Below are positions 1 to 64,000 of a DNA stretch of 64,000 nucleotides, one piece after another. Below the pieces are notes generated by a model. That model worked only from the letters and a program-made list of their open reading frames with translations, did not search any database and had not been told where the DNA came from. The stretch is from the IMG/VR virus record IMGVR_UViG_2693429713_000009, one strand, 5' to 3'. This DNA comes from a virus (lineage: Duplodnaviria; Heunggongvirae; Uroviricota; Caudoviricetes). How positions within the stretch are numbered: the stretch's first letter is position 1; every line of letters starts with the position of its first letter. The position numbers were made by a program, and so were the translations under genes.

Positions 1-359
1 TCCTCGCGGCGCGCGCGGCGAAAGCTATCACTCTTCTCGAACCACCTGTTTCTGACGTCAATGATGTTGATGATGAACAGCTGGACAAAGAGGCAAGGGA
101 GTTTGCAACGCTTCAGGCTAACCATCCGCAATGGCTGGCAGAGCGCCGGGCGGATGTGGCAACCATTGTTGAAGAATTGGGGTGCGGAGATTACGACCGC
201 AATGGCGAGCGTAAAGCTGGAGAATTCGAGGCCAACGACGAAGAGCTGGATATTGACCCTTCGGCAACGGCTGAAATTTACGGTGATTATGATGCATCTG
301 ATGCAGGGTATGACGCCGGAGATGATGATATCGCGATAGAACCGCCGGAGGATGATTAA
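1..359 (+). CDS. putative terminase small subunit (PacA-like), 3' portion; start upstream of window
   Basis: Frame open from window edge to TAA 357-359; acidic C-terminal tail (DYDASDAGYDAGDDD); stop overlaps ATG of downstream large-terminase gene. Confidence 0.4.
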   Translation, partial: LAARAAKAITLLEPPVSDVNDVDDEQLDKEAREFATLQANHPQWLAERRADVATIVEELGCGDYDRNGERKAGEFEANDEELDIDPSATAEIYGDYDASDAGYDAGDDDIAIEPPEDD

Positions 360-1867
360 TGGCTGGCGGGCGCAAGATTAAATGCGTCACCAGCGATCCA
401 CGCTGGCGCGATATGGTAATCAAATACCGCTACAACTTTACCCAGGCTGTTGTCGATATTTTTGGGATGTTCCCCTCCCACCAGCAGCAGCAGATCATTC
501 AGTCAGTGCAGGAAACGGGGAGTAGGACGACCGTCACGTCCGGACACGGAACGGGGAAGTCGTCCCTTACCGCGATGTTGCTGTTGATTTTTATGATCCT
601 GTTCCCCGATGCCCGTGTCATCATTGTTGCTAACAAGATAGGCCAGGTAAAAACAGGCGTATTCAAATACGTTAAACAGTATTGGGCGAATGCAGTTAAG
701 CGTCATGGGTGGTTGCAGACCTATTTTGTCCTCTCTGACACCATGTTTTATGAGCGCTCCCGTAAGGGGATTTGGGAAGTTCTCTGCAAAGGTTATCGAC
801 TCGGCAACGAAGAAGCGCTGGCGGGGGAACATGCGGCACATTTGCTTCTAATTCTGGATGAAGCATCTGGTATATCTGATAAGGCGATCGGCGTAATGAC
901 CGGTGCTCTTACTGAAGAAGATAACCGGATGTTGATGCTATCCCAGCCAACAAGGCCAAGTGGTTATTTCTACGATTCGCACCATTCTCAAGCAAAAACC
1001 CCAGACAACCCGAAAGGGATCTGGACAGCAATTGTTCTTAACTCGGAAGAATCACCGTTCGTCACACCACAATTCATCAAGCAGAAGCTTCTGGAATATG
1101 GCGGGCGCGATTCTATTGAGTACATGGTCAAGGTGCTTGGTCAGTTCCCACGAGAAATTAACGGCTATTTGCTTGGTCGTGATGAATGCGATCGCGCAGC
1201 TCGCCGCAAGGTGTTGTTGGAGAAAAACTGGGGATGGGTGGCAACGGCTGACGTTGGTAATGGGCGAGATAAGTCGGTCCTCAACATCTGCAAGGTATCT
1301 GGTCACAGGGATAAGCGGCGCGTTGTTAACTTTAAGGTAATGGAGATGCCTGGCACTATGGACCCATTGGCCTTTGCTGACTTCATATATAACGAATGTA
1401 CGCCGGAAAAATACCCGAATATAACAATCGCGGTTGATGCCGATGGTTTTGGTTCTGATACGTGTGCGCAGTTGGTGCGTCGTGGTGCGAACCCGGTACG
1501 TATTCGGTGGGGAAAACCCATGTTTGCGAACAAAGACAGGGAGCGATTTGTTAATCAGCGTGCCTACGCAAATATTATGGCGCGTGATGCCATAAAGTCA
1601 GGGCGTATGCGGATAGACAGTGACCCTAAAACGGCAGAGCAAGCGTCAAAAATCCCCTTTTTACTGAATGAGGAAGGGAAAATGGCGATGATGCGCAAAG
1701 AGCACATGCGGCAAAAGCTAAACATCAAATCGCCTGACCGATGGGATACCTACTGCTTCACTATGCTGGTGGACTATGTGCCTGCTAATGAAGATATTGG
1801 TGCCGAAATGGCAACTTTCCGAGATCAGGTTCTGGCGGATATCGAAATGCCAGATCTGGATATATAA
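359..1867 (+). CDS. terminase large subunit (PacB-like ATPase/nuclease)
   Basis: 502 aa; N-terminal Walker A GHGTGKSS; TAATG coupling to upstream gene; size and layout typical of large terminases. Confidence 0.7.
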   Translation: MAGGRKIKCVTSDPRWRDMVIKYRYNFTQAVVDIFGMFPSHQQQQIIQSVQETGSRTTVTSGHGTGKSSLTAMLLLIFMILFPDARVIIVANKIGQVKTGVFKYVKQYWANAVKRHGWLQTYFVLSDTMFYERSRKGIWEVLCKGYRLGNEEALAGEHAAHLLLILDEASGISDKAIGVMTGALTEEDNRMLMLSQPTRPSGYFYDSHHSQAKTPDNPKGIWTAIVLNSEESPFVTPQFIKQKLLEYGGRDSIEYMVKVLGQFPREINGYLLGRDECDRAARRKVLLEKNWGWVATADVGNGRDKSVLNICKVSGHRDKRRVVNFKVMEMPGTMDPLAFADFIYNECTPEKYPNITIAVDADGFGSDTCAQLVRRGANPVRIRWGKPMFANKDRERFVNQRAYANIMARDAIKSGRMRIDSDPKTAEQASKIPFLLNEEGKMAMMRKEHMRQKLNIKSPDRWDTYCFTMLVDYVPANEDIGAEMATFRDQVLADIEMPDLDI

Positions 1868-1888
1868 AGCCCCGCGATGCGGGGCCAG
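1868..1888. terminator. stem-loop between convergent genes (GCCCCGC-GAT-GCGGGGC)
   Basis: Perfect 7-bp stem directly after pacB-like stop; A/T-rich run on the side facing the minus-strand gene. Confidence 0.45.
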
Positions 1889-1894
1889 TTGTGA

Positions 1895-2932
1895 TTACCA
1901 GAGCTTCGCGGCGTACTGCGTTTGGGGGAATGTGTATCCGTAACGTTCTTCGATTGCTTTGCCGTATTTTTTACGAGCTTCATTCAGTTTAATGCCGGTC
2001 AGGTCGTCTCCAGAGGCCATCATTACGTCTAACAATTCCAGATCCATTTTATCCAGCCTTGCCATTGCTTCACGTGATGTACGTATCTTACGCTCAATGA
2101 TATGGCGAATAGCCGGATCGGCATCCTCCAGCATCTTAGCGGATTTCTGCTTAAGGCTTTCATTGCGAATATCGATGTTCCTTAAGATGTACGACTTCGC
2201 AACGTAGCTTGGCTGGTGTTTTTCCAGGTCACGAACACGATATAAGTTAAAATCGCCGAGAAGGCTGCAAGGTACCGATTCGACGCCAGAATAAATTGTA
2301 ATGCTCCGGCGTTCACCAACATTATTGACAACGGGGATCGTTGTCTTCGGTAGTCTTGCGAAAACCAATGCGCCATGTGCGCCAACTCTAAAGCGAGAAA
2401 GGGCATTGCTGCCTTCGATGTTTGTTGTCAGCACAACATCTGTATATGCCTCTTTACGCGCCCGGTAGATCTCGCCTTCAGGCTCAGCTTCAAAGAAGCG
2501 CTGTTCTTCTTCAAGAGCACCTACGATTTGAGAAAAAACCCTATTTTTCAGGCTTTTCTTTATGATTTTGTCGTATTTTTTGAGCAATTGTTCACGTGTA
2601 AATGTACGTGTTGTTGTAGCGCTTTGCACAACAACATGCGTGCTTTGATTGGTGTCCTCAATGATGAATGGGATCGGAGAATATACAGACTCAACAATGT
2701 TCGACGCTTTGCCGTCGGCATCGCGACACATGTCAACGAAGGCTTTCCATTCAGCAAGACATTTTTCAGCTTCTTCTAATATGTTTTGGTCATGCGTTAA
2801 TGCAACATGGCGGAATTCCTCGCCAGCATAACTGGTATCATGGAAAACAGAGTTTGCGACCACCAGCTCTTTCCACCGTTCAGCGGTTTGCAGGAACCGT
2901 TTGTACTCTTTCTCGATCGACTTCTTACTCAT
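1895..2932 (-). CDS. hypothetical protein; candidate C1-type primary immunity repressor (by position and adjacent operator)
   Basis: 345 aa ORF with AGGA SD; occupies the c1 position between pac genes and lox-cre as I recall it in P1; 17-bp operator-like motif 13 bp upstream of its start; no sequence similarity to P1 C1 recognised. Confidence 0.4.
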   Translation of the reverse strand: MSKKSIEKEYKRFLQTAERWKELVVANSVFHDTSYAGEEFRHVALTHDQNILEEAEKCLAEWKAFVDMCRDADGKASNIVESVYSPIPFIIEDTNQSTHVVVQSATTTRTFTREQLLKKYDKIIKKSLKNRVFSQIVGALEEEQRFFEAEPEGEIYRARKEAYTDVVLTTNIEGSNALSRFRVGAHGALVFARLPKTTIPVVNNVGERRSITIYSGVESVPCSLLGDFNLYRVRDLEKHQPSYVAKSYILRNIDIRNESLKQKSAKMLEDADPAIRHIIERKIRTSREAMARLDKMDLELLDVMMASGDDLTGIKLNEARKKYGKAIEERYGYTFPQTQYAAKLW

Positions 2933-2944
2933 TATTCCTACTCG

Positions 2945-2961
2945 ATTTAGTTTTCTAACAT
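2945..2961 (-). promoter_or_regulatory. operator-like 17-bp motif, site A (ATGTTAGAAAACTAAAT on minus strand)
   Basis: Member of a dispersed motif family (consensus about TGTGTTAGAAAAYTAAA) found in at least 7 intergenic regions. Confidence 0.4.
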
Positions 2962-3142
2962 AAAATTACTATGACAAATTTATGTCGAATAACAGAGTGA
3001 GTAAAGGATCGAACTGTGATTTTTTGTCATCAATTTTAGAAAACCAACTGTATAAACCACACTTCGCAAATTAAAGACCATGAAGGCAACGTGTTACTGG
3101 TCAGAATCAATCTGTGATGGATTAAAAAAAATCGCCATTTTA

Positions 3143-3174
3143 TAACTTTAAATAATTGGCATTATTTAAAGTTA
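3143..3174. other. lox-like recombination site candidate (inverted arms around an asymmetric core)
   Basis: TAACTTTAAATA-ATTGGCAT-TATTTAAAGTTA: 12-bp perfect inverted arms flanking an 8-bp asymmetric spacer, about 150 bp upstream of the Cre-like gene. Confidence 0.4.
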
Positions 3175-3326
3175 GGCTATAATCATGTGTAGATGAACAG
3201 TGTTGACATCACTGAAAATACGTGCCTCGAATCAAAGGCTTGTATTTTGAAAATTAACTTATAGCTACCCTGTCATTTTTATATTTTTCGCGTAGCGTCA
3301 TCTGTATATAGAGGTCAAATAGTTTC

Positions 3327-4355
3327 ATGAGTGAATTAATTATCTCTGGCAGTTCCGGTGGTTTTCTGCGCAACATTGGCAAAGAGTACCAGGAAGCCGC
3401 AGAAAACTTTATGCGGTTCATGAATGACCAGGGGGCTTATGCGCCGAATACTCTGCGCGACCTCCGTTTGGTGTTTCATTCCTGGGCGCGCTGGTGTCAC
3501 GCTCGCCAGCTTGCCTGGTTTCCGATCTCACCAGAAATGGCCCGCGAGTATTTTCTTCAGCTGCATGATGCCGATCTGGCTTCGACCACCATTGATAAGC
3601 ACTACGCCATGCTGAACATGCTGCTTTCGCATTGTGGCCTTCCGCCACTTTCGGATGATAAAAGTGTTTCTCTGGCTATGCGGCGCATCCGGCGCGAAGC
3701 GGCAACTGAAAAAGGCGAACGAACAGGCCAGGCTATACCGCTGCGGTGGGACGATCTGAAACTGCTCGACGTCCTGTTGTCCAGGTCAGAACGGCTGGTG
3801 GACCTGCGCAACCGGGCTTTTCTCTTTGTTGCATACAATACGCTGATGCGTATGTCGGAAATATCGCGTATTCGTGTAGGTGATCTGGACCAAACAGGTG
3901 ACACTGTCACGCTACATATTTCACACACGAAGACAATAACGACCGCCGCCGGGCTTGATAAGGTGCTTTCCCGTCGCACTACCGCTGTGCTGAATGACTG
4001 GCTGGATGTTTCCGGGCTTCGCGAACACCCTGACGCAGTGCTGTTCCCGCCGATACACCGTAGCAATAAGGCCAGGATCACGACAACGCCACTTACTGCA
4101 CCTGCAATGGAGAAAATATTCAGCGACGCCTGGGTGTTGCTGAATAAAAGAGATGCTACGCCAAACAAAGGAAGATACCGGACGTGGACCGGGCATAGTG
4201 CACGCGTCGGGGCCGCTATTGATATGGCTGAAAAGCAGGTGTCTATGGTGGAGATCATGCAGGAAGGAACCTGGAAGAAACCGGAAACACTTATGCGGTA
4301 TCTCCGCCGTGGCGGCGTGTCTGTGGGGGCTAATAGCCGCCTGATGGATTCGTAA
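3327..4355 (+). CDS. cre: Cre-like tyrosine site-specific recombinase
   Basis: 342 aa; alignable by eye with P1 Cre (…SVSLAMRRIRRE…, AYNTLMRMSEISRIRV, TGHSARVGAA, LMRYLRR with catalytic Tyr); R-K-H-R-W-Y positions conserved. Confidence 0.85.
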   Translation: MSELIISGSSGGFLRNIGKEYQEAAENFMRFMNDQGAYAPNTLRDLRLVFHSWARWCHARQLAWFPISPEMAREYFLQLHDADLASTTIDKHYAMLNMLLSHCGLPPLSDDKSVSLAMRRIRREAATEKGERTGQAIPLRWDDLKLLDVLLSRSERLVDLRNRAFLFVAYNTLMRMSEISRIRVGDLDQTGDTVTLHISHTKTITTAAGLDKVLSRRTTAVLNDWLDVSGLREHPDAVLFPPIHRSNKARITTTPLTAPAMEKIFSDAWVLLNKRDATPNKGRYRTWTGHSARVGAAIDMAEKQVSMVEIMQEGTWKKPETLMRYLRRGGVSVGANSRLMDS

Positions 4356-4356
4356 A

Positions 4357-4372
4357 TTAAATTTCTAACACA
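4357..4372 (-). promoter_or_regulatory. operator-like motif, site B (TGTGTTAGAAATTTAA on minus strand)
   Basis: Same motif family as site A; lies immediately after cre stop and upstream of the next operon. Confidence 0.35.
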
Positions 4373-4428
4373 TCTTTTTAGATTAACATCTTTGCTGTAA
4401 AGTACCCTCGCCTACTTAGGAGGGTGCT

Positions 4429-4773
4429 TTGCAGAGTCAAATCACGGAATCAAGACGCTTCAAGGTGGATGGTTACACCGTAACCTTCGCCGCTGGTGTT
4501 AAGAACAGTCATGCTGTCGTTGTGTTCGGCATCATGACCGGGCTTGAGGCCGTCCCTGTGTTTACCCTCGAAAAAAACTGGCGAAATCTGGCGGAAGCAG
4601 AAAGCTACGTCCGGAAAGTAACCATCATTGCCGCCGAAAAACTCCTGGCCCACTATCAGGAAAATTATCGCACTATGGTCGAGAAGATTAATCTCGCTTT
4701 CACTCGCCCCACTACCGGCTTTATTGCACCGGATACTAATGCAGGTCGATATCCTGCAAGGGGGCGTCGGTGA
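4429..4773 (+). CDS. hypothetical protein (TTG start)
   Basis: 114 aa ORF preceded by AGGAGG; ATGA overlap with next gene. Confidence 0.5.
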   Translation: MQSQITESRRFKVDGYTVTFAAGVKNSHAVVVFGIMTGLEAVPVFTLEKNWRNLAEAESYVRKVTIIAAEKLLAHYQENYRTMVEKINLAFTRPTTGFIAPDTNAGRYPARGRR

Positions 4774-5246
4774 AAACTTATTACCCATCTCTGAATTGTT
4801 ACCCATCTTCCTATCCAGAATTATCCGGGAAGCTGTTAGCTCTATTAGCTAAAGCACCTACGGAATGGTTTAAGCCAGTCGTTATCAATCCACACTTCCT
4901 GGATTACGGAACTGTTCGCACTCGTAACGAACTCAAAAACCTACTGGCGCATGGATTCATTCGACACCGTGCCGGGAAAGGCTATCAGTTAGCGATTGCG
5001 CCAGAAGAGGCCGTGCGGCTATTCGCATATCGTGACAGCCAGACAAAAGCTCGGGTAATAGCTCAAATACTTCATAACGGCAGCACCTATGCCCGCCAGT
5101 TTGGCGGCGACACGTCGCAGTTCTTGCGGGCGGTGCGATCGCTGGAGGAGCAAGGAGTTATTGAAAGTTCCTGTCTTCCTGTTCCTACCGTTCCACATAT
5201 CAAACGTCGGGTTTACACCTTCACGCAGAGAGCTAAAAAACAATGA
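4770..5246 (+). CDS. hypothetical protein
   Basis: 158 aa ORF translationally coupled on both sides (ATGA overlaps). Confidence 0.5.
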   Translation: MKTYYPSLNCYPSSYPELSGKLLALLAKAPTEWFKPVVINPHFLDYGTVRTRNELKNLLAHGFIRHRAGKGYQLAIAPEEAVRLFAYRDSQTKARVIAQILHNGSTYARQFGGDTSQFLRAVRSLEEQGVIESSCLPVPTVPHIKRRVYTFTQRAKKQ

Positions 5247-5737
5247 TTTACGTAAAAGTGAAACGCCTACATCCGGCAGCAAAACTTCCAGCTTATGCCA
5301 CCTCCGGATCGGCGGCGATGGATTTTGAGGCTGTTGAAATAAAACCATGCGTCGATAGCAATGGTGCAATTTCCTCAAGCTGGTGGGTGTACACCGGACT
5401 GGCTATGGAGATCCCGCCCGGCTGGTGTCTGAAACTCTATCCGCGCTCCGGATTGGGCTGCAAAAAACATACTCGCCTGGCTAACTGCGTAGGAATTATC
5501 GACTCCGATTATCGCGGTGAAATCATGGCAAAACTGATTACTGATCCAGGCGGGGAAGTCGTTCGTCTCAAGCCTGGAATGGCTGTCATGCAAGGCATTT
5601 TTGAGCGTGTTGAACAAGTCTCACTAGTCGAGGTTGAGGAACTCAACGAAACGGAACGTGGTGCTGGTGGCTTTGGTAGCACATCGGAAGACCACTTTGA
5701 AATCAAGCGCACACCGCTTCAGTACGCAAAGTTTTAA
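5243..5737 (+). CDS. dut: dUTP diphosphatase (dUTPase)
   Basis: 164 aa; hallmark dUTPase motifs (…YPRSGLG…, GIIDSDYRGE). Confidence 0.8.
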   Translation: MIYVKVKRLHPAAKLPAYATSGSAAMDFEAVEIKPCVDSNGAISSSWWVYTGLAMEIPPGWCLKLYPRSGLGCKKHTRLANCVGIIDSDYRGEIMAKLITDPGGEVVRLKPGMAVMQGIFERVEQVSLVEVEELNETERGAGGFGSTSEDHFEIKRTPLQYAKF

Positions 5738-5751
5738 GCAGAGGAAAGGCT

Positions 5752-6402
5752 ATGAATTACATGGCAACGAAAGAGCTTTTTAAGTTCCTTCCCAAATACA
5801 AAGCTCACAAAAACGTTAGTGCATCGAAAATCAAAAATGTTGTTATTTTCGGAGTAACTGATGCCCCACTTTGGGGCTGCATTGAACTCGTTGAACCAAA
5901 AGGGGCAACAGTTTGTGTTGACGCAATATTTTTACAAAAACACCGACCAAAAACTGGCGGGTATCTGATCGTTTATGAAAACGGTTATCTGTTCTATGCC
6001 CCGGAGAAACCATTTGAGGAATGCTATGGCCTGGTTAACGACGCCTCCGAAAATGGAACCACGGTCATCATTACGGATGACAACGGCGTGATGATTAATA
6101 TTACCGGGAGCGTAACTATTTCTGCTGGTGGTACCACTACCCAGCAAGAGGAAATCGACCTTGAAGCAGCCGACTTTTCTGATGCGCTAATGTGGCTGAA
6201 AGAAGGAAAAAATGTAGCTCGACGCGAGTGGAAAGGCGAAAAGCAATTCTGCTGGTTAGTTCTCGCTGGGAGCGTCAATTTACACGACATTCAGGTTCCT
6301 TATGGTGACCATTTCGTATTGAAAGATGCACAAAATATGGACAGCGTTTGGTTGCCGTCTGTTGATGATTTACTGGCTTGTGACTGGTTTGTAGTGGAGT
6401 GA
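5752..6402 (+). CDS. hypothetical phage protein with C-terminal DUF2829-like motif
   Basis: 216 aa; C-terminal ALMWLKEGKNVARREWKG…W pattern recalled from a phage DUF family (from memory). Confidence 0.45.
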   Translation: MNYMATKELFKFLPKYKAHKNVSASKIKNVVIFGVTDAPLWGCIELVEPKGATVCVDAIFLQKHRPKTGGYLIVYENGYLFYAPEKPFEECYGLVNDASENGTTVIITDDNGVMINITGSVTISAGGTTTQQEEIDLEAADFSDALMWLKEGKNVARREWKGEKQFCWLVLAGSVNLHDIQVPYGDHFVLKDAQNMDSVWLPSVDDLLACDWFVVE

Positions 6403-6408
6403 TTTGAC

Positions 6409-7176
6409 ATGGAAAGCACCAAAACAATTCAATACCGCTTGCGTAATGGCCTGCTGGTGGCTGTTAACGCCGACATGTCACTGCCGTTTGACACGATTGA
6501 ACGCACTATCATGACGTATCTCGGCTTTAATGAAGAGCTGAATGAAGAGCATGGCGTAGCTATATGGAGTGATGCAGACAGCGGCGTTCGTCGTTACATC
6601 ACCGCCAGGGGCAAAGACTACTCTCTGGAAGAACTGTTTGCCCTTGCGCAGTCTTTCGAATGTGTAGCATTAGACCTGTTTAATGATCCTGCTATAGCGC
6701 AACGACTTATACGCGAGCTTGGGCTATCCGTTACACCAATTATCTTTAAAAATGGCAGCCTGACTGGCACATGGCGCGTAGAACGCATCTCAAACTACCT
6801 TCCATATAACCGACAGTTAAATGGAGTAATCTCCGGCGTTAATCAGCCCGTAGCGTGTGAAAATGTAAACCTGGTTGTCGCTGTTTTGGCAACCGCATGT
6901 CGTGTTATCGGTTTGGCTAAACAGGCATTTATTCATTTCCCAAATGGTGCAGAAGGTAGCGCAGAGATTATCGCGTGTGATTTCGAATTTACCTGGATGC
7001 TACGCGAATATCTGGACCAAACAGTGTTCCGCGCCGAAGAACTGGATATGTATATCACGTCAACGATTCCTGATGATGTGCGTGCTGAAGCAATCGCTAC
7101 AGCAAGGGCCAAATGCCGTGCGGCGATTGCAGAGCAGGCCAAAGAAGAAGTTAAGGAAGTGGCAGATGGCGACTAA
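6409..7176 (+). CDS. hypothetical protein, upstream partner of terminase-like paralog
   Basis: 255 aa ORF; 11-nt overlap with downstream terminase-like gene; same small-then-large arrangement as the pac genes. Confidence 0.45.
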   Translation: MESTKTIQYRLRNGLLVAVNADMSLPFDTIERTIMTYLGFNEELNEEHGVAIWSDADSGVRRYITARGKDYSLEELFALAQSFECVALDLFNDPAIAQRLIRELGLSVTPIIFKNGSLTGTWRVERISNYLPYNRQLNGVISGVNQPVACENVNLVVAVLATACRVIGLAKQAFIHFPNGAEGSAEIIACDFEFTWMLREYLDQTVFRAEELDMYITSTIPDDVRAEAIATARAKCRAAIAEQAKEEVKEVADGD

Positions 7177-8260
7177 GAGCAATATTTATAAAGATCCGCG
7201 CTGGCTGTCGCTGGTGGAGAAATATAAAGACAATTGGGTTCTGGCAGCAAAAGAATTGTTTGATATTGATTTAAGCCACCAGCAACAACAAATTGTTGAA
7301 GCTATACAGCCCAATAATGCAAAAGCTACTGTCACCACTCCGCATGGGATCGGACGACCGCAAGTGCTTGCTGTTATTAGTACCCTTTATACGATTATGT
7401 ATCCTGATTCCCGGACAGTAATTGTTTATCCAAAATCAAATGCTTGCAAAAAAGGAATTGTTGCATATGTGTGGCAATGTTGGGAGGCATTACTGAAAAA
7501 ACAACCTTTTATCATTGAGTATTTTAAGGTCGGTGATAGCGGTCTGATGTTCAATGAATTTTGGGGAATGTGCTTTTGTAACTACCGCCTTAACTATGAA
7601 GATAGCATTGCAGGTCACTACGCCGACCATCTGTTATTCATTATTGTGGATTCCGCACATATAAGCGATCGGGCATACAGTATTGTGTGGGCAAGCATGA
7701 CTAGTGGTGATTCACGCATATTGCTCACTTCAATTCCGTCACCAGAGGAAATAGGATTTTTTTATGATTCTCATCATGGGCGTGCTTTAGCTGAAGATAA
7801 TCCGAGTGGTGTCTATAAAGCCATTAAGCTGAGTGCTGAGGATTCACCATTTATTACCCAAGAATATCTTGATCATTTTGCCGAAAGGTATGGCGGGCGA
7901 AATAGTGATGACTACCGTCGTATGATTCTTGGTGAGTTCCCTGGTATTAGGGAGGCTGTTCTTGAATCAGATATGCCGAAAACAATGCGTTTTTCAATGC
8001 CTGATGGCAGTGAATGGACAATGCCATTACGAGTGATAGCCAAGCATCATGCACAGCACCACGCCAAAAAACATGGCGTTACAACATTAGAGTGGTTGAA
8101 ATCGCACACCATTCCACTCTTCACTGCAGATCACAATGCTATCGTTGAGTGGGCAAAAACAATTCCGTGGGGGAATGTCGCTGAATACGCCCACATGCTA
8201 AAACCGCCGAAAGACAGGCAAGAAATTAGCTGGCTGACAGCAGAAAAAATCATTGAGTGA
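7166..8260 (+). CDS. terminase-large-subunit-like paralog with degenerate Walker A
   Basis: 364 aa; shares DPRW, HQQQQI, FYDSHH, EDSPF, YGGR(D/N)S, LG(Q/E)FP blocks with the 359-1867 terminase, but P-loop is PHGIGRPQ instead of GHGTGKS and the C-terminus is unrelated. Confidence 0.55.
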   Translation: MATKSNIYKDPRWLSLVEKYKDNWVLAAKELFDIDLSHQQQQIVEAIQPNNAKATVTTPHGIGRPQVLAVISTLYTIMYPDSRTVIVYPKSNACKKGIVAYVWQCWEALLKKQPFIIEYFKVGDSGLMFNEFWGMCFCNYRLNYEDSIAGHYADHLLFIIVDSAHISDRAYSIVWASMTSGDSRILLTSIPSPEEIGFFYDSHHGRALAEDNPSGVYKAIKLSAEDSPFITQEYLDHFAERYGGRNSDDYRRMILGEFPGIREAVLESDMPKTMRFSMPDGSEWTMPLRVIAKHHAQHHAKKHGVTTLEWLKSHTIPLFTADHNAIVEWAKTIPWGNVAEYAHMLKPPKDRQEISWLTAEKIIE

Positions 8261-8267
8261 TAGTAGA

Positions 8268-8297
8268 AAGCCCGCCTGGTTGAGCGGGCTTCTTTTC
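8268..8297. terminator. intrinsic terminator hairpin between convergent genes
   Basis: AAGCCCGC-ctggttga-GCGGGCTT followed by CTTTTC. Confidence 0.55.
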
Positions 8298-8676
8298 AAA
8301 TATTGGAACCATATAGTTCACGTAGTTTTTCCGCTACTGAAGATACGGGGATTTCACCAGTTGCAGCCCCCACCGCAAGTTCCACCAGCACGGGAGAATC
8401 ATATACCTGTATACCGTTACGGCGTAGAAATAGCAGCGCACTGTTTAGCGCGGTACGCTTATTGGCATCATTGAATATATGCCCTCTCGCTGTAGCCACC
8501 AGGTAGGTGGCGGAGACTTCGAAAAGGTCGGTGATCTCTTCGTAGGCAACTCTGGCCTGAACTCTCCCGATAATGGCCTCTGCCCTACCCGGATCTGACA
8601 TTCCCGGCAGGCCGCCGTAGCGGTTTATATTCGCATCATGAAGCGCAATAAGTTCTTCCGGTGATATATGCCTCAT
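8296..8676 (-). CDS. doc: Doc toxin (Fic-fold kinase) of the phd-doc addiction module
   Basis: 126 aa; N-terminus [17 protein letters not shown]…; nearly identical to P1 Doc as I recall it. Confidence 0.9.
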
Positions 8677-8897
8677 TATCGGTTAACCAGTTCCTTGTTG
8701 GTGGAGTCCAGGGTGTCAAACAGGGATGCAAATTCAGCATCCAGCGCCGCTTTTTTGTAGGCTTCGAAAGTAGCCTTGCTGACAATTACTGCTGGCTCAC
8801 GGCCTCTGCGGGTGATTTCAACCTCTTCCCCGGCTTCAACATTGTTGAGCACTTCAGAAAGGTTGCCGCGCGCGGTACGGAAGTTAATGGATTGCAT
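8676..8897 (-). CDS. phd: Phd antitoxin
   Basis: 73 aa from ATG at 8897 ([17 protein letters not shown]…); stop overlaps doc start. Confidence 0.9.
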
Positions 8898-8906
8898 AAA
8901 CACCTC

Positions 8907-8927
8907 GTGTACTCGTTATGTGTACAC
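8907..8927. promoter_or_regulatory. phd-doc operator candidate (GTGTAC…GTGTACAC palindromic elements)
   Basis: GTGTACtcgttatGTGTACAC lies about 10 bp upstream of the phd start codon. Confidence 0.4.
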
Positions 8928-8969
8928 AATTATAAACCTCACAGGCATAAAGCACCAGACCTTTGCAGC

Positions 8970-9359
8970 TTAAATAACCGGACAATCATCAAACTCCCCA
9001 CTTCGGGCATCATTGATGACATGAGTGATCACACCAAAAACAGCATTACTCCCCGTGCATCCATCGTCATCCACTGGTAACGCCTCTTTCTTCCCAGTGC
9101 TTAAATCCTCCAGGTGCTGGCGCGGATACTTCCGGTATCTCTTTATGCGATATTCACCCTCCATAGCGCAGACAAGTAGCGAACCATCAACCGGAGTAAG
9201 TGAGGAATCGACCACCAGCAAAGCACCCTGCAATATTCCCTCACGGTGATGGCTATCAGCTGCCCGCATGAAGTAGGTTGCTGATGGATGCCTGATTAGT
9301 TGCTGATCAAGAGAAATTCGGCTTTCAACATAATCCGCCGCAGGAGAAGGGAAGCCCAT
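8970..9359 (-). CDS. humD: UmuD'-like protein (HumD-like)
   Basis: 129 aa; UmuD-like core (…PSPAADYVE…HPSATYF…) lacking the cleavable N-terminal arm. Confidence 0.75.
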   Translation of the reverse strand: MGFPSPAADYVESRISLDQQLIRHPSATYFMRAADSHHREGILQGALLVVDSSLTPVDGSLLVCAMEGEYRIKRYRKYPRQHLEDLSTGKKEALPVDDDGCTGSNAVFGVITHVINDARSGEFDDCPVI

Positions 9360-9378
9360 AGCGTTTTCACCTTAATGA

Positions 9379-9398
9379 TACTGTTCATTTATACAGTA
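9379..9398. promoter_or_regulatory. LexA (SOS) box
   Basis: TACTGTTCATTTATACAGTA matches CTGT-N8-ACAG, 20 bp upstream of humD start. Confidence 0.6.
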
Positions 9399-9624
9399 TA
9401 CATTAAAGGGACACCTTTGGTGCAAACGCGTTACGTACATCAACCACCGCTGATGATTTTGTGCTCTTTGCTACTATTCATCACCAACGGATCAGCGTAA
9501 CCAAGCCCAGCATGAAGTAGTTCTGAACCGGATTAGAGAAATGCAAAACGATAATAGAGGCTAAATCGAGGTAGAAAACACATTGTTTAAGGCCACTAAT
9601 TGTGGCCTCAAAGGGGAGAGATGC

Positions 9625-10149
9625 TTATTGGCTATGGCTAAAAATCAAATGAGACACTTCATGTGGTTGTAGCTCGTCAAGATCCGGGGCCACAAAACCT
9701 TTTCCGAAAGACTTCACAAGTAATTCACCAGCCGCATCATTGTCACCTATTACACGAAAGTCATACGGCAGCATCGCAAGTTGACGGCGTAATCCTGCGG
9801 AGAAAGTCGAACCTAACAGCGCCCACGAATTGCCGCCCGCGTTGTGTACAGCTGCGCTCTTAAAAATAGACTCAGTTATCCATATTGGGCCATCTTTTAA
9901 AGGAAGATAGGTTCCCCAAAGTAACTGTCTGCCGTGTGATCGCGTGAAATACCGGGCCATCTTCGGATTGCTATGCTGCTTAGGTGCACCTGGTCTATAT
10001 GTCTGATACCCAGCCAACATCCCATCAAACCTGTAGAGAGGGAATGTAACTACTCCTTCGCTTTCATCGATCCACTGTCTATATGGGTGTATATCATGGC
10101 GGTAGTTGCGAGTTAGCAAATGAGCTTCCAGCTTTCCAAATTTTGTCAT
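9625..10149 (-). CDS. hypothetical protein with Toprim-like motif
   Basis: 174 aa from ATG 10149 (ATGA overlap with upstream gene); …WITESIF…VIGDNDAAG resembles Toprim E…DxD. Confidence 0.35.
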   Translation of the reverse strand: MTKFGKLEAHLLTRNYRHDIHPYRQWIDESEGVVTFPLYRFDGMLAGYQTYRPGAPKQHSNPKMARYFTRSHGRQLLWGTYLPLKDGPIWITESIFKSAAVHNAGGNSWALLGSTFSAGLRRQLAMLPYDFRVIGDNDAAGELLVKSFGKGFVAPDLDELQPHEVSHLIFSHSQ

Positions 10150-10451
10150 ATTCCGTTCTTCCTGCATACTGGGCATGTGTTCTCTGTGAAATATGGGAAA
10201 CTATTATCCAGCTCATCTACCCACTGTTTATGGTCGAAGCAGAAAAATATCTCCCACGGCATTCCATATTCTTCCATCCATAGGCGGATCTGCATTTCTA
10301 TTGGAATCGGCGGTATTGCAGACACCATATCAACAGGATAACAGTTCAGACGACGTTCCAGTTCTTCTACTCTCTTCTGGAGATGAAATATCCGATCCAG
10401 ATGCACACGCCGCTCCCGTGCCATTTTAAAATAAAGCTCGCCGGTCATCAT
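10146..10451 (-). CDS. small Cys/His-rich protein, paralog 1
   Basis: 101 aa; C-terminus FFCFDHKQWVDELDNSFPYFTENTCPVCRK. Confidence 0.5.
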   Translation of the reverse strand: MMTGELYFKMARERRVHLDRIFHLQKRVEELERRLNCYPVDMVSAIPPIPIEMQIRLWMEEYGMPWEIFFCFDHKQWVDELDNSFPYFTENTCPVCRKNGI

Positions 10452-10735
10452 TAACGCCTACATTCAGGGCAAGAGTTCCCTTCTGCAAAATAGGGGAAAC
10501 TGCTATCAAGCTCATCACACCATCCGCGATGGTCGTAGCACCAAAACGCCTCCCACGGCGCACGGAAATACTTCATCCACCAGGACACTCGATCTGGTAT
10601 ATCTGCTGGTGGCAGCTCTTCTGGCAATAATTTGCCTGATAATTCCCTTTCCGCCCGTGCCAGCATTCCTTTTAGACTCGCGTTTTCTTTTTCAAGAATC
10701 TCTACGCGAGCCTGTAACTCAGCTTTCGTTGGCAT
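10451..10735 (-). CDS. small Cys/His-rich protein, paralog 2
   Basis: 95 aa from ATG 10735; coiled-coil segment then FWCYDHRGWCDELDSSFPYFAEGNSCPECRR, clearly paralogous to 10146-10451. Confidence 0.5.
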   Translation of the reverse strand: MPTKAELQARVEILEKENASLKGMLARAERELSGKLLPEELPPADIPDRVSWWMKYFRAPWEAFWCYDHRGWCDELDSSFPYFAEGNSCPECRR

Positions 10736-11483
10736 GGCCCGCCTCATGTTTATCAGCCACCAGCGGCAATAAAGCCTTAGCCATTTCATGAACCAACATG
10801 GCATCAATAACGCCTAGCGTATGGCCTGGCTTAATCTTTAATGCGGCCTCAAGATAGCCTCTTTCCAGAGTGGTTTTTACGCTTTTCCTGGGCGCTTGTT
10901 GGGAACTATCCGGAAGAACCGGATGGTTCCCAGCCTCATAGGCTACCCGCAACCAGTGCATGAATGTTTCCGCAGACACACAGCCGCAGTCCACATCGAT
11001 TTCCCCGCGTTGCTGCTCCAGCCATTGCTCAAAATCTAACTTGTAAGCCTTACTTTCAGGTTCATCACCATTGAACTCGACTTTCTGCGACGCTATGAGA
11101 GCGGCTTCGTACTGTTCGCGAGTGACAACCGATGTAAACGCACTGCGATCAAGGTCACTGATATCGCAAATAATGCCATCAATGGAATAATTCTTTGATG
11201 ATTGGTAATTTTTATGGTGCGTACCAAAAAGAACCATAGCGCGACTACTACCTGGCATCGTAATGGATAGATGGCAAAAATCTTTTCCATCAGGCCATCC
11301 ACGCCCCTTAGATAATTCCTTCACTAACAAGTCAATCAGTGTCATAGCGTTACCATCCTTGCAAGGCGCTAAAGCTATTTTGGCAAGCTCCAATACTTCA
11401 TCTGCTGCGTATCCAGCACTGTGACCATACATTTCGATGCTGGTGATAATCTCTGATATGCGTTTTTTAGTGATTCTTGTCAT
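10719..11483 (-). CDS. hypothetical protein
   Basis: 254 aa from ATG 11483 (ATGA overlap with upstream gene). Confidence 0.5.
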   Translation of the reverse strand: MTRITKKRISEIITSIEMYGHSAGYAADEVLELAKIALAPCKDGNAMTLIDLLVKELSKGRGWPDGKDFCHLSITMPGSSRAMVLFGTHHKNYQSSKNYSIDGIICDISDLDRSAFTSVVTREQYEAALIASQKVEFNGDEPESKAYKLDFEQWLEQQRGEIDVDCGCVSAETFMHWLRVAYEAGNHPVLPDSSQQAPRKSVKTTLERGYLEAALKIKPGHTLGVIDAMLVHEMAKALLPLVADKHEAGHANES

Positions 11484-11689
11484 AGTTTTATTTCCTTGCA
11501 TGGTTCGCCTTTACGGCAAACAGCTACACGGTCATTTCTTACATTAACCACAGTCACCGTTCCGTCATCGCATTGAATAACGATGAAAGGGTGTTCATTC
11601 TCTTTTGTGCAATGTTGCTGTTCTCCAGCCATTGCAGCCGGAGGAGCAAATAGCGCCAGAACAAATGCCAGCCTTAAAAAATGCTTCAT
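11480..11689 (-). CDS. small secreted Cys-containing protein
   Basis: 69 aa; N-terminal signal peptide (…LALFAPPAAMA), 4 Cys in mature part. Confidence 0.45.
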   Translation of the reverse strand: MKHFLRLAFVLALFAPPAAMAGEQQHCTKENEHPFIVIQCDDGTVTVVNVRNDRVAVCRKGEPCKEIKL

Positions 11690-11695
11690 TTGGCC

Positions 11696-11750
11696 TTATC
11701 CGTTATCAAAATTGGAATATCCGTTATCACGAGAGTGATATCCGTTATGA
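11696..11750. repeat. three direct repeats ATCCGTTAT(C/G) at about 22-bp spacing
   Basis: Copies at about 11696, 11718 and 11741, just upstream (minus sense) of the 11689 gene start. Confidence 0.45.
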
Positions 11751-11771
11751 AGTGGGGAATAAGACCACTTA

Positions 11772-11945
11772 TCAATACCCTCCGCCTGACTCAAAGTTGG
11801 CGATAAGCCAGGCTGCGAAAAGAGTAACCCCACTCCAAAAACCACACCCCACCGTACCCCATTTAACACCACCAGCTAATAAAACAAATAAACCGCAAAG
11901 GCATACAAACAAAAAAGTAATCCAAAATTTCTTTCTGTTTTTCAT
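11772..11945 (-). CDS. small hydrophobic membrane protein (57 aa), absent from the ORF track
   Basis: MKNRKKFWITFLFVCLCGLFVLLAGG…; start overlaps stop of upstream gene as TAATG. Confidence 0.35.
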   Translation of the reverse strand: MKNRKKFWITFLFVCLCGLFVLLAGGVKWGTVGCGFWSGVTLFAAWLIANFESGGGY

Positions 11946-12238
11946 TATGGTTGACTCCAGTTATCTTCAATAGCAATGCTCAATCTTTGTAACCATTCTG
12001 CTAATTTCAGCATTGCTTCTCTTTCGCTTAAACCACGCGGAAAATCATCAAGCGCTATTGTTGGCTTGAAGTTCCCAAAATTATCCATTTCAACGGTCAG
12101 ATTTTGCTCCAGCACGGTATTTCTTACGCGACTATTGTGCCGAAGCAAATATACTGAACGTGATTTATTGGTTTTGTGGTCGAACGTATATTCGGTAAGT
12201 ATCATCTGACTTCCGCCATGATTATTACCGCGCCACAT
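11945..12238 (-). CDS. hypothetical protein
   Basis: 97 aa ORF in operon context. Confidence 0.4.
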   Translation of the reverse strand: MWRGNNHGGSQMILTEYTFDHKTNKSRSVYLLRHNSRVRNTVLEQNLTVEMDNFGNFKPTIALDDFPRGLSEREAMLKLAEWLQRLSIAIEDNWSQP

Positions 12239-12261
12239 AATTACTCCGTGTTAATTGAAAT

Positions 12262-12543
12262 TTAGCTATTAATCTTCACTTTTATCGCGAACACCTTTAC
12301 CGGTTTATCACCGAAGTGTGGATGTGTGATTGTTTTTATTTCATATCCGTTATACGGGACGTCAATTCTGCGACTGAAGTCGTCGCGCTTCGGATATCCC
12401 TTTGTGATAATCAGGCGGTCATATTCCCGGAACATGATTCGCTTATTCCAGTAGTCATTACACAGGCGATACTCTTCCGTTTTATCTCCGCGAATCATGG
12501 CATCGAAGTATTCACCTTTGACGGCAAGTTGCAGGTTAGCCAT
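12262..12543 (-). CDS. ASCH/DUF3850-like small protein
   Basis: 93 aa from ATG 12543 (TAATG overlap); …GEYFDAMIRGDKTEEYRL… pattern (from memory). Confidence 0.45.
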   Translation of the reverse strand: MANLQLAVKGEYFDAMIRGDKTEEYRLCNDYWNKRIMFREYDRLIITKGYPKRDDFSRRIDVPYNGYEIKTITHPHFGDKPVKVFAIKVKINS

Positions 12544-12803
12544 TACCGCTCCTCCAGTCTCCATACTGCCTGACCAATCCGGCTGGCATGTTTATCTTTA
12601 GATACTGTTCCGTCTTTAGCAATCTCCATAAGAATTTTGCGCAAATCTGCCGAACGCCATTCTTCATCAGGAAATTCCTTCTCCATTGCCAACCGCAGAT
12701 TCCAGGTTGCTATCGTGAATGGATATTCCCCGCCGAGAGCTTTCTCTTGCAGGGCAGCACGGGAACGTATCACCTGCAATACCTTCTCTTTTACATCCAT
12801 CAT
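12543..12803 (-). CDS. hypothetical protein
   Basis: 86 aa ORF, coupled to neighbours. Confidence 0.5.
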   Translation of the reverse strand: MMDVKEKVLQVIRSRAALQEKALGGEYPFTIATWNLRLAMEKEFPDEEWRSADLRKILMEIAKDGTVSKDKHASRIGQAVWRLEER

Positions 12804-13267
12804 TTTGTCTCCTGCGGCGGTTCTGGTAGCGGCATCCAGTGAGTTGCTTGCTCAATACCATTACCCGGCTTAATCGTTGCATCTCCGCGCCGAAAGGTGC
12901 TTCCGGTATAGCGTGCGGAGCATATTAGCGGTTCAACCAGAGAGCTATCGAAATTCACCGAAATAAGCACGTTCTGGCCCTTTTCAGGCATTCGCTCACT
13001 ACAGCTTATCCAACCATCCGGAGTTACCGAAACTGGCGACGCGGCATATAGTGGTTTAGGCGATATCTCCGCGCGTTTTGCGTATGCTTCAACTGTGTCA
13101 GGGTTAAACAGGATTATGTTTTCACCGCATTCCCACGCTATCGGTTCTGCTTCCAGCGAGGCTAACGCTATTTCATAAGCACGGCGCTCAATATTGTCTC
13201 TCACGTCCAGGCTACCTATGCGCTCTTTGATTTCTTTAATCAGTTCTTTGTCGGTGAAAGTTGTCAT
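12800..13267 (-). CDS. hypothetical protein with DUF551-like C-terminus
   Basis: 155 aa; N-terminal IALASLEAEPIAW shared with 13560-14009; C-terminal …ATHWMPLPEPP. Confidence 0.5.
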   Translation of the reverse strand: MTTFTDKELIKEIKERIGSLDVRDNIERRAYEIALASLEAEPIAWECGENIILFNPDTVEAYAKRAEISPKPLYAASPVSVTPDGWISCSERMPEKGQNVLISVNFDSSLVEPLICSARYTGSTFRRGDATIKPGNGIEQATHWMPLPEPPQETK

Positions 13268-13270
13268 GTG

Positions 13271-13579
13271 TTAGTCCTCATCCACTTCAACGCCATCTTT
13301 CAGCGTGATGCCGTGCCAATCATCAGCCCAACTGGTTAGCCCTGGCGCATCAATGCTAGGCATATAAACGCTTGCAGTGTGGTAGCCCTTATCGTTATCA
13401 ATGCTGGCAACGTGCTCGCCGTTGTATGCGCTCAGCGTGTCCAGGACGCTATAAAACTTTCCTCCGGCTGCCCTGAAATCCTTTACAGCCTTCACAAGGC
13501 GATTCCACGCTTTTTCCTGTTCTGGCGTCAGGTCGATTAATTCCTGCAAAGTTGCCATATCACTCTCCTTTGATGTCAA
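13271..13579 (-). CDS. hypothetical protein (start may be ATG at 13558)
   Basis: 102 aa ORF; 5' end overlaps upstream gene by 20 nt if the first ATG is used. Confidence 0.45.
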   Translation of the reverse strand: MTSKESDMATLQELIDLTPEQEKAWNRLVKAVKDFRAAGGKFYSVLDTLSAYNGEHVASIDNDKGYHTASVYMPSIDAPGLTSWADDWHGITLKDGVEVDED

Positions 13580-14009
13580 TGTTTACAGCTTGGCAAGCCT
13601 CTTTGAGCACCCAGTCAACAGCGTCTTTCCATGCTCCGGTTTCGACTGGCGGATTTTCACGCTTAACCTGTTCATAGAAGCGCACTGCTTTAACCAGTCC
13701 TTCTGATGTCACCGGGACTGGCGGGGCAGTGAATAAGGCCTGAATCTCATAGCTCGGCCTGTCGTTGCAATCCTCTTTTGTCGGTACATATTTCCAGTCA
13801 CCAACCCACGAATCCCCCTGAGAGTCCGTAACACCTTTTTTCACGTAGCGATATCGCCACGCGACTGGCTCTGCTTCCAACGATGCCAGTGCGATACGAA
13901 ACACATTGGCAAGCAGACTGCTTGAAGATTGGTTATCGTGCGCCGGGTCGCTCAGGAAACCAGTGATGAATGATTTAATTTCCGCGTTTTCTCTGGTAAT
14001 AGTGGTCAT
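13560..14009 (-). CDS. hypothetical protein, N-terminal paralog of 12800-13267
   Basis: 149 aa; shares RIALASLEAEPVAW block. Confidence 0.5.
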   Translation of the reverse strand: MTTITRENAEIKSFITGFLSDPAHDNQSSSSLLANVFRIALASLEAEPVAWRYRYVKKGVTDSQGDSWVGDWKYVPTKEDCNDRPSYEIQALFTAPPVPVTSEGLVKAVRFYEQVKRENPPVETGAWKDAVDWVLKEACQAVNIDIKGE

Positions 14010-14266
14010 TTATTAATCCTCAAAACTTTATGCCCGGGCGCAAAAGCACGTGTTTTGTCTTTGCTTATTCGCCAGCCATCCTTGCGCGCCTCTTTTGCAC
14101 AGCCAGCCCATGACGTACCGATATACTCACCGAAGTCTGGCGTTTGATATTTACCATTTGTACACTGGCGACAATCACAGTAGAGATGCATGGTGTAACT
14201 TGCAGCGATAGCCACATCACTCTCCTTTAGTACGCAAGTGGTTTTTCCAGCGGTTTTGCGCCGCAC
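14006..14266 (-). CDS. hypothetical Cys-rich small protein
   Basis: 86 aa; ATGA overlap with upstream gene; start uncertain. Confidence 0.4.
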   Translation of the reverse strand: MRRKTAGKTTCVLKESDVAIAASYTMHLYCDCRQCTNGKYQTPDFGEYIGTSWAGCAKEARKDGWRISKDKTRAFAPGHKVLRINK

Positions 14267-14409
14267 TGGGCTTTTTGCAACAACTGTGACCCATCACCCC
14301 GCAACACCCCGCCAACCTCACTCGTCTGTTACTAATCCTCAACCAGCGCCAGATCCCAACACCGTTTCTGCGAGCTAACAGAATTTTTGCTTTACGGTTT
14401 TTCATCGCT

Positions 14410-15192
14410 TTACTCTTCTTCCTCACGCCCAAGATATGAAAGAGATGTGACTGCTGTTGCATGGAAACCACAAACCTTGCTAAGTGCGCTTTTAAACTCT
14501 TCAAGGTCGGATTGCGATTTGATTCTGAAAGGTGACTGCGCAATCCCGGACATGGTAATGCCACTAACATTGCTCACTGCGTTGTAGTGATATACGTGCC
14601 TATTAGCTGATTGAGTCACGCGTTCCTGTTGGCTGTTTATATTGGCATCCTGCCCTGTGGTGGTCTTCTCCAACTCTTCGATACGTTCAGCCATCGCAGC
14701 ACACTCTTCAAAATTGCTTAATGCTTTCCGCTCCCATTCAGCGCATTGTTTTTTCAGTTCTGCAATGCGCTTCTCTGCGGATTCCAGCGCCGCAACCAAT
14801 TCGTCTACAGTTCCGGAAGCTTGCAGTGCGTAATCGGTAATAGCCATCTCATGATCAATTTCAGTACCGTTCTCATTCGTTGAGGTGATAGCAAAATAAT
14901 CAGAGTCGATTTCGTTATCAGCTAAGTGGCGTAGCGTATCGGCAACAAGCCGGCCGTTTTCGATTAGCAGCTTCCCTACCGTTAGCGCAATATCCTCGTT
15001 CTCCTGGTCACGGCGTTTGATGTATTGCTGGTTCCTTTCCCGTTCTTCCAGAAGCGCCAGCACAATATGTGGCGTTATCAAGGACTTAAATTCGGCAACA
15101 GCTTGCTCGCCTCGCTTGTAATTCTTAATCCCACCTAAATTTTTCGCGTTCTGTGCCGCCTCACGCAGTGCCTGGTAATTAATTTCGCTCAC
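14410..15192 (-). CDS. Ea22/ead-like family protein
   Basis: 260 aa; N-terminus MSEINYQALREAAQNA typical of the family (from memory); coiled-coil middle. Confidence 0.6.
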   Translation of the reverse strand: MSEINYQALREAAQNAKNLGGIKNYKRGEQAVAEFKSLITPHIVLALLEERERNQQYIKRRDQENEDIALTVGKLLIENGRLVADTLRHLADNEIDSDYFAITSTNENGTEIDHEMAITDYALQASGTVDELVAALESAEKRIAELKKQCAEWERKALSNFEECAAMAERIEELEKTTTGQDANINSQQERVTQSANRHVYHYNAVSNVSGITMSGIAQSPFRIKSQSDLEEFKSALSKVCGFHATAVTSLSYLGREEEE

Positions 15193-15637
15193 TGGTTGCC
15201 TCCTTATTAATCAGTTTATACAGGTGCACCACAGTCACAGAGAGTGCATCCATCGCTCGTTTATCCAGGCGCGGGGCCAGAGCAACCAGTTCATTTATTG
15301 CAATCTGAATACGCTGCTCCGCCGCCAGCGTCGCGCGATTGCTCTCCAGTTCTGCAATTCGGCACATGGCATCAATATTTGTGTCTTCCAGGCGCTTAAT
15401 TTCGCCCAGGAGTGCCAGCGCAACTTTTGGTGGGATAGCCGCGATATAACGGGCATTAGCACCAGCATTCCTTTGTCCATCAATGCCAGGCCAGTCAATA
15501 AAGTATCCGCAATGCCTACCTTCAGACGTGCGCGCAGGATAAATGCCGTTATGACCCGGCAAAATATATGCTACCCATTCATCTTGCGTTGCCTGTTCCG
15601 CCGCCTCGCGCAGTTCTTGATAGTTAATTTTGCTCAC
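15179..15637 (-). CDS. Ea22/ead-like family protein
   Basis: 152 aa; MSKINYQELREAAEQATQDEW N-terminus. Confidence 0.6.
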   Translation of the reverse strand: MSKINYQELREAAEQATQDEWVAYILPGHNGIYPARTSEGRHCGYFIDWPGIDGQRNAGANARYIAAIPPKVALALLGEIKRLEDTNIDAMCRIAELESNRATLAAEQRIQIAINELVALAPRLDKRAMDALSVTVVHLYKLINKEATSERN

Positions 15638-15923
15638 TGGTTGCCTCCGCTTCCCACGTTTTCAGACTTTCACCACAGAATGGGCAAAATGAAACTCGAA
15701 TAGGCGATTTAGAAAATTCACCAGACCGCAGCATGATCAGGTCCTGTGAATGAATTAATTCATGGTTATAGACTTTGTATTTCAGCAGGCCTTTTCGCGT
15801 CGTGTATTCAGCATCCTGCTCCAGAGATTGTGCCAGCGCCGCGCACGGTTCTATTTTTCTGCCATTAATCAAACAAGTGGAGATTCTGCACTTTGCAGCT
15901 CCGTCACCGTTACCTTGACTCAT
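15624..15923 (-). CDS. hypothetical protein with C-terminal CPFCG zinc-ribbon-like motif
   Basis: 99 aa ORF. Confidence 0.45.
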   Translation of the reverse strand: MSQGNGDGAAKCRISTCLINGRKIEPCAALAQSLEQDAEYTTRKGLLKYKVYNHELIHSQDLIMLRSGEFSKSPIRVSFCPFCGESLKTWEAEATSEQN

Positions 15924-15936
15924 TGCGTTGTTCCCA

Positions 15937-16932
15937 TCAGTTATTGAACGTGATCACTCCGCGCTCGATGGCGAAGTCGAAAAGCTGGTTAGCGGCTACA
16001 TAAAGGCGTATGCCATGTGCTTTTTCCCATGCCCGGACATCGTTTTCTGCGCTTCTGGCGCAGTCATCGCAAAGAGGAACAGCCCAGCGGTCGTGTTCGT
16101 TTAACGAGCGGGCACGGTACATGAACGGGTGATTAACCTTGCCACCGCAGCCTACACACGGACGAGACACCACAAACCGGAGATAAGCCTGGCTTTTTCC
16201 GAGTAAGGTTTTTGGACGGCGCATATATAGGAGGCCAGAATCCTCATCGACGGACAGATTGACGATCTGCTCTGCGGAAATATCCACCAGCTCGCGGGTA
16301 CTATGCTCCCAGGTAATATCCGACTCTTTCAGAGTGCCGGTAGGGATTTCAGTTTTTGGCTGACAAAATGCAATGCGACCAGCTTCATCAGGCAGTTCGT
16401 CTTTAAGATTCCGGCGAATGGCCCAAAAGGTGAGTTCAACCATGCTCAGATCGCGATCTGGCGGAAGTTTTAACTCGCTGGCAGCCCAGTTCATAATCCA
16501 GTTGGCGCGATTCCGTGACAGTTGGTCTTCCAGCTTGCCGTATCCCTTCATCATGTATTCCGCATCATGCTTCCAGCACAGGCGAACGGCAGAACCGTTA
16601 TAGAAATGGGTGGTTAGCTGGTGGCTGCAATCGCGCTTATCATGCGCCTGGCAATCGTGAATGTTGGTGCTAACCCAGTGAACGAGAGAATCCTCACCAC
16701 CTAACGCGTTAAATACGCGCTCACTTTGAAAAAAGGGTGCCAGTGACTGGTTGGCAACCAGTGAATAATTCAGGTCAACGACACCATCAGGGGTTTTTTC
16801 AGCCTGTTCACGCGGTAATGGGGATATAAGAAAACGGCGTCCTGCGCCGATGTAATTGCTGGTGGGCTTATCTACAGGAAAGACAGCCACACCAGTTTCA
16901 TTTACGACATATGGGGTGATTATTGCACTCAT
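15937..16932 (-). CDS. DUF968-like phage protein with C-terminal CxxC…H…CxxC motif
   Basis: 331 aa; …CVGCGGKVNHPFMYRARSLNEHDRWAVPLCDDCAR… resembles HNH-type zinc motif; family name from memory. Confidence 0.45.
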   Translation of the reverse strand: MSAIITPYVVNETGVAVFPVDKPTSNYIGAGRRFLISPLPREQAEKTPDGVVDLNYSLVANQSLAPFFQSERVFNALGGEDSLVHWVSTNIHDCQAHDKRDCSHQLTTHFYNGSAVRLCWKHDAEYMMKGYGKLEDQLSRNRANWIMNWAASELKLPPDRDLSMVELTFWAIRRNLKDELPDEAGRIAFCQPKTEIPTGTLKESDITWEHSTRELVDISAEQIVNLSVDEDSGLLYMRRPKTLLGKSQAYLRFVVSRPCVGCGGKVNHPFMYRARSLNEHDRWAVPLCDDCARSAENDVRAWEKAHGIRLYVAANQLFDFAIERGVITFNN

Positions 16933-16973
16933 AATGCATACCGACTCTGTTTTGTTCCGATCGGTAAAATAAT

Positions 16974-16990
16974 ATGTTAGAAAACTAAAA
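16974..16990 (+). promoter_or_regulatory. operator-like motif, site C (ATGTTAGAAAACTAAAA)
   Basis: Intergenic, upstream of the 16932 gene start. Confidence 0.4.
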
Positions 16991-17030
16991 TCAATGTTCT
17001 AACGTGATTTTGAGTGCGTAAATGATTTGA

Positions 17031-17723
17031 TCAGACTTTAAGCTGCCCTCCCTTCACCTGCATTAGCGTCAGATTTCCGCAAAAAACCGCGCCCGTGTCT
17101 ATGTAGTGCTGATTCCAGTATGCTTTTGGTCTTCGTACCGGTGTGTGCCCAAAGATAAAGCGATCTGCGCCTGTGATTTCTCCACCAATGCCATCTATCG
17201 AATCACCGACGCGACTGCGCGACCAGACAACATCAAAAAGCGACACATCCTTACCGAACTGGTACTCTCCACCTGGATAGTCGGCATGGGCTATAACGAT
17301 AGTTTCATGCCCGGTGTTCAACTCAATGATATAGGGCAGACGTCTTACCAGCTCCACCAGCGCCCTGGCTAATATTTCCTGATCAGCGTCCAGCATGAAG
17401 AACCATTGTCCGCCATTCATTAGCCAGTTATTCACGTTGCCATCAGGACTTAACGCATCGATCATTAATCGCTCGTGGTTTCCCATAACCGACCGAAACC
17501 AGGGCATCTGCAATAGCTCCAGGCATTCAACATTTTCGGTGCCGCGATCGATAAGGTCGCCAACCGATATCAGTAAATCCTGCGCCGGGTCAAAATCCAC
17601 ACGATGGAGTTCGGACATCAGTCTGGTGTAGCAACCATGCAGATCACCAACAACCCATATGTTTCTGTAGCCAGAACCATCAATACGGCTATATAAATTC
17701 ACTTCATGCATAGCCTGGATCAT
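17031..17723 (-). CDS. Ser/Thr protein phosphatase, lambda PPase family
   Basis: 230 aa from ATG 17723; metallophosphatase motifs GDLHGC, GDLIDRG, GNHE; alignable with lambda PPase. Confidence 0.8.
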
Positions 17724-18031
17724 GCGGCAACCTTCTCCCGCAGCCAGATACAAACTGGACCATCTTCAGTGTCATGGATAGAGCCAACAAACCAGCCTTC
17801 ACCCTCTGGTCGCTCCGGTTCCCAGGCGGCAATATCGGGTCCAGCTGCGTCCAGATCAAAATCATCTTCATCCATACTGCGAATAGTCCACTGAAGATTA
17901 TTTTCCTTCATCCAGGCGTCAAATTCCTCAGTGGAAATATATTCACGACCTGCGCAAAACTTCTCATACTCCGGATGTGTCCAGCAGCCATATTCATCAC
18001 GTTCTACCGGCATTTCTTTAATGATGCTCAC
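17720..18031 (-). CDS. hypothetical protein
   Basis: 103 aa; ATGA coupling. Confidence 0.5.
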
Positions 18032-18252
18032 TCTTCATCCTCCAAGTCGGCAACGGCCTCCATCACATCAGAACCGCGAATAACCTCAAAAGCACGGCAG
18101 GCCATTTCAAACACCTGTTGTTCTTGCGGATGCGGTGACTCCCAATACTTAAAACCAGGTCGATGCTCGTAACCCATCATGGAATAAAAATCGCCAGCAA
18201 GTTCAATCGCGGCATCAACAAGTTCGCGATTTGTCATCGTCTGTTCTGTCAT
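18028..18252 (-). CDS. hypothetical protein
   Basis: 74 aa; overlapping start/stop with neighbours. Confidence 0.45.
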   Translation of the reverse strand: MTEQTMTNRELVDAAIELAGDFYSMMGYEHRPGFKYWESPHPQEQQVFEMACRAFEVIRGSDVMEAVADLEDEE

Positions 18253-18524
18253 TTGGTTTTCTCCTGTCTGAACATCACTATCATCAGGTCGCCTTTTGTC
18301 GCTATTCTGGCTGTTGTGCCTGGTTCAATGCGGCTAAGCTCAAATGCGTCATAGAACGCTTCTAATGCCTTCTGGCGTAGTTCCTGTTTGCGCCGTTTTT
18401 TCCACTCTTTTAGGAAAATGGACCCCAGCCATCGCCAGGTACGGGACATGATGTAAAGCCAACCGAAAAGTGCCAGACCGGTATTTAGGGCCGTATCGAT
18501 TGTTATCGTGGTGTCGATATTCAC
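18249..18524 (-). CDS. hypothetical small membrane-associated protein
   Basis: 91 aa; hydrophobic segment LALFGWLYIMSRTW. Confidence 0.45.
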   Translation of the reverse strand: MNIDTTITIDTALNTGLALFGWLYIMSRTWRWLGSIFLKEWKKRRKQELRQKALEAFYDAFELSRIEPGTTARIATKGDLMIVMFRQEKTK

Positions 18525-18769
18525 TGTGGTGGCTCCTGCTTTTCTGCCTTCAATACCATGCGAGAACCATCATCCAGCTCCCAATTAATTTCACCGCCTT
18601 CTGCCATGACCAGATGCCAGACGAGTTGAGCGGCCTCGTTGGTTACATCACGACCGCGATCATTGCCAACACGACGTTTTGTTCCATCCCCTAAGTCACG
18701 CATTTTTGCCAACACGATGGTTTTTGATAGCGGTGAAAAACCAAGCTGTAGTCGTGCGGTATTACTCAC
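18521..18769 (-). CDS. hypothetical protein
   Basis: 82 aa; coupled. Confidence 0.45.
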   Translation of the reverse strand: MSNTARLQLGFSPLSKTIVLAKMRDLGDGTKRRVGNDRGRDVTNEAAQLVWHLVMAEGGEINWELDDGSRMVLKAEKQEPPQ

Positions 18770-19563
18770 TGTTTACCTCCTTTTCGAAGCTGTTCGGCGA
18801 TATCTTCGAGAACGCCATCAGAGAATGAACGGTCAAAATCGCCTTCCCGCGCATTAGCCATAAACTCAGTAGAGGTAAGAATCATCCGGGCAATATCCGC
18901 GGCGTTCTTCGCAGTATCATCAATAAAACCAGCTTCCCAAGCAGCCAGCATCCTGTTCGCCACAAAGTAAGCGCCCTCCTTGCGTGCTTCAGTCTTCACT
19001 TCATCCAGGAAAGTGTCGGTCGCAGGAGTGGTTTTTTGTGGTGATAGGGCGATACGAATTGTTTCAAGCGCTGGATCTATTTCCACTGTTGGCACCTTGA
19101 TAAAACCAAGCTGCACGCCATTCATAATGAACGTGCGGCGATCCTCACATATCGCCTTCAGTCTCGCATTCTCCGCAGCCAGCGCCGCGCGATTACCCTC
19201 CAGCTCTGCAATGCGCTGTTTTGCGGTATCAAGTTCAATCGATAATTTTTCCAACTGCTCTTTATGCTTCTTGTATTCCTGATATGCGTGCCAGGACTGA
19301 CCTTTGCGCACACTATCAGTAATATCAGTAATCTGTTCTGGTGTTAGCGTAGTCAGTGGCTGTGCTGGGAAAATCAGCACTTTCCCGGAATCCCAATCAA
19401 AACCAGCGTGAATTGACTGAACCTCAACTGAGGGTGTTGAACCAATGCTGCCAGGCGAATGAACAACGATCGTTACATCCATATCGCGACGATGGCTGTG
19501 GTTGTTGGACAAAATACGATTCACCAACTCAGAAAATTTGGAGAATTTCATGCGGAGCCTCAA
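18766..19563 (-). CDS. Ea22-like protein (C-terminal domain paralog)
   Basis: 265 aa; coiled coil plus C-terminal …PATDTFLDEVKTEARKEG… shared with 19967-20455. Confidence 0.5.
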   Translation of the reverse strand: MRLRMKFSKFSELVNRILSNNHSHRRDMDVTIVVHSPGSIGSTPSVEVQSIHAGFDWDSGKVLIFPAQPLTTLTPEQITDITDSVRKGQSWHAYQEYKKHKEQLEKLSIELDTAKQRIAELEGNRAALAAENARLKAICEDRRTFIMNGVQLGFIKVPTVEIDPALETIRIALSPQKTTPATDTFLDEVKTEARKEGAYFVANRMLAAWEAGFIDDTAKNAADIARMILTSTEFMANAREGDFDRSFSDGVLEDIAEQLRKGGKQ

Positions 19564-19961
19564 TATGCAAAATAGACCGTTGCCACGCCGTTATAGTGAT
19601 CAAACGATACGGCGTTTACTTCATAGCTGGCAGGGAGCTTCGAGCCGAGAACATATCCGGGCCACGTTTTCCATGGAATTTCTCTACTCTCACTATCCCC
19701 ATATACCGTACATCCAAGTGAACCTACAGCCTCGTCAGAACGTTTGCCGCATGTTATGAAACCTATATTTTTCTTGCCGGTCTTAATGGCGATTGGGTGA
19801 ACACTGGCTGATGCATTGGCAGCACGCTGTGACTGTTGGTTTGCGATATTCGCAGAGTTCGCAGCAGCTACAGCAGCCGTGGTCGCGGCGGTAGATGCCA
19901 CAATAACTGCTGAAGCCTGCGCCTGTTGGGTAATGGTCAGCAATGCCGCCACAAAAATCAT
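19560..19961 (-). CDS. secreted protein of unknown function
   Basis: 134 aa from ATG 19961; signal peptide MIFVAALLTITQQAQASA. Confidence 0.5.
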   Translation of the reverse strand: MIFVAALLTITQQAQASAVIVASTAATTAAVAAANSANIANQQSQRAANASASVHPIAIKTGKKNIGFITCGKRSDEAVGSLGCTVYGDSESREIPWKTWPGYVLGSKLPASYEVNAVSFDHYNGVATVYFAY

Positions 19962-19966
19962 CCTCT

Positions 19967-20455
19967 TCACTTGCCAGCTCCTTTGCGAATCTGTTCCGCC
20001 CATTCTTCAAGGGATTTCTCCGCATATTCACCAGACAGGCCATCAATCGGATGCGCTTCATTAGCCAACTCTTCTTTCGCTGACAAAATCATGCGTGTAA
20101 CGTCGAAAACTTCACGCAAAGACTTATTGATAAATCCGTGATTGAACGCAGCAGCAAGACGGCTGGCGGTATAGTTAATCCCCTCGTTGCGTGCTTCCGC
20201 ACGTACTTCAGCCAGGAAAGCATCGGTGGCTGGAGTTTCGCTGTGGTGCAGGGCATCGTTGATAATCATTGCAGCAACTCCGGCCTGCCCTGCATCCGTG
20301 ACCGACACATGCTCAAGAGTTACAGCCATTGCATGTTTCAGCCCAGCATTCTCCGCCGCTAGCGCAGCACACGCTTTCTCAAGTCGGGAAATTTCCGTTA
20401 CATACTCAGCGTTACGCTCTGCCAGTTGTGCGGGCGTTAAACCTTCAGACTTCAT
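19967..20455 (-). CDS. Ea22-like protein (C-terminal domain paralog)
   Basis: 162 aa; …PATDAFLAEVRAEARNEG… block. Confidence 0.5.
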   Translation of the reverse strand: MKSEGLTPAQLAERNAEYVTEISRLEKACAALAAENAGLKHAMAVTLEHVSVTDAGQAGVAAMIINDALHHSETPATDAFLAEVRAEARNEGINYTASRLAAAFNHGFINKSLREVFDVTRMILSAKEELANEAHPIDGLSGEYAEKSLEEWAEQIRKGAGK

Positions 20456-20762
20456 ACACTCTCCTTTCGAAATAAACGTACTGATTAATCATGCCCAGGG
20501 GCATTTCGAGTTTTTCCGCGATCTCACGGCGGGGAACACCACACTGATGAAGCTGCCGTGCCAGTTCTATATCGCTCTGCCGGTATTTGGCTGACGGATG
20601 AAAGTCTCCTTTCAGAATCATGCTGATCCCCAACTCCCGCGCTTTAGTCCTGACGGCATCACCGGTACGACCGATCAGCTTCCCAATACTCTCGACCGTC
20701 ATAGTTCCGGCGCACTGGCGGAGTATCATGATTTCTGCCCTTCCCCATCCCCGCCAGCTCAC
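20445..20762 (-). CDS. putative HTH DNA-binding protein
   Basis: 105 aa; helix-turn-helix-like segment TVESIGKLIGRTGDAVRTKAREL. Confidence 0.4.
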   Translation of the reverse strand: MSWRGWGRAEIMILRQCAGTMTVESIGKLIGRTGDAVRTKARELGISMILKGDFHPSAKYRQSDIELARQLHQCGVPRREIAEKLEMPLGMINQYVYFERRVYEV

Positions 20763-21370
20763 GCAGAACTCCTTCTAACCAAAAGAACGCCATCTTCAGA
20801 AACAACGTTGCAGGACTTCAGGTAATTCATTGCCTCTTTCGGTAATGGATTCTTTGGATCGGCGTTTGCCAGGGATTTCGATAACCTCATGATAAATTTG
20901 ATCATTACCTTCTGGCGGAGCTTGTGCTCATGAGATAAAGAAAGGTAATAGGAAATGGTATGGGCTAAACGCTCACGAAGCTGTTCTGTGCCGTGATATA
21001 CAGCAGCGATATCACGCAGTGCATTGACCAGTTCCCGGTAAATATGTGGAGCAACCTGGCATTCAATGTTGGTTGGTGACTCATAAATTACAGTCAGCCC
21101 CAGCTTTTCAGCCAGCGCGTGCTCTGCACGAGCACCAACCGATTCTTCCCATCGATTGAGCAAATAGATCGCATCAGCAGAACGCACCATTGCCAGGCAA
21201 ATATCCATGTATTCACTCTGGCAAAGGCCACCAGGTAACACCGCTGGATTCAGAACGATATGCCCTTCAGCCATCAGCTCGATCGCTTTCGCATTAAACG
21301 CCGCACGGTTGTAATCTGGATAACCAGTCATCGGCCCCGCGATGTAAATTTTCAAAACACGTTTCACCAT
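20759..21370 (-). CDS. DUF4406-like (nucleoside deoxyribosyltransferase-like) protein
   Basis: 203 aa from ATG 21370; IYIAGPMTG…LNP motif (from memory). Confidence 0.45.
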   Translation of the reverse strand: MVKRVLKIYIAGPMTGYPDYNRAAFNAKAIELMAEGHIVLNPAVLPGGLCQSEYMDICLAMVRSADAIYLLNRWEESVGARAEHALAEKLGLTVIYESPTNIECQVAPHIYRELVNALRDIAAVYHGTEQLRERLAHTISYYLSLSHEHKLRQKVMIKFIMRLSKSLANADPKNPLPKEAMNYLKSCNVVSEDGVLLVRRSSA

Positions 21371-21525
21371 CAAAATTTCCCCAAAATCGTGACGCAAAAC
21401 ATAAGCACTGCGAAAAGCTCAATACCAAGTTCAAGTAGCGCCAACGCCCCGAAAAACAACACATAGAACAGGCCAATCTCATTCACAGATGGCTGGTGGA
21501 TCGCACTTAAAGCTATAAGCATCAT
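21370..21525 (-). CDS. small hydrophobic membrane protein (51 aa), first gene of the leftward operon; absent from the ORF track
   Basis: GGAGGA SD then MMLIALSAIHQPSVNEIGLFYVLFFGALALLELGIELFAVLMFCVTILGKF; TGATG overlap with next gene. Confidence 0.35.
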   Translation of the reverse strand: MMLIALSAIHQPSVNEIGLFYVLFFGALALLELGIELFAVLMFCVTILGKF

Positions 21526-21562
21526 GTCCTCCAAACAGTTATCAGGAATGATATTAATGTTT

Positions 21563-21579
21563 TGTGTTAGAAAATCTAT
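21563..21579 (+). promoter_or_regulatory. operator-like motif, site D (TGTGTTAGAAAATCTAT)
   Basis: About 65 bp upstream of the ref-like gene, in the divergent promoter region. Confidence 0.4.
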
Positions 21580-21642
21580 TTTGAATATCTAACCATTTTG
21601 ATCAATCATAGAAAAATCGCTGAAAAGTAAGAGGCTGCCATC

Positions 21643-22221
21643 ATGCAGAAACAGAGCTATTGGGAGAAACAGAGGCAAAAAGCCATGCAAAAATTGGCTG
21701 ACCCGGCCTGGCGAGAGGAACAAAGGGCAAAGCGCCTTCAACAAGCTCAACGCCAGCAGCAGCGAGCGAGAGAAAAAGCCGCATCGCCTGAATATCGGCA
21801 AAAAAAAATTGAAAAAGCAAAGCAATATGACCAGCGGAGAAAAGAGAAAGCTGTATCCGCTCCGTCCAAAAAAACACGCACGTCACGCGGCCTGAAGGGC
21901 AGATCACTCACAGCCGATGAACGCCGGATACAGACCGCTATCGGTACTCTCCCCTGCATTGCCTGCCATATTCACGGGAAACATAGCCCAGTGGTATCCC
22001 TGCACCATATCTTCGGGAGAACGGCAGAGAACGCACATAAATATGTCCTCCCTTTGTGTAAATGGCACCACCAGTACGCAGCGCCAGCCGAGGTCCGAGA
22101 ACAATATCCCTGGCTGGTCCCTGTTCATGCTGATGGAAAAATAGGCGGAAAAGCAGATTTCATACGGCACAATGCCGATGAAATGGCGTTGTATCAGATG
22201 GCGATTGAATTGATAAATTAG
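21643..22221 (+). CDS. ref: Ref-like HNH endonuclease (recombination enhancement function)
   Basis: 192 aa; Arg/Lys/Gln-rich N-terminus then HNH-type motif CIACHIHG…SLHH…PLCKWHH. Confidence 0.7.
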   Translation: MQKQSYWEKQRQKAMQKLADPAWREEQRAKRLQQAQRQQQRAREKAASPEYRQKKIEKAKQYDQRRKEKAVSAPSKKTRTSRGLKGRSLTADERRIQTAIGTLPCIACHIHGKHSPVVSLHHIFGRTAENAHKYVLPLCKWHHQYAAPAEVREQYPWLVPVHADGKIGGKADFIRHNADEMALYQMAIELIN

Positions 22222-22232
22222 TTTTCTAACAT
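22216..22232 (-). promoter_or_regulatory. operator-like motif, site E (ATGTTAGAAAACTAATT on minus strand)
   Basis: Overlaps the ref stop codon. Confidence 0.35.
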
Positions 22233-22788
22233 TTTAAGTTGAATTGTGAATTTCCCCGATGTACATTCACTACCGATTGGTACACCGGTCAACTTTTTGA
22301 GACAAACTGTTTAGTTTTTCGTATTATTGCCGCCGCCATACCTATGGCGGTGCAATATAGGTGGCTGAAAAGCCCCCGTTGACTCACGGTGTTCCAGCCT
22401 TTATTGCGCCGCCACCAGACCGTGGAACAGTCGATGGCGGCTCCGAAAGCAAGGAGTCACTACACTATGAACAACTACAGTCTTTTCCCATCACTCGTCG
22501 TCCACCACTCACGCGATAATCTGCATTCTTTACTCGCGCCGGGGGTGTCAAAATGACTGTTCGCTACCTCAACTTTCAAATCAAGAACATTACTGGCGGT
22601 TGCTATGACTGGTTTGTCACTCTCGGAAAAGAAGTGATTACTGGTAAACTGGATGAAGTGAAAGCTAAAGCAATGGCCTACGCCTGCAAGCAAACCAGGA
22701 AGAAATCAACCAAGCATAAAGCCTGAAGGTGTAGGGTTACCCGGGGTCGTCGGGGCTTTAACTACTAAATAACCGGATTCTCCGCACG

Positions 22789-23100
22789 ATGAAGAAAATA
22801 GATTTCACTTACTCTGCTGCCACAATCCAGCGACGTTTCAGTCTCATAAGGGAAGTAGAACTATCAAAAAACTGTTATCAAATTCTACTGGATGAAGAGT
22901 TTTCGCTGATGATAATGGCAGAAAAATTGGCTATGCCGAATGACCGGCACAAAGTCATTGCCAGCCTGGATCTGGTGACAAATAGATACAGGGAAACAGA
23001 GGAACTACGTGAAGCGGGAGCAATGCGTGACCTGATGGATAATTCCGTTCCCCGTCGTTATCGTACGGGGAACGACATCTCCGTGATTAAAGGGGCTTAA
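22789..23100 (+). CDS. hypothetical protein
   Basis: 103 aa ORF. Confidence 0.4.
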   Translation: MKKIDFTYSAATIQRRFSLIREVELSKNCYQILLDEEFSLMIMAEKLAMPNDRHKVIASLDLVTNRYRETEELREAGAMRDLMDNSVPRRYRTGNDISVIKGA

Positions 23101-23489
23101 AGCTCACCTGTGCGCTGTTTTTCAAGCACAGATTTAACATTTGGCGCTTTCCCTTTAAAAGAATGGAAAGTGCCACATTTTTCTGTTTTAACCTCGCGCA
23201 GAGCTTCTCCATCGGCGTTCTGCCATTGATGGGATAATGTCATATCACCGCGAGAAGGAACATCCAGCGAGTACAGCGTATAAGTTCCCCCCATCTCCGC
23301 ATACTCCTGGAACACATAGCTCATTACGTCAGATTCAGTTTTTCGGTGTGCGTTATCAACCTTATTCCCATTCAGAAATATGGCATCCGGATAGATTTTT
23401 ATATCAAACCGACCGCACTTAACTTGTAAATTTCCGGCGCTCGCGATCAAAGGGAAAGACGCCAGTAAAGCAATAGCCAATCTTTTCAA
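23097..23489 (-). CDS. secreted/periplasmic protein of unknown function
   Basis: 130 aa; signal peptide MKRLAIALLASFPLIASA. Confidence 0.5.
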   Translation of the reverse strand: MKRLAIALLASFPLIASAGNLQVKCGRFDIKIYPDAIFLNGNKVDNAHRKTESDVMSYVFQEYAEMGGTYTLYSLDVPSRGDMTLSHQWQNADGEALREVKTEKCGTFHSFKGKAPNVKSVLEKQRTGEL

Positions 23490-23509
23490 TTCTGCCTCCG
23501 CTGCGTAAC

Positions 23510-24133
23510 TTATTGCCCGTATTTTTTACACCATTGCTCTGCCATTTGTTTGGCTAAAGGCCCGGCTACTGCACTGTATTCTGCTGTTTTACTTTGCACA
23601 CATGAAGCAGATGGTTTTTTATTTCGCTGCTCGGTTAGTTTGCGCTCATAAGCCATCATGCTATCGAACCCGGCAATATCACTTTGGCGAAGCATTCCCT
23701 TTTTAACCAAAAATTGCTGCCCCTCGGGCACCAATGCAAGCATAAAAAGTGGTTGCAATAACTCACCTAATCCTTGCTGGCGATACACTTCGAATTGCTG
23801 CCATCCCTGACTTAATCTGGAAAGAGTATCTTTGGTTGAGTAACCTGTTTTTGTTATAGCTTTGTCCGTCAGATATGCTGTATATGCAAAAACGCAAAAG
23901 TCAGTTTTACCAATAAACTGAGTTCCAACAGGCCGTAATGGAATGCCCTCCCTCTTGCAAAAGTCCATAATGGCCGCTTGTGAATGATCCCCACCAGCGT
24001 TATTCATAACCTGCTGCCCTGCCCTGAATTGTGCAGGTAACGCAGTTGCATTGGCAGTATTAGCAGATACGCATCCCAACATAGCCGCGAGCGCGGCCCC
24101 TAAAACCCTTAACTTCACTACACCATCCTTCAT
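23510..24133 (-). CDS. putative lipoprotein or secreted protein
   Basis: 207 aa; signal peptide ending …AMLGCVSA (lipobox-like). Confidence 0.5.
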   Translation of the reverse strand: MKDGVVKLRVLGAALAAMLGCVSANTANATALPAQFRAGQQVMNNAGGDHSQAAIMDFCKREGIPLRPVGTQFIGKTDFCVFAYTAYLTDKAITKTGYSTKDTLSRLSQGWQQFEVYRQQGLGELLQPLFMLALVPEGQQFLVKKGMLRQSDIAGFDSMMAYERKLTEQRNKKPSASCVQSKTAEYSAVAGPLAKQMAEQWCKKYGQ

Positions 24134-24350
24134 GTAAACAAAATGAAGTTTTATGTTATAAAAACAATTAACTACATCAACATGATTTAGGCCAAATTTC
24201 GGTCAAAAAATAAAATCCACAAAAAGTGGTTGACACTATTTTGGAAATCACAAACTGCACATAATCCATCGCGCTAACGGCTCCCGTTGAAGGTTCTTTT
24301 GACGATTAACTTTCAGCCGAAGCGCGGTAGGGAGTCATAACGCCAAAGCA

Positions 24351-24374
24351 GGCCGCCATGTGCGGCCTTTTTTT
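24351..24374 (+). terminator. intrinsic terminator 28 bp upstream of the next start codon
   Basis: GGCCGC-catgt-GCGGCC followed by TTTTTTT; no plus-strand gene ends nearby. Confidence 0.5.
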
Positions 24375-24401
24375 GTATCCGTCATCCGTGGAGGAAGGAC
24401 A

Positions 24402-25055
24402 ATGGAAAAGATCGCAATATTCAGCCTGACCACCAGCAAGCCTCAAATGCTCACTGCAATACTGAAAGACGGTGCTCTCATTATTAACGAAGTAAAACCC
24501 CTTCCCGCGTCAGCATTGGAGCAAAAGCAAAAAATTCCTCCAGCTATAGCAGCCCTGCGGAAAAGCAAATTCAAGGTTCTAGTAGACGAAATTACGCCAA
24601 CGATCTCCGCTGGCACCGGAGCAAGCCAGGTGACTCTCAAGACCCGTCATGCCGATGGTAGAGCAGCAATCATCGTCGGGATGGAAAGATACAGAGAGTT
24701 AAAACTCCAGAAACTATTATCCCTGCCGCAAAATAACAAAGGTGCTTTCGAAATCCCCGACTCTATCGTTGATACCGAATACAACGGTAACGGAGAAGAA
24801 GTCTACAGGGTGAACTGGCAGGATATCAGGCCGGAGCATATTCTGATGATCCTGTGTTGCTACGCGACCGTATACCACAACGTTGCCAGTGCAGATTACG
24901 TAGAGCAGATGACCGGTACAGTCGAGAAAGAGCAAAAAACAGGCATACTCGCTTCGTTCCTGTCCATTATTGGGCATGAAAAAGTTAAAGCAGGCACCTC
25001 CCAGCCAAAGTCACTGGCTGGGAAAGAAGTTGATGAAGATACCGTGATACTTTGA
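24402..25055 (+). CDS. hypothetical protein
   Basis: 217 aa from ATG 24402 with GGAGGAAGG SD. Confidence 0.5.
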   Translation: MEKIAIFSLTTSKPQMLTAILKDGALIINEVKPLPASALEQKQKIPPAIAALRKSKFKVLVDEITPTISAGTGASQVTLKTRHADGRAAIIVGMERYRELKLQKLLSLPQNNKGAFEIPDSIVDTEYNGNGEEVYRVNWQDIRPEHILMILCCYATVYHNVASADYVEQMTGTVEKEQKTGILASFLSIIGHEKVKAGTSQPKSLAGKEVDEDTVIL

Positions 25056-25190
25056 TCACATTAGTAGCTTTGTTAACTCCCTCAATACCAGGTAGAAGAG
25101 TAACAAAAATATTGACGCGAGTATTTGAGTGGTCAATGAAGCGTTCATAAACAGATCAATTAGCATTAATAATTCGAAGATAACATCCAT
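25056..25190 (-). CDS. small hydrophobic peptide (44 aa) candidate, absent from the ORF track
   Basis: GGAG SD then MDVIFELLMLIDLFMNASLTTQILASIFLLLFYLVLRELTKLLM; convergent with and abutting the upstream gene. Confidence 0.25.
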   Translation of the reverse strand: MDVIFELLMLIDLFMNASLTTQILASIFLLLFYLVLRELTKLLM

Positions 25191-25383
25191 GTCATTCACT
25201 CCGTTTAATTTTTAATCTAATGCCAGCAAATGAAGCTGGCCCCCGCATAAAGATTAATGAAAGTCACTTGTCACCAGTGAGGGGATTTATGAACCACATC
25301 CCCCTGAACTGGTGGCCTGTCTGTTTCTCGCATTTCACACCCTGCATACAGTTTCCCCCAGGTTATGACTGAGAGGCTTTGTT

Positions 25384-25713
25384 ATGGGCTATAGCAGACT
25401 CGACGATAGGTACATTGAAGACGATATTTTTCGTGCGCTGTTTCACCAGGAAATGATTAAGCGGGTATCGGAGTATCACTCTGATAATTTCCAGTACACG
25501 ATAAAGATTGATGAAGTATATCGTTCAGACCTTGCAGCCTACAGGGCGTATGGCAATGCAGATTTGCGCTGGGTATTCCGGGTGCTGGTGGGCCATGAGT
25601 CAGAAATGGAAGAAATGCCCGCCGGGACCACGTTAACTCTTCCTGATGTGGCATGGCTGAGGAACAAGATCCGTGATTACGCGAGCGCGGAACCGGAGAT
25701 AGAAAATGCCTGA
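25384..25713 (+). CDS. hypothetical protein
   Basis: 109 aa; 8-nt overlap with downstream gene. Confidence 0.5.
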   Translation: MGYSRLDDRYIEDDIFRALFHQEMIKRVSEYHSDNFQYTIKIDEVYRSDLAAYRAYGNADLRWVFRVLVGHESEMEEMPAGTTLTLPDVAWLRNKIRDYASAEPEIENA

Positions 25714-26902
25714 TTTCCTGAAAAACCAGGACGGGCGCTATATCACTGACGGCCTGTCCTCTAAGGACTTCACGCGTTTATTCGACCTTATCAGGAAAGA
25801 ACAAACCCGTAAGCGCCGACAAGCTCACCGGACGCTGACGCCAGGTAGACTGAGGAACAAATCCGCCGAAGATATTCTCAAGTTAGGGAAGAAAAAAGGC
25901 GGCACGTTCTTCACGCGAGACGACCTGAAAGGTTTCGAAAAGCTACGGAGTAAAACACGCGAAAAATATGACAGCAAGACGGCTGGCATCACATACGCCC
26001 AGCTGGTGGCATCCAGCCAAGCAATCGATATTAAGCGTGCAAATAACGCCGTGGATGACGGATCTGGTATCAAAAGAGCTACACCCGTATCTCTTCGCCA
26101 CAACGTGATTAATATCCGCGTAGAAGCATCGGATATATCCGTCCACCAGCACCATATCGTCCGGATACGCTTTGAAGAATGGGATCAGATGGTCGATGAC
26201 ATCGCAGAAGACGATAAATCAGCCCTGAAAATCACTAAATCACTGTGCGCCGGGCGGGTGTCTTTCGATTGTGACTGTGGTCGTCATCAATACTGGTATC
26301 GTTACATCGCTACTGCGGGTAACTTTGCCCTGGCCCCGCCAAAAGAATACGCCTATCCAAAAGTTCGTAACCCTAAGCTACAAGGCGTCGCCTGTAAACA
26401 CGTGATCCACTCAATGACGCGGTTACAGTCCGCTAGTTGGCAAATGAGTATTGCTCGTGCGTTACAAAAGGCCGCAACGCAAATTGCATTTGGTGACGAT
26501 CGCCGCCGTACAACCAAACACTTCTCAAAAGAAGACGAGAGGGAGTTTAATCGCAATCGCAACAGTAAAACAAACGTTGACGTTGCCAAGCGCGAATGGA
26601 GGCTCTATCAGAAGCGCCAGGCCGCTTTAAGCACAAAACTGGCAAAGGACAACGGCAAAATTGACAAGCTACGTGACCAATTGACCAAAGCCAGAAAGTT
26701 GTCAGACGCACAGAAAAAACGGGCGGCAGCAAAAGAAGCGGCCTTGCAACGTGAGAAACAGAAAAACAAGGAGCTTCAGCAACGCCTTGCCGATCAGTTC
26801 GCACTGAAGAAGCAGGCGTTCATTGATGCGCTTGTCATGGCAGGAACGTCACCTGAGCAAGCTGAAAAAATGTTTATGGAGTATGTGAAGAAAGGTTCTT
26901 AA
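25706..26902 (+). CDS. SWIM-type zinc-finger protein with basic coiled-coil C-terminus
   Basis: 398 aa; CxCx(n)CxH pattern (FDCDCGRHQYWY…GVACKHVIH); Lys/Arg/Gln-rich C-terminal third. Confidence 0.5.
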   Translation: MPDFLKNQDGRYITDGLSSKDFTRLFDLIRKEQTRKRRQAHRTLTPGRLRNKSAEDILKLGKKKGGTFFTRDDLKGFEKLRSKTREKYDSKTAGITYAQLVASSQAIDIKRANNAVDDGSGIKRATPVSLRHNVINIRVEASDISVHQHHIVRIRFEEWDQMVDDIAEDDKSALKITKSLCAGRVSFDCDCGRHQYWYRYIATAGNFALAPPKEYAYPKVRNPKLQGVACKHVIHSMTRLQSASWQMSIARALQKAATQIAFGDDRRRTTKHFSKEDEREFNRNRNSKTNVDVAKREWRLYQKRQAALSTKLAKDNGKIDKLRDQLTKARKLSDAQKKRAAAKEAALQREKQKNKELQQRLADQFALKKQAFIDALVMAGTSPEQAEKMFMEYVKKGS

Positions 26903-26935
26903 TTTACAACAAAGGCGGTTATCCCGCCTTTTATA

Positions 26936-27685
26936 TTACTTGTCCTTTGATGTCGATTGAGACTCATATATTGTCTCCACGTCATCTATTAATTTATTAA
27001 TACCCCACAATCCAGTGTCTTTATAAAAATCACTTTCTTCAATTGCTTTTAATAAATCGGCAAAATCTTCTTTGGTGGAAATCCTTTTATCTTTTGCTTT
27101 ATATATATCAACAATTACTTTTATACCGTGATACAGAGCCACTCTGGCACTCTCAATCTCTCTCTTCTTTTCTTCGATTGTATTCAGTATTTTTTGTTGA
27201 CCTTCTATTTGTTCCTCTAATTTTAAAAGCTCTTCCTCTTTTTTCTTTAGGTTTCTCAGTAACGCCTTTACTCTTGCTTTCTCTTCTGAGTCAAATTCAT
27301 GGTCAATGTATCTTATTTGCGCATAATTTCTACCAGTTAGTTTTGATATACGCATAGTAATATAAGGCATTACTATGGACGCAATAGTGCCATATATAAA
27401 CGGCATCACAAAGTGAGCTAAAAACGGAGATACAATGAAGGTTCCAAAATAAGGGATTTGATATTTATCCCCTACCCATACTATAGACAGTGTTGTGTAT
27501 ATATCATATTTAGATTTAAACAAAATTAGTATTTCTTGCCAATTAACGACAAAAAATGAAACCACCACATATGCAAATAATTTATTAAATAATTTATCTT
27601 TTATGGCTTCATCCATTGTGCCCTTGATTGAGTCAATTGTAGATGTGTTTTCTGTTGATGAATTTTTGCTCATACAAGCTATCAA
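26936..27685 (-). CDS. membrane protein with C-terminal coiled coil; candidate exclusion/abortive-infection cargo
   Basis: 249 aa; strongly AT-rich relative to flanks; two predicted TM helices then coiled coil. Confidence 0.45.
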   Translation of the reverse strand: MIACMSKNSSTENTSTIDSIKGTMDEAIKDKLFNKLFAYVVVSFFVVNWQEILILFKSKYDIYTTLSIVWVGDKYQIPYFGTFIVSPFLAHFVMPFIYGTIASIVMPYITMRISKLTGRNYAQIRYIDHEFDSEEKARVKALLRNLKKKEEELLKLEEQIEGQQKILNTIEEKKREIESARVALYHGIKVIVDIYKAKDKRISTKEDFADLLKAIEESDFYKDTGLWGINKLIDDVETIYESQSTSKDK

Positions 27686-27735
27686 ACCTTCTAATTTTTA
27701 TTTTAGATAAAAAGCGGTCCTCCAGACCGCCAAAC

Positions 27736-28095
27736 TTAAACACCAACCAGACTTTCCAGTGGAATACCAAACTGGGCATGTAAACGACGAATCATAGGTA
27801 ACGTCAAATTTCGTGTCCCATTAAGCACTTCGTAAACACGGTTTGACTTACCAATTGCCGGTTCCAGATCCTTCACGGTCAGCCCTTGCTGTTCCATACG
27901 GAATTTAATGGCCTCAATAGGTGATGGTGGCTCAATTGGGTAATGTTTTTTCTCGTACTCCTCAATGAGAAGACACATAACCTCAAAGAAATCGCCTTCC
28001 GGTGTGTTCATTTCCGGTTCATTATCGAACATCGGTTCGACCGCACGCAGTGCGGCCTCATAATCTTGTTCTGTACGGATAGGTTTAATGTTCAT
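27736..28095 (-). CDS. higA: HigA-family antitoxin (HTH-XRE)
   Basis: 119 aa; C-terminal HTH (…GLTVKDLEPAIGKSNRVYEVLNGTRNLTL…); downstream of toxin gene as in higBA. Confidence 0.65.
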   Translation of the reverse strand: MNIKPIRTEQDYEAALRAVEPMFDNEPEMNTPEGDFFEVMCLLIEEYEKKHYPIEPPSPIEAIKFRMEQQGLTVKDLEPAIGKSNRVYEVLNGTRNLTLPMIRRLHAQFGIPLESLVGV

Positions 28096-28098
28096 GAT

Positions 28099-28401
28099 TT
28101 ACTCCAGTTCTATTGTATCCGCTTCAATGGCATCGTATTCCTTATGTGTTCCAATAAACTTAACGAACATCCATCCTCGCTGATAAGCAATTGCGACAAT
28201 TAACCTGTAATCATTTCCCTTAATATTGAACACCACGCGCCTGTTTTTAAGGATGCTGGCTGTCCGGTACTGTTCTTTGATCTCAGCCGGATTTTTCCAG
28301 TCAGCCTTTGTTGCTTCATCAACCCATGCCTTTAATGGCTGTTCTGCATCGGGATTCTTCGCCCAGAAATCCCTTAGTGTTTTTACCGAAATTATTTTCA
28401 T
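28099..28401 (-). CDS. higB: HigB-family toxin (RelE/ParE fold mRNA interferase)
   Basis: 100 aa from ATG 28401 (MKIISVKTLRDFW…VKFIGTHKEYD); GAAGGAA SD; toxin-first gene order. Confidence 0.65.
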   Translation of the reverse strand: MKIISVKTLRDFWAKNPDAEQPLKAWVDEATKADWKNPAEIKEQYRTASILKNRRVVFNIKGNDYRLIVAIAYQRGWMFVKFIGTHKEYDAIEADTIELE

Positions 28402-28431
28402 CACAGATTCCTTCTCTCTGAAAGTATAGTA

Positions 28432-28477
28432 GTCCCAATATGGGACAATGTAAAGCACTTTAGTCCCATGCTGGGAT
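28432..28477. promoter_or_regulatory. higBA operator candidates (two palindromes)
   Basis: GTCCCAATATGGGAC (28432-28446) and GTCCCATGCTGGGA (28463-28476) just upstream of higB start. Confidence 0.5.
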
Positions 28478-28546
28478 ATGAATTGAAATCACAATCTCCA
28501 GACAATGCACCCTCGATACCTGATAAATCGACCTTTGAGGATGCTT

Positions 28547-29338
28547 ATGGGCCGTTTTGACGAATGGTTTGCTGACGATGCAAACCTGGCAAGTAAGAAG
28601 TCAGAACATGACAGCACGCAGAGAGAAACGCCAGCGCCGATTGAAGCGAATGCAGGAGGCACGCCGGAACATGGCAATACCGGTTCGGATTCATTCAGCA
28701 TTCTGGAAGAGCAACCCGCCGCCAAAGCTGATAGCCATGATAATTTTGCTGATAGCAACGGTGGCCTTACTCCGGATGCTGGCGAATCAGATATAGCCAT
28801 ACTTCCACCTTCCCTGGCTGGCAGAGAACCAACTCCACAGCTAAAAGCACGCTATAACGGGCATAAAGCCTTTAACGACCAAATCCGCGCAGACTGGATG
28901 CTGATTATTGAATCCAGCCCAGACGCGTTTCAGGCTCTCTTATATCGACCAGATGTTGGCACATATGGGGTAGTCAGCGACGAAACAGGAGAAGAGTCAT
29001 TCACTGAACTGGATAACAACCAACGCGAACTGACTTACCAGGAACCTGAAATCGTTTATGTGCTGGATAACCCGGACGGGCGTGACTCTTTCCATGCGAT
29101 TGACGCAGACGGTGAGCAGGATGGTTTAACCGATGATGTTCTGATTCTGCGTATTGCAGCAAATAACGTCCCCGTCGGATCAATTCTTGAATGGAATGAA
29201 GAGATGGTAAACGGCGTAGCCCGCCGCTGGTGGTACGTGCACCGTATTTTTAGCTACGGCACACAGCATGTTGGTTCGCTTTACTACTGCATACCTGCCA
29301 GAAATTTTGATACGACTCAAAACGGAGTGATCGAATGA
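28547..29338 (+). CDS. hypothetical phage protein (start uncertain)
   Basis: 263 aa from ATG 28547; acidic N-terminal half. Confidence 0.45.
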   Translation: MGRFDEWFADDANLASKKSEHDSTQRETPAPIEANAGGTPEHGNTGSDSFSILEEQPAAKADSHDNFADSNGGLTPDAGESDIAILPPSLAGREPTPQLKARYNGHKAFNDQIRADWMLIIESSPDAFQALLYRPDVGTYGVVSDETGEESFTELDNNQRELTYQEPEIVYVLDNPDGRDSFHAIDADGEQDGLTDDVLILRIAANNVPVGSILEWNEEMVNGVARRWWYVHRIFSYGTQHVGSLYYCIPARNFDTTQNGVIE

Positions 29339-30102
29339 CTTCAAATAAAACCCTCCTGGCGCGAACAGGTGAATGGCAAACATCACGCACAGGAAAATTC
29401 CAGACCACGGGCTTTGAAAACGTGGATAACGCGTTTGCTACGCTAATCAGCAATATCTTTTCTGATATCTTACTGGTGGCCCCCGCGCCGGAAGAAAAAC
29501 GCTTTGCGTCATTCCTGAATCGTCCACCAGCAGAGCGTGTCTATGTGGCCCGTTTTGACAATGCGATCGAGTTTCTTAAAGCAGTTCGTCGCGCAAATGC
29601 CGGGCAAGGGAGAAAACCTGAAAACCAGAACATTAACCGGGATGCTCTCCCCCTAGTCAATATCTCACGCACTATGGATATCAATTATATCAACGATGAT
29701 CAGCAGATTGACCGCAAAAAAGTAGCCAGTTTTTGCGAACCAGATACCGGAATGCCTTTAGCAGAACTGGAATACACCCAGGCCATTCTGACGTATGACG
29801 TTACGTTAATGGCAACTGATAAAGCGACCATGAGTCTGATGTGTAATTCGCTGGGCGCACGGCTTCGCCTGATGACAGGTACACAATTTGAAGCAACCAC
29901 TCACCTTGTTCGTGTCCCGGTCCCGCTGATTTGCTCGATACAGGATGCCAAAGAAGTCGGCTTTACGGATGTTTCAGCACCAATTGGAGAAGAGCGTATT
30001 TATGCCACACAAGCGCCGATAAGTGTGATTGCAGACGTGATCACAGCATGGGAGTTGGACGCAAAACGTATTATTACCGAAACCTCGATATCTATGGGGT
30101 GA
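29335..30102 (+). CDS. hypothetical phage protein (probable tail/baseplate operon member)
   Basis: 255 aa; ATGA overlap with upstream gene. Confidence 0.5.
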   Translation: MTSNKTLLARTGEWQTSRTGKFQTTGFENVDNAFATLISNIFSDILLVAPAPEEKRFASFLNRPPAERVYVARFDNAIEFLKAVRRANAGQGRKPENQNINRDALPLVNISRTMDINYINDDQQIDRKKVASFCEPDTGMPLAELEYTQAILTYDVTLMATDKATMSLMCNSLGARLRLMTGTQFEATTHLVRVPVPLICSIQDAKEVGFTDVSAPIGEERIYATQAPISVIADVITAWELDAKRIITETSISMG

Positions 30103-30105
30103 TAA

Positions 30106-31086
30106 GTGGCCCAGGAGTTACAACAATATTTTCTACAGTCAGTGCTCATTAACGATAACAAAGTGCCACGAGACTGGATTTTTACCGCAGTATATGTAGA
30201 AAAAACCAGCCTCAAAGCCCCTTTGCTAAAACTGGAAATTCATGACGCTACCGGCACCGTAATTGATGACTGGAAAGCCAAATACGGTGCATCGCTGGTG
30301 GCTGAAATGGGCGATCCAAACGGTAATGCAGGCACTTTTAAAACAGATTTCTTTGTTACGTCTGCAATGCTGGCTGGTGATGTTGTTACCGTTATTGCTG
30401 TCAGTGAAGACGTGCGTAGGTTTAAGATCCCCTCCCCGCGCACAAATTTACATACCAACAAAACACCAGACGCTATATTCAAGGCATATTCCGGCAAGCT
30501 TAAAATTACCAGCAGCGTGCTAAAACGCGCAGTTACATATCATCTGAATGCCGGTGACAAACCGTCAAAAATGCTTTCGGAGATAGCGCGAGACAAAGGT
30601 GCATTATGTTGGGTATGCCGGGGGGAATTTAACTTTTACACCCTGGCTGATCTGATGAAGCAAACGCCATCATTTACCTACGAGGGGAATAACCCTAAAG
30701 CAGAATACACTTTGTCCAAAATGCGCCTACTCCAACAGGAACATGCGACAACAGCAAAGAATCAATATCGTTTTGTTGGGTATTCCATGACCGATGGCTA
30801 CGTCGAATATGGCGATAGCTCACTCCCAGTGCGTTATATATCCGACTCTGATATGGAAACTCTTCGCAATATGCAGCTGTCTCTCGTCCCCAAAATGGAT
30901 ATAGAAGTCGCAGGCAATCCTGATATAAAACCGGGGATGGTGATAGAGATTATCGTATACCGCTATGACCAGGAAAACCGCATTGATGAATCAATGCCCC
31001 GTAAGCTAATAGTAAAAAATGTTGCGCACTTTGAAGACCGCGTAGGCTACACAACACGAATGATATTGGGAGTGCCGAACAAATGA
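30106..31086 (+). CDS. putative tail/baseplate protein
   Basis: 326 aa; coupled to the V-like spike gene downstream. Confidence 0.45.
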   Translation: MAQELQQYFLQSVLINDNKVPRDWIFTAVYVEKTSLKAPLLKLEIHDATGTVIDDWKAKYGASLVAEMGDPNGNAGTFKTDFFVTSAMLAGDVVTVIAVSEDVRRFKIPSPRTNLHTNKTPDAIFKAYSGKLKITSSVLKRAVTYHLNAGDKPSKMLSEIARDKGALCWVCRGEFNFYTLADLMKQTPSFTYEGNNPKAEYTLSKMRLLQQEHATTAKNQYRFVGYSMTDGYVEYGDSSLPVRYISDSDMETLRNMQLSLVPKMDIEVAGNPDIKPGMVIEIIVYRYDQENRIDESMPRKLIVKNVAHFEDRVGYTTRMILGVPNK

Positions 31087-31736
31087 AGCGTAGAGCGCAA
31101 ATTGTTGGAACTGTGCACCCGGCAGGGCTTATGCGTGCTCAAGTCCGTGTTTTACCTGACTGGAATGGCGTTCCTGATGACGATCTACCCTGGGCGGAAT
31201 ACCTGTTACCCATCGGTAACGCTTTTGTACCCACAGTCAAAGGTGACCTGGTCTGGGTAGAGTTTCCTTATTTAGATGTTAACGGTCGAATAGACACCAG
31301 ACGCCCAATGATAGTTGGTGCCGCTCAGGATGCACCGGGAGGAATTCCAAACGTTGCACCAGAAGCATCTGGCAAAGGCAACGGCTGGACGCCGCCGGAA
31401 GTAGATGGAGCACCTCCCCGCCCCCAAATCTCAGCAACGAAAGACTTCGTTATTCACCGCAACAATATTCTTGAAGTACGAACTGCTGGTGGCGGCTATG
31501 AAATTGCCAATACGGCAGCAGGCTCAAGGATTGGCATGAATGAGTCCGGGCAGATATATATCATTGGTCCGGCTGATGTAATCGTGAATGCAGGAGGGAG
31601 TGTTAACGTCAAATCAGCCAACAACATCAATGTTAAAGGGGAAAATATTGCTGTCACCGCTAACGGAGACATAGCTTTCAAGGCAGGAGGAACCTTTCAG
31701 GCCACTGCTAGCAACTTCGATTTCAAGAAAGGATAG
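31083..31736 (+). CDS. putative baseplate spike protein (gpV/Mu gp45-like)
   Basis: 217 aa; N-terminal OB-like region (GTVHPAGLMRAQVRV…GDLVWVEFP) and C-terminal repetitive beta-helix-like segment. Confidence 0.45.
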   Translation: MKRRAQIVGTVHPAGLMRAQVRVLPDWNGVPDDDLPWAEYLLPIGNAFVPTVKGDLVWVEFPYLDVNGRIDTRRPMIVGAAQDAPGGIPNVAPEASGKGNGWTPPEVDGAPPRPQISATKDFVIHRNNILEVRTAGGGYEIANTAAGSRIGMNESGQIYIIGPADVIVNAGGSVNVKSANNINVKGENIAVTANGDIAFKAGGTFQATASNFDFKKG

Positions 31737-31750
31737 AAAATGCACCCATT

Positions 31751-31784
31751 TATGTTAGATAATTAACATGCATTTTCTAACACA
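31751..31784. promoter_or_regulatory. pair of operator-like motifs in opposite orientation (sites H and F)
   Basis: TATGTTAGATAATTAACA (plus) and TGTGTTAGAAAATG (minus strand) immediately upstream of the rdgC-like start at 31796. Confidence 0.4.
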
Positions 31785-31795
31785 AATGGTGAGAC

Positions 31796-32701
31796 ATGAG
31801 ATCAGTCGCTTTCAAAAATATCTTCATCTATCGTCTTTCACGCGAAGTTAGCTGGGATACTGCAGAAGTAAATGCAGCCCTTAGCAAGTTTGTGTTTACC
31901 CCATGCGGTTCTCAGGATATGGCTAAAGCTGGTTGGACCCCCGTTCTTGGCGACAACCTCACCCATGAATACCAGGGTTTTCTTCTGATACAGCATAAAC
32001 GAGAGGAAAAAATCCTACCCTCTCAAGTGCTCAAAGAAGAGTTACAGAAAAAAATCCTGACACTTGAAGAAGAGCAAGACAGAAAGCTGAAGAAGACTGA
32101 AAAAGATTCGCTGAAGGATGAAGTGCTTCACTCTCTGCTTCCTCGTGCTTTCACGAGAAAATCAGTCGCTAAAATCCTGATAGACCGAAGCAATCATCTG
32201 GTTTTTGTCGAGGCCAGCAGTGCTAAAAAAGCAGAGGATCAGCTGGCTTTGTTACGGAAATCGCTTGGCAGCTTGCCCGTTGTCCCCTTCTCTCCGAAAG
32301 ACCCATTAGAACTGACCATCACTGGCTGGATTAAAAATGGCTTCCCGAACGGTTTCCGTGCCGGTGAGGAAGCGACCTTAAAAGCATTGCTTGATGATGG
32401 CGGCGCGGTCCGCTGCAAAAAAGTGGACCTGCTATCCGACGAGATCATGAGTCATATAGAAGCTGGTAAGGTTGCAACCACAGTTGCGGTTAACTGGCAA
32501 GACCGTGCATTTTTCAGACTGAATGACGATATGAGTATCAAGGCTTTGTCGTTCAGCGACGAATTGTACGACCAGAACGACGATATTGATCGAGAGGATG
32601 TTGCGCAACGATTTGACGCTGACTTTATCCTGTTTACTGCTGAATTATCCGCGATGTTCACTTCGCTGGTGGAGGCCGTTGGTGGTGAAGCAGAACGTTA
32701 A
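31796..32701 (+). CDS. rdgC: RdgC-like recombination-associated protein (P1 hrdC-like)
   Basis: 301 aa; alignable along its length with E. coli RdgC (…[11 protein letters not shown]…KKTEKDSL(K/R)[12 protein letters not shown]…[17 protein letters not shown]…). Confidence 0.85.
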
Positions 32702-32714
32702 CAATAGACCTCTG

Positions 32715-33365
32715 ATGGTGAGTCTTTGTGATTTCACGGGGAAAATGGTCGCCCCCTGGCTGGAGCATGGTATAGATGCTGTTATCGTCGATCCACAACA
32801 CGCAGAGACCAGAGATGAGCTGATGCAATCAGGCGCAGTTCTGACACGTATCAGTGCGATTATCGATAGTGATGAAGTTTATGCTTTTCTCCGAAATAAT
32901 TTACAACGTATTGTGTTTTTAGCTGGTTTTCCGCCGTGCACGGACCTTGCTGTTTCCGGTGCGCGCTGGTTTGCGCATAAGGCTGACAAAGATCCGTTTT
33001 TCCAGTTCAAAGCGATGCAGGTCGTCTGGCAGTGTTACGATATTGCAAAGATGATTGGTTGCCCGTACATGATTGAAAACCCGGTCAGCCAAATATCGAC
33101 ATTCTGGCGTAAACCTGATCACATCTTCCATCCTTACCACTTCACTGCATATTGCAAGGAAGACAATTACACCAAAAAAACATGCCTCTGGAGCGGGCAA
33201 GGCTTTGTCATGCCTGATGCCCTAATGGACGAATCATTAGGCAAGCCAGATAACAGAATCCATACCGCGCCACCTGGACCTGAAAGGGCTAATTTTCGAA
33301 GTGCTACTCCGCATGGATTCGCAAAGGCAGTTTTCGAAGCGAATAAGGGGGTGCTCTATGAGTAA
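32715..33365 (+). CDS. short C5-cytosine methyltransferase-like protein (catalytic motifs only)
   Basis: 216 aa; motif IV-like GFPPCTDLAVSG and motif VI-like MIENPV; too short for a canonical C5-MTase. Confidence 0.45.
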   Translation: MVSLCDFTGKMVAPWLEHGIDAVIVDPQHAETRDELMQSGAVLTRISAIIDSDEVYAFLRNNLQRIVFLAGFPPCTDLAVSGARWFAHKADKDPFFQFKAMQVVWQCYDIAKMIGCPYMIENPVSQISTFWRKPDHIFHPYHFTAYCKEDNYTKKTCLWSGQGFVMPDALMDESLGKPDNRIHTAPPGPERANFRSATPHGFAKAVFEANKGVLYE

Positions 33366-34263
33366 ATCTATAGCAAGCATAGCCATAGAAAAACAGGATA
33401 CGATGGCTGAAATTAGCTATATGCGCACCATTCGGACTCAGGATGAATATGAGCGCCCGATCTTCAAATGGGTAGGCGGTAAATTCTCAGAGTTGCCTAC
33501 AGTGCTTGAGCATCTACCACACGGCAAGCGGTTAATAGAACCATTCGTTGGTGGCGGTTCCGTATTTACAAATGCAGGATTTCGCCACAACCTGCTTAAT
33601 GATATTAACGGTGACCTGATTAACTTCTATCAGACATTGCAGCGAGAAGGACATTCGCTCGTCACGCTGTCATATAGTTTTTTCCAAAATTACAACAACG
33701 CTGACGCTTACCTAGAAGTGCGTGAGGCATTTAACAGAGGAAAGTATGACCAGCTACATCATGCTGCCGCCTTTTTGTACCTTAATCGGCACTGTTTTAA
33801 TGGCGTAACGCGGTACAACCAAAATGGCGAGTTCAACGTGGGGTATGGCAAATACAAAGCGCCCTACTTCCCACATGCAGAGATGGAGGCATTTTTGGCT
33901 GATGACGTACTCAAAAACACGTCCTTTGTATCAGGTGACTTTGCTGGCGTCATCGAGGCGGCTGGTGAAGGCGATGTGATTTTTTGCGATCCGCCGTATG
34001 AACCGCTGCCGGATACAGAAGGGTTTACCAGTTATTCAGGAAATAGCTTCCGTTTCGACGAACAGAAACGGCTGGTATCTCTATTGGTGGAAGCCCACCA
34101 GCGCGGCGCTAAGGTAGTGATAACAAATAGTGGTGCGCCAAACATCCGTGAACTATATGAAGGAAACGGGTTTAAAGTACATCATATGGCAGCCAGACGG
34201 TCGGTGTCCTGCAAGGCGTCAACACGTGTAGTTGCTAACGATATAATTGCAATAATGAAGTAA
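33358..34263 (+). CDS. Dam-like N6-adenine DNA methyltransferase
   Basis: 301 aa from ATG 33358; FKWVGGKF…EPFVGGGSVF…DPPY motifs; 8-nt overlap with upstream ORF in a different frame. Confidence 0.7.
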   Translation: MSKSIASIAIEKQDTMAEISYMRTIRTQDEYERPIFKWVGGKFSELPTVLEHLPHGKRLIEPFVGGGSVFTNAGFRHNLLNDINGDLINFYQTLQREGHSLVTLSYSFFQNYNNADAYLEVREAFNRGKYDQLHHAAAFLYLNRHCFNGVTRYNQNGEFNVGYGKYKAPYFPHAEMEAFLADDVLKNTSFVSGDFAGVIEAAGEGDVIFCDPPYEPLPDTEGFTSYSGNSFRFDEQKRLVSLLVEAHQRGAKVVITNSGAPNIRELYEGNGFKVHHMAARRSVSCKASTRVVANDIIAIMK

Positions 34264-34296
34264 AAAACGCCGCAGTAGCGGCGTTTACTTTTTTAT
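34264..34296. terminator. bidirectional intrinsic terminator between convergent MTase gene and glnS
   Basis: AACGCCGC-agta-GCGGCGTT flanked by A-run and T-run. Confidence 0.6.
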
Positions 34297-34311
34297 GTGG
34301 CGAAATACCTA

Positions 34312-35973
34312 TTAACCTAACTTCGCCCAGGTATCACGCAGCCCAACGGTGCGGTTAAATACCGGTTTTTCCGCCGTAGAATGGCGGCTGTCGAGGCAGA
34401 AATAACCTTCACGCTCAAACTGGAATGCTTTACCCGCTACCGCTTCTTTCAGCGACGGTTCAGCAAAACCCTGTTTGATCACCAGCGATTCCGGGTTAAT
34501 CACCGACAGGAAATCATCCGCAGCACCTGGGTTCGGCACGCTGAACAGACGATCGTACAGGCGGATTTCAACCGGCAGCGCATGTGCCGCGCTCACCCAG
34601 TGAATAACGCCTTTCACTTTACGACCATCTGCCGGATCTTTGCTTAAGGTGTCGGCGTCATAAGTACAGAAGATGGTGGTGATATTGCCTTCGGCATCTT
34701 TCTCCACGCGTTCAGCCTTAATGACGTAAGCATTACGCAGACGCACTTCTTTACCCAGCACCAGACGTTTGTACTGCTTGTTAGCTTCTTCGCGGAAATC
34801 GGCGCGGTCGATCCAAATCTCACCGCTAAACGGCACCTGACGGCTACCCATTTCCGGTTTGTTTGGATGGTTCGGCATGGTGACCATTTCGCCTTCGCCC
34901 TGGTAGTTTTCGATAACCAGTTTCACCGGATCGATAACCGCCATTGCGCGCGGCGCATTTTCGTTGAGATCTTCACGGATGCAGGATTCCAGCGACGCCA
35001 TCTCAATGGTGTTGTCCTGCTTGGTCACGCCGATGCGTTTGCAGAACTCACGAATAGAAGCCGCAGTGTAACCACGACGACGCAGACCGGAAATGGTCGG
35101 CATACGCGGGTCATCCCAGCCTTCAACGTGCTTGTCGGTCACCAGCAGGTTCAGCTTACGCTTGGACATCACAGTGTATTCCAGATTCAGGCGCGAGAAT
35201 TCGTACTGGCGCGGGTGAACAGGAATGGTGATGTTGTCCAGTACCCAGTCATACAGACGACGGTTGTCCTGGAACTCAAGCGTACACAGAGAGTGCGTAA
35301 TACCTTCCAGCGCATCGCTGATGCAGTGGGTGAAGTCGTACATCGGGTAGATGCACCACTTATTGCCAGTCTGGTGGTGTTCAGCAAACTTAATGCGGTA
35401 CAGCACCGGGTCGCGCATCACGATAAACGGCGAAACCATGTCGATTTTCGCACGCAGGCAGGCTTTACCTTCTTCAAAACCACCGGCACGCATTTTTTCG
35501 AACAGCGCCAGGTTCTCTTCAACGCTGCGGTCGCGGTACGGGCTGTTTTTACCCGGCTGCGTCAGGGTGCCGCGGTATTCGCGGATCTGTTCCGGCGTCA
35601 GTTCGTCAACATACGCCAGGCCTTTGTTGATCAGTTCAACAGCATAGGCATGGAGTTTGTCAAAATAATCGGAGGAGTAACGGATGTTGCCAGACCAGTG
35701 AAAACCTAACCATTCAACGTCGTTTTTAATCGACTCGACGTACTCGATATCTTCTTTTACCGGGTTAGTGTCGTCGAAACGCAGGTTGCACTGGCCTTTA
35801 TAGTCCTGGGCGATCCCGAAGTTCAGGCAGATAGATTTCGCATGACCAATATGCAGATAGCCATTCGGTTCCGGCGGGAAACGGGTATGTACTGTGGTGT
35901 GCTTACCACTGGCCAGATCTTCATTGATGATCTGACGAATAAAGTTAGTCGGGCGGGCTTCTGCCTCACTCAT
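34312..35973 (-). CDS. glnS: glutaminyl-tRNA synthetase, host (enterobacterial) type
   Basis: 553 aa; class I HIGH motif ([11 protein letters not shown]), VMSKRK; N-terminus [16 protein letters not shown]… recognised as E. coli/Salmonella-type GlnS. Confidence 0.9.
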
Positions 35974-36163
35974 TGTGGATTCCTCAAAGCGTAAACAACG
36001 TATAACAGCGTATGATCTTATAAGCCGAATAGGCTGACAACCACTAGTTGATTAGAAATTGCTTTCTATCGTTATTTCAATAATGAGCTTTTTCATGAAG
36101 CCCACTTTTGCGCATAAGTAAATTAATGACAAATGGTACACAATTGGAACCAAAAAGGATGTA

Positions 36164-36200
36164 AAGGTGCACCAAATTAGTGGTGTATTGGTGCACCTTT
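36164..36200. repeat. perfect 13-bp inverted repeat AAAGGTGCACCAA…TTGGTGCACCTTT
   Basis: Downstream of the par operon, near the right edge of the glnS insertion; word AAAAGGATGTAAA precedes it and recurs at 40134. Confidence 0.5.
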
Positions 36201-36241
36201 GGTTCAAGACTTTTTAAGTTCTAAAACCAACCTGAAAGACT

Positions 36242-36529
36242 TTATTTTGCTTCCTCAGACTCCGCTAACATGAGGATAGCATGGCGGATCATATTCAATT
36301 TGCTGCGATTATGCTTTTTACTTAACGCATCAAGTACTTGGTACTCGTATTCATTGAAACCAACACGAATAGATTTAAAATCACGTGGAGCGTCCTTATC
36401 GAGCACTTTGTTGTCTTCTGGTTGCTCACCCGGCACCAAATCAGCCTTACTGGCAAAATCCTCAATTCGGCGTTCAAGATCGGGGTCTTTTACTTCGGGG
36501 GCTTTTACCGATTTACGAGGCTTAATCAC
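36242..36529 (-). CDS. ParG-like ribbon-helix-helix centromere-binding protein
   Basis: 95 aa; immediately downstream of and overlapping the parA-type ATPase gene; basic N-terminus and RHH-like C-terminus. Confidence 0.5.
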   Translation of the reverse strand: MIKPRKSVKAPEVKDPDLERRIEDFASKADLVPGEQPEDNKVLDKDAPRDFKSIRVGFNEYEYQVLDALSKKHNRSKLNMIRHAILMLAESEEAK

Positions 36530-37163
36530 TTAATAACTCCTTAACCAACATCTGGATTTCACCTTTAGCTTTCCCGTTGTCCATCTCAACAACGCCCTTC
36601 CCTTCAGCCATGCAATCGCGGTAAACCTTACGATCACGAATGATGGTTTTCAGCAACTTCAGTTGCGGATATTCAGCCAGGTACTCTTTGGCCTCATTGG
36701 TTTCATTCACAACCGGATTGGATGGGGCCATTGTTAAGACTGCGAACGCCTTAATGCTAGGATTAGGCATCAGGTCCAAAGCCTCTTCAAACACTTCAAC
36801 AAAGTGTGCCAGCGTGTCTAAATCTGGTTGAGATGGTCTGAATGGGACCAACACAATATCTGCAGCGGTTATGCCTGTACGCATCTCTTTGCTATCGCGC
36901 CCGGCTGTATCAACAACTACAAATTCATAACGCTTATCCAGATCGAGAAGTGTTTCTCGAATATTACCAAACTTCTGGACACAATGAATTACAGGAGAAA
37001 CCTCTGCCGTGTTACGGTCAGCTGCCCAGCGGGCAGCTGTTCCTTGCTTGTCTGCATCTAGTAACACTACATCCTTATTTGCGCGGGCAAGCTCCGCACA
37101 GATGTTTACGCTTGTGGTTGATTTTCCACAGCCACCTTTTTGGCTGACTACCAATATAATCAT
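36522..37163 (-). CDS. parA: ParA/ParF-type partition ATPase (type Ib)
   Basis: 213 aa from ATG 37163; deviant Walker A KGGCGKST; GAGGAA SD. Confidence 0.75.
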   Translation of the reverse strand: MIILVVSQKGGCGKSTTSVNICAELARANKDVVLLDADKQGTAARWAADRNTAEVSPVIHCVQKFGNIRETLLDLDKRYEFVVVDTAGRDSKEMRTGITAADIVLVPFRPSQPDLDTLAHFVEVFEEALDLMPNPSIKAFAVLTMAPSNPVVNETNEAKEYLAEYPQLKLLKTIIRDRKVYRDCMAEGKGVVEMDNGKAKGEIQMLVKELLSD

Positions 37164-37450
37164 ATCCGTTCCTCGGTGTGATTTTGGTATCAAAACGGTT
37201 CCAGATAAGAGCCTTTTTGATGCGGGACAGGCTCTATAATGGAGTCATTAATGTTTGGCAAAGTATAACATCAATCAGACCAAATACACCTTATATTGCA
37301 TCCTATTTAACACGAAATCAGCCCAAAATTGGAACCAGATACAAAATAACTCCATAGCAGCACCTAAGTGGTACCAAATTAACACCAATTAGACACCATT
37401 AAGGCATAAAAAAGGCTGCAATTTGCAGCCTTAAACCAGCACATCTTCTG

Positions 37451-37795
37451 TCAATCAGGTAGAGAGTCAGCTAGATTGCGCGCCGACGCGCTTTTGGCAA
37501 CAAATTGCTCCTTCACTGGCTCAATGGAGGCAGGGCGCTCCTCAACCGCAGCTGGTAGTTCCAGGAAGGATGCCAGCATTTTTCGGATCAGCTCCGGGTT
37601 ATTGTCTTCGGTCAGCAGGGAAGCCAGTAATCCTGGAAGCCTGCTATCGACTTCTCCCAGCGCAAGCCCTGCCAACAATGCAGTTCTTGCCATATCGCTA
37701 TGTTTTTTTATCTTCTCGCTCGCCGCCTTTTCATTGGCATAAGCCTCTGGGCGAAGATAAATCATCACTTTCTTACGTTCCTGAGACATGGACAT
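37451..37795 (-). CDS. parR: ParR-like centromere-binding protein (type II partition)
   Basis: 114 aa; RTALLAGLAL block resembles R1 ParR; directly downstream of parM. Confidence 0.55.
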   Translation of the reverse strand: MSMSQERKKVMIYLRPEAYANEKAASEKIKKHSDMARTALLAGLALGEVDSRLPGLLASLLTEDNNPELIRKMLASFLELPAAVEERPASIEPVKEQFVAKSASARNLADSLPD

Positions 37796-37801
37796 ACCTC
37801 G

Positions 37802-38758
37802 TTAACCGATTGCTTTCAGGCCATGAACAAGAGCAAGTTGCGGGTCATCCGCCACGAAGAAACGGTCATCACGAATATTAACTTGCTCGCGAATTGCATC
37901 TGCCACCAGCGGTGCGCCACCACCGATCACCATGACATGCGTATATCCTTTAAAGTCGCCAATCACATCAAGAACGCGGGTACGCAGACGGTCAATGCTT
38001 GCGGCAATGGCCTTTTTCACATCACCAATCGCTGATGGGTCATTGATATTGTCGTTCAGATAATCTTCATCGTGGCGGTTAATAATGAGCTGATCAACAT
38101 TGTAATTTGACGTTTCGGTATTGGCCCTTGCAAGTGCTTGCCTTACTTCCCTGGTGACCAGTGATACACCAAGATTCGAATCGCCAAAAACACGGGAAAC
38201 TGCCGTCATTTGTCCAGCGACCATTGAAACATCAAGGGTAGTTCCACCCAAATCGACGATAAGAACAGAGTGGGCAGGGTTCAGATTGTCGCACAGGCTA
38301 ATTCCCGCCGGGATAGACTCCGGGCGTACCGTAACTTTCTTAATAGTGAATACATTGCCTTTATTCAGCGTGACGGGGCGCATAAGACTGGCTTTCTTGC
38401 GCTCGATGTTATCGAGATTGTATTGCGCGTCGTCGTCGTAAAACTCTGCCAGAGGCAGCGTGACCACAATTTCTACTTCCTGCGGCTCAATACCGCTTGT
38501 CAGCAGGGCATGGTGAACAGCCAGGACGTTAAGCGGGCTGTATTGCCATTCCACATTATTCGTCGGCAGAACATCTGGCGATATCAAGTCGTATGAATAC
38601 TTTTCGTCGTCAATGACATAGTTAAACGGCTTGCCCGCACCAAATGTTGCTGACCATCCGCGCTTAAAGCTGTTAGGGCTGATGTGAGTGCGAGTTTCCC
38701 CGTCGTGCTCCCACAGCATTTTGATATTGGTTGAACCATCATCGATAAAAATGCGCAT
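37802..38758 (-). CDS. parM: ParM/StbA actin-like partition ATPase (type II)
   Basis: 318 aa from ATG 38758; MRIFIDDGSTNIK…, AVHHALLTSG, DLGGTTLD, HVMVIGGGA alignable with R1 ParM. Confidence 0.8.
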   Translation of the reverse strand: MRIFIDDGSTNIKMLWEHDGETRTHISPNSFKRGWSATFGAGKPFNYVIDDEKYSYDLISPDVLPTNNVEWQYSPLNVLAVHHALLTSGIEPQEVEIVVTLPLAEFYDDDAQYNLDNIERKKASLMRPVTLNKGNVFTIKKVTVRPESIPAGISLCDNLNPAHSVLIVDLGGTTLDVSMVAGQMTAVSRVFGDSNLGVSLVTREVRQALARANTETSNYNVDQLIINRHDEDYLNDNINDPSAIGDVKKAIAASIDRLRTRVLDVIGDFKGYTHVMVIGGGAPLVADAIREQVNIRDDRFFVADDPQLALVHGLKAIG

Positions 38759-38783
38759 CTTCTTGCTCCACTTCTGAGACACA

Positions 38784-38940
38784 TTTGAGAATTAAAATGT
38801 AATTTTAAAAGAGAAGCACCCAAAAATCCACACCAAACGAGATAAAAAAGAGCGCTTGTTGAGTTTATTTTGAGAATATCTTAATCACCCACTGAATGAT
38901 GGTCTGATAGTGAGATTTATTTGAGAATGAATTGAGAATA
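38784..38940. repeat. parC-like centromere/promoter repeats (TTTGAGAAT iterated)
   Basis: Copies at about 38784, 38868, 38920 and 38932 upstream of parM. Confidence 0.4.
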
Positions 38941-39024
38941 CAAAAATATTCCGAAATTTAACTCTCCGTTTGAATGACGAAATAACAAAGTGATGACAAT
39001 AGGAGGATAACCAGGAGGTGAAGA

Positions 39025-39309
39025 ATGAGCGCAATAGCCACCAGCGACACCCTTTGTTCTGGTCACGGAGGATTTCCGCCGCGACTGGTAGCAGAAACCG
39101 TTCCCTGGTTCACCGTTAACGGTAAGCCAGTTGTTGTAGATGGTGCCATGTTTCCCAGTCACACTGACGGTAACAGTGCACATCCAGGGGCAGCTGTATC
39201 GACGCGAGTATGGTTTTCGATAGGTGGAAAGGGAGTTGTCTGTGTAGGCGATCCGCTTTCTTGTGGTTCTGTTATCGCCAACGGCGAGGATATTTTTCAG
39301 GTTGCATAA
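39025..39309 (+). CDS. PAAR-like small protein (possible spike-tip protein)
   Basis: 94 aa; …CSGHGG…VNGKPVVVDGA…SIGGKGVVCVGDPLSCGSV… resembles PAAR repeats; AGGAGG SD. Confidence 0.35.
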   Translation: MSAIATSDTLCSGHGGFPPRLVAETVPWFTVNGKPVVVDGAMFPSHTDGNSAHPGAAVSTRVWFSIGGKGVVCVGDPLSCGSVIANGEDIFQVA

Positions 39310-40115
39310 TGCTTGATTCAATAGGTGAAGTTAAAGCCTTCAAAATTCTGTCAGATGCCGGTATCTCTACACCAGAATCTATAACCATAAGCCGGGCAGC
39401 TTCTGTAAAAGCCTCATCACTCGCCAGCGCCATACAGGGAATAGTTCACGCCGATAAAACCTATCCTGATTCTGTTTCGGCCTGGACTACTCAATTGCTT
39501 GGCTTTTCTGAACAGCTCAATGAGGCCAGCAAAGCGTCTTCATTACTGGCTGATTCTCTTTCCCCATACACCAAGCCATCAGAGCTGTTACAGATGAAGA
39601 TTGGCTGGGAATGCTACGCAAAAGGTAACGAACTGACCCCCATACCTGCTTTCGCCCTTGTTGAGGGAATGGGGAATGTTTCCATTCCGCAATCTCTAAC
39701 GGACGCATTGACGGCGCTAAAACTTGATGCTCTGAAAACCGCCATGAACGCCATTAACGCAAAAATTGAAGCTGCCGGAAGTGCTGGTGGTGGTGAAAGC
39801 AATGGTGGACAGGGTGGTGCTGGGGGCGCTCAGGCTCCAGTCATTACTCAGGATGAAATTGATGCTTTACGGGAAGCAGTGACAGCCGCCGAAGTTTTAC
39901 TCTCCGAAATTAACTCAGCAAGTGAGGGTGTCGTAGCCCTTACAGGTCGCATTAAAACGTCAACCACTCAGGCAACCAAAGGTTTAGAGAACGCTGTCGC
40001 CATCACGTTAACTGGTTCTCTACTGGATGATGCAGTAATGAGTCCGGCAATCAGTTTAATCATGCCACAAGGCGTTATCGATGCGCTCCAAAAGAACACC
40101 AAAAAGGAACCATAG
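39309..40115 (+). CDS. hypothetical protein (Ala/Ser/Thr-rich with Gly-rich linker)
   Basis: 268 aa from ATG 39309 (TAATG overlap with PAAR-like gene). Confidence 0.5.
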   Translation: MLDSIGEVKAFKILSDAGISTPESITISRAASVKASSLASAIQGIVHADKTYPDSVSAWTTQLLGFSEQLNEASKASSLLADSLSPYTKPSELLQMKIGWECYAKGNELTPIPAFALVEGMGNVSIPQSLTDALTALKLDALKTAMNAINAKIEAAGSAGGGESNGGQGGAGGAQAPVITQDEIDALREAVTAAEVLLSEINSASEGVVALTGRIKTSTTQATKGLENAVAITLTGSLLDDAVMSPAISLIMPQGVIDALQKNTKKEP

Positions 40116-40170
40116 AAACACCACTTAGGCACACAAAAGGATGTAAATTGGTACATGTTTAACACCAAAA

Positions 40171-40644
40171 ATGAACCTGAAGAGGATGGTTTTGAAAAAG
40201 ATAATTTTGATTGTTATTGCGCTTTTAGCCATTTCTGGAATTTACCGAACAACAACGGCAGTTATCGAACACATCAGGTATGTCCGATCGCTTGAAGACT
40301 CAAAATCACAACTGGAAAGCACGAACAACACGCTTTCTACCGCATTACAGTTAAGTGAGAACGCTCGCTCAGCCATGCTGACCGAAAACGAAAGAATTAA
40401 AGCACTGGAAAAGGAGTACCAGCGCAAAACAGCAGAACTGAATGCCAACCTAATCAAACAACGAGAGGAAAGCCAGAATGAAATCACTCGCCTTGAAAAT
40501 GCGTTACGCCGTGCTGGGATTAACGATGTGCGTGTGCCTGATGACGTTATCAGGATGCAGCGGGAACGGGCAAAAGCCATCAACCAGCGTGCCAGTGAAA
40601 ATTACCGTAGAAGCCACCAGCAAGCCGCAGGCAAATCTGATTGA
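40171..40644 (+). CDS. Rz-like inner-membrane spanin candidate
   Basis: 157 aa; N-terminal TM helix (KIILIVIALLAISGIY) then coiled coil; a lipoprotein ORF is nested in the +1 frame. Confidence 0.5.
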   Translation: MNLKRMVLKKIILIVIALLAISGIYRTTTAVIEHIRYVRSLEDSKSQLESTNNTLSTALQLSENARSAMLTENERIKALEKEYQRKTAELNANLIKQREESQNEITRLENALRRAGINDVRVPDDVIRMQRERAKAINQRASENYRRSHQQAAGKSD

Positions 40645-40810
40645 TTACTCCCCTTGTTTAGTGCCAGAGGACACGCCAGTGCTGTTAAACAAGTATCCGA
40701 CATACGCTGAACAGTTATTCAGCACGATCGACGAATGCAACCAACGAAACGCACTGAATAACCAAAGAAACAGGGAGATTTGGGAAGGGAAGGGGGATCA
40801 AGGCTCCTGA
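40478..40810 (+). CDS. Rz1-like outer-membrane lipoprotein spanin candidate (overlapped architecture)
   Basis: 110 aa in alternate frame starting inside the Rz-like gene; signal peptide with lipobox LSGC; Pro-containing mature part. Confidence 0.45.
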   Translation: MKSLALKMRYAVLGLTMCVCLMTLSGCSGNGQKPSTSVPVKITVEATSKPQANLIDYSPCLVPEDTPVLLNKYPTYAEQLFSTIDECNQRNALNNQRNREIWEGKGDQGS

Positions 40811-41256
40811 AGCCAGATGTCCTGGCTGTCAGCTTCTTCGAAACCGTGACAGACGTTAAAGTCACTCAAGCGATACTGACGCTGACGGCCTCTATTTCGC
40901 TCATGCCAATGCATATATCCACCAGCAAATGCCAGCGGACAATCACTATAGTCTATGTAACCAATACCATTCCCCAAACGTGCTTCGCGCGCACCGGCTT
41001 TCCAGGACAGTAGAAAAGAGTCACGATCCGCCAGCATAACAACAAAATCGTCCGGATCTCCGATACAGTGAAGAATACCTGCCTTACATAACTGCTTGAG
41101 CGCTTTGGACTGGCTCAGGATGTCTTCTCCGTAATACTGAAAACAATCATCAACAACAGCGGGATAGCCTGCCGGGGGATTCAGGCTGGTTGGTATAGCT
41201 GACGCGATCGCCAGCATTAAGCGATATTGTGTTTTTGATGGGTTAACGTGACTCAT
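40798..41256 (-). CDS. hypothetical protein
   Basis: 152 aa ORF. Confidence 0.45.
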   Translation of the reverse strand: MSHVNPSKTQYRLMLAIASAIPTSLNPPAGYPAVVDDCFQYYGEDILSQSKALKQLCKAGILHCIGDPDDFVVMLADRDSFLLSWKAGAREARLGNGIGYIDYSDCPLAFAGGYMHWHERNRGRQRQYRLSDFNVCHGFEEADSQDIWLQEP

Positions 41257-41272
41257 TTTGTCCCTTGTTTAC

Positions 41273-41665
41273 TCATTGTCGCCATGCATTTTTTAACTCA
41301 GGAATATCTGCCATTTCAATTAACTTGCGAAGTCCAGCACTGACTTTCCCATTGCCAACCATAGCAAGCCAATCTCTTACAGCTTTCGGCATGTAGAGCG
41401 TTGCAGTTACCGGCTCTTCAACCCTGGCAGGACATCCGCATACAGGCCATTTAATTGATTCCATAACTTCGGATGCCGGGGTGAGGGCGGGGACATTGAG
41501 TATATCTCTACCAGAAAACTGGATAACGATCCGTTCAGCGAGCGAGAGTATCTCACTTTCGGCAAGAATTGATGCCAACTGCGCCTCAACAAGAAAGCGA
41601 CTTGTTGTGTTCAGAGAGTGGCTCTTAGCGCCATTTTTATACGAAACAAAGATTCGATACGCCAT
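41273..41665 (-). CDS. hypothetical protein
   Basis: 130 aa ORF; operator-like site G lies 14 bp upstream of its start. Confidence 0.45.
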   Translation of the reverse strand: MAYRIFVSYKNGAKSHSLNTTSRFLVEAQLASILAESEILSLAERIVIQFSGRDILNVPALTPASEVMESIKWPVCGCPARVEEPVTATLYMPKAVRDWLAMVGNGKVSAGLRKLIEMADIPELKNAWRQ

Positions 41666-41678
41666 AACTCTAATGATT

Positions 41679-41697
41679 TGTGTTAGAAAACTAAAAT
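41679..41697 (+). promoter_or_regulatory. operator-like motif, site G (TGTGTTAGAAAACTAAAAT)
   Basis: Divergent region between the 41665 operon and the putative head gene. Confidence 0.4.
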
Positions 41698-41823
41698 TAA
41701 ATCACATAACAACATGCATGTTAATAGATTTTATTTTACTAAACCTATTGACTAAATCACAAAGTAGGTATTGTTAGCCCGTCAAAAGAACCTTCACGCC
41801 GCGCCCGAATTTAGGGCTTAACC

Positions 41824-43521
41824 GTGAATAAAAACATTCAGCCAGCTCGTGATCGCGAGCGCGAGATTATGAATCGGGCGGCAAGCGTCATGGCTATGAC
41901 CGTCGATCCGACCACCGATGCAGCAGGCAACATGATTGCTGACCAGGCAGTAATGATGGAAAACCTGGATAAAGCAATCCAGAAAGTGCCTATGTTTGAA
42001 GGCGTAAATCCAGAGGTCGCTCGTCAGATCACTGGTGGGTGGGCTATGTCTCTGCATGAGTATAAACGTCAACATGGTCATTACCCGGCAAGTGACATCC
42101 TGGCGAACGCACACATGGCTCTTGAACGCCTGATGACTGAATGTGCCAGTGATACCCATGAAGGCACGGGTAAGGCAATGTTTGAGTCTGTCGCGCAATC
42201 AATGCGTAGCTCTGACGGCGTAATGAAAGTTGCTCAATATGCTGCTCTAATTCTGCCTGCCTCTCTGGGCGCTGCTACCAGTGATGCCTGTACTTTTGTT
42301 CCTTGTGATCGTGACGAGTCAAATATTTATGAACTGGTCAACGTAGCAGGCACAAAATTCGGCACCTTCAAACAAGGTGACGAACTGAATATGCAGTCAG
42401 CTGGTGTTTATTCTCAAATGAAGCGCCTGTATACCCTTTCCACTAAAGGGGATGGCAGCACCAAAACCTTCCAGTTCGACATCCAAAATTTTGAGGGACA
42501 ATCCTGCCCGCTTCGCGCTGGTTATAACAAACTGCTGATCAACCGCAAACCGTCCAAAGTTGACGACGGCGATGGCAACCTTTATTTCAATGCTAAAGAC
42601 AGCAAAGGTAATGCTTTCTCAGCGACTGCCAAAGTTGCCTATGACACTGGTGTCATTGACATTACATTTACCCAGGCTCCGCCAGAAGGTACTGAAATTG
42701 CTGTTCAGGTCGAAATTAACATCGAGCGCAATCCAAGCCTGATTCCGGTGATCAACCAGGCTATGCGTAAGTACGAAGTTCGTCCGTCCCAGTACGTAAT
42801 TGCCTCCGAACACACGGTAATGTCCGCATCCGATTTAAGCCGTGAGCACGGCCTTGAATTAGCGGCACTTCAGTTCTCCGCGATGCGTAACTGGATCTCC
42901 CATGAAACCGACATCATGCGTCTGCGCACCCTGGTATTCCATACCGTTTATGGTCGTGAATTTGATGTGGCTCTGCCGGAAGCTCAAAACTATGAGTCCT
43001 GGGTCGGCCTCCTGCGTCACGTAGTAAACGCTCTGTCTCAGGAAATGGCAAATCGTACCCTGACAACGGGTATTCGTGGCGGCTTTGCTGGTGGTGACGC
43101 CGCGAACTTCCTGCGCTCTCTGCCTCCACAGCACTTCCAGATCGCACCAGGTTACGTTCAGTCGCCGTATGTACAGTACATCGGCACCCTGTTTGGCACG
43201 ATTCGTATTTACGAAGTGCCGCAACCTGTCTGTGAGCAATTCCAGGCACAAGGATATGACTTCGGGCTGGATGACATCTTCTTCTATGGGCGTGGCGAAG
43301 GCATCGGTAAAGCCGGTCTGATTGCTGGTGATGCAGTCCCTGCAATCCCTTACGTGCACGAAACCAATCCGTCTCTCGTTAACCGTACCACTCTCTGGGG
43401 CAGTGCCATCAACGAAGTACATCCTCGCAACGGTGAAAACTACTTCACCCGCCTGCGTCTGACTCGTGCCAAAGAAGGTGCTATCGACATGCTGTCAGGC
43501 AAGGTTAACGAAAAAAAGTGA
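41824..43521 (+). CDS. putative major head protein (P1 gp23-like by size/position); start uncertain (GTG 41824 or ATG 41869)
   Basis: 565 aa, about 62 kDa; first gene of a long rightward structural operon; followed by a hairpin and Ig-like small gene. Confidence 0.4.
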   Translation: MNKNIQPARDREREIMNRAASVMAMTVDPTTDAAGNMIADQAVMMENLDKAIQKVPMFEGVNPEVARQITGGWAMSLHEYKRQHGHYPASDILANAHMALERLMTECASDTHEGTGKAMFESVAQSMRSSDGVMKVAQYAALILPASLGAATSDACTFVPCDRDESNIYELVNVAGTKFGTFKQGDELNMQSAGVYSQMKRLYTLSTKGDGSTKTFQFDIQNFEGQSCPLRAGYNKLLINRKPSKVDDGDGNLYFNAKDSKGNAFSATAKVAYDTGVIDITFTQAPPEGTEIAVQVEINIERNPSLIPVINQAMRKYEVRPSQYVIASEHTVMSASDLSREHGLELAALQFSAMRNWISHETDIMRLRTLVFHTVYGREFDVALPEAQNYESWVGLLRHVVNALSQEMANRTLTTGIRGGFAGGDAANFLRSLPPQHFQIAPGYVQSPYVQYIGTLFGTIRIYEVPQPVCEQFQAQGYDFGLDDIFFYGRGEGIGKAGLIAGDAVPAIPYVHETNPSLVNRTTLWGSAINEVHPRNGENYFTRLRLTRAKEGAIDMLSGKVNEKK

Positions 43522-43668
43522 TGGTGGCGAACGTGTCGGTATCACCAACGTCACTTGACGTAGATGAAGGTGAAACTATCGCCGCGAACACTTCAAAGGC
43601 ACAGAAAAAAACAAAGCAGAAGTAAGGCAAAAACACGCCCCTGAATAAGGGGTGTTCAGGAGAAAAGA

Positions 43669-43947
43669 ATGGCAAACATTCAAGTAACTATCTCGCCATC
43701 TGACGCAACAGACAAATCTTTCACTGTTGAGTCCGATCACCCTGAAATTGTCCAGGTTGATGGCACTACATGTACCGCTCTTAAGGCAGGGCAGGCAGTG
43801 CTGACAATCAAAACTAATGACGGCAATAAAACCGCACAGTGCACGGTCACTGTTAGGGAGGCACCTAAAAGCGTAAGCGCCGTCAGTGTTGAACCAACTA
43901 CGAAAGAAGTAACCGTAGGCGACAACTTCACGGTAAGCGAATCCTGA
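43669..43947 (+). CDS. Ig-like (Big_2-type) domain protein, possible decoration protein
   Basis: 92 aa; Ser/Thr/Val-rich beta pattern; AGGAGA SD. Confidence 0.5.
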   Translation: MANIQVTISPSDATDKSFTVESDHPEIVQVDGTTCTALKAGQAVLTIKTNDGNKTAQCTVTVREAPKSVSAVSVEPTTKEVTVGDNFTVSES

Positions 43948-44015
43948 TCAGAGGCTACCCATTAACCGTGGGTAGCCTTGCCTCGTTCTCTCGCTTTAGA
44001 GGATAAGAACACAGC

Positions 44016-45674
44016 ATGAATAAGATTAGTTTTTCGGTAGGGCAGGCAGCTGGCGTTGCTGTAATGGCGGTAAATGCTGACGCTACCCTCACCAATACCA
44101 GCGGTGGCGCATCCGTCTTTGCTGGGCTTGTAATATCGCGTCGTGGCGCACCGGGTAAGGTACTGAAAGTTGACGATACGACTTATCAAAGCGTATTAGG
44201 TTCACCGATTCACCCTCGTCTGGGAGCGGCATTTGAACCATACCGCCACGTGGAGCGTGCAGTAAAAGGCGGCTCCGGATATGTCGTTCGAGTTTGCGCT
44301 AAAGACATGAAGGTGCCGGGTATTTCTGTTTCCGTTGTGGGCAAAGCAAAAGCGGCAAAGGCGAGCAAAGAACTTTCCGTTGAACCTACTGAAACCACAG
44401 TAAATCCAGGTGACACATTAAGCGTTGGTGTTGCTTCAACTGCAACTACTCAATCAGTGACCTTCACACCCAAAGAGACGCCCCAGATTAAAGGTGAAGA
44501 GAAGGCATTATTCTTCATCAAAGATGGTGATGCATCTCAAAATCGCACGTTATCACTAACTCGCGATGATGAAGAAAGCGAACTCTTTACGCTGACGCTG
44601 AAAGAAAAACAAACCGATGGGTCCATTGAAGTGCTGGAAAGCCACCAAGTGTCCTTCAATCCAGAAGGCACTAACGACATGGGCCAACCAGCATGGATTC
44701 CGACACTGCTTGAAAGCCAGTCCACTCGCATTGGTGCCGTGCTGGCAGATAATGCAGAAGCATCCGCTGCTCAACTCATTTTTGAGGATGTAGCTTTTGA
44801 AGGTGGTACTGATGGCGATCTGTCCGAAATTGACACTGAGGACTACCTGGAAGCATTAAAGGTTCTCGAAGCTTCAGAGGTTAATTACACCGCATTGCTG
44901 TCACTGGGCTGTTATGACGCATCCGCCTTAGCCGCAATCAAAAAGCTGGCTGAAGACGTTCGCGTAGACATGTTCTATGACCTGAAGGGCAACCAGACAC
45001 CTGAAAACGCTATTTCAGAAGCGAAAAGCCATAGTTTTGGCGGCTCACATCAACCAAGCCGTTACTACTTCCCGCTCTCCTGCCGAGATACCTTCACTGG
45101 GATGAATGTCGTCTATGGCATTAGTTGCGACGCATTCGTAGCAAAAGCAAAAGGGGTAGCGCTGGTACCGGATGTTGGTGGTTGGCATTACGCACCGGCA
45201 GGTATATCACGCGCGATTATTGATCGACAGAACATTGCCCGAATTCCAAATATCGGTGCAGTTGATCGTGAAGCGTTCGTTCTTGCGCGCATTAATCCGG
45301 TTTCAGTTGCTGCTGATGGGTCCGTTTACATTGACGACTCTTTAACAACTTACAGCAAAAACAACTATCTGCGATTCCAGCATGTGTCTTCCTTGATGAA
45401 CGCCATCGCCAGAGATTTCTATGAAGTAGCTCAGGCGATTAAGCACGAACCGGATGGCATTACCAAAGAAACGCTAATGAAAGCAATGACTGAATTGCTT
45501 GACCGTTACGTTGCAGCCGGTGCGCTGGTTACTCCACGTGACAAGTCCCAGGGCGAAGATCCATATGTTGTTCAGGTTGTCCAAAAGGACATCGATCTGT
45601 GGGAAGTGTCCTGGTCTGTTTGTCCGACCGGTACAGCTCGCCGAATCGTCGGTAAGCCAATTCTGATGCGCTGA
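44016..45674 (+). CDS. putative tail sheath protein (P1 gp22-like by size/position) with N-terminal Ig-like insertion
   Basis: 552 aa; N-terminal Ig-like segment then large globular region; adjacent to putative head gene as 23-22 are in P1 (recalled). Confidence 0.35.
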   Translation: MNKISFSVGQAAGVAVMAVNADATLTNTSGGASVFAGLVISRRGAPGKVLKVDDTTYQSVLGSPIHPRLGAAFEPYRHVERAVKGGSGYVVRVCAKDMKVPGISVSVVGKAKAAKASKELSVEPTETTVNPGDTLSVGVASTATTQSVTFTPKETPQIKGEEKALFFIKDGDASQNRTLSLTRDDEESELFTLTLKEKQTDGSIEVLESHQVSFNPEGTNDMGQPAWIPTLLESQSTRIGAVLADNAEASAAQLIFEDVAFEGGTDGDLSEIDTEDYLEALKVLEASEVNYTALLSLGCYDASALAAIKKLAEDVRVDMFYDLKGNQTPENAISEAKSHSFGGSHQPSRYYFPLSCRDTFTGMNVVYGISCDAFVAKAKGVALVPDVGGWHYAPAGISRAIIDRQNIARIPNIGAVDREAFVLARINPVSVAADGSVYIDDSLTTYSKNNYLRFQHVSSLMNAIARDFYEVAQAIKHEPDGITKETLMKAMTELLDRYVAAGALVTPRDKSQGEDPYVVQVVQKDIDLWEVSWSVCPTGTARRIVGKPILMR

Positions 45675-45718
45675 TTTATAACCCCCCGCTAAATGATGTG
45701 GGGGAGAGAGGTTTGAAT

Positions 45719-46453
45719 ATGAAAAATTATACTGCTGATCCTTTTATGCGTGCGATTTTCGGTTCTGGCTGCTTTGAAAGCGGTGATAAATCCACGCAGG
45801 ACAATAATGATAACGCCATGCTGGAAAGCGCAGGACAGAAAGGAAAGGACACTCAACCAAAGCCCAAAGACGACATTGAAACCGCGATGATGGAAGCGGT
45901 TGAATCCCGTGCACAAGGTGATATGCGCAGCCTGGCAGCGTCCATGCTTGCTGGTTGGGTTGAAGATGGTGATCCGGAGGCTGACTCATTTGATGCATTA
46001 GCAATCACTATGGCTGGCCTGGCTGATATCGATGAAGACACCGATTTCACCGATGAGCAAATCGATGCTTATAACGATGCTCTCGCAGCTCTTGCTGATG
46101 CAGCTGTCGCGCTTGGCGCTGATCAGGACGATGTAACCGAAATGATCGACGATGAAGATGACTCAGCTGCCGAACGTGTTTATGACGCTCTTTCCGAAAG
46201 CGACACCGACATGATGGAAACAGCTATTGCCATTTACACCGTTGCTGGTGGTGATAGCGCAATGCTGGAAGCGGTACGTAAAAAAGTGGTTCGTGATGGC
46301 AAGGTTACCATCATCCGTAAACGCCCGCGTCCTCGCCGCATGACGTCATTGCAAAAACAGGCGCTGAAAAAAGCACGCCGCAAAGCACATACATCCGTAG
46401 CGAATATCAACCGCAAAAAATCAATGCGCATTCGCAAAAAACGCGGTTTGTAA
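45719..46453 (+). CDS. acidic protein with basic C-terminal tail
   Basis: 244 aa from ATG 45719; Asp/Glu-rich body, C-terminal RKRPRPRR…RKKRGL. Confidence 0.45.
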   Translation: MKNYTADPFMRAIFGSGCFESGDKSTQDNNDNAMLESAGQKGKDTQPKPKDDIETAMMEAVESRAQGDMRSLAASMLAGWVEDGDPEADSFDALAITMAGLADIDEDTDFTDEQIDAYNDALAALADAAVALGADQDDVTEMIDDEDDSAAERVYDALSESDTDMMETAIAIYTVAGGDSAMLEAVRKKVVRDGKVTIIRKRPRPRRMTSLQKQALKKARRKAHTSVANINRKKSMRIRKKRGL

Positions 46454-46520
46454 GTGACATAGGCCGCCTGCAAAGGTGGCCTCTACCTAGGAGAAATAGC
46501 GTTTGATTTGCGGCGCGATA

Positions 46521-47093
46521 ATGCCAGACGGAATAAGTCCGTTAATGAAGGTTTATATCCTCTCTTCAGAGGATATGGTCGTCGGTTATATCGGTGAAGG
46601 ATCTACCGCAGAACTGTCATCAATGTGGCAATCACCATTTGAAAACCAGTCAGTAGGAGGTTTACTTGGCGGTATTAGCGCTGCGGCTGGCTCTCTTGCA
46701 GATACACTTCAGACCGCAACCGGCGTAACAACAAAAACCCTCTTCAACTCAATGCTTGTTTGGGAAGGTCAGCAACCGCCTGAATTTAATCTGGTAATTG
46801 ATTTCATGGCGACAACGAACGCGCAACTTGAAGTGAACGCAGCCATTACAGCATTGCTGAAGATGGAATCGCCGGAACTGAACAATGTAGCGCCATTCGG
46901 TCGTCGCCCGGAGACAGTAACGTTAAACATAGGTAGGAACATAGCCCTTACCGACGTTGTTATCAAAAGCGTGAGTTACCAACTGGACGCCCCGCGCACA
47001 CCGGAAGGCTATTTCACTCATAACACGGTAACCCTGCAATGCAGCGGTAATACATCGATCAACCGTAGCAATATCTCATCTGTTTTTGTGTAG
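46521..47093 (+). CDS. virion structural protein candidate (start uncertain)
   Basis: 190 aa; in structural operon. Confidence 0.4.
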   Translation: MPDGISPLMKVYILSSEDMVVGYIGEGSTAELSSMWQSPFENQSVGGLLGGISAAAGSLADTLQTATGVTTKTLFNSMLVWEGQQPPEFNLVIDFMATTNAQLEVNAAITALLKMESPELNNVAPFGRRPETVTLNIGRNIALTDVVIKSVSYQLDAPRTPEGYFTHNTVTLQCSGNTSINRSNISSVFV

Positions 47094-47101
47094 GAGTATT
47101 T

Positions 47102-47593
47102 ATGTCCGGTTTTGCAAATACAAAAGCCGATATGGCCTTTCTAAAATCCCGGTTTAATAAAAACCTGGCTGCAGGCGAAAAACTTATTGGTTCTGAATAT
47201 TGGATGACCATTAAGGGTTACGAACATCTGTCTGTACTAGTTCGTACAGCTCAGTTACCAGAAATGACACGCGAAGATGTGGAGGATTACGCCCCTGGTG
47301 GCATGAAATTCAACCAGCACGGACCATTACGCAACTCTGGTGAATTTCAGGTCACATGCGCGGAAACTATCGAAGGCGCAGTTCTCGCCGCTGTAAAACA
47401 GATGGTATACGGAAAAGAATATCTGGAAATTACCTTACAGGCGGCGGCTGAATCGAATAGCGGTAACCATAAAGGTCTGATCCGCACATATTCTCATTGC
47501 AAAGTGTATTCCGACGCCGTGGACTTCTCATCCGAAGACGTAACGGCGGTCGTTAAACCTTCCCTGCGCATTGTTTACAACTGGGCGGAATAA
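47102..47593 (+). CDS. virion structural protein candidate (possible tail tube)
   Basis: 163 aa; position after sheath-like gene. Confidence 0.35.
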   Translation: MSGFANTKADMAFLKSRFNKNLAAGEKLIGSEYWMTIKGYEHLSVLVRTAQLPEMTREDVEDYAPGGMKFNQHGPLRNSGEFQVTCAETIEGAVLAAVKQMVYGKEYLEITLQAAAESNSGNHKGLIRTYSHCKVYSDAVDFSSEDVTAVVKPSLRIVYNWAE

Positions 47594-47647
47594 TCCCTAT
47601 CCCGCCCTTGTGGCGGGAACATCCTTGTTATTGAGTTGTAGGCAACG

Positions 47648-48199
47648 ATGACACCAATTGAATTATTAGAAAGCGTTAAAGAGCGATTTAATCCACTACT
47701 TGTGCGTGAAGAAGAAACGTTGAAAGCCTTCCTGATCAAAGCTCTGACCACGTATCAGGACAGGGCAGGGGTAGTGAAAACGTTAAAACTTGAAAAAGCT
47801 GGTGGTACTGCAATCCCGTTGCCAGAAGATTATCTCTCTCTGGTTCATGTTACCGACAACAACGGCTTGTTGGTCTATTCGGATGAATTATCCGGATTTA
47901 TTGAATTAGAGCTAACAGGTTCAGAACGCTGGCCTTTTCGAATGCTGTATCTGGTTAATCTACGCGACAGAAAGCTGGATGAATGGCAAGTGCCTCCTGC
48001 AATCATTGGAATGCTAGAGGAATATCTGGAGGCGCTTATCAATGTAAGAAATGTCGCCCGGCAACGTAGAGCATCCATCGACGGGAAATTTGACTACTCC
48101 GATCTGCCCGATGAAGCCACGCTATATGCCCGCGTGCAGGAGATTGAGGAAAAAATGTCCTCAAACCGGGCCATTATTCCGGGGGCTACCATTTTTTAA
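47648..48199 (+). CDS. hypothetical structural-operon protein
   Basis: 183 aa ORF. Confidence 0.45.
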   Translation: MTPIELLESVKERFNPLLVREEETLKAFLIKALTTYQDRAGVVKTLKLEKAGGTAIPLPEDYLSLVHVTDNNGLLVYSDELSGFIELELTGSERWPFRMLYLVNLRDRKLDEWQVPPAIIGMLEEYLEALINVRNVARQRRASIDGKFDYSDLPDEATLYARVQEIEEKMSSNRAIIPGATIF

Positions 48200-48214
48200 C
48201 GCTGGAGGCGCAGA

Positions 48215-48922
48215 GTGAGTATTTTCAGCAGCGTTGGTAGAACGTTGACCACCGCATTGTCATTTAACACGAAATCATTCACCAGCAACCTCATTAGCGA
48301 CATTCTTGATAAAGCCATATCAGGCGGCGGGGTAAGCGGGAATTACAGTAGCGATATTGCCTACGGGAAAAATATTGTTGCTGCCGCTATGCGTATCCGT
48401 TACGCCCAGGGGTGGCAGTGGACCGTTGAAGTGGATGGCCTGAACGGCTTCGATATGTTCGTGAAGGATATCACCTACAGCAGTGGAAACATTGAGACAG
48501 AAAGCAAGGTGATCGGCAGCGTAGAATTCAGCAAGCCAACCTATGTTAGCGCCGGACCGGTCACTATGACCGTGAGGGATACCGAAGATGGCAAGATCAT
48601 GGACTGGTTCAAAGAGCGTCGTTCTCGTGTAACAAACCCTGATGGAACAATAAACCTTCCTCCTGAATATCTGATGAAAATCCGTGTCTACCGGGTGACT
48701 CAGGACGGCGGAAAAGAACTGGAAGAAGAAATGCGCGTATTTCCTACACAACTTGGGGAAATCACTCGCTCACGTGATCAGGTGTCAGAGTTCTTGTCAT
48801 ACCCAATCACTTTCCAGAAATACACATCCGCAGGCTCAGGTGTTTCTGCTTTGGTCAACGGTGCCGCAGGCATGGCTACAAGTGCGTTAAAGGGAGCTGT
48901 GAGTGGAGTGATTAAATTCTGA
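48215..48922 (+). CDS. hypothetical structural-operon protein
   Basis: 235 aa ORF. Confidence 0.45.
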   Translation: MSIFSSVGRTLTTALSFNTKSFTSNLISDILDKAISGGGVSGNYSSDIAYGKNIVAAAMRIRYAQGWQWTVEVDGLNGFDMFVKDITYSSGNIETESKVIGSVEFSKPTYVSAGPVTMTVRDTEDGKIMDWFKERRSRVTNPDGTINLPPEYLMKIRVYRVTQDGGKELEEEMRVFPTQLGEITRSRDQVSEFLSYPITFQKYTSAGSGVSALVNGAAGMATSALKGAVSGVIKF

Positions 48923-49013
48923 AGCGCTTTAATTATGTGTGCTGGAGGGTTGCTCATTTCCCGTCAGCACCCACGCCCTCAACGATAGCGGGTAGGGAAG
49001 GTAGCGCAATTTT

Positions 49014-49305
49014 GAGGGCATTTTTTACATCATCAATTCATCTGTAATGAAGGCATTCTTTACACATTTCAATAATATCAATCAGTTAACACAGTGAATG
49101 ATAATAAAAAAGCGCAATAAGAATGCACGATACGCACGATATTGGTTGAGGGTGATTTTTACATAATCCTTACATATCAATACGTTATATAAAAACACAA
49201 CTTGCTAATAACAAGATACATGCAATTAAGATGTAAAAATTGCCCTCAATTGCCGATCGTTAAGGGCAAATTCTACACCTTGAGAAGGGTGTAAAAATTG
49301 CCCTT
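49014..49305. repeat. iteron cluster downstream of repA (incA-like copy-control locus), about 5 copies in both orientations
   Basis: GAGGGCATTTTTTACATC (49014), GAGGGTGATTTTTACAT (49148), inverted copy (49229-49246), AAGGGCAAATTCTACACC (49262), inverted copy (49288-49305). Confidence 0.6.
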
Positions 49306-50059
49306 AAGACTGCTGATAGGTAAATTTTATCCTGGTAACTTTTCCGCCTTCCGTCACCTCTGAGAAGACTATTTTCATTTTTGTATTTTTTTCAATCTCT
49401 GCTACAGCCTTCGTTAAAAAACTTCTCTTAAATTCGGCATACCGCTGATAGCTTTTTGGTAACCCATAACGCTCCCGCATCCATTCGACGCCAAGTATGG
49501 CAAAGCCGCTTCCATCATCCTTCCTGTACTGGCATAAGGACTCATAAAGCCGCATAGAATAAGGATTTGTAAGGCGAGATACTTCGGTAAAATTCAGCCT
49601 CGTGAATCTCTTATCAAGCAGAGTAAAAAACGGCATGAGATATGGATTAAGATGAATAATGTAAGTCCCGCGCCGTGGTGAATAGGCATCCTTAATCATC
49701 CAAGGATAAGACTCATAACTGTCTTCTGATTCGGTCGATTCATCAGGGTTATATATCGTAACTTTCTTCTCGCTAAGCCCTGAAATGGCCTTACGAATAT
49801 CCTTGCTGGCTTCAGCAGAGGGCAAATTATACATCTCTGCATATTCGTTGACCGTCAACTCACAGGCACCTGAACCAAGAACGCCATCCTTAGAAGCATA
49901 GCGAAGTCTTCCCACCACAATAAACAACAGTCGCTTTTGGTCGCGAGTCAGGTGATAAGCAGCCTCCGTGATCTCATTGGCTTGTGCCAAACTACGACTA
50001 ATAGGTGTCGCTGACTCAATCAGGCTGACGGCTTTTGCTGTTAATTCCGCTCTGTTCAT
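49304..50059 (-). CDS. repA: iteron-binding plasmid replication initiator (RepA-like)
   Basis: 251 aa from ATG 50059 (ORF track extends to TTG 50092); flanked on both sides by 18-19-bp iterons. Confidence 0.6.
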   Translation of the reverse strand: MNRAELTAKAVSLIESATPISRSLAQANEITEAAYHLTRDQKRLLFIVVGRLRYASKDGVLGSGACELTVNEYAEMYNLPSAEASKDIRKAISGLSEKKVTIYNPDESTESEDSYESYPWMIKDAYSPRRGTYIIHLNPYLMPFFTLLDKRFTRLNFTEVSRLTNPYSMRLYESLCQYRKDDGSGFAILGVEWMRERYGLPKSYQRYAEFKRSFLTKAVAEIEKNTKMKIVFSEVTEGGKVTRIKFTYQQS

Positions 50060-50084
50060 AACCCTGTGTGATCCTTCGAATGGT

Positions 50085-50201
50085 GAGGGCAATTTTTACA
50101 TCACTTTGAGGGCAATTACTACACCTTTTGAGGGCAAATCTTACACCTTTTGAGGGCAAATCTTACACCGATCGTATTTAATTGAGGGCAATTCTTACAC
50201 C
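50085..50201 (+). repeat. origin iterons: five direct repeats GAGGGCAA(A/T)T(C/T)TTACACC at 22-23 bp spacing
   Basis: Copies at 50085, 50108, 50130, 50152, 50184, immediately upstream of repA; one more inverted copy at 50324-50341. Confidence 0.7.
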
Positions 50202-50297
50202 AGCCTCCTCTACAGCCCGCGCCACTACTGGCTCCAGCGACGCCTAAAAAGGATCTAAAAAGGATTAAAAATGGAAAAAGGTTTATAAAAATACTCT

Positions 50298-50306
50298 GTG
50301 GATATG
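50298..50306. other. DnaA-box-like site (TGTGGATAT) within AT-rich origin region
   Basis: 8/9 match to TGTGGATAA; neighbouring A-rich run 50240-50290 with GATC. Confidence 0.4.
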
Positions 50307-50447
50307 TGAGTAGCGTCACTTAAGGTGTAAAAATCACCCTCAATAATCGCTTCTCGACCGGCAAAGATCTTCATTCAATCCCCATCGCAAATCACACACT
50401 CCCTATCCTCTGGAAAATGAACAGATACCTGCTTTTCGGAGGAATAA

Positions 50448-51269
50448 TTGAACATTCCAAAATTCCCATTGCCTTCCCGTCCTGAGACAGAAATTCAGTT
50501 CCACGCCCCTACCGTGAAGGATGCGCTGAAATATTCTGACCTGAACCCGGCAGAAGATGAGGCAACTACTACAGAGTACCTTAACTCTATGCAGGATGGT
50601 GAAATTAACGACAGTGCTAACTGGACAGTTCAGGATCGCAGAACTGCTCTTTGGTGGATATTTGTTAATTCGCGCCCCGATGCAGTAATGACCTACTCCT
50701 ATGAGTGCAGTCACTGCGGTAATACGCATCATGCAGATATTAACCTGAGCGACCTGGCCCAAACAGTAGAAATACTCACTGTACCTCCTTACGTGAAAAC
50801 CAACGTACCAGTAAATGGAGTACCAACTGACTGGATACTTAAACCATTAACCGGGAAAGGCGCGGAACTCCTTGAACGAATGCGAGCGTCACTTCCTGAT
50901 ATGAAAAGCCCCGAATACAGTGCTGGCGTGGCACGGATGCGAATTGCTGAACTCGCTTTATGCACGGCGCTTGAAGACGATCCGGAGGACTTCACGCAGG
51001 CCGCTAACCGACGCTTTGACATCATTGAAAGCATGGCGCTTGAAACCGAATTTACTCCGCTTGTGGCTCGCATACAGCTTATGCAAAAAGACCTACGCCA
51101 CGGCCTGAAAATGTCTATTGAGAGAGGCTCAAGCCGACTGATCCTGCCTCAGCAACATTGCAAAAACGCTAAGGAGGGTGCAGATGTGACAACCACACTG
51201 TACGTCCCCTTTCTCAATAGAGAGTTTATCCCATCAATTAGATCTGAATGGATGGCTAACCATTATTAA
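50448..51269 (+). CDS. hypothetical protein (contains CSHCGNTHH)
   Basis: 273 aa ORF between origin and tape-measure-like gene. Confidence 0.45.
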   Translation: MNIPKFPLPSRPETEIQFHAPTVKDALKYSDLNPAEDEATTTEYLNSMQDGEINDSANWTVQDRRTALWWIFVNSRPDAVMTYSYECSHCGNTHHADINLSDLAQTVEILTVPPYVKTNVPVNGVPTDWILKPLTGKGAELLERMRASLPDMKSPEYSAGVARMRIAELALCTALEDDPEDFTQAANRRFDIIESMALETEFTPLVARIQLMQKDLRHGLKMSIERGSSRLILPQQHCKNAKEGADVTTTLYVPFLNREFIPSIRSEWMANHY

Positions 51270-51283
51270 CAACCTGACTCTAT

Positions 51284-54200
51284 ATGGATATCAGCCCGTT
51301 AGCGACGTTGAACAATTACCGCAATGGCGAGCACTCCATATGTCAAAAGCCCTGGAAGAAAAATACAAAGCTCAAGCCGGGAAACGTTGATCGCGCTGGT
51401 AAAAGAGAGGTTATTTTGAAAGAGAATAAAGACCGTATCGCAATAATTGACGCTATTCAGGAAGCGAGCACAAACGAACTTAAAGCTCTTGCTGAGGTAA
51501 AAGACGCCATTCTTTCTGGGGCAAGCACCATAACTCAACAGGACGAAAGGCAAGGCAGAGTTAGCAACAGACTATCACGCAGGCGTAAAGAGTACGAGCA
51601 AAGTACATCTGATAGCGTTAGAGATGTCCAAACTAACCCATATAAAAAACGTCTCCCTGCTAAAAAGGAAAGGGCACCGATAAACCAAACCGTGGACCGC
51701 GCTATCGTTGCAACGAACACACCAGAAAGTGTTCGCTCCGTGCAATCACGTCAGACCATCCGAAAATCGGAAGGTTTTATACCGGTAGCTGCTAATTCAG
51801 CCCCTCTTGAACCACAACCCCCCCAAAGTCTAAAAGGCCCGCTGCGGGATAGTAATGGACGTTTTGTATCCCAGAAAAGTAATGAGGATGTAGCCAGAAA
51901 AAAAGAATTGCAGAACGCACGTAAAGCCGACGCAAAATTACAAGCTGGCTTTCTCAGAAAGCTAGGTTCCATTATGGGGGTAGATGGCAATCAGTCTTCC
52001 AGTGAAGAGTCTTTAACAAATGCAGCTGGTGTCGGTGCTGGTGGGCCGTTATGGATGGCGGCTCGTGGCATGTACGACATAACTAAAGAGATCACAGGTA
52101 AAGCAGAATCTCTTAAAGAATGGGTAGAAAAGGGGAAAAAAGAAACATCAACCTCGAAAGCGATATCACCAGTAATTACTTATCCGGCGGCGGTGAATTC
52201 TCAAAAAGCAACATCTGCAAAAGCGTTCAATAACGCTGTTGAGACAAAATCCGCACAAGCAGTAGAAGAGCAAACCAAAATCCTTCAGACCAATGACAAC
52301 AAAATAATTGATGGTCTGGAAAATGTTTCTGACGAGATAGTTAAGCTTCGGAAATCAGTGTCTTCTGGAAATAAGTTCGGCTTAAGTGATCTCTGGAAAA
52401 ATCGAGCAAGCAGAAGAAATAAAATCAATATTGGTGATCAGACGGGAAAAAATAAACGGAACAAATCGAAAAGGAAAGGACGCAATCTTGGGAAAAAAGC
52501 ACTCTCCGCTGGCGAAAAAGTTGCTGCCGGTAGCGCTGCGGCTGGCACTGGTGTCGGAGCAGCAAAAGTAGTTAAAAATAAGATCAGCAAACCCAAAGAT
52601 GTAAGCACTATCAGCGATACATCAAAGGGGATTGCAAAGGAAACAAAAAATACTGCTAAGGCCGTGAAGTCAGCTGGTGTTGTGGCTGAAGATGCCACCA
52701 TTAAAACCGGCGAAGCCATTGCAAAGAAAAAAACTGAATCTGTAGCCCTCAAAAGTGCTGCAAAAATAGGTGTTAAATCAGCAGCATCCACAGCGGCAAG
52801 AGCGGTCCCTATCATCGGTTCGCTGGCAATGGCTGGATATGACGCCATAGATGGTTACACAGATACAGAGGCGCAAAAGGCAGCCTTTGGTTTAAGTGAC
52901 GATGATGCTGTATCCGAACAGCAAAAAACGGCTTACGCAACAGCTAATGTGCTCGATATGGGGGGCTTGGTGTCGGGCGCAACGAACTTGATAGGGAAAG
53001 GAATTTCTGCGCTAGGATTTGAAAGAGCAGGTGAAAAACTTCAGAATTTTGATACCGGAGATATTGCTCGTGGTGTTAACGGCGCGGTAGATATCACCAA
53101 ATCTGTTTTTGGTAGCCTTAAGGATACATTTTTATCCACTGACGAAAACACGAAACAAGTAAAAAAAGCTGTTGAAGACGGCACCAAAAAAACTGTCGAT
53201 GCGATTCATTCTCTAGGTGAACAATTACAAGGTGGGCGTAATGGCGAGGATGGAGTTGGTGAGCACGGGTATACTTCTCCAACTGAATTTAGTGCACCTG
53301 CCAACAACACCATTGCAGCGGATCTGAATATTGGCGGCAGCAACGCTAAAAACCGCAATTACCGAAATAATAATCTCGGCAATCTTGTTTTTGCCAACCA
53401 GGAAGGGGCGACGCTGGAATCGCCAAATGCAAAAGGTGAACAACGTTTTGCGCGATTTAACACACCTGAAGAAGGGATCAGGGCACTGGCAAACCAAGTT
53501 TCCAGCTATTACAACGGCACCAGTGCCGCAGCGGGATATCAGAAGTTACAGACGGTATCCAGCATCATTTCAAAATGGGCACCGCCAAATGAGAACAATA
53601 CCAACCAATATATTGATAACGTCAGTAAATATCTTGGTGTATCGCCTAATGAAAAAATAGATGTCAGTAACCCAGAGGTTATGACGCAATTAGTTCGTGC
53701 AATTGCGACGAAAGAAGGCGGAAATCCGGCAGTTAATAATGAGTTCATTAAGAATGCACTTGGAGCATTTAACACTAACACTGGTCGATGGGAGGGACAA
53801 TTCTCTGACGAAACATTGGCGCGGATTAATAAAATTCAGAAAGAAAATGGTGGTCAGCTAATTGCCCGCGATTCGCAATATAGTGTTGGTCGCAAGGTAA
53901 AATATGCTAATGGAAAATCTCCAGCTCAACCAGTTTTGAATGCCGTTCCGACAGCAACACAACAGCCAATTGAGGTTGCACAACATGCCCAGGCAGTCAA
54001 AAAGCCACAAAAAACAGGCAATCAATCGCAACCGATTAATCCAGAGAATGTTGATGTTAATACTGGCTCGCCATCAAGAATGCTTGAGAGATTAATCGCT
54101 ATAAATGACAGCGGGGTAGGTAATTTATTTGGAGGTGCGGCTACCAGCCTTGCTGGTACAAGCCTTGGCCTGATTAAGGATTTTGCTTCGGCGACTTCGT

Positions 54201-55066
54201 TTGGTTCTATATCTTCGCTTTCCGAAAAAGCGAAAGGAATGGATCAGGCTCTTACTGAAAAGATATCCAGCTTAACCGGTAAATCTTTTGGATTTCAAAA
54301 AGCAAGCCAGGTAACTGATATAAGAGACGCTTTACAAAAAAGACCAAAAGCTGAACGCGATATGCCTTCAGTGGATCTTCTCTCCGGTGTTTCTTCGGCA
54401 AGTGAGAGTGAAAAAATCTCTGTAAACTCAAGGGGGATTCCTGTTTATGACAATGGATACAAGGTAATTGATGGTGAAGATAAGGGGGTGCTTGGCTCTT
54501 TGTTTGACTCGTCATTAACAGGTCTGAAACGTATTAGCTCTGCTGTGTTACCTGCAATTGGCGATAACGTTTCACAACTTATTGGTGGGGTAGATGGCAC
54601 AGGCATTGTTAATGATTTGGTTTATCAGGCTACTGGGCAGAACTCAACAATTGCCAGGGCTATTAGCCCGCTTACCAAGAGCGCCGGTAGTTGGTTGAAT
54701 AATGGTATTCAACAAACCGCAGATAGCATTAGAGGTATATCAAACGAAGCCAATAATGCCATATTTGGCTCTGCGTCAGCCGTGCAAGAACCTTTTCTTG
54801 CTTTGCCACCACAGCTTCCTACTGTAACAGATCTCGCACGAAGCGGAATAAGACAACCATTAACTACTGACACTATAAATAACGATCCTGCTATGTTGAA
54901 GGCGCTGGATAATATCTGCTCTATCCTGAACGATCTTCTGAATGTGAACAAGAACAATACAAAAGGCGATCCGGATAAGGTTGTCAAAACATCGCAGCCG
55001 CAACCGCGACCACGTGCTAGCACAACTATTAATGACCCGTCGCTGGATGCTCTGCTTGAGGATTAA
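51284..55066 (+). CDS. tail tape-measure-like protein (P1 Sit-like by size/position)
   Basis: 1260 aa; Ala/Gly/Lys-rich low-complexity segments; immediately upstream of baseplate genes. Confidence 0.55.
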   Translation: MDISPLATLNNYRNGEHSICQKPWKKNTKLKPGNVDRAGKREVILKENKDRIAIIDAIQEASTNELKALAEVKDAILSGASTITQQDERQGRVSNRLSRRRKEYEQSTSDSVRDVQTNPYKKRLPAKKERAPINQTVDRAIVATNTPESVRSVQSRQTIRKSEGFIPVAANSAPLEPQPPQSLKGPLRDSNGRFVSQKSNEDVARKKELQNARKADAKLQAGFLRKLGSIMGVDGNQSSSEESLTNAAGVGAGGPLWMAARGMYDITKEITGKAESLKEWVEKGKKETSTSKAISPVITYPAAVNSQKATSAKAFNNAVETKSAQAVEEQTKILQTNDNKIIDGLENVSDEIVKLRKSVSSGNKFGLSDLWKNRASRRNKINIGDQTGKNKRNKSKRKGRNLGKKALSAGEKVAAGSAAAGTGVGAAKVVKNKISKPKDVSTISDTSKGIAKETKNTAKAVKSAGVVAEDATIKTGEAIAKKKTESVALKSAAKIGVKSAASTAARAVPIIGSLAMAGYDAIDGYTDTEAQKAAFGLSDDDAVSEQQKTAYATANVLDMGGLVSGATNLIGKGISALGFERAGEKLQNFDTGDIARGVNGAVDITKSVFGSLKDTFLSTDENTKQVKKAVEDGTKKTVDAIHSLGEQLQGGRNGEDGVGEHGYTSPTEFSAPANNTIAADLNIGGSNAKNRNYRNNNLGNLVFANQEGATLESPNAKGEQRFARFNTPEEGIRALANQVSSYYNGTSAAAGYQKLQTVSSIISKWAPPNENNTNQYIDNVSKYLGVSPNEKIDVSNPEVMTQLVRAIATKEGGNPAVNNEFIKNALGAFNTNTGRWEGQFSDETLARINKIQKENGGQLIARDSQYSVGRKVKYANGKSPAQPVLNAVPTATQQPIEVAQHAQAVKKPQKTGNQSQPINPENVDVNTGSPSRMLERLIAINDSGVGNLFGGAATSLAGTSLGLIKDFASATSFGSISSLSEKAKGMDQALTEKISSLTGKSFGFQKASQVTDIRDALQKRPKAERDMPSVDLLSGVSSASESEKISVNSRGIPVYDNGYKVIDGEDKGVLGSLFDSSLTGLKRISSAVLPAIGDNVSQLIGGVDGTGIVNDLVYQATGQNSTIARAISPLTKSAGSWLNNGIQQTADSIRGISNEANNAIFGSASAVQEPFLALPPQLPTVTDLARSGIRQPLTTDTINNDPAMLKALDNICSILNDLLNVNKNNTKGDPDKVVKTSQPQPRPRASTTINDPSLDALLED

Positions 55067-55071
55067 TACAG

Positions 55072-55446
55072 ATGCTTTATGAAATAGACGCAAGACTTCA
55101 AACGAATGAGAGCGGTGTCATTATTGCAGAAGGAAGTACCGCAGCATGGATGGCCCGACTTGACGAGTGGCTACGAACCCCTGAAGGGAGTGTTTATGGT
55201 TTACCCTCTTGGGGGAATCCAATGGAAGAATTTAAGCATGAACCATTCGGCTCTGAAACTTCGCACATAGTTGAAGTGGCTATTGAAGGGAGAATGATGA
55301 AAAAACTACGACAAGATTTGCCAGGTTTGGATGTGCAGGGGATTCGTTGCACATCAATTTCTGAAGATTCTTTATTAATTAGTTTTTATGCGAAAGGTGG
55401 GAGCATGGATATTGTTATGCAGAAATCAAGTGGGGTGGGCGCGTGA
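55072..55446 (+). CDS. small baseplate protein candidate (gp25/W-like)
   Basis: 124 aa; precedes J-like gene with ATGA-type overlap. Confidence 0.35.
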   Translation: MLYEIDARLQTNESGVIIAEGSTAAWMARLDEWLRTPEGSVYGLPSWGNPMEEFKHEPFGSETSHIVEVAIEGRMMKKLRQDLPGLDVQGIRCTSISEDSLLISFYAKGGSMDIVMQKSSGVGA

Positions 55447-56873
55447 CGATTACAGAATTACTGGACAAATTTAATGCCAAGTTAAATGAAAATACATGGT
55501 GGTCACGATTTGTAAATAGTCAGTTTGTGCAGATGCACGCTATATTCGGATCACAGCTTATTTATATTGCCCGTACATTTGCAAGCCGCGGCCTCACTGA
55601 GGGACTTATTTCAACGGCTACGCGCCGCTCAAGTATTTTAGCGGTTGCTGAAGACCGTAGCTACGTAGGGCGATTTGTTAGTGCTTCATACGGAACAACG
55701 TCTATAACCAATAAAACTGATCGGGATATTACGTTACCAGCCGGGGCTGAATTGCTTGCCAATGACCAAACACCTTTGGCAATTATTAACAGTGTTGTAA
55801 TTCCTGCTGGAGGAACTGTTTCTGGCGTAGAAACTAAACAGCATGAAGCTGTTAGCGTTACATTTGATATTGAGAAGGAAACTTTATTTCTGACATTGTT
55901 GCTTTCCAGAGAGTTAACAAAAGAAGTCTCTAGCCTGGATGTTTATGTTATTACAGATGGCGTAGAAGAAAAATGGACATATAACCCATTATTTAGAATG
56001 TCCAGAGACAAGAGTAAGCACTATTCATTGGCATATAAACCTACAGAACAACTTGGAGTCAAGTTTGGTGATGGTTCTATGGGTATGATGCCTCCAGCAG
56101 GCTGTCAGGTTCGAATAGATGTTATGGCTAGCCTTGGCGACTATACTTTGGCTGAAGGACAAAAGTTAGAACCGGCTGGAAATATCGCTCAATATGTGGA
56201 GTCACTAGAGTTTAAAACTGATTCGATCATTACCGGTGGTAGTGGTATGGAAACTACAGAAGAAACTCGAAATCGTGCTCAGTATTATGTTGCATACGAT
56301 GAACAAGTGGTATGGGGCGGTGATTATCGCCAATTCATTCAGAATGTTGTTCATGGAACTTCATGGTTGAACGTTTGGGGCGAAGCGTTACAAGAGAAAA
56401 TAACTGGGTTTGACGTTCGAAACATCAACAAAATTTTCTTTTGCGGACATAAGCCGGGTGTAAGCCAGGCTCAGCTAAAATCAGAAATACTGAAAGCTCT
56501 AGAGAATGTTCCAAATGAGTTGAACAAGCGGTTCGAGTATGTAGATACAAATGAACAGCCATTTACTATAAATTTTATAGGTATTGCACGTAAAAATGTT
56601 CTGATAGACGATGCTCAAAATGCTATTAAAGCAGCGTTGGAAGATAATTTTGGCCGTGATTCGTCATCATTCAGTTTATTACTACAGAGTGATGATGATT
56701 CCCAGCAATGTTATGCACAGGTAAAAGTTAAAGATATTTGGCGAGTAATAGAGTCTCTGGATATGTTTCTGTCTTACGACATAACAATACAAAATATGAA
56801 AGATGCTGTTTACTTTAATGACTTCATTTATCTTGACGTGAAATCTTCAACGTTCAGCATTTCTTACCCGTAA
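55443..56873 (+). CDS. baseplate J-like protein candidate
   Basis: 476 aa; size and operon position typical of baseplate J family. Confidence 0.4.
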   Translation: MTITELLDKFNAKLNENTWWSRFVNSQFVQMHAIFGSQLIYIARTFASRGLTEGLISTATRRSSILAVAEDRSYVGRFVSASYGTTSITNKTDRDITLPAGAELLANDQTPLAIINSVVIPAGGTVSGVETKQHEAVSVTFDIEKETLFLTLLLSRELTKEVSSLDVYVITDGVEEKWTYNPLFRMSRDKSKHYSLAYKPTEQLGVKFGDGSMGMMPPAGCQVRIDVMASLGDYTLAEGQKLEPAGNIAQYVESLEFKTDSIITGGSGMETTEETRNRAQYYVAYDEQVVWGGDYRQFIQNVVHGTSWLNVWGEALQEKITGFDVRNINKIFFCGHKPGVSQAQLKSEILKALENVPNELNKRFEYVDTNEQPFTINFIGIARKNVLIDDAQNAIKAALEDNFGRDSSSFSLLLQSDDDSQQCYAQVKVKDIWRVIESLDMFLSYDITIQNMKDAVYFNDFIYLDVKSSTFSISYP

Positions 56874-56883
56874 TGAGGTTAGC

Positions 56884-57729
56884 ATGAAAGATAATTGGCT
56901 TAAGGAACGATTAACTAAAGTAAAACAGGATTCCCATCTCTGGAGTGCCTTTATAGACGCTTTGCAAGATGTCTGGAATGAGGCAGTAGAACCAATATTA
57001 ACAAGAATAAGTAACAGAAAATCCTTCTTCACTATGGACAGTGAGGATATGGATGCCCGCATTGCTGAATACGGGCGTTTTTTCGTTATCACTGAAAAAG
57101 ATAAGGCCCGTAGGCCAATGCTGCTGGCGCAACGTTTAGATGAAGTGCACTTTAAAGGCACTATCTTGCCTATTGAACAGACATTCTGGCGTGAATTCGG
57201 TTGTATTCCTGTTAGTTGGGAACCGCTATATGCACCTGTAAATATAGAAAAACACCCCTATGGTTCATATTTTGCGACCGAAATAGAAATACCTACGGCA
57301 CAGGCTCAATTCGGTGAGTTCTTCCTGACATCAAGGGGGCTGGTCGTTGTTGATCAGAACAAGCTATATCGCTCATATGGAGAGCAGGATAAAGAAGCCG
57401 CTGTGCAGAAATTGTTATCTGACTTCGAAACAGTAATAGCCCCTTTGTTGCCATTGCATATTGTTTTTGATGGCGTCTCGTTTCGGCTTAGTGCTGTATT
57501 CCCTGAAGTGGCAGAAATACTAAATTGCTTGTCTACGGATGTTTCGGTAATTGAAGGTGTTTATGTTACTGAGAGTATGGCTGATATGCTATCCCGTAGT
57601 GATACCTCCTGCCAAGTAGACAATATTTCTCTTAACGCCATACCGAACAGAACGGCAGAAAAGCAATTACATCTTGATGTAACCCCACTCGATGCGTGGC
57701 CTTTGGATTACCACCTTCAACCTGTTTAA
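56884..57729 (+). CDS. baseplate/tail protein candidate (gpI-like)
   Basis: 281 aa; follows J-like gene. Confidence 0.35.
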   Translation: MKDNWLKERLTKVKQDSHLWSAFIDALQDVWNEAVEPILTRISNRKSFFTMDSEDMDARIAEYGRFFVITEKDKARRPMLLAQRLDEVHFKGTILPIEQTFWREFGCIPVSWEPLYAPVNIEKHPYGSYFATEIEIPTAQAQFGEFFLTSRGLVVVDQNKLYRSYGEQDKEAAVQKLLSDFETVIAPLLPLHIVFDGVSFRLSAVFPEVAEILNCLSTDVSVIEGVYVTESMADMLSRSDTSCQVDNISLNAIPNRTAEKQLHLDVTPLDAWPLDYHLQPV

Positions 57730-57823
57730 TAATTCTTCCCCCGCATTTGGGGGAAGAACAACGGAAATCACAAACTGAGCATACTCTCCTTTGGTTCATT
57801 GCTTATGAAGGGGCTATGTTCGT

Positions 57824-58270
57824 ATGGCTGAAAATTTAAAGGCAAGAGATGGTAACCGCCTGTATAAGGCGCAATTGCTTTCCTACTATTATTCACGCCG
57901 CGCTGAGTCGGCGATCGGTAAAGGTGCGCGTTTTGTTATCTCTAAGGCGTATTGGTGCAAATCTAGTCTGGTAACTGCTAATGGTGCAGGAGGCTGGAAT
58001 ATAGCGGACATTCCACTCGATTTTAAATTGAGTAACGCTCAACAGTTTGCTGTGTCCGATCTGATATTGTCCAGTGTGGATGGGATTATCACTATCAATG
58101 CAGCCTTCCCTCAAGAAAGAATGCCGGATAACACGCCTTACGACTTTAACACGCTTGTGCTTGTTGATGCTGAGGAACAGGCTTTTGGTGTGCTTTGCAC
58201 CCAGCAAGATACCCTCTATAAAGGTAAACGTTACAGTATTCTCATGACAATCGAGCAAGTTGAGGGTTGA
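57824..58270 (+). CDS. tail-fibre-associated protein (R-like, by position)
   Basis: 148 aa; ATGA overlap with the tail-fibre gene. Confidence 0.4.
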   Translation: MAENLKARDGNRLYKAQLLSYYYSRRAESAIGKGARFVISKAYWCKSSLVTANGAGGWNIADIPLDFKLSNAQQFAVSDLILSSVDGIITINAAFPQERMPDNTPYDFNTLVLVDAEEQAFGVLCTQQDTLYKGKRYSILMTIEQVEG

Positions 58271-61269
58271 TTATGGGGGCTGATAAAACGAACAACATAA
58301 TGACACTATCCTCTGGTGTCTCACAGCCGTTGCTTGCTGATGTTCAATATTTCGAACTCTATAGTAGTTCGGCTCTTAACAGAAAACTTAAAAATATTGT
58401 TTTGCCTGGCTTTTACTGTGGATTTGAACCAGTTCCCGGCACAGGGTTGAGTGTTCGTATAACTTCTGAAAACTCAGAAGGTAAAGGGGCTGCTTCAGTA
58501 GATGTAAATAATGTTCAGATATCCGTTCAGCAAATAGAAGATGTGACTGTCTCGGTAAAGGCTGGGGCTACCAACATTATTGTGCTGGAAGCCAATTTTG
58601 AACATGGTGTAAAAACGACACAGGTAGATAGCGCATCTTCTGTCAGTGCTGCAAGAATTTACGTGCGTACGGACAATACTATTGGGCAGAATCAAATTGA
58701 ATTATGTCGAGTTATCGTGCCTAACGGCGCAACGGCTGTGACTAAAGAAATGATTGTGCTTAAATACCGGGTTAACCGTGCTGTTGGTGTCGAATTTTCT
58801 AATGAAATAAGCAGTACAGAAGAAAGAAAAGCGGCTACACCTCTGGCTGTCAAAACTCTCCATGATTTGGTTGATACAAAAGCTCCGCTCGATAGTCCGC
58901 ATCTGTCAGGTACGCCGACTTCGCCTACACCTGAACCCGGTACAAACAACACACAGATCGCAAATGCGGCCTTTGTCTATGCTGCTATAAATGCGCTTAT
59001 CAATGGTGCTCCGGGAACGATGGACACGCTGAAAGAAATAGCGGCTGCGATCAATAACGACCCGAATTTCAGCACAACTATCAACAATGCCCTGGCTCTT
59101 AAAGCTCCTTTGGCAAGCCCGGCATTCACAGGTACGCCGACAGCACCTACGGCCTCACAAGGCACAAATAGCACGCAGATTGCAAATACAGCCTTTGTTA
59201 AGGCAGCTATAACGGCACTTATCAACGGTGCACCTGGCACATTGGATACGCTGAAAGAAATAGCGGCTGCGATCAATAATGACCCGAATTTCAGCACAAC
59301 TATCAACAATGCCTTGGCTCTCAAAGCGCCTTTGGCAAGCCCTGCATTAACGGGTGTCCCTACTGCGCCGACCGCCGCACAGGGCACAAATAATACGCAG
59401 ATAGCTACGACCGCTTATGTAAGAGCTGCCATATCCGCATTGGTTGGTTCATCACCAGAAGCTCTTGATACCCTGAATGAGCTTGCCGCAGCACTTGGCA
59501 ATGACCCGAACTTTGCGACAACAATGACAAATGCGCTGGCAGGCAAACAGCCTCTGGATGCAACTTTAACCGCGTTTGCTGCCCTTGCGACTGGTGCAAA
59601 CAAACTGCCTTATTTCACCGGTAAGGATACGGTAGCGCAGACTGATTTAACGTCAGTCGGTCGCGATATTCTGGCTAAAACAAGCACACTGGCCGTTATC
59701 CAATACCTTGGTTTAAGAGAACTCGGAACAAGCGGTGAAAAGATCCCCCTGTTGAGCACGGCTAACACATGGAGTGCACGCCAGACTTTCAACGGCGGGA
59801 TCACCGGGGCGCTGACAGGGAATGCCGACACCGCGACGAAATTGAAAACAGCCATAAACATTAATGGCGTCAGGTTCGATGGTTCTACGAACATTTCGAT
59901 ACCAACAATTACGTCTAGAGGACGCGTTACTGCGCTTACCGGTACAACGCAAGGTGCTGCTACTGGATTGCAGATGTATGAGGCATACAACAATGGTTAT
60001 CCAACGACTTACGGGAATGTACTTCACCTAAAGGGAGCAGCATCCACTGGTGAAGGTGAGTTGCTCATTGGCTGGAGTGGCACAAATGGCGCTCATGCAC
60101 CTGCTTTCATTCGATCCAAAAGAGATAGCACTGCTGCGGCATGGTCCGAATGGGCACAGATCTATACGTCAAAAGATTCAGTTCCCGGCGTCAATGCTAA
60201 AGGGAATCAGGACACCTCTGGTAATGCGGCTACAGCGACCAAATTGCAGATAGCACGTACCATTAACGGTGTCTCGTTTGATGGTTCTAAAAATATTGAG
60301 TTAACGGCGGAAGATTTAAATCTTGAGCAAACTGTAGAATTAGCCGCAGGGGCATTACAGAAAAACCAGAACGGCGCAGATATTCCAGGAAAAGATACTT
60401 TCACAAAAAATATTGGTGCATGTCGCGCTTTTCACGGTGCTATTAGTACAGGTGCAGGGAACTGGACAACAGCACAATTGATTGAATGGCTGGATTCTCA
60501 AGGGGCATTCAATCACCCATACTGGATGTGCAAATGTTCATGGTCATACGGCAATAATAAAATTATTACCGATACTGGCTGTGGAACTATTCATCTTGCA
60601 GGTTGCGTTATTGAGGTTATGGGTAATAAAGGTGCCATGACCATCCGTGTAACAACACCAAGCACTTCCACCGGAGGCGGCACCACTAACGCTCAATTCA
60701 CTTATATTAATCATGGTGATGCTTATGCTCCTGGCTGGCGAAGAGACTACAACACGAAAAACCAGCAGCCTGCATTTGCTTTAGGGCAAACAGGAAGCAG
60801 GGTTGCAAATGATAAAGCTGTTGGCTGGAACTGGAATAGCGGCGTTTATGATGCAGATATCAGTGGCGCATCGACATTAATCCTCCACTTTAATATGAAT
60901 GCGGGGAGTTGCCCTGCTGTACAGTTCCGCGTGAATTATAAAAACGGCGGTATCTTTTATCGTTCAGCGCGTGATGGTTATGGCTTTGAAGCTAACTGGT
61001 CAGAGTTTTACACCACAACCCGCAAACCCTCTGCGGGGGATGTTGGTGCATATACGCAGGCAGAATGTAACTCAAGGTTTATTACAGGTATTCGCCTGGG
61101 CGGTCTGTCATCTGTTCAGACATGGAATGGTCCCGGCTGGTCTGACAGGTCAGGTTATGTCGTTACAGGTTCAGTTAACGGAAACCGTGATGAATTAATT
61201 GATACAACACAGGCAAGGCCAATTCAGTATTGCATTAATGGAACGTGGTATAACGCGGGGAGTATTTAA
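58267..61269 (+). CDS. tail fibre protein S (constant N-terminal part plus variable C-terminal part Sv)
   Basis: 1000 aa; three 74-aa tandem repeats; gix-like site in frame at 59696-59721; segment after it is homologous to inverted Sv' at window end. Confidence 0.75.
58879..59544 (+). repeat. three tandem 222-bp (74-aa) repeats inside the tail-fibre gene
   Basis: Repeated coding blocks …[15 protein letters not shown]…[49 protein letters not shown]…. Confidence 0.7.
59696..59721. other. gix/cix-like DNA-invertase crossover site
   Basis: TTATCCAATACCTTGGTTTAAGAGAA: 26 bp with imperfect dyad (TTATCCAATACC / GGTTTAAGAGAA) closely resembling Gin/Cin/Hin sites as recalled. Confidence 0.55.
59931..60405. 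repeat. left arm of inverted repeat; right arm is 63525-64000 on the opposite strand
   Basis: 59931-59980 is identical to the reverse complement of 63951-64000; encoded proteins stay alignable for about 150 aa. Confidence 0.7.
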
Positions 61270-61271
61270 TC

Positions 61272-61805
61272 ATGATGCACTTAAAAAACATTACTGCTGG
61301 CAATCCTAAAACGAAAGAACAATACCAGCTAACAAAGCAATTTAACATCAAATGGCTTTATTCAGATGATGGAAAAAACTGGTATGAGGAACAAAAGAAC
61401 TTTCAGCCTGATACGTTGAAAATGGTCTATGACCGTAACGGCGTTATTATTTGTATTGAAAAGGATGTTTCAGCAATTAATCCAGAAGGCGCAAGCGTCG
61501 TTGAGGTTCCTGATATTACAGCAAATCGCCGGGCTGATATTTCGGGTAAATGGATGTTCAAAGATGGCGTAGTGGTAAAGCGAACTTATACCGAGGAAGA
61601 GCAGAGGCAGCAGGCGGAAAATGAAAAGCAAAGCCTGCTACAGCTCGTCAGGGATAAAACCCAGCTATGGGACTCACAGCTACGGCTGGGCATCATTTCC
61701 GACGAGAATAAACAAAAATTAACCGAGTGGATGCTCTATGCTCAGAAAGTCGAATCTACAGACACTTCCAGCCTGCCAGTAACGTTTCCCGAACAACCAG
61801 AATGA
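61272..61805 (+). CDS. tail fibre assembly protein (U/Tfa-like)
   Basis: 177 aa; paralogous to inverted gene 61833-62360. Confidence 0.7.
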
Positions 61806-61806
61806 G

Positions 61807-61834
61807 GCAAGGCCCGCTATCGGGCCTTAATTTT
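61807..61834. terminator. hairpin between convergent U and U' genes
   Basis: AAGGCCCG-ctat-CGGGCCTT followed by AATTTT. Confidence 0.5.
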
Positions 61835-62360
61835 ACTCTGGTTTTTGTGGCCATTCTGGCTTTGCCGTATCCACACGGCTGACCAGAACACTGTAGCGTT
61901 CCCATGCTTCCAGTCGTGTGCGCTCCTCGTCTGTTGCCATATTCAGCCTGACAGCGCGTTCCAGCGGCTGGATGACTGATTCAGCTTCGGAAAGCAATGC
62001 GGCCTTTTGTAATTCGGCCTGTTGTTGCTGTTCGTCTGCCGTATAAATCCGTTTAACTACAGCTCCATCCTTAAACATCCACTTACCGGAATCATCAGCG
62101 CGGCGGTTGGCTGTAATATCGGGAACCTCAACGACGCTAAAACCTTCAGGGTTAAGCGTGGAGGCATCTTTAGTGATGGCGACAATAATATTATTTGCAT
62201 CGTAAACAATCTTTATTGTGTCTGGCTGAAAGTTTTTCACTTCCTCATACCAGTTTTTTTCGTCCTCAGAGTAAAGCCAGATGACTCCGTGCTTCTTTGT
62301 TAACTCATACTGTTCCAGTGTTTTAGCGTTACCCGCTTTTATGTTCTTTAAGTGCATCAT
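61833..62360 (-). CDS. alternative tail fibre assembly protein (U'-like)
   Basis: 175 aa; same MMHLKNI…[10 protein letters not shown]…GKWMFKDG blocks as U. Confidence 0.7.
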
Positions 62361-62361
62361 A

Positions 62362-64000
62362 TTAAACGCTCGCTACATTATACCAGGTGCCATTTATATA
62401 CTTTTGAACGGGTCTGTAATAAACGCCCGCTATATTATCGGCAGAATTGGACCCTGTATCCTGAACATTAATACCAGACAATACATGACCTGACGGGCAC
62501 TGGAAATTCCATGTTTGCCAGTTGTTCACTCCATAATATTGCTGTGAACCAAGTCGAATATCTTTCACATATCGGGAATCAATGTTACCCCAGTTGCTTG
62601 GTTGTATCTGACCGTTTACAGCAAATGTCACCGAGTTATCTGTATTTCGCTGACTATAGAAATGCCAGCCTGAATCATCACCAAGCTCTGCAACAGTTGG
62701 TCTTGACGAATTTCCCCACAAGTTAAATGATGCATTACGGGCAGCTGTATTTGAGCTTGAAAGTGTGAATAACTTACTTTCCCCAGTCTGAATACCCTTT
62801 AATGATATTGCTGAACCATTTCTAAAGCGGAATACATGCACACCATTAGCATAAGCATCCAGCACCCCATCACCATTTTGTTTAAACCCGGTATCGTTAT
62901 CTCCTAAAACTATTGAATTGCCACCCAGGGCATTAGCCGTTCCAATCCCCAGATTTCCGCTAAAAATGGCATTAATACCGAATATTGAGTGAGAACAATA
63001 AAACCCTCGCCCATTGTTAAAATCAAGAATAGCTTGTGCGTTCGTGCTTTCTGTCGCGGGATTAGTTGCTCCCCACTTATATGTTGTTTGACCGACGGTA
63101 TAATCCTGAGTTGGAACAATAACCGTTAGCCCTTCTTCAGCAGAAACCCGCACAGGAAAAGCCCTGCCTTCAACGTAAAAAACGCTGCATACATCATCTT
63201 CTTTAAGGCTTGTTACAATGGAATGGATTGCGCGCTCATTAGTCTGATACGTCGAAAAATAACCTGCCGCATATGAACCACGATCAGTCCAGCCACCAGG
63301 CATTACCATTCCATTGAATTCGCAGTTATTCATTTCGTAATTACCACCGGCAGATGTGGTCGTTATAATCACTCTGGAAGCCAGCTCGCCAGTGCTGCCT
63401 GTGGAACGCCGGAAAATAACTGGATACCACTTTCCACCAACTGCATTAGACGGCGCATTAAATGCGTACTGCCGCATTCCTTTTTTCTTATCCACTTCGC
63501 CTTTGCTGTAAACATTAATGTTACTCAGGAAGCGATCTTTATCAGGAATATCCGCGCCGTTCTGGTTTTTTTGCAATGATCCAGCGGCTAATTCTACGGT
63601 TTGCTCAAGATTTAAATCTTCCGCCGTTAGCTCAATGTTTTTAGAACCATCAAACGAGACACCGTTAATAGTGCGCGCCGTCTGCAATCTGGTCGCCGTA
63701 GCAGCATTGCCGGAGGTATCCTGATCCCCTTTGGCATTGACGCCGGGAATTGAATCTTTTGACGTATAGACCTGCGCCCATTCAGACCAGTTGGCAGAAT
63801 CAGTATCCCGCCGCGAACGGATATGTACGGGCGCATGGGCACCGCTCGTGCCACTCCAGCCAATGAATAACTCACCTTCGCCAGCAGCGGTGGCACCTTT
63901 AAGGTGAAGCACATTGCCATAGGGGGAAGGGTAGCCATTGTTGTATGCCTCATACATCTGCAATCCAGTAGCAGCACCTTGCGTTGTACCGGTAAGCGCA
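62362..64000 (-). CDS. alternative tail-fibre variable C-terminal segment (Sv'-like); 5' end beyond window
   Basis: Frame open to window edge; N-terminal 150 aa homologous to the post-gix part of S; distinct C-terminal receptor-binding part. Confidence 0.65.

Follow-up and report, generated by a model that had tools for sequence, protein, structure and literature searches.

Within the window, by which we mean the whole stretch of 64,000 nucleotides analysed, a gene for glutaminyl-tRNA synthetase (GlnRS), glnS, lies between a methyltransferase gene and the partition genes of the element that carries it. The features of this locus, from one flank to the other, are as follows:

33301..34263, plus strand: backbone gene for a Dam-family adenine methyltransferase, convergent with glnS
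34264..36134, minus strand: the whole glnS cassette (~1.87 kb), delimited by alignment of the occupied site with three empty-site relatives
34264..34296, both strands: bidirectional intrinsic terminator common to the convergent glnS and dam genes
34312..35973, minus strand: glnS coding sequence, 553 codons and a stop, with HIGH and MSK motifs intact
35974..36011, minus strand: glnS leader, with ribosome-binding site GAGGAA, near-identical to the chromosomal leader
36012..36040, minus strand: native-type sigma-70 promoter of glnS, found by consensus scan and by conservation with chromosomal glnS
36041..36134, minus strand: upstream part of the cassette, its outer edge approximate
36163..36200: perfect 13-bp inverted repeat in the backbone, downstream of the parA-orf61 operon, with arms AAAGGTGCACCAA / TTGGTGCACCTTT
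36242-36529, minus strand: small backbone gene (95 aa) downstream of parA, in the D6 orf60/orf61 pair
36522-37193, minus strand: backbone gene for a ParA-type partition ATPase, the parA gene of the same pair

The original prediction, made from the letters of the window, had placed the synthetase gene between a Dam-like methyltransferase gene and partition loci, and this is the arrangement we observe, with the methyltransferase on one side and, on the other, the ParA pair and beyond it a StbB/ParM locus. The comparison of composition with the flanks that it proposed also sets the gene apart, as the GC3 of glnS is 0.61 against a median of 0.46 over the other ORFs. The perfect 13-bp palindrome that it described is present, with arms at 36163-36175 and 36188-36200 that are 13 nt each, 100% complementary and 12 nt apart, although it starts one base away from the position given (36163, not 36164). 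It does not, however, border the cassette as had been supposed, but is backbone DNA ~30 bp beyond it, where it may terminate an operon or act as a site for partition.

In a profile search the 553-aa product matched NCBIfam TIGR00440, the GlnRS equivalog, at 1065 bits (curated cut-off, 425.8 bits), covering model positions 1-524 of 524. The HIGH motif (residues 41-44) and VMSKR (residues 267-271) are both as in E. coli GlnRS, and an end-to-end alignment with PDB 1o0b/1gtr has the acceptor-binding and anticodon-binding domains complete. Relative to the E. coli GlnRS of 1o0b, 546 of the 553 residues are identical (98.7%) and the seven differences (positions 17, 97, 106, 112, 180, 510 and 552) are all conservative, with no change in residues 181-509; two of the substitutions, D17N and A180V, are private to the window allele. 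The C-terminus reads ...WAKLG* in the window and ...WAKVGE* in the chromosomal genes. By its motifs and domains, the window gene is a full-length and apparently catalytically intact GlnRS. The prediction of a 553-aa GlnRS ORF with HIGH and VMSKRK motifs is thereby confirmed, and inactivating changes in those motifs, which it had named as grounds for rejection, are absent. Its description of the gene as essentially host-identical was overstated, since nucleotide identity to the copies on 5,426 E. coli chromosomes is 96.1-97.2%, the upper figure being the best match.

The promoter consists of a -35 hexamer TTGTCA (36040-36035), a 17-nt spacer and a -10 hexamer GATCAT (36017-36012), and is conserved with that of chromosomal glnS in E. 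coli, Citrobacter, Klebsiella and Enterobacter. As in the E. coli chromosomal promoter, which according to the literature is Dam-repressed, the -10 hexamer includes a Dam GATC site. A search for the P1 C1 operator consensus gave no match in the whole window, even at 3 mismatches. At the other end, the terminator has a 9-bp stem (34265-34286) with a 4-nt loop and T runs on either strand. Chromosomes of Citrobacter, Enterobacter and Klebsiella have this very stem, AAACGCCGC/GCGGCGTTT, in their native glnS terminator; in the E. coli chromosome it lies further downstream of glnS, behind a REP insert, and relatives of the element without glnS have another hairpin at this position. Because other Enterobacteriaceae have this stem in their own glnS terminators, the terminator at this locus probably came with the cassette. 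A non-chromosomal origin for it, taken from the K-12 alignment alone, was dropped in view of the native stem in other genera and the different hairpin at the empty sites. The original prediction that the gene had brought its own upstream region and terminator hairpin (34264-34296) is well borne out by the native-type promoter and the 9-bp stem. As far as can be read from sequence, the cargo is a complete transcription unit, from promoter to terminator, and its host-type promoter and bidirectional terminator would act as autonomous signals, apart from the neighbouring operons, as is looked for in a moron.

Cargo character is also apparent in the absence of glnS from the syntenic relatives L100, L101 and L103, which have an empty site of just 135-145 bp between dam and orf61, as well as in a GC3 unlike that of the backbone. 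Alignment with the backbone of these relatives picks up again at ~36135, so that the right edge of the cassette (36134) carries an uncertainty of ~15 bp. The upstream part of the cassette is a diverged counterpart (~55-60% identity) of chromosomal nagE-glnS intergenic DNA; it is missing in the glnS-less relatives and present in all glnS-carrying D6-family plasmids, including one from E. fergusonii. On the upstream side, homology to the chromosome ends ~70-85 bp before the ATG; on the other, it stops at the last codons.

Over 4.5 kb, the locus shares 98.3% identity with that of phage D6, where the gene bears the annotation glutaminyl-tRNA synthetase; with ~100 plasmids of E. coli, Salmonella and Shigella the identity reaches up to 99.9%, and 97 plasmids in PLSDB have at least 80% of the locus covered. 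Phage D6 and the D6-like plasmid prophages were reportedly treated by Gilcrease and Casjens in 2018. On this identity the window belongs to a phage D6-type phage-plasmid, related to P1 yet distinct from it, which corrects the earlier comparison with P1-like phage-plasmids. The same data bear on whether a chromosomal glnS was joined to phage DNA by faulty assembly. The junctions recur in the D6 genome and in ~100 independently assembled, complete circular plasmids, and the flanks are non-chromosomal; we therefore regard a misjoin, which the prediction had named among its refutations, as excluded.

It follows that the glnS cargo is real but not new, because the D6 record annotates the gene and a publication of 2019 discusses it; such cargo already figures in the literature as a hallmark of phage D6 and its family. 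The 2019 paper noted its presence in D6-like genomes, regarded it as a "moron", speculated on roles in fitness or plasmid maintenance and described its role as "work in progress" (PMC6799933). We found no follow-up to that statement in the literature, and no mention of glnS in the further phage-plasmid literature that we searched. What is added here are the limits of the cassette, its native signals, the empty sites, a single capture, purifying selection, the mosaic nature of the alleles and the retention of glnS on host chromosomes.

In a backbone of the D6 type, the cassette is flanked by the dam-like gene and the parA-orf61 operon, and all carriers, the divergent E. fergusonii plasmid included, have the identical upstream junction. 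The window, D6 and 8 plasmids agree in the junction, the ...AKLG* 3' end and the AAACGCCGC-TACT-GCGGCGTTT terminator; in the E. fergusonii relative the junction and the terminator are likewise the same, but the protein ends ...AKVEG*. Since one upstream junction is common to all carriers, glnS was captured a single time, into an ancestral element, from the chromosome of a relative at the level of Escherichia. The matches listed by a donor scan of genome contigs include E. albertii, a single divergent Escherichia and numerous other genera, but Salmonella, E. fergusonii and E. marmotae are not among them; a private 5' block of the gene (nt 87-363) was unmatched in any genome among the matches listed.

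What has happened to the alleles since then? Codons 30-121 of the window gene derive from a lineage ~10% diverged relative to the E. coli chromosomal gene. On the 3' side of nt 1000, the window and D6 alleles switch between two chromosomal haplotypes (Fisher p = 6.6e-7), and one E. coli plasmid has an E. albertii-type tract in glnS (p = 2e-4). The plasmid alleles are thus mosaics, repeatedly overwritten in patches by chromosomal glnS through gene conversion, and such mosaics point to exchange between plasmid and chromosome in at least one direction, which bears on how phage-plasmids recombine with their hosts. Integration of the element through glnS homology was rejected as a candidate, as the adjacent partition region was found on 0 chromosomes in 5,426 E. 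coli genomes.

Among the plasmid alleles, and between these and chromosomal alleles, dN/dS is 0.02-0.08, and judged by these ratios the plasmid alleles are kept intact by strong purifying selection. We also observe that a low dN/dS could in part be imported with chromosomal tracts and not reflect selection on the plasmid copy. Could glnS then be a neutral passenger, picked up from a chromosome by chance, hitch-hiking on the element and intact only through overwriting by host alleles? The extensive conversion from chromosomal alleles and the viability of relatives that lack the gene are both in keeping with this. However, each examined carrier, whether from E. coli, Salmonella or E. fergusonii, has the gene intact, the private block spared by conversion has conservative changes only, and copies borne by Salmonella have stayed whole, although the glnS of that host is presumably too diverged to convert them with ease. 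Two records in which no glnS is annotated, NZ_CP031917.1 and CP042632.1, show scattered single-base indels, also in the homopolymer runs of the terminator, which are typical of long-read errors and more likely to be sequencing errors than marks of pseudogenes. On balance, we consider neutral carriage improbable.

Carriers of the element retain the chromosomal gene. Across 5,425 E. coli genomes, glnS occupies 5,428 places on chromosomes and is of full length in practically all genomes, plasmid carriers included; the carrier strain PEC399, for instance, has an intact 554-aa chromosomal glnS in addition to its plasmid. Retention of the plasmid after loss of the chromosomal copy, a role that the prediction had raised, is therefore not the general state, and the loss or degradation of the chromosomal gene that would mark a supplanting synthetase of the pBT1 cysS type was not seen in these genomes. 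A related view is that GlnRS comes to be supplied by the plasmid gene, the chromosomal one being silenced or lost, and that cells cured of the plasmid therefore die or grow poorly, an "essential-gene addiction". An argument in its favour is that glnS is essential in Salmonella transposon screens; the idea was raised in the 2019 paper (PMC6799933), and a precedent is found in Salmonella Typhimurium D23580, where the pBT1 copy of cysS is essential and the chromosomal cysS strongly down-regulated (Canals et al., 2019). Besides the full-length chromosomal copies, this view has to contend with two toxin-antitoxin systems and two partition systems already on the element, with the maintenance of relatives without glnS, and with frequent conversion from chromosomal alleles, which needs intact chromosomal copies. 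We hold it to be distinctly unlikely.

We favour, with moderate confidence, the reading that glnS is a moron, captured once, intact, self-expressed and overwritten by conversion, which gives an extra dose of GlnRS. Transcription would start at the gene's own Dam-sensitive sigma-70 promoter, apart from the phage circuits, and each lysogen would then hold glnS in duplicate; as phage DNA builds up in lytic replication, copies of the gene would multiply with it and GlnRS output would probably rise as well, and the phage-borne enzyme would charge host tRNA-Gln just like that of the host. The benefit most likely lies in extra or buffered charging of tRNA-Gln for the lysogen, for phage yield or for both, the host gene presumably not being replaced. 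Any such benefit should be conditional, because about one quarter of the E. coli plasmids that share the partition region are without glnS and still persist. A high dose could, moreover, be costly, because over-production of GlnRS in E. coli reportedly leads to mischarging, as Swanson and colleagues are said to have found in 1988.

If the dose matters in the lytic phase only, the amplified genome would raise GlnRS and so keep the charging of tRNA-Gln from becoming a bottleneck in making virion proteins. A few very large phages encode a GlnRS and, since the glnS promoter is Dam-repressed in E. coli, newly made, under-methylated copies could be more active. The four tRNA genes of D6-like genomes offer a parallel, although tRNA-Gln is not reported among them (PMC6799933) and the window has no tRNA genes. 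Nor are the predicted proteins of the element Gln-rich (3.99% Gln), so that it should have no special demand for tRNA-Gln; together with the lack of tRNA genes in the window, this led us to discard a special glutamine demand as an explanation. The promoter, furthermore, is of a constitutive host type without recognisable phage control, and defective p75 prophage variants that have lost 15 kb of morphogenesis genes retain glnS (PMC6799933). An exclusively lytic role thus seems to us unlikely.

The extra copy might instead protect against, or stand in for, a host GlnRS or tRNA-Gln charging disabled by some agent, be it a competitor's toxin, an inhibitor or an abortive infection system. Second copies of aminoacyl-tRNA synthetases (aaRS) can confer resistance, and this general precedent, along with the suggestion in the original prediction, is what speaks for such a role. 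The phage-borne protein, however, is 98.7% identical to the host enzyme and differs by conservative changes only, so that an inhibitor of host GlnRS would also hit the phage copy, and we know of no GlnRS-targeting toxin in Enterobacteriaceae. We judge protection to be very improbable.

To return to an extra dose of GlnRS as the reading we prefer, what does a dosage gain in one aaRS, through a working and essential host translation gene, give a mobile element? This question can be tested directly, because the family has natural relatives with and without glnS and phage D6 can be cultivated. A bolder version, which we offer tentatively and ourselves think rather unlikely, is that a condition-specific dose is combined with a recombination bridge that would shuffle glnS alleles both ways among Escherichia strains and species. 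The condition could, for example, be scarcity of glutamine under nitrogen limitation, with tRNA-Gln kept charged and the stringent response off. If this were true, 1.7 kb of permanent homology to the chromosome would make D6-type phage-plasmids vehicles for shuffling alleles of an essential housekeeping gene.

The closest known system is orf62 (glnS) of Escherichia phage D6 and pYU39_89 (PMC6799933), which is the same gene in the same position, with the same junctions, promoter, terminator and truncated ...AKLG* C-terminus; the window allele differs from D6 glnS by its private D17N and A180V and by a 3' third that matches another E. coli chromosomal haplotype. Chromosomal glnS of E. coli (b0680) encodes the same enzyme and agrees in promoter architecture, down to the GATC of the -10 hexamer, and in the leader, but the last codons differ, the neighbours nagE and chiP are missing from the window and, unlike in E. 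coli, no REP element lies between the stop codon and the terminator. An independent capture is seen in the Enterobacter ludwigii plasmid NZ_CP116349.1, likewise with a complete plasmid-borne glnS and native-type promoter and terminator; its allele, however, is of the Enterobacter type (86% identical to that of the window) and its backbone is not D6-like, the neighbours being two integrases, dinQ and a SNF2-family gene. pBT1 cysS is alike in being an essential class I aaRS gene duplicated on a large low-copy plasmid, with the chromosomal gene still in the host. Functional take-over was shown by experiment for cysS, whereas for D6-type glnS it may be proposed by analogy only; furthermore, the D6 carrier is also a phage, and D6-type glnS alleles, unlike pBT1 cysS, keep recombining with the chromosomal gene.

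The original prediction, that this DNA carries a complete host-type glutaminyl-tRNA synthetase (GlnRS) gene as cargo with its own expression signals, is supported by the promoter, leader and terminator that accompany glnS. The features of the region are:

33301-34263, plus strand: Dam-family methyltransferase gene, convergent with glnS and directly adjacent to it
34265-34286, both strands: terminator hairpin, 9-bp stem with T runs on either side
34312-35973, minus strand: glnS ORF, 553 codons, with class I signatures (an 11-residue motif, letters not shown, and VMSKRK)
36040-36012, minus strand: glnS promoter, TTGTCA-17-GATCAT, the same as the chromosomal glnS promoter
36163-36175 and 36188-36200: palindrome arms, 13 nt each, fully complementary

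The 553-residue class I enzyme had been recognised from its N-terminus and its two motifs, both of which are intact; it covers the whole of the NCBIfam GlnRS equivalog model TIGR00440 (1065 bits, curated cut-off 425.8) and can be aligned along its whole length with crystallised E. coli GlnRS (PDB 1o0b, 1gtr and others), from which it departs by seven conservative differences (D17N, V97I, Q106K, I112V, A180V, D510E and V552L) and a C-terminus one residue shorter. Strong homology to E. coli K-12 runs from the -35 hexamer (36040) through the leader and coding sequence, ending within the last two or three codons (~34316-34322), and the GATC within the -10 hexamer (36012-36017) is kept in the glnS promoters of E. 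coli, Citrobacter, Klebsiella and Enterobacter. The hairpin already noticed in the original prediction proved to be the 9-bp stem at 34265-34286. Our first idea, based on K-12 only, was that this terminator was foreign to glnS, but alignment with Citrobacter, Enterobacter and Klebsiella overturned it: in those chromosomes the stem AAACGCCGC...GCGGCGTTT(T)n lies immediately 3' of glnS, in the E. coli chromosome it lies further 3', beyond a REP insertion, and in the phage-plasmid it is directly 3' of the gene. Aligning occupied with empty sites places the cassette at ~34264-36134 (~1.87 kb). From its layout it is one complete transcription unit, whose outermost 90 bp resembles a diverged copy of the nagE-glnS intergenic region. 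The proposed comparison of GC content sets it apart from its flanks (51-55% versus 42-49%), and its GC3 (0.61) exceeds the median of the other ORFs (0.46).

Over its full length, the 4.5 kb around glnS shares 98.3% identity with Escherichia phage D6 (MF356679 / NC_050154), a P1-related but distinct plasmid prophage whose orf62 is annotated as "glutaminyl-tRNA synthetase, similar to E. coli GlnS". PLSDB holds 139 matching plasmids, mostly from E. coli, Salmonella and Shigella, 97 of them with at least 80% coverage of the stretch and with identities up to 99.9%. A misjoin of chromosomal glnS to phage DNA is excluded because many independent complete records have identical junctions. We also observed that some PLSDB "plasmids" of 0.28-4 Mb (NZ_OP378648.1 and others) have glnS in chromosomal synteny, including a Klebsiella record with the order nagE-glnS-chiP; these appear to be pieces of chromosomes, or entire ones, deposited as plasmids.

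The related E. coli phage-plasmids NZ_CP173545.1, NZ_LR890273.1 and NZ_CP028585.2 are without glnS. At the empty sites (4863-4999 in both L100 and L101 and 3720-3865 in L103, all excised loci of glnS-less relatives) only 135-145 bp separate dam from orf61, and a different hairpin, AAAAGCCCC...GGGGCTTTT, follows dam. The claim in print that "all D6-like genomes" have glnS (PMC6799933) therefore needs qualifying. Since the gene is present in only ~75 of the 101 E. coli plasmid records that share the partition region, roughly three quarters, we regard it as accessory and not core. Among complete E. coli genomes that region occurs on 101 plasmids and 0 chromosomes, and no stable chromosomal integration of the element was found, the adjoining partition region being on no chromosome searched.

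The neighbouring genes are those first described, the Dam-family methyltransferase on one side and partition genes on the other, where a ParA ATPase gene and its small partner are followed by StbB/ParM. Two distinct partition systems, the ParA type with its small partner and the actin-type StbB/ParM, stand side by side at 36522-38782, beside the cargo gene. The palindrome is real, but it is not the cassette border that it was taken for: it lies ~30 bp outside, where the sequence can still be aligned with that of the empty-site relatives, and is therefore a backbone feature, downstream of parA-orf61. Around it (36130-36230), just 3' of this operon, are several TGGT(G/A)CAC(C)-like and TTGGTTC/GAACCAA motifs; similar motifs are present in the empty-site relatives, and the palindrome could be the partition site of the ParA system or simply the operon's terminator. 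On the other side, two shorter genes, for a putative cytosine methylase and for an adenine methylase, lie by glnS in D6 and the window (32586-34263); some relatives (L012, which is NZ_CP067430.1, and L014, 2188-2539 of each locus) are annotated with one Dam-family gene of ~2.3 kb instead, and others with an adenine methylase pseudogene that is truncated at its N-terminus.

All carriers examined (D6, eight further E. coli/Salmonella plasmids, pTB423 and a divergent E. fergusonii plasmid) have the same upstream junction and terminator, which points to a single old capture. The window allele is at most 97.2% identical to the chromosomes of 5,426 complete E. coli genomes and 96.1-96.2% identical to K-12 glnS. 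The D6 family has twenty private sites, 17 of them clustered at nt 87-363 and three at the extreme 3' end. In the 5' block, 16-19 sites in 150 nt differ from each of the references compared, whether E. coli, E. albertii or other, and outside it single plasmid alleles match individual chromosomal haplotypes exactly or almost exactly. On the 3' side of nt 1000, 19 of 23 informative sites place the window with one E. coli haplotype, and 21 of 23 place D6 with the other (Fisher p = 6.6e-7, window versus D6). Of 11 successive variants private to E. albertii at nt 1311-1437, nine are present in the E. coli O22:H8 plasmid NZ_CP067430.1, whose allele is otherwise of D6 type, and none in D6 (p = 2e-4); this suggests that the plasmid lineage once lived in E. 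albertii or recombined with it. Such mosaic alleles imply repeated gene conversion between plasmid and chromosome, which the cassette edges would escape because they are without flanking homology. The simplest interpretation is that glnS was captured from an Escherichia-level lineage and then repeatedly converted by the host chromosomal gene. The pTB423 allele, which in its 3' two-thirds is ~6% diverged from every reference, is perhaps the closest to the glnS originally captured.

Judging from substitution patterns, plasmid glnS is under strong purifying selection, perhaps slightly relaxed: dN/dS is 0.02-0.08 for plasmid alleles, pairwise and against chromosomal alleles, compared with 0.00-0.05 among chromosomal alleles. 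Part of the low plasmid value may have been brought in with converted tracts. In NZ_CP031917.1 and CP042632.1 glnS is unannotated and has scattered single-base indels, also in the A and T runs of the terminator; these are probably long-read consensus errors and not true pseudogenes.

The tractable question behind our interest in this cassette is "Why does a phage-plasmid keep an essential host synthetase?" The 2019 study of D6-like prophages of Salmonella Typhimurium ST213 regarded glnS as a moron and proposed, by analogy with the cysS gene on plasmid pBT1, that it might raise host fitness or aid plasmid maintenance (PMC6799933). Maintenance by addiction, including the earlier idea of retention after loss of the chromosomal copy, is opposed by retention of the chromosomal gene alongside the plasmid copy: complete E. 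coli genomes have 5,428 chromosomal glnS places in 5,425 genomes, plus 81 plasmid places, and in PEC399, a carrier strain, the chromosomal glnS (554 aa) is intact. Moreover, toxin-antitoxin and partition systems are already present on the element, and relatives that lack glnS persist. Did the element instead have a special translational need? Its proteins, at 3.99% Gln, are not Gln-rich, and no tRNA-Gln gene accompanies the cassette. We recognised no phage operator; host RNA polymerase would transcribe glnS constitutively in the lysogen, where its dosage would be doubled, and GlnRS output would rise as the genome amplifies in lytic growth, the phase to which a rival explanation confines its role. 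Dam methylation represses the E. coli glnS promoter about two-fold (Plumbridge & Soll 1987; RNA-seq confirmation), and because the GATC is kept and the element's own Dam-like methylase gene is adjacent, methylation state may modulate the cassette. We favour extra or buffered tRNA-Gln charging capacity as the benefit, over four rivals: addiction of the pBT1 type, support of the lytic phase only, a neutral passenger and protection from an inhibitor.

The D6 annotation and the 2019 paper mean that the presence of the gene was already known, and our literature search found no later work on D6-type glnS; the window cassette is a member of this published type. Its closest mechanistic analogue is pBT1 cysS, whose defining properties are experimental. 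Few phages carry a GlnRS gene (13 of 50,697 records), and outside D6 the matches are remote homologues from very large or uncultured phages. The Enterobacter ludwigii plasmid NZ_CP116349.1 (133.6 kb) carries an Enterobacter-type glnS (4074-5741 of its excised locus, L005) with native promoter and terminator, and this is an independent capture. Its neighbours are two genes for site-specific integrases, dinQ and a very large gene of the SNF2 family. Our study adds the cassette limits, the empty-site relatives, the inference of a single capture and evidence of recurrent plasmid-chromosome gene conversion, additions that refine a known feature and do not constitute a new kind of system.

Follow-up and report, generated by a model that had tools for sequence, protein, structure and literature searches.

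Two partition cassettes and three RnACC iteron arrays in the par locus of a D6-like phage-plasmid

The par region of the analysed stretch of DNA (64,000 nucleotides, referred to here as the window) is very probably the double par locus of a phage-plasmid that is D6-like and related to P1. Two cassettes, independent of each other and both read from the minus strand, are combined there with arrays of an RnACC iteron. The window matches Escherichia phage D6 at 99.1% and an E. coli plasmid at 100%. The Rep3 origin of D6-like elements is located ~10 kb from the par locus, and plasmids of this group are reported to carry two addiction modules, phd-doc and higBA (PMC6799933). The parM, parR, parA and small parB-like genes are all intact on the minus strand, and a check for frameshifts found none. 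Both cassettes are also intact in D6, where orf58 and orf59 carry the annotations StbA and StbB, orf60 is listed as a possible ParA, and orf61 as hypothetical. Identification of the proteins confirms the proposal of the initial annotation that two different complete systems, a type II ParM/ParR and a type Ib ParA with a small partner, are found side by side (Table 1).

Table 1. Features of the double par locus, in window coordinates.
Feature	Position	Strand	Description
Array A	36129..36209		~7 11-bp-phased units, core RnACC, both orientations; directly downstream of the small parB-like gene
Hairpin within array A	36163..36200	-	13-nt perfect arms, 12-nt loop, then ACAUCCUUUUU on the minus strand
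Small centromere-binding protein candidate (D6 orf61)	36242-36529	-	95 aa
ParA (D6 orf60)	36522-37163	-	213 aa, start MIILVVSQKGGCGKST
Array B, proximal	37176..37223		Iteron units in the parA 5' leader, -10 element to start codon
Candidate extended -10 of the parA promoter	37262..37271	-	TGTTATACT, read from sequence
Array B, distal	37286..37411		~11 phased units upstream of the parA promoter
Intrinsic terminator of the parM-parR unit	37412..37432	-	9-bp stem, 5 GC pairs, T-tail
ParR (D6 orf59, StbB type)	37451..37795	-	PF10784, E 3e-11; pB171 ParR 2jd3, E 1e-6
ParM actin-like ATPase (D6 orf58, StbA type)	37802..38758	-	PF06406 + PF21523
parC	38775..38942		Seven 11-bp iterons, core TGAGAAT on the + strand, divergent parM/upfC-like promoter region
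Array C	40085..40172		~8-9 phased units of the RnACC iteron

The ParM of the type II cassette aligns with R1 ParM at residues 1-318 on 1-319 (E 1e-111, 377 bits), and parM has a dN/dS of 0.014 against locus L012. The terminator of the parM-parR unit is kept in L002, L003, and L012. The repeats noticed upstream of parM are indeed parC-like. They are grouped in 2+2+3 clusters (38775-38795, 38860-38880, and 38911-38942), with TTTGAGAAT at 38784, 38869, and 38920 and TTGAGAAT at 38932, and all four matches to TGAGAAT-N4-TGAGAAT with at most two mismatches fall within 38775-38939. In L012, the iteron core is GTCTC(T/A) and ParR is just 61% identical, core and ParR allele changing together. As in R1 ParMRC, parR lies downstream of parM, and 11-bp iterons occupy the promoter region upstream of parM. 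The R1 parC iterons form two blocks of five, whereas the seven iterons here are clustered differently and have another sequence, and ParR is nearer to the pB171/StbB type. By analogy with R1 and pB171, ParR would coat the iterons and repress the promoter, and the ParR/parC complex would cap ParM-ATP filaments, pushing sister plasmids apart.

In the type Ib cassette, ParA is without an N-terminal DNA-binding extension and carries the deviant Walker A motif KGGCGKST at residues 9-16. It matches CbiA, AAA_31, and VirC1 in Pfam and aligns over its full length with ParF of TP228 (4dzz and 5u1g, E 1e-18), while its match to NF041546 reaches 162.6 bits, under the curated NCBIfam cutoff of 180. The dN/dS of parA is 0.03 against L002, at a dS of 1.2. 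The small parB-like gene shares 8 nt with the end of parA, to which it is presumably coupled in translation, and has a dN/dS of 0.10 against L012. Its product is probably a ribbon-helix-helix (RHH) protein, judging from predicted structure. A basic N-terminal tail, in which K3 and R5 are invariant in the homolog alignment, is followed by a helix (16-28), an extended segment, and helices 60-73 and 76-94, an arrangement consistent with RHH. Weak RHH_1 matches are found in 3 of 11 homologs (best E 0.002); the 95-aa protein itself has no match in Pfam or the PDB. Its AF2 monomer model is of low confidence (pLDDT 59), and a Foldseek search returned no match. The predicted structure of the partner resembles the architecture of ParG (PMC3074162), with a disordered tail at the N terminus and, towards the C-terminal end, a strand followed by two helices, although no sequence similarity between the two is detectable.

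The recurring words pointed out in the initial annotation are units of a degenerate iteron, ~RnACCAAAnnn, which are phased at 11 bp and form three arrays, A, B, and C. A position weight matrix (PWM) trained solely on Aeromonas and Serratia loci ranks these arrays as its top three 110-nt windows, with five sites each and three in the next best, and five sites per 110-nt window were reached in 0 of 200 shuffles. The sites of array A comprise five over the 99.9th percentile, and those of array C have 8.4-12.7 bits (five sites). In array B, sites are found at 37180(-), 37187(+), 37191(-), and 37213(-) in the proximal part and at 37360-37393 (8-11.7 bits) in the distal part, where the phased ACCA pattern is also present. 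Three ACCA at 11-bp spacing, with at most one mismatch, give six matches against 0.21 expected, and five of the six are inside the three arrays. In a motif-blind lag-11 autocorrelation of the 93.7-kb genome, array B comes top (40/66, a value ~6 sd over the mean), array A shares second place (34/66), and array C and parC are tied fifth, behind two unrelated windows. A, B, and C are the sole arrays of this iteron in the 93.7 kb. Some coordinates have to be corrected. AAAAGGATGTAAA is present at 36153 as annotated, and its second copy, found nowhere else, starts at 40135 and not 40134. Words resembling AATTGG(T/A)ACC do recur, but at other positions (AATTGGAACC at 36142 and 37327, ATTGGTAC at 40147, and GGTACC at 37370), and there is none at 37347.

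Array A contains what had been described as a perfect palindrome; the 13-nt inverted arms (36163-36175 and 36188-36200) are perfect, but the 12-nt spacer is non-palindromic. This hairpin, with an RNA fold of -31 kcal/mol (z -3.2), is probably the terminator of the parA-parB operon, built from two inverted iteron units; hairpins are likewise present in homologous loci, within the downstream array or behind it. The proximal part of array B has counterparts in L002, L012, and Serratia L004, where iteron units are found at this place in the leader. Within the candidate promoter of parA, GTTATACTT is kept in L002, L003, and L012 despite flanks diverged to 46-78% identity; a simple promoter scan did not call this extended -10. 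A distance of 2.7 kb, occupied by parMRC and two phage genes, separates array C from array B; array C includes the final 9 upfB-like codons and spans the gap to the spanin-like gene. It is also found in D6, L002, L003, and L012, the last three of which keep the whole three-array layout. Its cores are less variable than its spacers (8/45 vs 22/54, Fisher p 0.011, for five sequences with mainly one divergent lineage). This conserved distal array appears to be undescribed so far.

The initial annotation regarded the words as shared sequence flanking both systems, but the phased arrays are tied to the ParA/small-ParB cassette alone. Homologous operons on Serratia, Kacie_13, and Aeromonas caviae plasmids have no parMR nearby and are flanked by nnACCA repeats at ~11 bp both upstream and downstream; therefore, the arrays belong to the type Ib system. 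An Arsenophonus plasmid has just a few nnACCA-type units on either side of the operon. The Aeromonas salmonicida operon has a Tn3 transposase gene 164 nt beyond its end, and for that reason its repeats are confined to the upstream side. In Acinetobacter, where the partner is ~36% identical (tblastn), the repeats are AACTAAT in place of nnACCA, and the predicted beta-strand of the partner reads KTHTIPMN vs KSIRVGFN. Arrays on both sides are typical for type Ib systems, as in pESBL, pB171, and pSM19035 (PMC7602700). The suggestion that the words are centromere sites is plausible. In such a scheme, small ParB dimers would bind cooperatively, one per 11-bp unit of RnACC core and A-rich spacer, and the phasing would set them along one helix face. 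Their basic N-terminal tail (K3, R5) would stimulate nucleoid-bound ParA-ATP, leading to equipositioning over the nucleoid. Array B would double as an autoregulatory operator around the extended -10 promoter, while arrays A and C would be extra centromere or pairing sites, like parC2 of pB171 or parS1-3 of pSM19035.

Array C lies apart from the cassette and is partly coding. Its function might be a different one, for example that of an operator or a terminator for the phage genes beside it, or it might be a decaying remnant. One reading accepts only arrays A and B as type Ib cis sites and lets array C regulate the adjacent phage genes. The small ParB-like protein would repress transcription in the prophage through array C, which is placed where the upfC/upfB-like operon ends and ahead of the spanin-like genes and would serve there as an operator or a roadblock; omega, a global repressor in pSM19035, is a comparable case. 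The array ends 0-20 nt ahead of the spanin-like ORF (40171/40192), overlaps the upfB-like stop, and between the window and L002 is 92-96% identical where the adjoining upfB-like coding sequence is 82-89%; a repressor role is also known for other type Ib RHH proteins (PMC7602700). However, a sigma-70-like promoter scan called none in or beside array C, and its unit composition and phasing are indistinguishable from those of A and B. In P1-like phages, late expression under Lpa control is expected for the spanin genes, which also counts against an operator, and we consider this reading unlikely. Far less credible is the proposal that the repeated words are functionless recombination scars or homogenised sequence, left by insertion of parMRC-upfC-upfB into an ancestral array or by a cointegrate. 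It draws on the position of arrays B and C, which bracket parMRC and two phage genes, on an exact 13-mer common to arrays A and C, and on lineage mosaic breakpoints (~36230, 37170, and 37430) that coincide with array edges. Yet ~30 exact 13-mer pairs are expected by chance in 64 kb, array C of L012 is without the 13-mer while its 11-bp-phased cores persist, cores vary less than spacers, and similar arrays surround ParA/ParB operons of unrelated plasmids without parMR. Essentially all of ~120 D6-like records contain the double locus, so that there is no sign of a recent cointegrate, and no evidence was found for the cointegrate ancestry that the initial annotation had suggested.

It is also quite improbable that one par system is redundant or inactive in E. 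coli and kept by linkage, leaving a single system to segregate the element. Dominance of one system has been seen in SCP1, where parABS1 alone matters under laboratory conditions (PMC13245405), and two records may carry lesions: CP031917.1 is 7 nt shorter with no AAA ATPase listed, and CP042620.1 has broken parM, upfC, and upfB ORFs. The breaks in CP042620.1, however, affect three genes in a row and have the appearance of assembly errors. Purifying selection is strong on both cassettes, the dN/dS values of the two ATPase genes having been obtained at saturating or high dS; neither cassette is interrupted in the window or in D6, and both keep their cognate iteron arrays. The view that dual systems are uncommon is contradicted by a 2026 plasmid survey, in which several par systems are carried by about 19% of those PLSDB plasmids where any is recognisable, and type-I RHH-ParB and type II occur together in 971 accessions (PMC13245405). 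The pairing of type Ib with type II is already known and common.

The textbook double par locus is that of pB171, in which par1 is reportedly a type II parMRC and par2 a type Ib parA-parB with parC1 and parC2. The same two system types adjoin on one replicon here, and the ParR proteins are homologous (2jd3, E 1e-6). The pB171 operons are divergent, share parC1, and show regulatory cross-talk, whereas the present cassettes are co-directional, separated by a terminator, and each served by separate cis sites; in addition, there is a third array at a distance of 2.7 kb, and the host replicon is a phage-plasmid. Among the small-ParB tblastn matches, judged by host genus only, pB171-type plasmids were not recognised. 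The parH site of TP228 is made of short tetramer boxes and is a single upstream site, in contrast to three arrays of 11-bp-phased RnACC repeats. P1 ParABS (type Ia) likewise provides partition for a related phage-plasmid, and its module presumably lies near upfB/upfC-type genes, as in the D6-like locus; P1 has a large HTH ParB, a parS with IHF, and a single system beside repA, whereas D6-like elements combine type Ib with type II. The pESBL (IncI) ParAB-parS is likewise type Ib with a ~100-aa ParB of no recognisable family, but its unit is the octamer GATAACAA and no type II system is adjacent. The delta-omega system of pSM19035 shares a small RHH-type protein and three separate arrays of short contiguous repeats, which have a dual role as centromere and operator (PMC7602700). 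It differs in having heptads of 7 bp in place of 11-bp units, proteins with no sequence relationship to those described here, and a Gram-positive host; a regulatory role of arrays A and C here is putative.

Each cassette has been swapped independently among D6-like elements, and a sharp mosaic boundary between the window and L002 is located at the parM-parR terminator. The incompatibility escape proposed in the initial annotation fits this independent allele replacement, which supports it partially and indirectly. Such allele shuffling of par cassettes among D6-like elements appears to be undescribed so far.

The 4.2-kb region that carries the four partition genes is a genuine double partition locus, intact and well-behaved. 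It is 99.1% identical to Escherichia phage D6, a P1-related plasmid prophage (MF356679, 55698-59898), and 100% identical to the E. coli plasmid CP088573.1. Matches to the region are present in 123 PLSDB plasmids from Escherichia, Salmonella, Shigella and Klebsiella, nearly all of which are typed as non-mobilizable. The initial annotation had proposed two complete partition systems of different types, and this is confirmed: the four ORFs are intact and all on the minus strand, and a check for frameshifts shows that neither system is a pseudogene. It had also regarded dual systems as uncommon, a view contradicted by published counts, in which several systems occur together in ~19% of the PLSDB plasmids that have a recognisable one, and a type I system with a ribbon-helix-helix (RHH) ParB is combined with type II in 971 accessions (PMC13245405).

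In the D6 record, orf58 and orf59 (parM and parR) are labelled as StbA type and StbB type, orf60 (parA) as ‘possible ParA partitioning function’, and orf61 (the small partner) as hypothetical. The partition functions of D6-like plasmids have been given as ‘cop, parA, stbB and parM’ (PMC6799933). Therefore, the finding is not new to the databases as far as the genes are concerned. Three features appear to be undescribed, by a comparison that lies outside the D6 genome paper of Gilcrease & Casjens: the family of 11-bp-phased RnACC iterons, the swapping of alleles module by module, and the third, conserved array. These are of modest, specialist interest.

Features of the double partition locus and of the neighbouring and replication regions (window coordinates)
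Feature	Position	Strand	Description
GlnRS gene	34312-35973	-	full length; D6 orf62
Array A	36129-36209		just downstream of the small gene; contains an inverted repeat
Small partner (Orf61)	36242-36529	-	95-aa ORF; 8-nt overlap with the parA stop
ParA	36522-37163	-	213 aa; deviant Walker A KGGCGKST at residues 9-16
Array B, proximal	37176-37223		in the parA leader
Candidate extended -10 of parA	37271-37262	-	TGTTATACT; conserved
Array B, distal	37286-37411		upstream of the conserved extended -10
parR terminator	37432-37412	-	good intrinsic terminator at the end of the parM-parR unit
ParR	37451-37795	-	PF10784 (E 3e-11); pB171 ParR structure 2jd3 (E 1e-6)
ParM	37802-38758	-	PF06406 (E 9e-70) and PF21523 (E 3e-55)
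ParR iterons (parC)	38775-38942		between parM and the divergent upfC-like gene
upfC-like and upfB-like genes	39025-40115	+	PAAR-domain protein; UpfB-like protein
Array C	40085-40172		overlaps the last upfB-like codons and extends to the spanin-like gene
First spanin-like gene	40171-40644	+	membrane-anchored coiled-coil protein
Second spanin-like gene	40478-40810	+	lipoprotein with LSGC lipobox
Rep3-family initiator	49304-50092	-	PF01051 and PF21205
22-bp iterons	50084-50205		five units of TGAGGGCAAATCTTACACCTTT
Further repeat units	50244-50271		three units of AAAAAGGAT
222-bp tandem repeat	58942-59402		2.1 copies, 83% identity

The type II cassette consists of parM, encoding an actin-fold ATPase whose residues 1-318 align to R1 ParM (E 1e-111), the ParR adaptor gene downstream of it, and the parC iterons upstream. 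The iterons are seven 11-bp TGAGAAT-type units in clusters of 2+2+3, including TTTGAGAAT at 38784, 38869 and 38920 and TTGAGAAT at 38932, and would overlap the parM promoter. The pattern TGAGAAT-N4-TGAGAAT gives four matches with at most two mismatches, and these are the only informative ones; at three mismatches, the 10 matches are not above the chance expectation of 8. In the D6-like record CP104667.1, ParR has only 61% identity and the core of the iterons is GTCTC(T/A) instead. The upfC-like protein (94 aa) and the upfB-like protein (27% identical to P1 UpfB) are encoded by genes transcribed divergently from parM, so the parC region is their upstream sequence.

The ATPase of the second cassette has the features of a small Walker-type ParA (~200-220 aa, KGGxxK[ST], without an N-terminal DNA-binding domain). 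It matches CbiA, AAA_31 and VirC1 in Pfam, and TP228 ParF (4dzz) aligns with it over the full length (E 1e-18). The NCBIfam model NF041546, ‘ParA family partition ATPase’, also matches (E 8.5e-48), with a score of 162.6 bits that is below the cutoff of 180. As in other type Ib systems, a small partner gene lies directly downstream in the parA operon, and short-repeat arrays beside the operon, A and B, form a predicted centromere/operator.

The 95-aa partner, Orf61, has no match by Pfam, NCBIfam, PDB sequence or profile search, and the ParA/partner gene pair is conserved across several genera, with 176 plasmid records found by tblastn with the 95-aa protein. Its low-confidence AF2 monomer (pLDDT 59) has an N-terminal helix (residues 16-28) joined by a disordered linker to an extended segment, which is followed by two C-terminal helices (60-73 and 76-94). 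This layout resembles that of ParG, omega and pCXC100 ParB, in which the ribbon forms only in the dimer (PMC3074162). Foldseek found nothing with this model. Weak RHH_1 matches are present in 3 of 11 homologs (best E 0.002), and a gene in this locus has been named ‘cop’ (PMC6799933). An RHH fold is thus likely for Orf61 but remains a prediction. In the alignment of the protein, K3 and R5 are invariant in the tail and a helix is conserved; by analogy with ParG, these are candidates for ParA stimulation.

Printing the three array regions in an 11-nt register exposes the phasing of their repeats: a degenerate unit, approximately RnACC followed by an A-rich spacer, recurs once per helical turn, with the plus-strand consensus TTGGnACCAAA. 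In a motif-blind lag-11 autocorrelation across the 93.7-kb genome, array B ranks first (40/66 matches, ~6 sd above the mean), array A is joint second, and array C shares fifth place with the iterons upstream of parM. Three ACCA words at 11-bp spacing with at most one mismatch occur 6 times versus 0.21 expected, 5 of the 6 inside the arrays. A position weight matrix (PWM) was trained on Aeromonas and Serratia plasmid repeats only, the window sequence being excluded. Scanned per strand at a threshold of 6.5, it gave 4 matches per array versus a null maximum of 5. This weak result was resolved by combining the strands and counting sites that exceed the 99.9th percentile: no 110-nt window except arrays A, B and C then reaches five, against at most three elsewhere, and 0 of 200 shuffles attain five. 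A scan of the remaining 29.7 kb of the genome for further arrays found none, leaving no fourth array in the genome. The inverted repeat of array A folds into a hairpin of -31 kcal/mol (z -3.2), which probably terminates the parA-parB unit. The GlnRS gene, with all three GlnRS Pfam domains, adjoins array A; in three other D6-like lineages (CP042620.1, CP104667.1 and a further record) it is absent at this position and other genes follow the downstream array.

In the initial annotation, the recurring words were shared sequence flanking the two systems, which may be centromere sites or recombination scars. To find which system owns the arrays, homologous ParA/small-protein operons were inspected in Serratia ureilytica, the Enterobacteriaceae isolate Kacie_13, Aeromonas caviae, A. 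salmonicida and Arsenophonus, and in none of these five loci is parMR close by. Units of nnACCA at a spacing of ~11 bp lie on both sides of the operon in Serratia, Kacie_13 and A. caviae, and only a few lie on each side in Arsenophonus. A. salmonicida shows clear units on just the upstream side, because the operon is followed after 164 nt by a Tn3 transposase gene. In the homologous loci a hairpin is often found in the downstream side, and the upstream side often extends to the start codon. In Acinetobacter pACICU1, where the partner is ~36% identical by tblastn, the flanking repeats are AACTAAT instead, and the putative DNA-reading strand segment is KTHTIPMN versus KSIRVGFN in the window; a change in the predicted DNA-reading strand goes with a change of repeat motif. 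Since the arrays occur elsewhere without parMR and ParR has iterons of its own, arrays A, B and C are the predicted cis sites of the type Ib cassette. The same occurrence, together with the co-variation of ParR and its own iterons, led to the rejection of the arrays as ParR sites. It also disposes of scars or shared sequence flanking both systems, as similar arrays flank type Ib operons that have no parMR.

The individual words carry less weight than their phasing. AAAAGGATGTAAA is indeed at 36153, and its second copy is at 40135 rather than 40134; two of the four positions quoted for AATTGG-type words were off by 6-20 nt, and the ‘perfect palindrome’ is actually two perfect 13-nt arms around a 12-nt non-palindromic spacer. 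The exact 13-mer pair shared by arrays A and C is unremarkable as a signature because chance alone would give ~30 such pairs in 64 kb, and array C of CP104667.1 has lost the 13-mer. It is the phased cores, not the 13-mer, that matter in the arrays. Cross-talk of the small ParB with parC, of the kind known from pB171, was also considered, as two PWM matches, GCACCCAAAAA and ACACCAAACGA (38816 and 38830, within 38816-38840), lie between the ParR iteron clusters in the parM promoter region. Neither has a counterpart in CP042620.1 or CP104667.1, so they are probably due to chance; ~0.5 such matches are expected by chance, and this possibility was rejected.

Array C is found in D6 and in the three other D6-like records. 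In one comparison it is better conserved than the adjoining coding sequence, and among five sequences its variability is 8/45 in cores versus 22/54 in spacers (Fisher p 0.011). In CP104667.1 its sequence has drifted and the phased cores are kept. We read it as a third putative binding array, either a centromere/pairing site or a regulatory site. Directly to its right is the overlapping pair of spanin-like genes, the second of which has a weak match to the T7 o-spanin family.

Among known systems, the double par locus of pB171 comes closest: it has the same two types, a homologous ParR, and a type Ib part with arrays on both sides. Here too the type II and type Ib cassettes are adjacent, with 287 nt from the parR stop to the parA start. 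In pB171 the operons are divergent around a common central parC1 and are cross-regulated by the type Ib ParB. That divergence with a common parC1 is not seen in this locus, where the cassettes are in tandem on the minus strand with a terminator between them and a third array lies at a distance.

The locus would most likely operate as two independent machines read in one direction. The first unit would run from parC through parM and parR to the intrinsic terminator. The second would begin at array B and the promoter, take in parA and the small parB, which is translationally coupled to it, and end in array A. By analogy, ParR bound to parC would cap ParM filaments so that plasmids are pushed apart. 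The small ParB would coat the phased arrays and stimulate nucleoid-bound ParA, giving equipositioning, and may repress its own promoter. We infer these steps from the R1, pB171, TP228, pSM19035 and pESBL paradigms. A more speculative and rather improbable scheme is that Orf61 and the dispersed arrays, which bracket ParMRC and two phage genes, form one looped or paired complex that couples segregation to control of the spanin-like operon, while D6-like elements that co-circulate exchange their two par cassettes independently and so escape partition incompatibility.

Both ATPases are under strong purifying selection, with dN/dS of 0.03 for parA (dS 1.2, versus CP042620.1) and 0.014 for parM (saturated dS, versus CP104667.1). 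Each cassette is independently replaced among D6-like plasmids. Versus CP042620.1, identity is 46-92% over the type Ib block and its arrays A and B and 94-100% over parMR, the replaced segment is 36230-37430, and identity breaks sharply at the parR terminator (~37430). Versus CP104667.1, the parA-parB coding block is ~100% identical, parR, parC and upfB are strongly diverged, parM is diverged at the DNA level, and the replaced segment is 37170-40000. Sharp breakpoints are also seen at the ends of the parA-parB coding block (~36230 and 37170), and three of the four possible allele combinations occur. Independent replacement would fit a diversification of partition specificity. In CP042620.1 (3050-5440), the parM, upfC-like and upfB-like ORFs are each broken, probably by assembly errors since three neighbouring genes are hit. 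In NZ_CP031917.1 the region is 7 nt shorter and the AAA ATPase is not listed, so parA may be a pseudogene there.

E. coli, Salmonella and Shigella widely carry D6-like plasmid prophages, and the presence of two partition systems, both intact and under selection and with candidate centromeres mapped, helps explain why carriage is stable. For curing, incompatibility typing and vector design, these findings also offer concrete targets. The comparison further delimits a type Ib subfamily, as yet unnamed, that occurs in plasmids of Enterobacterales and Aeromonas and has a ParF-like ParA, a ~90-aa partner and 11-bp-phased RnACC iterons. The swapping of alleles cassette by cassette is a neat illustration from nature of a way in which partition specificity may diversify; the current understanding of partition mechanisms is unchanged by the locus.

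The Rep3 gene and the iterons upstream of it form a probable plasmid origin (49304-50271). This origin is ~10 kb from the par module, which differs from P1, where rep and par are adjacent. The 222-bp tandem repeat lies within a large ORF region, presumably that of a tail-fibre gene.

Follow-up and report, generated by a model that had tools for sequence, protein, structure and literature searches.

A tail-fibre operon with a probable P1-type invertible C segment in a P1-like phage-plasmid

The tail-fibre gene near the end of the 64,000-nucleotide stretch of viral DNA analysed here (the window) is followed by two opposed sets of fibre tip and chaperone genes, raising the question of whether the locus is a host-range switch and, if so, of which type. 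We consider it very probable that a P1-like phage-plasmid's R-S-U tail-fibre operon, with a classical Cin/cix invertible C segment, occupies the region from 57.8 to 64.0 kb. Its identity as a P1 C segment follows from an identical cixR crossover site, R-S-U synteny, convergent tip and chaperone sets, and relatives that possess both cixL and cin. A P1-type switch of this kind is already known, and the present example is an ordinary one. For P1, both how the switch works and what it does for host range have been described (PMC6906374; bioRxiv 10.1101/2022.07.24.501295, which refers to Iida 1982/1984 and to Hiestand-Nauer & Iida 1983).

The genes leading into the segment are arranged as in P1. 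Upstream of the fibre gene S lies a 1260-aa sit-like gene, then pmgA-, bplA-, gp16- and R-like genes, with S and U following, an order shared with Punavirus P1 (AF234172; sit-pmgA-bplA-16-R-S-U / U-S'). This tail and baseplate gene order, along with near-full-length similarity to P1-like plasmids, places the sequence among Punavirus (P1-like) phage-plasmids. The R-like gene for tail-fibre structure or assembly (57824-58270, + strand) opens the operon outside the invertible segment, in the position that R holds in P1 and P7. A Pfam profile search of the R, gp16-like, bplA-like and sit-like proteins gave no match; a precomputed Pfam table, made on the identical contig gene, lists PF26881 (Phage_P1_tail_fiber_R) for R, and also PF26903 for gp16. 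The P1 late promoter LPs was not recognised by eye in 57730-57823, upstream of R, a sigma-70 consensus scan returned fewer matches than shuffled sequence, and searches of the window for tRNA genes and Rfam families found none.

The reading frame of S opens at 58267 (TTG, in frame) or 58273 (ATG) and closes at 61269 on the + strand, the gene being called as 58273-61269. Its constant N-terminal part, Sc (58273-59708, +), carries a Phage_fiber_2 repeat and the sole start codon for both versions of the fibre. Within Sc, two tandem 222-nt (74-aa) repeats (58879-59322, +; repeat family D1, 79%) are the equivalents of the 222-nt elements b1/b2, which the P1 annotation likewise places inside Sc. The Sc protein differs from its P1 counterpart, with an amino acid identity of just 58.6%.

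A crossover site lies at the boundary between the constant and variable parts of the fibre gene. The sequence at 59696-59721 (TTATCCAATACCTTGGTTTAAGAGAA) had been described as closely resembling Gin/Cin/Hin crossover sites, and this is borne out: in a comparison with the P1 annotation, covering cixR and its flanks, it is identical to P1 cixR at 26/26 positions. It has the expected design of two 12-bp half-sites, TTATCCAATACC and (on the other strand) TTCTCTTAAACC, which are imperfectly symmetric around a 2-bp core, TT at 59708-59709. The crossover point presumably falls between 59708 and 59709, as the P1 annotation has it, and alignments of inverted-state relatives to the window start at 59698. 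The site occurs once. No further copy with up to 3 mismatches was found in the 64-kb window, and no match arose in any of 100 shuffles. Allowing 3 mismatches, a degenerate core pattern found no other site inside 58-64 kb; its sole other match in the window, at 47140, is at chance level.

Beyond this site, the visible part of the C segment (59709-64000) aligns collinearly with the closest relative, by homology with which the full segment would measure 4,514 bp and end at about 64222. The locus reads, in order, Sc, tip, chaperone, hairpin, chaperone and tip, with the two sets converging. The expressed tip (59709-61269, +) is fused in frame to Sc and shares 90.6% amino acid identity with P1 Sv' and 93.9% with P7 Sv. 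It is followed by the expressed tail-fibre assembly chaperone (61272-61805, +; Caudo_TAP, 5.7e-37; 94.9% amino acid identity to P1 U'). Between the convergent chaperone genes is a GC-rich hairpin (61809-61828; 8-bp stem, 6 GC), a putative terminator. The alternative set comprises a silent chaperone (61833-62360, −; Caudo_TAP, 3.8e-37; 92% amino acid identity to P1 U) and a silent tip (62362-64000, −), whose frame is uninterrupted as far as the window end, shares the codon phase of S through the repeat and supplies no start codon for the fibre. The distal ~385 aa of the silent tip are unlike the P1 and P7 tips and about 57% identical to P2-family fibre tips. Over 62365-63550 (−), the silent tip has no close counterpart in P1, P7 or Mu and reaches at most about 58-60% identity to any fibre in a phage collection, with P2-family H proteins as the best matches. 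The coordinates given in the original prediction hold (the analysis gives S at 58267-61269 and U at 61272-61805 on the + strand, the second chaperone at 61833-62360 and the open frame at 62362-64000 on the − strand), but its U/U' labels are swapped relative to P1 naming. Judged by sequence identity, the set fused to S is the homologue of P1 Sv'/U' rather than Sv/U, and the silent chaperone is that of U.

The P1 type is marked by inverted repeats of about 0.6 kb that begin at the crossover sites, and the arm here likewise starts at cixR, with 466 nt of the partner arm visible. A repeat tool paired 59931-60396 with 63535-64000 (466 nt, 83%). The repeat had been predicted at 59931-60405 / 63525-64000; it does exist, but its true Sc-proximal arm, which is coding, spans 59709-60396 (~0.69 kb, from the repeat tool and relative alignments) and starts at the site itself. 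The apparent start at 59931 simply reflects where the window stops, since position 59931 mirrors 64000. The cin-proximal arm (63535-64000) is cut by the contig end, its last 65 nt (63936-64000) being a perfect mirror of 59931-59995. In relatives, the repeat begins at the crossover site and is perfect over 450-700 bp; across the comparisons made, the perfect stretches beside the sites range from 287 to about 700 bp. A divergent mosaic patch of 164 bp (59997-60160) interrupts the Sc-proximal arm. We rejected an assembly artefact as its source, since complete plasmids carry the same allele, at 98.8% identity.

The opposite state of the switch is found in the closest relative, the Salmonella plasmid NZ_CP028198.1. 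This circular, 92,366-bp element is a 92-kb non-mobilizable plasmid of P1 layout, with a backbone 99.8% identical to the window, and in it the segment lies the other way round, with cixL and cin intact. Window 59698-64000 is collinear with positions 4001-8303 of the relative locus L001 (98.7%), while Sc aligns to the opposite strand; the cix centres are 4,514 bp apart in L001, and relatives have exactly two sites. The recombinase of NZ_CP028198.1 (186 aa) carries Resolvase (5e-51) and HTH_7 (3e-18) domains and is 98% identical to P1 Cin; P1-like Cin proteins all belong to a single 90% cluster. In systems of this kind a Fis-dependent enhancer lies within the 5' portion of the invertase gene, and the corresponding region of this 99.8%-identical relative, a putative enhancer, matches that of P1 at 68/72 positions. 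Of the two opposed fibre C-termini with their chaperones, one is in frame with Sc in the window, and flipping the segment in silico brings the alternative into frame, yielding a 3,297-nt ORF with no internal stop that encodes a 1098-aa fibre. The flipped fibre is identical to the annotated NZ_CP028198.1 fibre at 1099/1099 positions, and the predicted flipped junction (1,401 nt) is 100.0% identical to that plasmid.

Both orientations also occur naturally among other plasmids. The silent-tip allele was found in 12 complete plasmids, fused to Sc in six and beside the recombinase gene in the other six; in the latter, the match begins at probe position 199, equivalent to window 59698. Further, in CP057047 and CP057059, each 93,415 bp and both from one farm sample, exactly the stretch bounded by the two cix sites is inverted in one relative to the other, at 99.9% identity. 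The evidence for two orientations, namely the window against NZ_CP028198.1, CP057047 against CP057059, and the 6:6 split, is a comparison between records.

These observations can be drawn together as follows. Transcription and translation of the fibre start in Sc, outside the segment, and the reading frame enters the segment by way of cixR (59696-59721). As the segment now lies, the frame runs on into the P1-Sv'-like tip, with its chaperone next, and the other tip and chaperone sit startless on the opposite strand. The flipped junction is found exactly in the nearest relative. The serine invertase Cin, probably encoded just beyond the far end, would pair cixR with an inverted cixL, cut both sites at the central TT and exchange the ends. 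The ~4.5 kb between them would flip, Sc would join the other tip in frame so that a 1098-aa fibre replaces the 998-aa one, and the other chaperone would come to lie downstream. This would change the bacteria to which virions adsorb, if, as we infer, the two tips give different host ranges, cixL and cin lie in this same replicon at the contig's other end, and Cin is active here.

The arrangement can be set against several known systems. The P1 C segment (Cin, cixL/cixR) shares with the present locus the 26-bp cixR, arms of ~0.6-0.7 kb starting at the sites, and tips and chaperones that are 90-95% identical (Sv'/U' and U); moreover, cin of the close relatives is 98% identical to that of P1, and cixL overlaps the cin stop codon. 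It differs in its constant part, in having Sv where the silent tip here is P2-family-like, in its length (4,256 bp, against 4,514 bp by homology here), and in the mosaic patch, which here cuts the perfect repeat to about 287 bp. The P7 C segment (AF503408) matches in architecture and sites; its Sv is 93.9% identical to the expressed tip here, and the chaperones are 93-97% identical. In P7, however, Ua/Ub together make up the equivalent chaperone, which is split, and P7 Sv' is unlike the silent tip here. The Mu G segment (Gin/gix) follows the same working principle, and its unique central part of tips and chaperones shares ~89% DNA identity over ~2 kb. Mu has gix sites and short (34-bp) inverted repeats, whereas the site here is cixR and the repeats are P1-sized. 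The layout had been predicted as that of the P1 C segment or Mu G segment; the P1 half of this description stands (cix, 0.6-0.7 kb repeats), while the Mu half (gix, short repeats) does not. The p15B Min, e14 Pin and Salmonella Hin systems belong to the same serine-invertase (Din) family and use the same 26-bp site design. Min has six sites and many fibre segments, and what Hin inverts is a promoter, not coding sequence, so that neither fits the two-set, two-site layout seen here.

Neither cixL nor cin was found in the 64,000-nt window or the readable part of the contig, which ends at 64000. An exact search with the S protein maps to a single contig, CYEJ01000016.1 (92,210 bp, GCA_001283245.2), and this source contig stops exactly at window 64000, so no sequence can be read past that point and cin is missing from view. 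The switch might be frozen, with cin or cixL deleted or truncated within a P1 architecture and the fibre locked in the P1-S'-like state. We regard this as improbable, although both elements are out of view, since the contig ends inside the repeat, and some P1-like plasmids are reported to carry cin and C segments that are truncated or rearranged (PMC6906374). Both elements are intact in the closest relative, and short-read assembly is expected to break within a perfect inverted repeat. Further, the contig is nearly as long as the 92,366-bp relative and the comparable 58 kb differ by a net 2 bp; only ~156 bp would therefore be missing, less than the perfect repeat, leaving no room for a cin deletion. 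The end at 64000 comes from assembly, through the perfect inverted repeat and probably also a population of mixed orientation; it is no biological end. Because the replicon is circular, cixL and cin are expected at the opposite end (the start) of the near-complete 92.2-kb contig, the evidence for their presence in this replicon comprising the two lengths (92,210 and 92,366 bp) and synteny. Projected from relatives by homology, the cixL centre would lie ~222 bp past 64000 (site at ~64210-64235) and cin ~217-777 bp past it, in line with the originally predicted few hundred bp; TTCTCTTAAACCAAGGTTTAGGATTG stands at the equivalent place in relatives L001, L002, L005 and L006 and in P1.

The differences in orientation could instead arise mainly by RecA-dependent homologous recombination between the 0.3-0.7 kb repeats, not by Cin acting at cix. 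Comparing two states does not locate the crossover, because the arms beside the sites are identical and recombination anywhere within their perfect stretches gives equal products. Yet the end of the repeat falls precisely on a site whose sequence is that of a biochemically defined crossover site, an intact and highly conserved invertase and enhancer adjoin that site in all close relatives, and P1 inversion is known to depend on cin. Recombination as the main route is thus very unlikely, though both routes may coexist. A shufflon-like arrangement of the p15B Min type, in which there are multiple crossover sites and numerous versions of the fibre, is almost certainly not what we observe: P1-like plasmids with Min-type invertases do exist (PMC6906374), but the one site in the window has no companion in 58-64 kb, relatives have exactly two, and neither more than two sites nor several invertible modules were found. 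Repeat length, site identity and site number led us to reject both Mu-type and Min-type readings, leaving the Cin/cix C segment as the preferred one.

The region is best annotated as a P1-like phage-plasmid's Cin/cix C segment, and its import beyond annotation is small. Automated annotation yields differing "tail fibre proteins" of 998 and 1098 aa for what is one switchable gene. Consequently, comparisons of host-range genes across P1-like plasmids should allow for orientation. We speculate, tentatively and with slightly less than even confidence, that this lineage may alternate between two fibres, one P1-S'-like and the other with an uncharacterised receptor specificity, perhaps adapted to Salmonella, given that the silent tip is without a close counterpart in P1, P7 or Mu. 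If this is true, the 164-bp mosaic patch would show that the repeat arms are remodelled via exchange with other fibre genes.

The tail-fibre region is best read as a textbook Cin/cix switch, in which a serine invertase, Cin, exchanges the tip of the fibre. An R-like gene (57824-58270, + strand) is followed on the same strand by the fibre gene S, which carries the phage fibre repeat and runs from an ATG at 58273 or a TTG at 58267 to 61269 (998 or 1000 aa). The adjoining chaperone gene (61272-61805, + strand, 177 aa) converges on a second one (61833-62360, - strand, 175 aa), with a GC-rich hairpin between them at 61809-61828. Each chaperone has a Caudo_TAP match at about 1e-37, and the two genes mirror each other at 73-76%. 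A silent-tip frame of 546 codons on the - strand extends from 62362 and remains uninterrupted up to the window end. The coordinates originally predicted for the region were right, agreeing with both the ORF list and the repeat finder.

Several observations concern the surroundings. Directly 3′ of the gp16-like gene and ahead of R, a perfect 10-bp-stem hairpin occupies 57733-57758 (TTCTTCCCCC GCATTT GGGGGAAGAA), without a T-run after it; in the spacer between these two genes, P1's annotated late promoter LPs was not recognisable by eye. A Rep_3-family replication initiator gene (49304-50092, - strand; Rep3_N 3e-29, Rep3_C 1e-15) immediately adjoins the tail module, two genes upstream of a sit-like tape-measure/transglycosylase gene. 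P1 has a few tRNA genes. None was found in the whole 64 kb window, nor was any Rfam family at gathering score, and counterparts may lie within the 28 kb of contig outside it.

The sequence TTATCCAATACCTTGGTTTAAGAGAA occurs once in the window, at 59696-59721, inside S. Compared with the P1 GenBank record, which annotates cixL, cixR and the crossover points, it is identical to P1 cixR and its flanks at 26 of 26 positions. What had been predicted as a gix/cix-like site is therefore cixR itself, a closer correspondence than was claimed. Two 12-bp half-sites flank a TT core at 59708-59709, and following the P1 annotation the exchange point would fall between these two bases. No second copy with up to three mismatches was found in the 64 kb window (nor in 100 shuffles), and the degenerate core pattern has no other match in the fibre region.

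The exact S protein is recorded on one contig, CYEJ01000016.1 (assembly GCA_001283245.2), whose 92,210 bp represent essentially the whole circular plasmid. This contig ends exactly at window position 64000, so the record holds no sequence past the window end. The last 65 nt are a perfect mirror of 59931-59995, and the arms of relatives are perfect for 450-700 bp counted inward from the site; the contig thus breaks 65 nt into a perfect inverted repeat, as is typical of short-read assemblies. The repeat finder returned arms at 59931-60396 and 63535-64000 (466 nt, 83% identity), upholding the presence and coordinates of the predicted repeat, but the apparent start at 59931 is only the mirror image of position 64000, and the true arm is 59709-60396.

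Both orientations of the segment occur in nature. Window positions 59698-64000 are collinear at 98.7% with the closest relative, the circular Salmonella Concord plasmid pGMI14-002_2 (NZ_CP028198.1, 92,366 bp), where the constant part of the fibre gene, Sc, is on the opposite strand; the segment is therefore inverted relative to its flanks between the two. Placing the outer arm and then 62362-64000, reverse-complemented, behind Sc in silico gives a 3,297-nt ORF with no internal stops. It encodes a 1098-aa protein with the same sequence as the annotated NZ_CP028198.1 fibre, and a 1,401-nt probe for the flipped junction matches that plasmid at 100.0%. Two independent lines agree with this inversion. 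Plasmids CP057047 and CP057059 (both 93,415 bp, from one farm sample) differ solely by inversion of the cix-bounded block, at 99.9% identity. Among 12 complete plasmids with the silent-tip allele, it is joined to Sc in six and adjoins the recombinase gene in six; in the latter the match begins at probe position 199, or window 59698, the same point at which P1, D6 and many plasmids begin to match the original query. Automated annotation of this one switchable gene varies in product name and length with orientation (L005/L006 and L001/L002, four P1-like loci, L001 being that of the closest relative), as with 'tail fiber protein' of 997 aa (2,994 nt) in L002 and L005 versus 1098 aa (3,297 nt) in L001; silent tips in this set appear as partial 'phage tail protein' ORFs.

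Because the arms beside the sites are identical, comparison of states would fit Cin crossover at the core and homologous recombination elsewhere in the repeat equally. The segment differs from the closest relative by 57 mismatches, 53 of them in a 164-bp patch (59997-60160). They fall mostly at every third base and are confined to the Sc-proximal arm, where the patch cuts the perfect repeat down to about 287 bp. Assembly error was rejected as its source, since further complete P1-like plasmids, such as CP088811.1, have the same allele at 98.8% identity; the patch is a natural one, of mosaic or gene-conversion origin.

For the Cin/cix reading, the closest relative indicates where the remaining parts should lie. 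Over its first 20 kb the window is 99.8% identical to NZ_CP028198.1; window position 1 falls at record position 5359 and the S start at 63627, which leaves a net offset of 2 bp across 58 kb. There, cixL and a 186-aa recombinase lie directly outside the segment. Assuming that the part of the contig outside the window (28.2 kb) is equally collinear, all but about 156 bp of the circle would be on the contig, which would start within the repeat, about 66 nt from cixL. On this basis, cixL is predicted near positions 54-79 of the contig and cin near 71-631. By homology, the cixL centre would be about 222 bp past 64000, in line with the distance originally expected. The L001 and L002 recombinases carry Resolvase and HTH_7 domains and share 98% identity with Cin of P1 and P7, the region annotated in P1 as the inversion enhancer is identical at 68 of 72 positions in relatives, and cixL overlaps the cin stop codon in both loci as in P1. 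We infer that the window's replicon likewise carries cin and cixL.

The expressed tip is 90.6% identical in amino acids to P1 Sv′ and 93.9% to P7 Sv, its chaperone is 94.9% identical to P1 U′, and the silent chaperone 92% to P1 U, resemblances that place the window in the state named C(-) in P1. Apart from the stretch encoded by the repeat, the silent tip resembles nothing in P1 or P7 closely; in the phage collection it matches P2-family fibres best, at about 57%. Sc (58273-59708) is only 58.6% identical to the P1 constant part, against 90-98% identity to P1 for the invertible segment and for cin of the relatives; the switch cassette is more conserved than the gene around it. The low Sc identity and the unmatched silent tip fit the mosaic, recombination-prone character reported for this region in P1-like plasmids (PMC6906374).

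With promoter and start codon outside the segment, the reading frame runs through cixR. Cin, aided by the enhancer, would bring cixR and cixL together and catalyse strand exchange at the central dinucleotide, trading the fibre's last ~520 aa for an alternative ~620 aa and swapping the downstream chaperone, while the hairpin between the chaperone genes may end transcription in both states. The original prediction was correct apart from minor corrections, and neither the system nor the kind of element that carries it is new. A flip would presumably alter host range. In P1 itself, the S′ fibre, whose role the 90%-identical window tip may share, has recently been tied to transduction of Shigella flexneri and E. 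coli O3 that depends on the O antigen (bioRxiv 10.1101/2022.07.24.501295).
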